Source: a virus. Taken from it: a DNA stretch of 16,923 bases. Both the position numbers and the translations under genes were made by a program. Shown here piece by piece: positions 1 to 16,923 of the stretch (the stretch's first letter is position 1; every line of letters starts with the position of its first letter). The notes under the pieces are model-generated. The model was not told the origin of the DNA. It was given only the letters and a program-made list of their open reading frames with translations, and searched no databases. The stretch is from the IMG/VR virus record IMGVR_UViG_3300045988_141692. One strand, given 5' to 3'.

Positions 1-146
1 GGGGGGTCGCGGCCCCAAAACATGCACTTTGGAAAACCAAAATTCACTCACACAAATTTTTTAAAAAAGCTTGCATTTTCAAGTGCACTGTGATATAATT
101 ACTATAGTAACAAAGATATAGTGAATCAGAAAGAGAGGGAAATGAT
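1..146. repeat. Left inverted terminal repeat (ITR-L), 146 bp
   Basis: Positions 1..146 are the exact reverse complement of 16778..16923. Identity ends at 147 (a, versus g in the mirrored copy). The repeat begins GGGGGGTCGCGGCCCC. Confidence 0.95.
57..110 (+). promoter_or_regulatory. ITR-L early promoter: T6A6 UP-like tract, -35 TTGCAT, 17-nt spacer, extended -10 TGaTATAAT, palindrome at the start site
   Basis: TTTTTTAAAAAA lies at 57..68, TTGCAT at 71..76, a 17-nt spacer at 77..93 and TATAAT at 94..99, with TG at 91..92. The perfect 12-bp palindrome TTACTATAGTAA at 99..110 overlaps the expected start (~106). An SD (GAGGG, 135..139) lies 7 nt before the ATG at 147. Confidence 0.75.
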
Positions 147-353
147 ATGACATTAAGAAACTTATATGTATTGAACTTAGATTGGGATGCAGACACTTGT
201 GTTATGATTTCAGATATGAATGGTTGTGTTATATTCAATTCAGATATTTCATATGCTGTTAAGAAGTTTGGTGATATCGAAGTTAAGCATTTTCGTGGTA
301 ATGAAGTAACAATTAAATGTTTATTTGATGGTGAAGAATTGGAGGTATTATAA
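147..353 (+). CDS. Hypothetical left-arm early protein (68 aa)
   Basis: This is the first ORF after the ITR-L promoter and SD. The ATG at 147 sits 7 nt from GAGGG. I recognise no motif. Confidence 0.6.
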   Translation: MTLRNLYVLNLDWDADTCVMISDMNGCVIFNSDISYAVKKFGDIEVKHFRGNEVTIKCLFDGEELEVL

Positions 354-547
354 TGAACAAAGAATATTCAATATTCGAAGCACTTTTAATCGAAGCAGAA
401 TACGCACAGAATATGAAAGCACAAACATTATTACATCAAGTGTTTGGAAAAGCTGAAATGGCTTTTAAGTTAGGAGCGATAACTTCTTCACAGTTTTTAA
501 AGCTTAATACAGAGACTCTTGATTTTCTTTATTCTAATTGTCAATAA
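353..547 (+). CDS. Hypothetical left-arm early protein (64 aa, predicted helical)
   Basis: Its start overlaps the upstream stop (TAATG at 351..355), which suggests translational coupling. I recognise no motif. Confidence 0.55.
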   Translation: MNKEYSIFEALLIEAEYAQNMKAQTLLHQVFGKAEMAFKLGAITSSQFLKLNTETLDFLYSNCQ

Positions 548-608
548 TTTAATTCCTTGTAGGTGGGATGGCTAAACCTTCAATCCAGCACAAAGGAGGT
601 GAGCACAC

Positions 609-761
609 ATGATAGTATTTAACTATGTTCTAATAGTACTCTCCCTAGCACTCTTCATTTACTCCGGAGATACGAACATACTAATCGCAGTAGGTCTGTT
701 CTCAATCGCGCAATCGATAACAAACCTCAAAGTTAACATCCACAAGAAATCACGCTATTAG
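609..761 (+). CDS. Small two-TM membrane protein (50 aa), absent from the ORF track
   Basis: ATG at 609 is preceded by AAAGGAGGTGA (GGAGG at 595..599, 9-nt spacing). My translation is MIVFNYVLIVLSLALFIYSGDTNILIAVGLFSIAQSITNLKVNIHKKSRY: two hydrophobic segments and a basic tail, with TAG at 759..761. Confidence 0.6.
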   Translation: MIVFNYVLIVLSLALFIYSGDTNILIAVGLFSIAQSITNLKVNIHKKSRY

Positions 762-769
762 CAACAAGG

Positions 770-803
770 CGGCGGAGTCAAAACGGCTCCGCCGTTCTTT
801 ATT
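770..803. terminator. Shared hairpin terminator between the convergent left-arm genes and the late operon
   Basis: CGGCGGAG (770..777) pairs with CTCCGCCG (787..794) around a 9-nt loop. TTCTTTATT follows on the + strand. The hairpin lies between the + strand stop (761) and the - strand endolysin stop (802..804). Confidence 0.7.
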
Positions 804-1653
804 AAGGTTTAATCAAAATTCCAGCTTTAAGTAAGTCCAACATAAGTACATTCTGTTCAGCCGTCCCCTTGTAATCAATAATTCCATTCACAGCCGCAAT
901 CTTTTTCCTGTACTCATAACTTCCATCAAACCCTATACTTTCTAAAGCCCTACTGATACTCTCTCCATTAAACACATCATTCAGAAACAGTTCGTTCAAT
1001 TCTTTTGTATGCAGACTTAAAATGCTATCATCGAACACGTTAAGGTCAACTCTCTGTTTGATTCCGTCCACGAATCCCTTGCTAGTATATTGCCAACCTA
1101 TTTGATTAGGCAAATTTGGGTTCAAACTTCCAACAGGAATATCTTCTTCAATAGGATAAGAATTTATCTTATTATCGTGAGGATATCTCGCCGTCCAAAT
1201 GATAGGCTGTAATTTTAGCACTTCTTCATGATTGAAATTATGTTCATTCCAGAACGAAAGTCCTGTGTAAAGTCCAAATTTAAATCCGTGCTCTTTAATT
1301 AAATTAGCTTCATAACAAATTAAATTAGTCAATTTTTCTGAACCTAATTTACGTAAACTATCGTCCTCAACATCTAAGTAAATAACAGAAACACTTGATT
1401 TTACTGCGTCCGTAACAGTAATTAATGTGTTTATTATTTCTTCATGCGCTTCTTCCTGATTAGTTGCGTACATATACTTATATGCATCATATGGAATACC
1501 ATACAATTTGCATGAATCCGCATGTGCGTAAAATTGCTTATCCGGTTTGTTATTTTTTGTAGTACTTCTTAGAATCGTATACTCAATACTCTTATGCGCC
1601 TTGCCCCAGTCAATATCCGTCTGATTAGCACTTAAATCCACACCTTTAATCAT
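802..1653 (-). CDS. Endolysin: N-terminal GH25 muramidase plus a C-terminal ~65-aa putative cell-wall-binding domain
   Basis: The N-terminus MIKGVDLSANQTDIDWGKA and the YLDVEDD block fit the GH25 (Cpl-1-type lysozyme) pattern. It is the last gene of the late operon, directly after the holin, with an 8-nt overlap. The RBS is GGGGAGG. Confidence 0.8.
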   Translation of the reverse strand: MIKGVDLSANQTDIDWGKAHKSIEYTILRSTTKNNKPDKQFYAHADSCKLYGIPYDAYKYMYATNQEEAHEEIINTLITVTDAVKSSVSVIYLDVEDDSLRKLGSEKLTNLICYEANLIKEHGFKFGLYTGLSFWNEHNFNHEEVLKLQPIIWTARYPHDNKINSYPIEEDIPVGSLNPNLPNQIGWQYTSKGFVDGIKQRVDLNVFDDSILSLHTKELNELFLNDVFNGESISRALESIGFDGSYEYRKKIAAVNGIIDYKGTAEQNVLMLDLLKAGILIKP

Positions 1654-2104
1654 GTAAGTTTTCCTCCCCTTTTTTATTAATCTTTCCTCTTACGTCCTTA
1701 ACATAACGTGTTAAAAAGTCAGGAATTGGCACACCCAAACCAGCAACGTTTTCCAGAATACTGAGCAACTCATTTAAGATAAACCATACAGTCACCAGTA
1801 AACCAAAGAACATAGTTATTTCATACTTTAGCCCCATAATTGACAGAGCGTACATGATAATATAATCAAAAAACATCGCAACAATTATCACACATAAATA
1901 TCCAACCTTTTTAATAATCCCCTTAACTCCTGCCTTAGAACTTAATCCTTCTTTTTCCGCATTGTTTGCGCATCCGCTGATAAAGTCAACAATCATGCAA
2001 CACAAAAGTATAACCATGACTGGAAACATAGCTTGTGTTTCTGCTGTTATCCATGTAAGTAAGAGTGTAAGTCCGCTGTGTAATGCTATCTCCATATTTT
2101 TCAT
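1646..2104 (-). CDS. Holin, multi-TM (Phage_holin_4_1 / TcdE-like type)
   Basis: About 4 hydrophobic segments and a charged C-terminal tail. The block WFILNELLSILENVAGLGVPIPDFL matches the conserved NE..SI.EN...G.P motif I recall for that holin family. It sits immediately upstream of the endolysin. Confidence 0.8.
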   Translation of the reverse strand: MKNMEIALHSGLTLLLTWITAETQAMFPVMVILLCCMIVDFISGCANNAEKEGLSSKAGVKGIIKKVGYLCVIIVAMFFDYIIMYALSIMGLKYEITMFFGLLVTVWFILNELLSILENVAGLGVPIPDFLTRYVKDVRGKINKKGEENLHD

Positions 2105-2109
2105 GTTTA

Positions 2110-2865
2110 CTATCCTTTCGGTTTATAATATCCGTTTCCAATGAAATAAAACAAGGTATCTCTATATTTTACTATGTCTGTGCTGATACGTCTAACTTTC
2201 CACGGTAAAAAATACAAAGGATTCTGTGTCATTTTAAGATAAAAATTTCCATTCCATTCCCATAAATATAGATATTCATTATCTGGCTCAGGTTCAGGTG
2301 GCGGGTCAGGTGGAGGTGTTGGAGGGTCAGGCGGAGGTTCAGGTTCACCTTGAGCAAGTACTTGATACCAGTACCACGCTTGACTTCCGCGTTTCGGCTG
2401 ATTCTGATTGCTAGGCCGTTCATAGTTTTTTAACCATGCGTCTGCCAGATATTTAACGCACTGTTCGTCTGTCATTCCGATGCTCGTATCAGGCGTATAT
2501 TTTATAAACTCGGCGAACGTTAATGGATATTTACTTGTAGGATAATACTGTTCATGATTTTCGAGTTCCCATTGTATACGTGCAAGTTGGTGCTCATAAT
2601 TGCTATAGTCTGTCCATCCATTATCTCTACACCAATTAAAGTACTTTGTAGCAGGTGTCCACTGAACCAGACCATAACCTCCACTGGTGTTTCCCGCATT
2701 TAATCCTTCCCAGATACCCGGATTAAAAGTACTTTCTGTTTGCAAGTTACCGAACATTCCAGCAATTGCATATTCTGTCCAACCCATAGCTTTAAATAAA
2801 GGCCATAGTTCTGTAGCGTTTTCTGTCATGTCCGGTAACTGTAAGTACGCGTTACTAGTTATCAT
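2110..2865 (-). CDS. Tail-associated peptidoglycan hydrolase (phage tail lysozyme domain) with a proline-rich linker and an unknown C-terminal domain
   Basis: GMFGNLQTESTFNPG...GGYGLVQWT resembles the phage tail lysozyme family (Pfam Phage_lysozyme2 type). The linker reads EPEPPPDPPTPPPDPPPEPEPD. The gene occupies the phi29 gp13 position, before the holin. Its start is coupled to the upstream stop (ATGA at 2862..2865). Confidence 0.65.
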   Translation of the reverse strand: MITSNAYLQLPDMTENATELWPLFKAMGWTEYAIAGMFGNLQTESTFNPGIWEGLNAGNTSGGYGLVQWTPATKYFNWCRDNGWTDYSNYEHQLARIQWELENHEQYYPTSKYPLTFAEFIKYTPDTSIGMTDEQCVKYLADAWLKNYERPSNQNQPKRGSQAWYWYQVLAQGEPEPPPDPPTPPPDPPPEPEPDNEYLYLWEWNGNFYLKMTQNPLYFLPWKVRRISTDIVKYRDTLFYFIGNGYYKPKG

Positions 2866-3779
2866 TTACCATAAACTAGCTGTGCATTGGCAAAACTTCC
2901 ACTAATATTATACAGCCCAGTATTTCCAGAAATAAATCTTGAGCCATTTCCCGAAACACTTCCGGTACCTGCAAAAAATAACAATTTATAGCCATCTTTT
3001 TTTGGAATAGGTTTTATAGTAGAAGAAACAGTCATAGAATCTACAACATAATTAGTTTTTTTGGAAGTTTTTGCATAAAACCCAATTACGCATGCAAGCA
3101 TAAATGTGGCGTTATTTGCCGTGGATGTAAAACCTGTATTTGTAATATTTACAATACAGTTTGCATTTCCAAAAGCCGCAGAGGAATACCCCCCGGAAGT
3201 AATAAAAGTATATTCTTCCTCGTCTACTGTTATTGTTTCAGGGAAAGTATAATTTCCAATTGTCGCACCGGGATTTCCAGTTCCATTAGCAGATGTGAAT
3301 ACTGCTAATAAATAATCTCCCGCTTTTACAATACTTGATTCAAGTGCTGAAACTCTAGCGTCCAGCCCGTTAATCTGACTAACATTTCCCTGAGCCTGCT
3401 GTAAAGCCGCGTTTGCATCCGTGCTAGCCTGATTTGCGGCATTTACAGCGGCTGTAGAATTTGTATTTGCCTGACCAGATTTTGTAGCCGCATCATTTGC
3501 CTGCGTCAAAGCAGTCTGTACTTTTTCCTCGATGGTGTCAGCAAGCCCACTAATACTGTCCACCTGATTCTGAGTCTCAGTTAACGTTTCTTCTGCATCA
3601 CCGATTCTTGCATTGGCTTCGTCCATTTTGTTTGAACCTTCACCAGCAGAATTTTTGTTGTCGTTCATGCCCTTGTCGATAATTCCCATTGCGTCATTAA
3701 AATCTCCAAGGAATGTTGGTTTATCGGTATCGATGTACTGCGGAAGGCCATAGTTAGGTGTTTTGTTTGTGCTACTCAT
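2862..3779 (-). CDS. Tail fibre / receptor-binding protein (305 aa)
   Basis: The N-terminus TPNYGLPQYIDTDKPTFLGDFNDAMGIIDKGMN is typical of Gram-positive phage fibre N-termini. An Ala/Asn/Gln-rich coiled coil ends INGLDARVSALES and is followed by a beta-rich C-terminal domain. The RBS AAGGAGG is strong. Confidence 0.6.
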   Translation of the reverse strand: MSSTNKTPNYGLPQYIDTDKPTFLGDFNDAMGIIDKGMNDNKNSAGEGSNKMDEANARIGDAEETLTETQNQVDSISGLADTIEEKVQTALTQANDAATKSGQANTNSTAAVNAANQASTDANAALQQAQGNVSQINGLDARVSALESSIVKAGDYLLAVFTSANGTGNPGATIGNYTFPETITVDEEEYTFITSGGYSSAAFGNANCIVNITNTGFTSTANNATFMLACVIGFYAKTSKKTNYVVDSMTVSSTIKPIPKKDGYKLLFFAGTGSVSGNGSRFISGNTGLYNISGSFANAQLVYGK

Positions 3780-3823
3780 TTTGTAATCCTCCTTATAGAT
3801 GCTTCACGTGAAACATTTTCTAT

Positions 3824-4267
3824 TCATTTTTCCAGAGCGGCTATTCTCTGGTCTAAGCCCGAAATAGAGATTGCAACGTTGTTGTTTGCTTGCTGTGCTT
3901 GTGTAACCAGAGCAACCGATTTACTTACACTGTCAGTCGCATTGTTCGCATTTGTCAAAGCAGTGCTGGCAAGTGTAGCCGCATTTGTCGCAACTGTAAC
4001 AGCGGTTGTTGCATTTCCATCCTGTTCATGAAATTTTGCTTCGGCCAATGTTAACTGTTCGCGCATGTTAACATTAATGGAAATCATCTGAGCAACTCTG
4101 GCAATAATTTCATTCGCCCTCTGCAAAATTCGATTAGCAAGTGTTCCATTGCTGTTCATATCTGTATCGATTTCTAAAAAATTTGCAGTCCAATCTTCAT
4201 TGGGATATGGCGCATCCATCTTGTTATAAATTCCGAGCTTGTAGTACGGAGTTTGTCTTGTAAACAT
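3824..4267 (-). CDS. Fibre-like protein lacking a distal domain (147 aa), paralogous to the N-terminal half of 2862..3779
   Basis: It has the same layout: an N-terminal Y..G......D.......ID motif and an Ala/Asn-rich coiled coil ending ISGLDQRIAALEK, then stops. Its start overlaps the upstream stop (TAATG). Confidence 0.5.
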   Translation of the reverse strand: MFTRQTPYYKLGIYNKMDAPYPNEDWTANFLEIDTDMNSNGTLANRILQRANEIIARVAQMISINVNMREQLTLAEAKFHEQDGNATTAVTVATNAATLASTALTNANNATDSVSKSVALVTQAQQANNNVAISISGLDQRIAALEK

Positions 4268-5583
4268 TAACTTATTCCTCCTTTAAGAGCAACATTTTCG
4301 ATGTACATAATTACAGGAGCTTCGATGATATGTAAATCGTTTTCCGCTGTAACGTTTAACACATTTACGTTAAAGTCAACTTCCAATAAATTGTGTTCTA
4401 CACTTTCCACAAAGTTTCTGGATTCTGTCTGATACGTTCCGCTGTTGCTTAAATTTGGGGCAACAAACGTATTTATTAAATTTTCTCGTTTTGCTGTAAC
4501 AGGAAGGATAGCCTTGATGGCATATGGAACAGTTCCTTCTGTTATTTCAGGCGCGTCATAATTTCCAGCAATTTTTAACTTACGTTTGAACCCATTTTCA
4601 GAACGGCTTATTGTTTGAATGTTATTTGTATCAAAAATCTGAATAGAACTCCTGTCCCAAAAATACGCAGTCACGTTGTATTTTTTGTAATCAGCGTCAT
4701 TAAATTGTAAAATGTTATCCCGTTCTCCAGCAGTAAGACACATCTGGTTATTCATACTTGCAACATCTTCTACAGCCGTTTGTATTCTTCCCCATTCACC
4801 TGTCATGGGATTGTAAATCCGATGCTTATATTTTTTGTACATGATACGGTACGCCTGTACATCAAAGTTGATTGCTGTCATGTACAATTTCTGGAAGTCA
4901 GTTCCAACATTTCCAAACGCTTCAAACCATTCGTCAAATTGTGCCGCTGTAATAGCGTGAACTCTTAAAGCGTTCCATACATCTGTAACTGTGTTTCCTA
5001 CGTGGTCACGTAAACCTGTTGTCGGATTATCAATTCTGAAACCGTCCTCATTAATCTCGTCAATTTCCAGACGCAGTTTGTCTAACTCTTCCTGAACCCA
5101 AGTTCTTGTACGTTCTATGCTGGAATCTACATAAGCAGTTAAGTTCTGTTTCATAATGTCCATATCCGCATAGATTTTTACAACATCGCTTGCGTGTTTA
5201 TCACGAATATCTTTAAAGTTAGCATCAACGTACTTACGTAAATCAGTTATCATTCCCTCGATTCGCGTAACATCTTTTAGATGCTCATTCCAGTAAAACG
5301 TGTCTTGCTGGTCTACATATGTACGTAATTCTGCAAGCGTTCTGTCGTGATAATCTCTTAACTGGTCAATCACTGCGGTGAGTTCCACACGTAAAGCATC
5401 AATTGCTTTGTCTGTGTATTCCTCATAATTCGTTTGTAAATCTTCCAGATACTGCACAATCACATTTACGTTGTACAGGATTTTTCCGAGATTTTCCTCA
5501 AAGGATATTGACCAGTCCCACGCAGATGGTAATGAAAGCCACGATGGAGGATTGCATACCTTTTTAGGTTTTTCTTTATCCAT
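4267..5583 (-). CDS. Neck appendage / tail structural protein (438 aa, coiled-coil N-terminal half)
   Basis: It occupies the phi29 gp12 position, after the lower collar. The N-terminal ~180 aa are charged and heptad-like, and the C-terminal half looks beta-rich. RBS GGGAGG. The function is assigned by synteny only. Confidence 0.4.
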   Translation of the reverse strand: MDKEKPKKVCNPPSWLSLPSAWDWSISFEENLGKILYNVNVIVQYLEDLQTNYEEYTDKAIDALRVELTAVIDQLRDYHDRTLAELRTYVDQQDTFYWNEHLKDVTRIEGMITDLRKYVDANFKDIRDKHASDVVKIYADMDIMKQNLTAYVDSSIERTRTWVQEELDKLRLEIDEINEDGFRIDNPTTGLRDHVGNTVTDVWNALRVHAITAAQFDEWFEAFGNVGTDFQKLYMTAINFDVQAYRIMYKKYKHRIYNPMTGEWGRIQTAVEDVASMNNQMCLTAGERDNILQFNDADYKKYNVTAYFWDRSSIQIFDTNNIQTISRSENGFKRKLKIAGNYDAPEITEGTVPYAIKAILPVTAKRENLINTFVAPNLSNSGTYQTESRNFVESVEHNLLEVDFNVNVLNVTAENDLHIIEAPVIMYIENVALKGGIS

Positions 5584-5598
5584 ATTATTACCTCCCTT

Positions 5599-6330
5599 CT
5601 AAAATGTAAAAATTTTGAGAAACAGTCCACGACTTACTTCTCTAACCATTTCCCCAATCACATCCGGTAATGTGTCTCGGTTTCGCTTGAGTACTTCTCC
5701 TTGCGGAATAGTAAAGCCTTTATGGGTAACCGTTTCTGTTAAGTCTCGTTTACGTTCTCCCTTATCAGAGGAATTTGAATCACTACTTCCGCTACCATTG
5801 TCTGTTGTTATGTTAGTAGCGTAGTCCTCATTGCCTAAAGCGCTTTCCGGGGTGTCCTCATACACATTCTTGTTGGTGTTTGTTGCGCTAGTATGCATGT
5901 TTCCAGAGTTTTCTGAATTTTCTCCTTCATTAACTGTGCGGCTAGTCTCGTCGGAGAATGAATTGAGCAAGTCGAAATCTTTTTGCATAATTTCGTACAA
6001 TTTATTGTATCGCCATATCACACGTCTTATATTACCATTAAAACGTAGTAAAAACATGGTAACATTTTCGTACTCAATTTCGCGCATCAAATTATCAGTA
6101 CAAAATAACTGGAAAAAATCATCCTTCATTTGTTGTGAAAAGAACTGAATATTTTTGTCAATCATGCTGTTTTCGGCTGTTGCTATTCGTTCTCCCACAG
6201 GAACATCATACTCTGGTTTAAAGAAAGGGTATCTTCCTTCTTCAGCGTTTTGTTTAGCAAGAGCTTCGGGGTTTTTGTCCTGTGAATAATGATAAATTAT
6301 GTCACGTAATGTTGTTGTATAATATGCCAT
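5599..6330 (-). CDS. Lower collar protein candidate (gp11 position, 243 aa)
   Basis: It lies directly downstream of the connector gene with a TAATG overlap, and its size and position fit the phi29 lower collar. A Ser/Asn/Gly-rich internal segment is present. I recognise no independent motif. Confidence 0.5.
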   Translation of the reverse strand: MAYYTTTLRDIIYHYSQDKNPEALAKQNAEEGRYPFFKPEYDVPVGERIATAENSMIDKNIQFFSQQMKDDFFQLFCTDNLMREIEYENVTMFLLRFNGNIRRVIWRYNKLYEIMQKDFDLLNSFSDETSRTVNEGENSENSGNMHTSATNTNKNVYEDTPESALGNEDYATNITTDNGSGSSDSNSSDKGERKRDLTETVTHKGFTIPQGEVLKRNRDTLPDVIGEMVREVSRGLFLKIFTF

Positions 6331-7289
6331 TATTCGTCACCCTCTTTCTCTTCTGTTTCTCCTGAGCCATATCCTTCTCGATCAGATGCATCACTAGGCT
6401 GTAACGTTCCATCCACTTTAGCAAGTGCATTTGCATCAAATTCTACACTTATGTTAGTACCAAACATTCTATTCACCTGTTCGGCTCCAATTTCTCGGCT
6501 TCTTAAAGCGTTGTTCCGGAAACCCATAATGTGCTCATTGTTGGCGTTTCCCTCGTCCACAGTAAGGTGCTCAGCCTTGTAAACAGAAATGTTGTTATAC
6601 CCCAACAATGAAAGATATTCTCCAAGAATCGCCATTTTTGTTTTGTCAAGTGGCTCAGTAATGATAGGTGTGCTTAAGTCTAACACTTCTGGTTTATCTG
6701 TTTCAGAAATAAACTCGTCTGAATCATCATAAAAAATGTACGGTAAACCGAGTTGCGTATTATTTATCATTTGTCTCATTGAATTCTCATTGTCCTTATT
6801 CGTACGAATAATTTTAGGCCTCATTTGCAAGGTAATGTTTACATCTTTTGCGAGTTCAACTCTTGCCAGCTTTTGTGCATAATATTCGATGATTGGGACA
6901 AACGGAGAATAGGTAGCGTCGTTAAAAACTAAAACGCTGTTATCCTCGTATCGAACTGTGTGATAACCATTTGCCGTATTTACATGACGGATTCTCGGAA
7001 TGTTATAAATGTTAAATTTACCTGTGTTTGCGGAAGGTAGGGCAACCATGCCGATAACCGGGTTTTCGAAAAACAGACAATTTCCTTTCATAATTAGCGT
7101 CTGCTCAATTACCCTTTCGGAAACGGTGTCAGGCAATCCATTCCACTTAAAACGGCTAATCGCTAAAACATAAAGATATCTAAGATAATTCCAGTACGTC
7201 CAATCACGATTTACTCCGCTCATTATTTTTTGGTCATATCCAACACCGCATAATCCAAGTGGGTCACGGCTTATACTGCGTCTCCCCAT
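6330..7289 (-). CDS. Head-tail connector / upper collar (portal) protein, gp10-like
   Basis: 319 aa, versus ~309 aa for phi29 gp10. The block ISRFKWNGLPDTV...FFENPVIG parallels the phi29 gp10 FEWENLPPTI...FYKDPVI block as I recall it. The C-terminal tail is acidic, as in gp10. RBS AAAGGAGGG. Confidence 0.8.
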   Translation of the reverse strand: MGRRSISRDPLGLCGVGYDQKIMSGVNRDWTYWNYLRYLYVLAISRFKWNGLPDTVSERVIEQTLIMKGNCLFFENPVIGMVALPSANTGKFNIYNIPRIRHVNTANGYHTVRYEDNSVLVFNDATYSPFVPIIEYYAQKLARVELAKDVNITLQMRPKIIRTNKDNENSMRQMINNTQLGLPYIFYDDSDEFISETDKPEVLDLSTPIITEPLDKTKMAILGEYLSLLGYNNISVYKAEHLTVDEGNANNEHIMGFRNNALRSREIGAEQVNRMFGTNISVEFDANALAKVDGTLQPSDASDREGYGSGETEEKEGDE

Positions 7290-7304
7290 TTCTCACCCTC
7301 CTTT

Positions 7305-8990
7305 CTATTCATTATTTCCATAAGTTCCCACGTTTTCATAATCGTGCCAAAACGTCACACCGTTTAAAAACATGTTTCTTATGGTAGCTAAATGTTCATT
7401 CGGTATATTACCATAAATGTTAACGGTATTACACCTGACATAGTTGAATCTAGGTCGATTGTTTAAATACGGAATTCCGATGCGATTAGACTTATACCCA
7501 TATGCATCAAAATAGCTTTGCAACTTAGAACGGAATTCAGGTTTAACAGTATACGCGCGAATGATAACATCCAGAGAACCATTTACTGCCATTAATACCG
7601 CTTCACTACCTCCCGAAGAATTTCCAGCTAGTCCTATAGCACTTTGCATCATATCGATTTTTTGTCTGTCTCTCTCAGAGGATTGCTGTTCCCTAACTGC
7701 GCTCTGAAACGTATTCGCAATAGCGTTAACAATTCCGCTTGCGTCACCCTCGTTCGAAACGGCCTGACCAATTCCACTTGCTAAACCAGAGATAGCTCCT
7801 ATAACAATATCGGTGCGATTCTGGCTGTGCACTAAGTTGTTAGTACTAACTGCCTGTGATTTCGACAAAATAAATTGATTATTTTGTACAGGAAATGATG
7901 GAAAACCTGAAAAACTGGTTCCAGCGTTTAGTAAATCGCTGTTATTAATGTTTCCATCATAATCGTTTGCGGATGCTAACAGTGTGCCATCTGGTATCGG
8001 GCTTCCTGTAATAGAAATTGATAACGTTGCTCCGTTTATTAATTCCGGCTTTAAAACAACCTTGTTACCCGATGGCATTACTATCTCAAAAAAGCTGTAC
8101 GGATAACAATACAATTTTTTCTGCGTGTACGCTGGCAACATGGACTGCCAGTTAATATCAATCACACGTTTTCTAGGGCTTGTATTTCCGTAACACACAC
8201 CGATTCGAAATCCCATGGCACTAGAAAATATCCCTTGTTTAGGTACAAAGTCTGCGGGAAAAGGAAACACAGAAATGATAGATTGAGCTACCCACGCATA
8301 ATCAGATAAACTTGCGAATATATCGCGCAAACTTGATGTGTTTTCGTCCACGAAATAAATACCCGCCGCAGATGGTAGCCCGTTTATTTCACAACCGGGT
8401 GCTCCTTTTATAATCACTTCGTCCTCTGTTCCACCAGAATTTAAAAGGTCTGCTGTGGAAATTATTAAATATGTGTTAACCTCGGATAATGAATCAAGCG
8501 TGTAAACGCTTTCCTGATTAATAACATAATCTCCATAATCAACCGGTTCCACGACTGTATTATAGTTATAAGCATAACCACGCGGTGCATGTTCACGCGC
8601 AATGTCGCAATCTCGTATTACTACGTTATTAAAATACGTCTGCCAAGCATCTAAGTGAAAGCGTATCAAAGATGTTTTGGGATTAACATACTCAATTGCA
8701 TCAACAAAACAGTACATCCAAATGCCGTTATATTGTGTGTTTCTGAATCGCATATAGTTAGATGCAAGTAACGTTTCTGCATTGTAGTTAACCTGTAGTG
8801 CTCTGTGTTCACGTATGTATTTAAACGTAAAATTGCCCGCTATCACTTTACCGTCAAAATAACTATCTCTTGCCGACTCAGACGCAAAATAAAGTTGACG
8901 ATTTTCCGCTACGGGAATATACCCTAAGAGCTGGAACACGTTTGATTGCATTGCTCTTGTTTCTACATCTGTCATAAATTCCATGTTCAT
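7305..8990 (-). CDS. Tail knob / distal tube protein, gp9-like
   Basis: 561 aa, versus ~599 aa for phi29 gp9. NYMRFRNTQYNGIWMYCFVDAIEYVNPKTSLIRFHLDAWQTYF parallels the conserved N-terminal gp9 block (YIMFQNADYGNKWFYAFV...VLQTWMF) as I recall it. The gene follows the capsid gene, as in phi29. Confidence 0.75.
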   Translation of the reverse strand: MNMEFMTDVETRAMQSNVFQLLGYIPVAENRQLYFASESARDSYFDGKVIAGNFTFKYIREHRALQVNYNAETLLASNYMRFRNTQYNGIWMYCFVDAIEYVNPKTSLIRFHLDAWQTYFNNVVIRDCDIAREHAPRGYAYNYNTVVEPVDYGDYVINQESVYTLDSLSEVNTYLIISTADLLNSGGTEDEVIIKGAPGCEINGLPSAAGIYFVDENTSSLRDIFASLSDYAWVAQSIISVFPFPADFVPKQGIFSSAMGFRIGVCYGNTSPRKRVIDINWQSMLPAYTQKKLYCYPYSFFEIVMPSGNKVVLKPELINGATLSISITGSPIPDGTLLASANDYDGNINNSDLLNAGTSFSGFPSFPVQNNQFILSKSQAVSTNNLVHSQNRTDIVIGAISGLASGIGQAVSNEGDASGIVNAIANTFQSAVREQQSSERDRQKIDMMQSAIGLAGNSSGGSEAVLMAVNGSLDVIIRAYTVKPEFRSKLQSYFDAYGYKSNRIGIPYLNNRPRFNYVRCNTVNIYGNIPNEHLATIRNMFLNGVTFWHDYENVGTYGNNE

Positions 8991-9005
8991 GCACCGCCTT
9001 TATTT

Positions 9006-10289
9006 TCAGCCACCTGCCGCAGTAACAGCTTTCTCCCCATGAACGGAGTTATCCAAATACGGCGTAGCGTAAATAGTAAGATTTCCTTTTTCCTCGGCTC
9101 CTACGCTCAGAACTCCCTGATCATTCATACGTGTACTAGAGGACGTGTTTCCGAGAACAGACCACATAACCGCCTGAGAGGGGTTGTTGGTTCCGGTTAC
9201 TGTGGCTGTGTATACAGAGCTTCCGCCCGGAGTGTAAGTATCTGCACCCGCAATCGTTACGCTGGTAACAGTCGGAAGAGCGGCAGTCGTAATCGCAACG
9301 GCATTGTGAAACGGAGAGAGGAAGTAAGTCTGCCATACGTGCAACCAATAATTCCAAGACAATTTTTCACGGTCATAAAAATCATTTGCTTCGAACAGGT
9401 TGTCGTAGATGTTTAAGAATTCCTCGTCCGCAATGACAGCTATGATTTCGGGATGATTCGGAATCTCCGGAATCAGAGTAATTCTGCCAAGGAATCGAGC
9501 CTCGTCCATATGGAACGCATAAGCAAGAGCCTGTACGCTGGTAACTGCATCGGCCTTCGGAGTAATAAAAAGACGCTGATCTTCCAGAGACGTTGTATTC
9601 ATAACCCCTGCCGCGTTCATAGAACGAGTAGGAAAACGTAAGGTATTGGATGCAATTCTAAGAGCGGTAAGAAAACTTTTTGCTGTTGTTTCGTCCGTTG
9701 GCTCGTCGGCGTGAACCAATTTAAACTTTCCGCTGTCTATATAATCCACAAACAGCGCAAGTGTGTATGCAAATTCGGCAACATCATTACTGGTGTACAT
9801 TCCGTTTATTACACGGTCAACCAAAGATGCAACGCCTTCTTCGGAGTAAAACGCTGCCTGTAAATCGCGTCTCCAAATAGTCTGTTTAAAATAGTCCTCA
9901 CGATTACGGTTGTGGTACGCTACTTTAAGGTCAGGTTTTTCTGTTTTCAGCATCGCCCACGGGTCAGTATCCTCACCATATGCGTGCGCTGTTGCGATAT
10001 CTACCCAGATATCCTCAATCGTATATCCGTACGGAATCATACCACGCTTCGCAAAACCGAATGGATTTGTAAAATACATTTTGTTCACTTTAGTGAAGGA
10101 AACCTTATTCACCAAAAAGTCAAAGAACCGGTTCATAACAGGTTCATAGTTCATAAGCGTACCGCCGAACTCGCGAATATTAGTACTAACTGGGTCAGGT
10201 AAAAGCCCCTCATATTCTGTACCGTCAAGACTTGCTCTAAAATCTGCTAACAGTGTCTTAACATTTGTTACTGCATTTTTTACTGCCAT
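9006..10289 (-). CDS. Major capsid protein with a C-terminal Ig-like (Big_2-type) domain
   Basis: 427 aa, directly after the scaffold-like gene, with strong RBS GGAGGG. The C-terminal ~90 aa (VTSVTIAGADTYTPGGSSVYTATVTGTNNPSQAVMWSV...LTIYATP) look like a bacterial Ig-like group 2 domain, as found in phi29 gp8. Confidence 0.8.
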   Translation of the reverse strand: MAVKNAVTNVKTLLADFRASLDGTEYEGLLPDPVSTNIREFGGTLMNYEPVMNRFFDFLVNKVSFTKVNKMYFTNPFGFAKRGMIPYGYTIEDIWVDIATAHAYGEDTDPWAMLKTEKPDLKVAYHNRNREDYFKQTIWRRDLQAAFYSEEGVASLVDRVINGMYTSNDVAEFAYTLALFVDYIDSGKFKLVHADEPTDETTAKSFLTALRIASNTLRFPTRSMNAAGVMNTTSLEDQRLFITPKADAVTSVQALAYAFHMDEARFLGRITLIPEIPNHPEIIAVIADEEFLNIYDNLFEANDFYDREKLSWNYWLHVWQTYFLSPFHNAVAITTAALPTVTSVTIAGADTYTPGGSSVYTATVTGTNNPSQAVMWSVLGNTSSSTRMNDQGVLSVGAEEKGNLTIYATPYLDNSVHGEKAVTAAGG

Positions 10290-10303
10290 TTCTTAACCCT
10301 CCT

Positions 10304-10579
10304 TTACAGGTTTAAATAGTCCTCGATTTTAATTTTCGGGACTTCTTTCTTTTCTTCATTCTGCACAATATCTGCAATGACTTCTTCCTCAGCAACACTG
10401 GGTTTTGTAAAATCATTGATGTACTGTGCACGGATTCTGTCGCGGTCACGTTCCACTTCACTGTAATACGCCGCCGCTTCATTAATTGCCGAACCGATAA
10501 AAGTTTCGTCATAGACTTCGCCTTCTTCCAGTTCTGTACCAGCTATCCGTCTTAACATCCTCAAAAGCTTCTCATTCAT
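10304..10579 (-). CDS. Scaffolding protein candidate (91 aa, acidic, helical)
   Basis: I place the start at the internal ATG (10579, MNEKLL...), which has AAGGAG 8 nt upstream. The ORF-track start at 10660 has no RBS and runs through a structured non-coding region. The gene lies just upstream of the capsid gene, in the phi29 gp7 position and with a similar size. Confidence 0.5.
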   Translation of the reverse strand: MNEKLLRMLRRIAGTELEEGEVYDETFIGSAINEAAAYYSEVERDRDRIRAQYINDFTKPSVAEEEVIADIVQNEEKKEVPKIKIEDYLNL

Positions 10580-10614
10580 GCGTCTTTCTCCTTCCCTTAT
10601 TTCGTCAATCCCAC

Positions 10615-10730
10615 ATTTAAAGAAATAGGAGCGTCTAAAAATCGAAATGCGGGATTGCAAGCCGGTATGGGACTGCCAGCGTATTACCGCTTTCCCTCAG
10701 CAGTCTACCAAAATTTAAACACTCCTACTC
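10615..10730 (-). ncRNA. Candidate structured RNA (pRNA-like) or structured late-operon leader
   Basis: It starts ~7 nt after the -10 of the promoter at 10737..10765. An 11-bp closing helix pairs 10730..10720 with 10633..10623. An internal bulged arm pairs 10709..10700 with 10676..10664 and is capped by a hairpin at 10691..10678. A U-rich tract follows the closing helix. No plausible ORF with an RBS is present. Confidence 0.35.
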
Positions 10731-10736
10731 AATATA

Positions 10737-10765
10737 ATTGTATCATAAGTACGACAATATGTCAA
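10737..10765 (-). promoter_or_regulatory. Internal promoter at the ATPase stop: -35 TTGACA, 17-nt spacer, extended -10 TGaTACAAT
   Basis: On the - strand, TTGACA is at 10765..10760, the spacer at 10759..10743 (17 nt) and TACAAT at 10742..10737. The TG of the extended -10 is supplied by the ATPase TGA stop codon (10745..10743). Confidence 0.7.
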
Positions 10766-11798
10766 GCATTTCTTTTTTGATATCCACATTTTCAAACCAC
10801 GCTTTTCCGGCATTATAATAACGCTTGAATGACATAGCTGTCTCTGAAAGCTGGGACAGTAAATAGGTATCCTCAAAATGGGAGTTCGCATCAAACGCAA
10901 ATTTAAGTTTGAACTTTTCATTTGCTTTGCTGGAAAAATAAAGACAGTCCTTATTTATCCAAACCCCTATGTTTTCTGCGGTTCCTAAAACACCGTCGTT
11001 TATAGTTATTGTGCAGTAGTAATATTTATCTTTGGTTTCCAATTTGCGAACAAACGAATAGGTGTCAAGCATGTATTTATTTGACGATGCAAATTGTACG
11101 TAATTTGATTCACTAAAAGCGCGGTTGAAACCACTGGAAAGTAGGGCTTCTTTTGCGGCCTGATTCTCCGTTACTTCCAGCACCCAACCATCACCGCGCA
11201 GAAATTTTGTGTCAGATTCCAAACGCTTCTGAATTCCCAAAGCCTTGTAATAAGGATTCAAGATGGAAACGTTATTTCCGCATAAAATATTACGCACATA
11301 TCTAGTCTGTTTTCCAAACCCTCTAGCAATTGAATTCTGGATGCTAATAAATTTAGAAATTTCGTTCTCACAATAATGTTCCGTTTCCGACTGAAACTCG
11401 TCCATGAATCTGTTTTCGACTTCTATAAAGCGTGACGAAACTTTCTTTATTGTGTCAGCGTTATTAAGAAAGGTGGCGAAACCACATTCCGTATCATTCA
11501 GATACAGAACTTTGTAAGCCCCCCTCATTTCAGACTTTGCGTGCATTTCAAAATCAGGTGGGTAAAGCTGTGCAATATCACTAAAAAATGAATTCTCACA
11601 GTCAGACAACTCGTAGTTGTATCTGTATTGTAGCATAAATTTACGCTTATTATCGTTCAAAAAATCTTCAAAAATGGTACGTTTTGCTGAGAAAGTTTTT
11701 CCGGCTGTACGATTGCCTGTTACAATAAATAATTCTGGTGTTTTCCCGTTTAGGTCTTTCTTACTCAGCAATCTGGATATATCATAGTACTTACCCAT
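10743..11798 (-). CDS. DNA encapsidation (packaging) ATPase, gp16-like
   Basis: 351 aa, versus 332 aa for phi29 gp16. Walker A is GNRTAGKT near residue 28, after an N-terminal Y.ISRLLS segment laid out like gp16. A Walker-B-like NRFMDEF is present. RBS AAGGAGG. Confidence 0.8.
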   Translation of the reverse strand: MGKYYDISRLLSKKDLNGKTPELFIVTGNRTAGKTFSAKRTIFEDFLNDNKRKFMLQYRYNYELSDCENSFFSDIAQLYPPDFEMHAKSEMRGAYKVLYLNDTECGFATFLNNADTIKKVSSRFIEVENRFMDEFQSETEHYCENEISKFISIQNSIARGFGKQTRYVRNILCGNNVSILNPYYKALGIQKRLESDTKFLRGDGWVLEVTENQAAKEALLSSGFNRAFSESNYVQFASSNKYMLDTYSFVRKLETKDKYYYCTITINDGVLGTAENIGVWINKDCLYFSSKANEKFKLKFAFDANSHFEDTYLLSQLSETAMSFKRYYNAGKAWFENVDIKKEMLDILSYL

Positions 11799-11810
11799 GC
11801 GTTCCTCCTT

Positions 11811-11840
11811 ATATTAAAATAGGGACGTTTTCACGCCCCT
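11811..11840 (-). terminator. Putative intrinsic terminator or attenuator between the replication genes and the packaging ATPase
   Basis: The - strand reads AGGGGCG-UGAAAA-CGUCCCU (7 bp including one G.U) followed by AUUUUAAUAU. It sits immediately upstream of the ATPase RBS. Confidence 0.45.
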
Positions 11841-11869
11841 AATAATTGCAGATATATAAAAATGTGTTG

Positions 11870-12217
11870 TTAGATAGCCTTAAGCTGTAAAAATTCTCTG
11901 TCTGATTTCGATGTGCCCGACGCAATCTGAACTCTGATAGGATGTTCTACACTAGGTTCACCGAATATGTCAACCAGATTCTGAACACAATCGTTTACCG
12001 TAGGGGACATAGTTGTGTACATTTCTCCTTCTGCCGTAAACAGTACGGTGCATACTCCCAGTTCCGGTTCCTTTGTGTTCTTTCTCTCGGTTTCGTACTG
12101 TACGATATCAGTTACAGCAAACTCATCGCCCACAAAGTCCTGCATCTGTTTACCGTTTACAGTACGTGCATTGTAAAGCATCATTTTGTCGGTTGTTGTG
12201 TTAATTAAATCTCTCAT
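11870..12217 (-). CDS. Putative ssDNA-binding / replication accessory protein (115 aa)
   Basis: It lies downstream of the polymerase, functionally analogous to phi29 p5. The central and C-terminal pattern CTVLFTAEGEMYTTMSPTV...LVDIFGEP...IRVQIASGTSKSDREFLQL resembles small phage SSBs of the lactococcal p2 ORF34 type as I recall them. This is unverified. Confidence 0.4.
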   Translation of the reverse strand: MRDLINTTTDKMMLYNARTVNGKQMQDFVGDEFAVTDIVQYETERKNTKEPELGVCTVLFTAEGEMYTTMSPTVNDCVQNLVDIFGEPSVEHPIRVQIASGTSKSDREFLQLKAI

Positions 12218-12273
12218 TTTCTTTTCTCTCCTTATTTGTCATATTCATTAACATTGTTGTAATACTCGGTAGA

Positions 12274-12564
12274 CTATTCTGTTTCTTCTGCTACAGCAAC
12301 ATCATCGGCCACTACAAAAGAATTCTTAATAAAATCTTCTTCCGACATAGCCCTTGTCTCTTCTACAGTTGCCGTTCCGAGACAAATAAGCTTGCCCTCA
12401 TGTTCAGGCCATTTTGCTGTTGCTTCTTTAAGGATTTTCTTTGTATCCCCAAGCTTCTTCCCTGTGATTTTTTCCGGAAGGGTTACAACCTGTCCGCTCT
12501 GCGTATCAAAGTACGCGATAGTTGCTTCGGTAATTTTGAATGTTCTGGTGATATGACCTCTCAT
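12274..12564 (-). CDS. Hypothetical replication-module protein (96 aa) with an acidic C-terminal tail
   Basis: RBS GAAAGGAGAGG. It is the first gene after the promoter embedded in the polymerase 3' end. The tail reads DDVAVAEETE. I recognise no motif. Confidence 0.5.
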   Translation of the reverse strand: MRGHITRTFKITEATIAYFDTQSGQVVTLPEKITGKKLGDTKKILKEATAKWPEHEGKLICLGTATVEETRAMSEEDFIKNSFVVADDVAVAEETE

Positions 12565-12626
12565 ATTCTCACCTCTCCTTTCATGTGCCTATTGTTTTGT
12601 TTTGGTCTATTAACTTGTTACAATTC

Positions 12627-12656
12627 ATTATACCATGGTTTACTGTATTTTGTCAA
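12627..12656 (-). promoter_or_regulatory. Internal promoter in the polymerase 3' end: -35 TTGACA, 18-nt spacer, extended -10 TGgTATAAT
   Basis: On the - strand, TTGACA is at 12656..12651 (inside the last polymerase codons, VLDKIQ), the spacer at 12650..12633 and TATAAT at 12632..12627, preceded by TGg. Confidence 0.65.
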
Positions 12657-14517
12657 GCACTTTACCAAAAGATTTAGGTGGCTTGTACGCTTTTTGCTTA
12701 TAAAGTGTGAAATCTGCATCCACCAAAATAATCCCTCCCTTCACTTGCATCTGCTTTAATTGACTATTTAACGTTAATCCATAATCAAAACATGATATAG
12801 GTCTGGTAGCAAGCAAATACTGTTTGGTGCGGTCTTGCATGCCAGCGCACTTAATATCCCAGTGAGAAGTTACTTTTTTATGGTTTTCCTTCCGGATAAA
12901 TTCGCAGTAGGTTTTTTGACGTATGAACTTTGCACGACTCCATTCAGATTCTAATTTCCAGCATAACAATTTTGAGGAATGCTCCACAATTTTGTTTGGT
13001 TCACATTTAAACATGTGCAAGCTATCGGTGTCTGCATATATAAAGTTATCGTAATTTGCCTGTGCGTGTGTGATTGTAAAATAACGTGCATAAGATGTTA
13101 CAAAACTGCCTTGCGCTATGGAAAGCGTTTTCTTATTGTGCTCTTCATGCAAAATAAACCGGAGCAATCCATCCTCGTCTAAATATGGTTCTTGATAACT
13201 GCTATCATCATTTGTGGCAAGTTTTCCATAACAATTGTTTAAGAAAAGCTTGGCTTCTTCTCGCGCCCCTCCTTCGGAGTTCATTTTCATAGTCATATAC
13301 TTGTCTATGTACTCGTCGAACAAGCCCGCTACTGCATTAAAATAACATCCACTTAAAATCTCAATTTCGTGTATATCATAATGCTCCAAAAATAGTTTAT
13401 AATCAAGACTTGTTAACGTAAATTCTGCGTATGCCAATTGCAGTATCCCATCTGCATCGTAATAATACGCATATTTTTTACCACCAAACTGAACGTCCGA
13501 AGAGGTTAGCCATTCTGTGGACTTGTACATAAGACTATCTTTAATCTGCATGCTAGGCAAATGATTAGGCTTTATGGTAAACCTTGCTTTCAGTCTTACA
13601 AAAAATACTCTATTTTCTTGCAAGGCTTCTTCAGGTATTTTATTGCCTGTCCAAAATGTAGGCTTACCTACTGGATAAATGTTTCCACTTTTGGAATGCA
13701 TAACGGAGGGATAAAGGCTGTTTACATCATATGTCATGCCATCTGTGTCTATCCACTTATTCATATATTTTGGATTGCAATAACACCAACCCCCACGATA
13801 AGAGCGGCGTATATATGCATCTGCGTTTGGATACTTATAAACACTTTCGTCCAGCACAAACGCTTTAAGGTCTGGATACATCGCATTCCATTGCTCTTTA
13901 TCAAAACACTTCTTATATTCAGCTATGCAATTACTTCCTATTGTTAAACGAGTGTTGCCAGAATCCAGCATAAATTCAAGAGCTTCTTTAAGTACCAAAA
14001 CATCGTTTATTATGTACTGCATTTCTTCGGGTTTTATTAAACCGCCAGCATGGCGTTCCCCTTTATACTCCATTTCAAGTTTACGATGTTTCGTATTAAA
14101 AGCTTTTCCCATTCGTGCTAGTGTCATTGGCATAAGTTTTGCGCTATCTCGTATTTCGATTACTGTCCGTCCTGTACAGACAGTAATAGAATACCAACGA
14201 TTCTGACCTGAAATAATCGCATCGAATTCACCCTTATAAAGCTTTTCGTAAGGTTTCTCTCTATGGTGAAATTTATAACCATTTTCCATGAGCGTATTCA
14301 ACAGAAAGTTTCCATCAAATTTTACATTATGGAAATAGACAATCACTTTTTCTTCGCAAAGGTTGTGAAAAAACTTAATGAAATCATGAATATTATTATA
14401 CACTGTAACGAAATCTGAATACAGTTCTGCAATAGCCGCACTCCATACTTCCGTACTCGTTTGTTGTTTTGTATCATTATCTACAGTTGTCTCAAAGTCG
14501 CACGAAAATATTCGCAT
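12640..14517 (-). CDS. Protein-primed family-B DNA polymerase (phi29-type)
   Basis: All hallmark motifs are present and close to phi29: ExoI CDFETT, ExoII HNVKFDGNFLL, ExoIII YIINDVLVL, motif A YDVNSLYPS, motif B KLFLNNCYGK, motif C IYADTDS, and KxY as RQKTYCEF. At 625 aa the size fits protein-primed PolBs, which carry TPR insertions. Confidence 0.95.
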   Translation of the reverse strand: MRIFSCDFETTVDNDTKQQTSTEVWSAAIAELYSDFVTVYNNIHDFIKFFHNLCEEKVIVYFHNVKFDGNFLLNTLMENGYKFHHREKPYEKLYKGEFDAIISGQNRWYSITVCTGRTVIEIRDSAKLMPMTLARMGKAFNTKHRKLEMEYKGERHAGGLIKPEEMQYIINDVLVLKEALEFMLDSGNTRLTIGSNCIAEYKKCFDKEQWNAMYPDLKAFVLDESVYKYPNADAYIRRSYRGGWCYCNPKYMNKWIDTDGMTYDVNSLYPSVMHSKSGNIYPVGKPTFWTGNKIPEEALQENRVFFVRLKARFTIKPNHLPSMQIKDSLMYKSTEWLTSSDVQFGGKKYAYYYDADGILQLAYAEFTLTSLDYKLFLEHYDIHEIEILSGCYFNAVAGLFDEYIDKYMTMKMNSEGGAREEAKLFLNNCYGKLATNDDSSYQEPYLDEDGLLRFILHEEHNKKTLSIAQGSFVTSYARYFTITHAQANYDNFIYADTDSLHMFKCEPNKIVEHSSKLLCWKLESEWSRAKFIRQKTYCEFIRKENHKKVTSHWDIKCAGMQDRTKQYLLATRPISCFDYGLTLNSQLKQMQVKGGIILVDADFTLYKQKAYKPPKSFGKVLDKIQ

Positions 14518-14529
14518 GATTATACCGTC

Positions 14530-15174
14530 CTATTCCTCGTCATAAAATTCGTTTTCCATGAATGACCTTTTTTCGTTTTCTGGTACTTTCAAATATGTTA
14601 GCATTTCGTTAAGTGATGCTTGCAGTCGTATAGCATCATAGGCTTCTTTGGCAGACAACCAATTACCTTTTCGCTTTCCTTCTTCAAGCATCTGAGCCGC
14701 CGCGTCTTTGCCATATGTATTTACGATTCTGTCTATCCAGCTTTTCGCCATATCACGTCTGTCTGTAACACGTCTGTCCCAACGACCAAAAACATAGGAC
14801 GAAATTAGGTCATAAAAATTTTCTAGGATAATGCTGGAAATATCTGGTGCTGTAGCAAACACATCCATATTTCCGGTTTCCTGATATAACTTACGGTCTT
14901 GTCTGTATCGTTTGCGGCCTTCTTTGGGTGTGAATATTTCTCCTGTGTTAAAATCTACATATGCTGTTGCATAAGCACGACGTTTCTCAGGGGTGAGCTT
15001 TTTAAGGCGGTTTACGGAGCCACGAGTAATTTTTTTCGGAATCTTTGGAATAAGCTTTTCTGTGTCGTAGATAAAGCCGCGACGGTTTTCTGCACGTACC
15101 CAAGACTGTAAATTTTTACGTATTCTACGGTATTCTTTTTCTACGGCTGTTAATCGTTTTCTTCTTTTTGGCAT
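14530..15174 (-). CDS. Terminal protein candidate (214 aa)
   Basis: It lies immediately upstream of the protein-primed polymerase, as in phi29 (gene 3 then gene 2). The N-terminus is highly basic (MPKRRKRLTAVEKEYRRIRKNLQ). RBS AAGGAG. Linear ITR genomes of this type require a terminal protein. I recognise no sequence motif. Confidence 0.55.
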   Translation of the reverse strand: MPKRRKRLTAVEKEYRRIRKNLQSWVRAENRRGFIYDTEKLIPKIPKKITRGSVNRLKKLTPEKRRAYATAYVDFNTGEIFTPKEGRKRYRQDRKLYQETGNMDVFATAPDISSIILENFYDLISSYVFGRWDRRVTDRRDMAKSWIDRIVNTYGKDAAAQMLEEGKRKGNWLSAKEAYDAIRLQASLNEMLTYLKVPENEKRSFMENEFYDEE

Positions 15175-15362
15175 GACTTACTCTCCTTATAAAATTCGTC
15201 GGCATCTACAAAACAATCGATTTTAGAATACATCCGGTCGATTAAAGATAGTGCTACATCTTGCTGTTCACTGTTTACACGTGTTAACACATTTCTTAAT
15301 GCTAACATAATTATTGCATATTCCTGTCGCGTAAATCCTAGTATCACAATCTTCTTTTTCAT
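15150..15362 (-). CDS. Hypothetical protein (70 aa), first gene of the replication operon
   Basis: RBS GGAGG lies 7 nt upstream of the ATG at 15362, just downstream of the promoter at 15391..15419. The gene overlaps the TP-candidate start by 25 nt. Confidence 0.55.
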   Translation of the reverse strand: MKKKIVILGFTRQEYAIIMLALRNVLTRVNSEQQDVALSLIDRMYSKIDCFVDADEFYKESKSCQKEEND

Positions 15363-15390
15363 TTGTTCACCTCCTTTACCGCTATACTCT

Positions 15391-15419
15391 ATTATATCAC
15401 ATTTCAGGACATTTGTAAA
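15391..15419 (-). promoter_or_regulatory. Replication-operon promoter: -35 TTTACA, 17-nt spacer, extended -10 TGaTATAAT
   Basis: On the - strand, TTTACA is at 15419..15414, the 17-nt spacer at 15413..15397 and TATAAT at 15396..15391, with TG at 15399..15398. The GTGATATAAT core is identical to that of the ITR promoter. Confidence 0.7.
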
Positions 15420-15453
15420 TAAAAATACATCTGTTCTATAATGTGTAGAACAG
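15417..15453 (-). terminator. Intrinsic terminator ending the right-arm early transcription unit
   Basis: The - strand reads CUGUUCUA-CACAUUA-UAGAACAG (8-bp stem, 15453..15431) followed by AUGUAUUUUUAUUU. It lies directly downstream of the 36-aa ORF and abuts the next promoter. Confidence 0.65.
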
Positions 15454-15467
15454 GTGTAACAATGGAC

Positions 15468-15578
15468 TTAAAAATTGTCTTTAATATACTTGATAACTTG
15501 TGCGGTTATGGAACAACCGATTAGATAGACTGTAAGAGATATTATTGCGGTTAAGACGATTATTAAGATTTCTATCAT
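15468..15578 (-). CDS. Single-TM micro-protein (36 aa), absent from the ORF track
   Basis: The ATG at 15578 overlaps the upstream TGA (ATGA). GGAGG lies 8 nt upstream. My translation is MIEILIIVLTAIISLTVYLIGCSITAQVIKYIKDNF, with TAA at 15470..15468. Confidence 0.5.
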   Translation of the reverse strand: MIEILIIVLTAIISLTVYLIGCSITAQVIKYIKDNF

Positions 15579-15881
15579 CTTGTTTTCCTCCATTTAGCAT
15601 TAGCCATTCTTAATAAAATTTCGTATGCATATTGCAGATGTTTTACATCTATAGTTCCATCAGGTTTAGTTATTCTTTCTAATGTAAAATCATCAATTGC
15701 AAAAGAATATCGTTCTTCTTGTAATAATAGCCCTCCTTCAAATGATAAATAGATAAATCTTGTCATTGTCTCAGGTGAATAAAATACAGAAACTTCATAA
15801 TGTCTAGCTGGTACAATCTCAAGAAATTTGATGATATTTCGTTCAAAAAAATTCCTGAATTTGAAAATTTATATTTGCCAT
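15575..15881 (-). CDS. Hypothetical early protein, interrupted at a T7 run (+1 frameshift or homopolymer error); the conservative ORF is 15575..15766
   Basis: The ATG at 15881 has a strong GGGAGG RBS but stops after 12 codons at UUU UUU UGA (15851..15843). The +1 frame is open from there and joins in frame to the tracked ORF, whose own ATG (15766) lacks an SD. The fused product would be 101 aa. Confidence 0.4.
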
Positions 15882-15883
15882 AT

Positions 15884-16204
15884 TTAATCCTCCCAAAATA
15901 CTGCGTTTTTTAACCTCTCTATATAATCTGGAAAATAATGCATCATATTGTATTCTAAGGCTGTTTCAAATGTGTTCAATGAAATGTATACTTTTGAGGT
16001 GTTAGTAACCCCATTAATCACCCTTGACCCTGTGAAATGCGAATCGAGAGTTATACATCCGAACTCATTTATATAAGCTGAAAATGTTTCGCCATCATCT
16101 GTCTCAATACAGCAGACTCTATCATTACGATAAAGTCTGAGATTATCTGAGCAAGTCTGTTCTATTAACTGTTCCATAATGTATTGAATTGCAATTAAGT
16201 TCAT
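15884..16204 (-). CDS. Hypothetical early protein (106 aa)
   Basis: I place the start at the internal ATG 16204 (MNLIAIQ...), which has AAGGAGG 7 nt upstream, right after the stop of the preceding gene. The ORF-track start at 16279 lies inside the upstream gene and has no RBS. Confidence 0.55.
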   Translation of the reverse strand: MNLIAIQYIMEQLIEQTCSDNLRLYRNDRVCCIETDDGETFSAYINEFGCITLDSHFTGSRVINGVTNTSKVYISLNTFETALEYNMMHYFPDYIERLKNAVFWED

Positions 16205-16217
16205 TGTGTTTCCTCCT

Positions 16218-16457
16218 TTACATGTTCCAAAGATAGTCGTTATAGTACTCGTATTCATAGTACGCTGGTTCAGATTCATATTCTTCTTCGGGGAATTCTG
16301 ACTCTTCTGAATGAATAAGAATTTCTTCTTCCATACAGGCTTTAAGAAGAGAATCAGAAACCTTTGAATATGTTTTAAGTAAAGCTTCTTTATTAAGTTG
16401 TTTGTTGTATCTCCTTGATACGAGAACCGCTTTTAATACCAGTTGTTCATGATTCAT
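16218..16457 (-). CDS. Early protein (79 aa) with an extremely acidic, Tyr-rich C-terminal half
   Basis: I place the start at ATG 16457 (MNHEQ...), which overlaps the upstream stop (ATGA) and has GGAGG 9 nt upstream. The C-terminal sequence is EEEILIHSEESEFPEEEYESEPAYYEYEYYNDYLWNM. Confidence 0.55.
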   Translation of the reverse strand: MNHEQLVLKAVLVSRRYNKQLNKEALLKTYSKVSDSLLKACMEEEILIHSEESEFPEEEYESEPAYYEYEYYNDYLWNM

Positions 16458-16615
16458 TTTTGTGACCTCCATATTCTATATTCTCTATGTTCCATAGGAA
16501 CGAATCCTCCTTCTACTTTTACTATCACGCAATTAGGGTTATAAAGCTTTGCATAATAACGTGAAGCCCAACAACATGTTTCCCAATTGAATCCTTTAAA
16601 CTCTTTTTTCTTCAT
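16454..16615 (-). CDS. Small basic early protein, paralog B (53 aa), absent from the ORF track
   Basis: The ATG at 16615 overlaps the upstream TGA (ATGA). My translation is MKKKEFKGFNWETCCWASRYYAKLYNPNCVIVKVEGGFVPMEHREYRIWRSQK, roughly 50% identical by eye to the product of 16612..16782. Confidence 0.6.
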   Translation of the reverse strand: MKKKEFKGFNWETCCWASRYYAKLYNPNCVIVKVEGGFVPMEHREYRIWRSQK

Positions 16616-16782
16616 TTCTGTTTCCTCCATTCTTTATATTCCTGAGTTGTCATGGACTTATATCCACCTTCTACCTTCACAGCAACGCGTTCAGGATGAT
16701 AATGTTTAGCCCAATACCTTGATGCGTATAATCTCTTGTCCCAGTCGTAACCTTTAAATTCTCCATATTTACTGAACATCAT
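16612..16782 (-). CDS. Small basic early protein, paralog A (about 55 aa)
   Basis: This is the first gene behind the ITR-R promoter and SD. The start is probably one of the ATG ATG pair at 16782/16779, the latter 5 nt after the GAGGG SD. The ORF-track GTG at 16803 lies upstream of the SD. The product is MMFSKYGEFKGYDWDKRLYASRYWAKHYHPERVAVKVEGGYKSMTTQEYKEWRKQK. Confidence 0.6.
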   Translation of the reverse strand: MMFSKYGEFKGYDWDKRLYASRYWAKHYHPERVAVKVEGGYKSMTTQEYKEWRKQK

Positions 16783-16923
16783 TTCCCTCTCTTTCTGATT
16801 CACTATATCTTTGTTACTATAGTAATTATATCACAGTGCACTTGAAAATGCAAGCTTTTTTAAAAAATTTGTGTGAGTGAATTTTGGTTTTCCAAAGTGC
16901 ATGTTTTGGGGCCGCGACCCCCC
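16778..16923. repeat. Right inverted terminal repeat (ITR-R), 146 bp
   Basis: Exact reverse complement of 1..146, checked base by base from the terminus inward. Confidence 0.95.
16814..16867 (-). promoter_or_regulatory. ITR-R early promoter (mirror copy of the ITR-L promoter)
   Basis: Identical sequence by ITR symmetry: -35 at 16848..16853, -10 at 16825..16830, palindrome at 16814..16825. It reads inward into the - strand early genes. Confidence 0.75.

Follow-up and report, generated by a model that had tools for sequence, protein, structure and literature searches.

A conserved structured RNA beside the packaging ATPase gene of phi29-like gut phages resembles phage packaging RNA

Packaging RNA and the genome analysed

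The packaging RNA (pRNA) of phage phi29 is, to our knowledge, the only RNA component described in any viral DNA-packaging motor, and it has become a workhorse of RNA nanotechnology. Phages DLc1, BC-5, Baseball_field and vB_BceP_LY3 are all presumably Bacillus phages. These four are named in a 2025 Infernal survey that added 12 further pRNAs (PMC12670572), and the review literature up to 2024-2025 places pRNA in phi29 and its Bacillus-phage relatives alone (PMC11476376; PMC12670572). The carriers of Rfam family Phage_pRNA (RF00044) are phi29, PZA, B103, M2/Nf, SF5, GA-1, DLc1, and other Bacillus phages, and a literature search for pRNA outside Bacillus phages turned up none in gut or clostridial phages. 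In the Rfam consensus for phi29 the elements come in a fixed order, starting with an end helix, a C helix, a 9-nt bulge on the 5' side, and a 4-bp E helix with a 6-nt loop, and continuing with the return strand of the C helix, a short linker, the D hairpin, and the second strand of the end helix. Complementarity between the bulge and the hairpin loop that shifts jointly from phage to phage is the signature of the CE-loop/D-loop contact holding the phi29 pRNA ring together (PMC12670572; PMC2241910, PMC4201828).

The stretch of DNA analysed here (16,923 bases; "the window") is the entire linear genome of a phi29-like podovirus from human gut metagenomes, bounded by perfect inverted terminal repeats of 146 nt. 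Its single relative among GenBank phages (megablast) is an unannotated faecal contig. Nearly all of its genes lie on the minus strand, and gene identities assigned with Pfam and PHROG (Table 1) meet one requirement of the functional class, namely that the phage be of phi29 type and encode both a gp16-type ATPase and a gp10-type connector. The window ATPase is 23% identical to phi29 gp16 (E 1e-16), with PF05894 (Podovirus_Gp16) present in the ATPases of relatives, and the connector is 28% identical to phi29 gp10. The N-terminus of the connector, MGRRSISRD, resembles the basic MARKRS segment through which phi29 gp10 contacts pRNA, a likeness that we take to be only weak support for a pRNA. No other pRNA candidate was found anywhere in the whole window by an Rfam search at E<=10.

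The RNA between the ATPase and scaffold-like genes

The original prediction placed a pRNA-like RNA with its own promoter in the non-coding gap beside the packaging ATPase gene, and every sequence feature that it listed is present where it was placed. The coordinates bear out a gap of 163 nt, bounded by the ATPase stop (10743) and the scaffold ATG (10579). The gap had also been described as the largest non-coding one of the genome, which is incorrect (15363..15574 comprises 212 nt without an ORF >=50 aa). The near-perfect promoter proposed at the ATPase stop is of sigma-70 type and scores 11/12 with an extended -10 box and a 17-nt spacer between TTGACA and TGaTACAAT, and it ranks among the three best sites of the window in a promoter scan. 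The number of sites in the whole-window scan is not above that in shuffles, so the case for this promoter is made by the quality of the site and by its conservation in relatives. Relatives whose ATPases are only ~50% identical (L027, L028, L101, and L104) conserve TTGACA and carry a -10 box at the same distance, which reads TGATATAAT or TATTATAAT. In the window's clade, hereafter clade 1, the closing helix begins 4-7 nt past the -10 box in 5/5 sequence types; the ~108-nt core of the window starts 7 nt after it, and a transcription start near G10730 is inferred. Every clade-1 relative has a U-rich tail after the helix. In the window, the terminal UAUUU of the helix and the tail together read UAUUUCUUUAAAU, and the tail (10610..10622) is possibly a leaky terminator or a processing site. 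A simple terminator scan did not call the helix and U-rich tail of the window, and neither a clear terminator nor a second promoter was found in the window.

The minimum free energy (MFE) fold of 10618..10730 (113 nt) has an energy of -40.5 kcal/mol and a z-score of -3.9, with only 1/200 shuffles as good. The whole gap, folded as 153 nt, reaches only z = -1.6, and the folding signal thus sits in the ~110-nt core rather than in the whole gap. The A helix closes a three-way junction composed of one bulged arm and one hairpin arm. The predicted pairing between the 5' and 3' ends is present, although its length of 11 bp was understated, the MFE fold extending it to 17 bp. The inner arm, its AGCG-GUAAUA-CGCU cap, and the GGGA bulge, as originally proposed, are all recovered in the same fold, and the suggested complementarity of GGGA to UCCC is likewise found, with UCCC located in the loop of the second hairpin. 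The bulge measures 7-8 nt, and the D stem of the window is weak (3 bp + 2 bp). That the structure exceeds chance is concluded mainly from the relatives, in which covariation and near-perfect conservation are seen.

Table 1. Positions of the RNA elements, its promoter, and the phi29-type genes in the window
Feature	Position	Strand	Remarks
-35 hexamer, TTGACA	10760..10765	-	consensus match 11/12 for promoter
Extended -10, TGaTACAAT	10737..10745	-	its TGA is the ATPase stop codon
RNA core, ~108 nt, pRNA-like (predicted)	10623..10730	-	predicted start G10730 to end of closing helix
A helix, 5' strand, GAGUAGGAGUGUUUAAA	10714..10730	-	17 bp with 10623..10639
C helix, 5' strand, GGUA GACUGCU	10699..10709	-	pairs with 10664..10677
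5'-side bulge, GAGGGAA	10692..10698	-	GGGA at 10693..10696; equivalent to pRNA CE loop
E hairpin, AGCG-GUAAUA-CGCU	10678..10691	-	4 bp, 6-nt loop; MFE fold
C helix, 3' strand, GGCAGUC-CCA-UACC	10664..10677	-	3-nt bulge; MFE fold
D hairpin, GG..UGC-AAUCCC-GCA..UC	10644..10663	-	loop AAUCCC at 10651..10656; UCCC at 10651..10654
A helix, 3' strand, UUUAGACGCUCCUAUUU	10623..10639	-	17 bp with 10714..10730
U-rich tail, CUUUAAAUGUGGG	10610..10622	-	after closing helix; read from sequence
Protein-primed type-B DNA polymerase	12640..14517		Pfam/PHROG
phi29-type SSB	11870..12217		Pfam/PHROG
Packaging ATPase, gp16 type	10743..11798	-	PHROG 2150 'terminase', 1.3e-53; immediately upstream of RNA
Small scaffold-like gene, 91 aa	10304..10579	-	first gene downstream of RNA
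phi29-type major capsid protein	9006..10289		Pfam/PHROG
Tail knob	7305..8990		Pfam/PHROG
Connector, gp10 type	6330..7289	-	PF05352, 1.2e-40; expected docking partner of a pRNA

The original prediction anticipated a divergent RNA, and the proposed search with the Rfam Phage_pRNA model agrees with that expectation. In Rfam 15, in which the gathering score of this family is 100 bits, the window has no match to any family at the gathering score or at E<=10, ribozymes included, and 20 related loci have none at the gathering score. As a positive control, phi29 pRNA scores 145.4 bits with the Rfam model. Judged by these searches, the window RNA is no detectable sequence relative of phi29 pRNA.

Conservation and covariation in related phages

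The core is 100% identical in 19/20 close relatives, with average nucleotide identities of 91% for the ATPase gene and 90% for the major capsid protein gene, and the single core change turns a C-G pair into U-G. Constraint on the RNA sequence thus exceeds that on the genes beside it. The gaps of the first 17 relatives (98-100% identical) were too alike for covariation. Clade-1 members with ATPases only ~50% identical (L027/L098, L028/L102, L101/L109/L110, and L104) retain the synteny of the ATPase gene, a gap of ~150-180 nt, a small ORF (79-91 aa), and the Phi29_MCP capsid gene, and the five clade-1 sequence types keep the promoter across the ATPase stop codon, the RNA length (106-116 nt), and the fold. 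RNAalifold on 6 clade-1 sequences yields 28 pairs, 16 of them with compensatory changes; 14 of the 17 A-helix pairs change in this way, with one broken cell. The D stem has 6-9 bp in the relatives and covaries, and the E stem is invariant across the clade. The C helix could not be counted by column, its register differing by one column between sequence types, and its covariation is judged from the folds of the individual sequences (equivalents GACUGC/GCAGUC, CAUGUGAC/GUCACAUG, GGCC/GGCC, CCGGC/GUCGG, and GGUC/GACC). The covariation that the original prediction had called for was accordingly found for the closing helix and the second hairpin in relatives with ~50% identical ATPases. In all nine distinct clade-1 sequences, GGGA immediately precedes the E helix and the D loop contains UCCC, an invariance that leaves the GGGA/UCCC pairing without covariation support in the window's clade. 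A covariance model of this clade (CM R1) matches the window at 10612..10732 with 88.7 bits and found no matches when searched beyond the clade.

Phages with ATPases 33-46% identical carry an RNA of the same topology directly after the ATPase stop (104-123 nt, most of them 110-118 nt). In this wider family (clade 2), the ATPase gene is usually the last of its operon, and the RNA is usually followed by a strong terminator and then by convergent genes. Single-sequence MFE folds give the same two-branch junction in 35/40 cases. MAFFT with RNAalifold (alignments A4 and A5) missed the fold, as indels shift the C and D helices; the structure was therefore given by hand for the helices that could be aligned, and the sequences were then realigned by a covariance model. 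The model built from 16 of these sequences (CM R2) matches 67 viral-contig loci and 61 metagenome loci, two lists that overlap in sequence and include both gut and rumen samples. At most of these loci the RNA begins within ~10 nt of the ATPase stop, and in nearly every phi29-type genome examined the RNA adjoins the ATPase gene. The only cultured carrier found is phage CS229P1 (OP172772) of the gut anaerobe Clostridium symbiosum, which matches R2 at 10552..10666 in an unannotated gap; a search of Clostridium phage HM2 with R2 gave no match. Across 79 distinct sequences, 87.2% of cells pair, compared with 33-44% when partners are slid, and the covariation score of 0.627 (0.166 shuffled) is reached by 0/500 shuffles. 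An ORF-based hint that distant relatives lack the arrangement proved true for gene order and false for the RNA. R2 did not match the window RNA, L105, L107, or phi29 pRNA, and the window RNA, L105, and L107 remained unmatched with filters off. As R1 and R2 do not detect each other's families, the link between the window's clade and the wider family consists of topology and position, and sequence homology is not claimed.

The D loop of the wider-family RNAs is complementary to the 3' part of their bulge, and these pairs were absent from the model to which the alignment was fitted. Bulge/D-loop cells are paired in 76.7% of cases (19-45% slid), and 86 cells contain double changes compared with 29 shuffled, the observed value being reached in 0/500 shuffles. 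When bulge and loop segments were taken as column windows of the covariance model alignment, a perfect Watson-Crick match of >=4 nt was present in 76% of 78 sequences, compared with 12 ± 3.5% for permuted partners (maximum of 23% in 2000 permutations). Altogether 23 different pairings occur (e.g., UAGCA/UGCUA, UGUCA/UGACA, AGGC/GCCU, UCCA/UGGA, AAGC/GCUU), and CS229P1 contributes a further one, CUGUA/UACAG. Such covariation between bulge and loop is the hallmark of the CE-loop/D-loop pairing by which phi29 pRNA forms its ring.

Function of the RNA and comparison with known systems

The presence of a conserved, strand-specific, structured RNA gene beside the ATPase gene is essentially certain, and what requires weighing is its function. 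One possibility, raised in the original prediction, is that the element is simply the late promoter together with a structured leader at the 5' end of the scaffold/capsid mRNA. Such a leader would yield no free RNA and would have a role in cis as an attenuator, stabiliser, or translational control element. This reading draws on the layout of the window's clade, where the next genes lie on the same strand 43 nt past the helix, a Shine-Dalgarno sequence and ATG come directly after, and the U-rich tail behind a long helix looks like a leaky terminator. No second promoter is seen in the window between the RNA and the scaffold-like gene, so the RNA promoter probably also drives the scaffold/capsid operon, and a discrete small RNA from the window is not guaranteed. 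The element further resembles an intrinsic terminator or mRNA leader in having a stable helix followed by a U-rich tract between two same-strand genes; unlike either of these, its "stem" encloses a conserved 70-nt three-way junction whose arms covary, as does a long-range pairing. A leader function may hold additionally in the window, but it fails to explain the wider family, in which a strong terminator comes after the RNA and the genes beyond it are convergent. L053-type genomes even have the RNA on the strand opposite the ATPase gene, where it lies between a TTGACA-17-TAAATT site, overlapping the preceding gene's stop codon, and a strong terminator. The related genome L107, whose gene order is the same, has one promoter before the RNA and a second one behind it for the downstream genes, and L029, L030, and L038 have a small ORF separating the RNA from the ATPase gene. 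These layouts suggest that the RNA forms a unit of its own while keeping its place beside the ATPase gene, and the occurrence of RNAs of the same topology downstream of operons and on the opposite strand does not fit the criteria for a terminator or leader. Since a leader also leaves unexplained the conserved bulge/loop complementarity, the pairing of the 5' and 3' ends at a constant size of ~110 nt, and a fixed association that is with the ATPase gene and not with the capsid genes, it is considered an improbable account of the element as a whole.

Other explanations accept the conservation of the element and assign it a different role. Among close relatives the sequence conservation is extreme, as would suit a function at the level of DNA (e.g., in protein binding or recombination, or as a signal for replication or packaging), but compensatory changes keep the helices while the sequence diverges, and G-U pairs greatly outnumber A-C pairs (42 to 2 in clade 1; 196 to 56 in the wider family). 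Only a single-stranded transcript should show such an excess, which assigns the structure to RNA transcribed from this strand; as clade 1, L053, and L107 also have promoter-like sites at the 5' end, a purely DNA-level function is hardly tenable. An independent structured RNA with another role (e.g., in regulation or anti-defence, as a decoy, or as an undescribed ribozyme) is harder to dismiss, although still unlikely. Covariation proves structure and not function, homology to pRNA is not detectable, and ribozymes such as hammerheads also have three-way junctions with loop-loop tertiary contacts. The bulge/loop pairing would in that case be an intramolecular pseudoknot stabilising a compact fold, and it could be so, as the computations do not separate an intramolecular from an intermolecular contact. 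Against another role stand the lack of any Rfam family match, ribozymes included, the position of the RNA next to a packaging ATPase gene in nearly every phi29-type genome examined, and an element order, E-hairpin size, length, and paired termini that all copy pRNA. These genomes are, moreover, otherwise without a pRNA, yet have the gp16/gp10 pair that needs one in phi29.

The original pRNA-like reading is supported by architecture, covariation, and adjacency to the ATPase gene, with the packaging function remaining an inference. A pRNA role is judged likely from the genomic context, the pRNA architecture, the loop covariation of the sister family, and the absence of any other pRNA despite the gp16/gp10 pair. 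The probability that the window RNA does what the prohead/packaging RNA does in phi29 is put at roughly 0.7, there being no expression, prohead-binding, or packaging data. Most likely, then, the window carries a member of a new family of pRNA-type packaging RNAs that is unrelated in sequence to that of phi29, its function being inferred. Under the packaging hypothesis, transcription would start near G10730 from the promoter overlapping the ATPase stop, and part of the transcripts would end or be cut in the U-rich tail near 10610-10622, freeing an RNA of ~110-120 nt, while the remaining transcripts would read through as scaffold, capsid, and tail mRNA. Copies of the RNA may then join head to tail by intermolecular GGGA/UCCC pairing into a ring that would sit on the connector vertex of the empty prohead, with the end helix projecting outward and docking the gp16-type ATPase, which would pump in the protein-primed linear genome.

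The packaging hypothesis offers an explanation for a highly conserved gap that is left without annotation in many phage genomes from metagenomes. The evidence also leans, with less assurance, towards the wider proposition that RNA-dependent motors are the rule in phi29-like phages of anaerobic gut and rumen Firmicutes, with at least two new pRNA families beside the ATPase gene that are sequence-unrelated to that of phi29 and that form rings via >20 kissing-loop "codes". If this is true, the RNA component would be ancestral to the whole phi29-type packaging machine, and pRNA would turn from a curiosity into a general feature of the phi29-like phage group. Its origin would become testable (an RNA recruited once, recruited several times, or ancestral), well over a hundred natural variants with differing loop pairs and junctions would be available for structural and engineering work, and a cultured anaerobe system would be at hand in C. 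symbiosum with CS229P1.

Compared with the wider family, the window RNA occupies the same place relative to the ATPase stop, is of similar length, has the same topology, and likewise carries its kissing nucleotides in the 3' part of the bulge beside the E helix. It lacks the conserved GGUAUC...GAUAUA termini of clade 2 and the 3-4-nt bulge in the end helix. Clade-2 RNAs, unlike the window RNA, usually have no obvious promoter of their own and are directly followed by a strong terminator, and their ATPase gene is last in its operon, unlike that of the window.

Compared with phi29 pRNA, the window RNA differs in several respects. The phi29 pRNA gene lies at the left genome end under the early promoter A1, whereas the window RNA lies directly after the ATPase gene and, in its clade, is co-directional and probably co-transcribed with the capsid operon. 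The D stem of the window RNA is weak, unlike that of phi29 pRNA, and its A helix contains no bulge, whereas a CCA bulge is described for the phi29 A helix (PMC3479190). Finally, the only cultured carrier infects Clostridium symbiosum, and the phages with phi29-type pRNA infect Bacillus. The shared features concern architecture, including a core of roughly 110-120 nt. Both RNAs close a three-way junction with paired 5' and 3' ends, which form the A helix of an RNA of ~117-120 nt in the known class and of a 108-nt core, with predicted termini, in the window (118 model positions for phi29). The C helix, CE bulge, E hairpin, and D hairpin follow in the same order, with an E hairpin of 4 bp and a 6-nt loop in both and, directly under it, a 5' bulge of 7-8 nt in the window and 9 nt in phi29. 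The complementarity of 4-5 nt between bulge and hairpin loop (~4 nt in the known class) is shared with phi29 pRNA and covaries between lineages, being invariant within the window's clade and covarying in the wider family; covariation of the loop complementarity has also been reported for Bacillus-phage pRNAs (PMC12670572). As a pRNA-type RNA, the element therefore fails the test of sequence family and meets every architectural feature tested.

Earlier proposals of pRNA beyond the Bacillus phages, drawn from predicted secondary structures, are of a different kind. Martin et al. reportedly described a putative pRNA in Streptococcus phage Cp-1 in 1996. A pRNA-like RNA has also been proposed for an archaeal ampullavirus (cited in bioRxiv 10.1101/2020.07.06.188573). 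As far as could be checked, both proposals rest on single-sequence folds, whereas the structure and loop-loop pairing described here are backed by covariation across 79+9 distinct sequences.

A clade-2 RNA in a cultured Clostridium phage

Among cultured phages, an RNA of the wider family (clade 2) is found in Clostridium phage CS229P1, which infects Clostridium symbiosum; the RNA scores 47.8 bits with R2, the covariance model of the clade-2 RNAs (L189:3560-3674, corresponding to OP172772 10552-10666). The RNA occupies an unannotated gap 3' of a gene annotated 'DNA packaging protein', and the complementary nucleotides of its 5' bulge and D loop are CUGUA/UACAG. CS229P1 thus offers a ready system for experiments on clade-2 RNA. 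Another relative in culture is Clostridium phage HM2 (L190; LT600745), whose ATPase is 37% identical; no R2 match is present within 2.5 kb of its ATPase gene, and this phage may encode yet another type of RNA, or none.

Variation in the RNA and its placement among related phages

The position of the RNA relative to the ATPase gene differs among related loci. In three of them (L029, L030 and L038; about 210-250 nt past the ATPase stop codon), an inserted small ORF, rich in cysteine, separates the RNA from the ATPase gene; the RNA itself is unchanged. In one lineage (L053, together with L051, L052, L054 and L116-L118), the RNA is found on the strand opposite the ATPase gene (e.g., L053:3699-3811, minus strand), where it lies behind a 186-aa ORF whose stop codon is overlapped by a TTGACA-17-TAAATT site, and where a strong terminator is common to the RNA and the ATPase gene.

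Two more lineages, with ATPases 44-46% identical, keep the window gene order and have different RNAs in the gap (L107:5897-6064 and L105:6329-6506), which are matched by neither R2 nor R1, the model of the RNAs from the window clade (clade 1). In the L107 RNA the ends again pair with each other, and a 5' bulge of 7 nt lies beneath a hairpin of 4 bp with a 6-nt loop (CCCG-UUAGUU-CGGG); this RNA also has a second hairpin, and a promoter on each side. The end helix of the L105 RNA is 10 bp long and GC-rich. In the window RNA itself, an extra UCCC is present at 10669-10672, in the 3' strand and bulge of the C helix (GUCCCAUACC); the GGGA bulge could pair with this copy in place of the UCCC in the D loop.

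Genome ends and other control signals of the window

Perfect inverted terminal repeats close the window at both ends, from which it follows that the window is a complete, linear, protein-primed type of genome. Its repeats are far longer than the 6 nt of phi29. The small left-end ORFs are the sole plus-strand block and are convergent with the minus-strand genes. Since the perfect consensus promoter overlaps the end of the DNA polymerase gene and a terminator separates the SSB and ATPase genes, the ATPase gene is without an obvious promoter of its own. The 212-nt stretch, which exceeds the gap holding the studied RNA, also contains a terminator-like hairpin and, on the plus strand, several promoter-like sites, and is possibly the early control region.

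Features of the window outside the studied RNA
Feature	Position (nt)	Strand	Context
Inverted terminal repeats, 146 nt, perfect	1-146 and 16778-16923		genome ends
Three small ORFs	147-761	+	left end
Strong terminator	768-796		3' of the three small ORFs
Clean terminator	11820-11841	-	between SSB and ATPase genes
Consensus promoter, perfect (12/12), extended -10	12627-12656	-	overlaps DNA polymerase gene end
Stretch without ORFs of at least 50 aa, 212 nt	15363-15574
Promoter, 11/12 match	15419..15391	-	inside the 212-nt stretch

Clade-2 termini and the phi29 A-helix bulge

The termini of the clade-2 RNAs, 5'-GGUAUC...GAUAUA-3', are nearly invariant (columns 2-8 and 192-197 of A8, the clade-2 alignment), and a UUAA-like bulge of 3-4 nt interrupts the 3' strand at a distance of six pairs from the end (columns 188-191). 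The window RNA has neither these termini nor a 3-4-nt end-helix bulge. The clade-2 bulge brings to mind the A-helix bulge of phi29 pRNA, a functionally essential element, and, by analogy, could be an ATPase-binding site.
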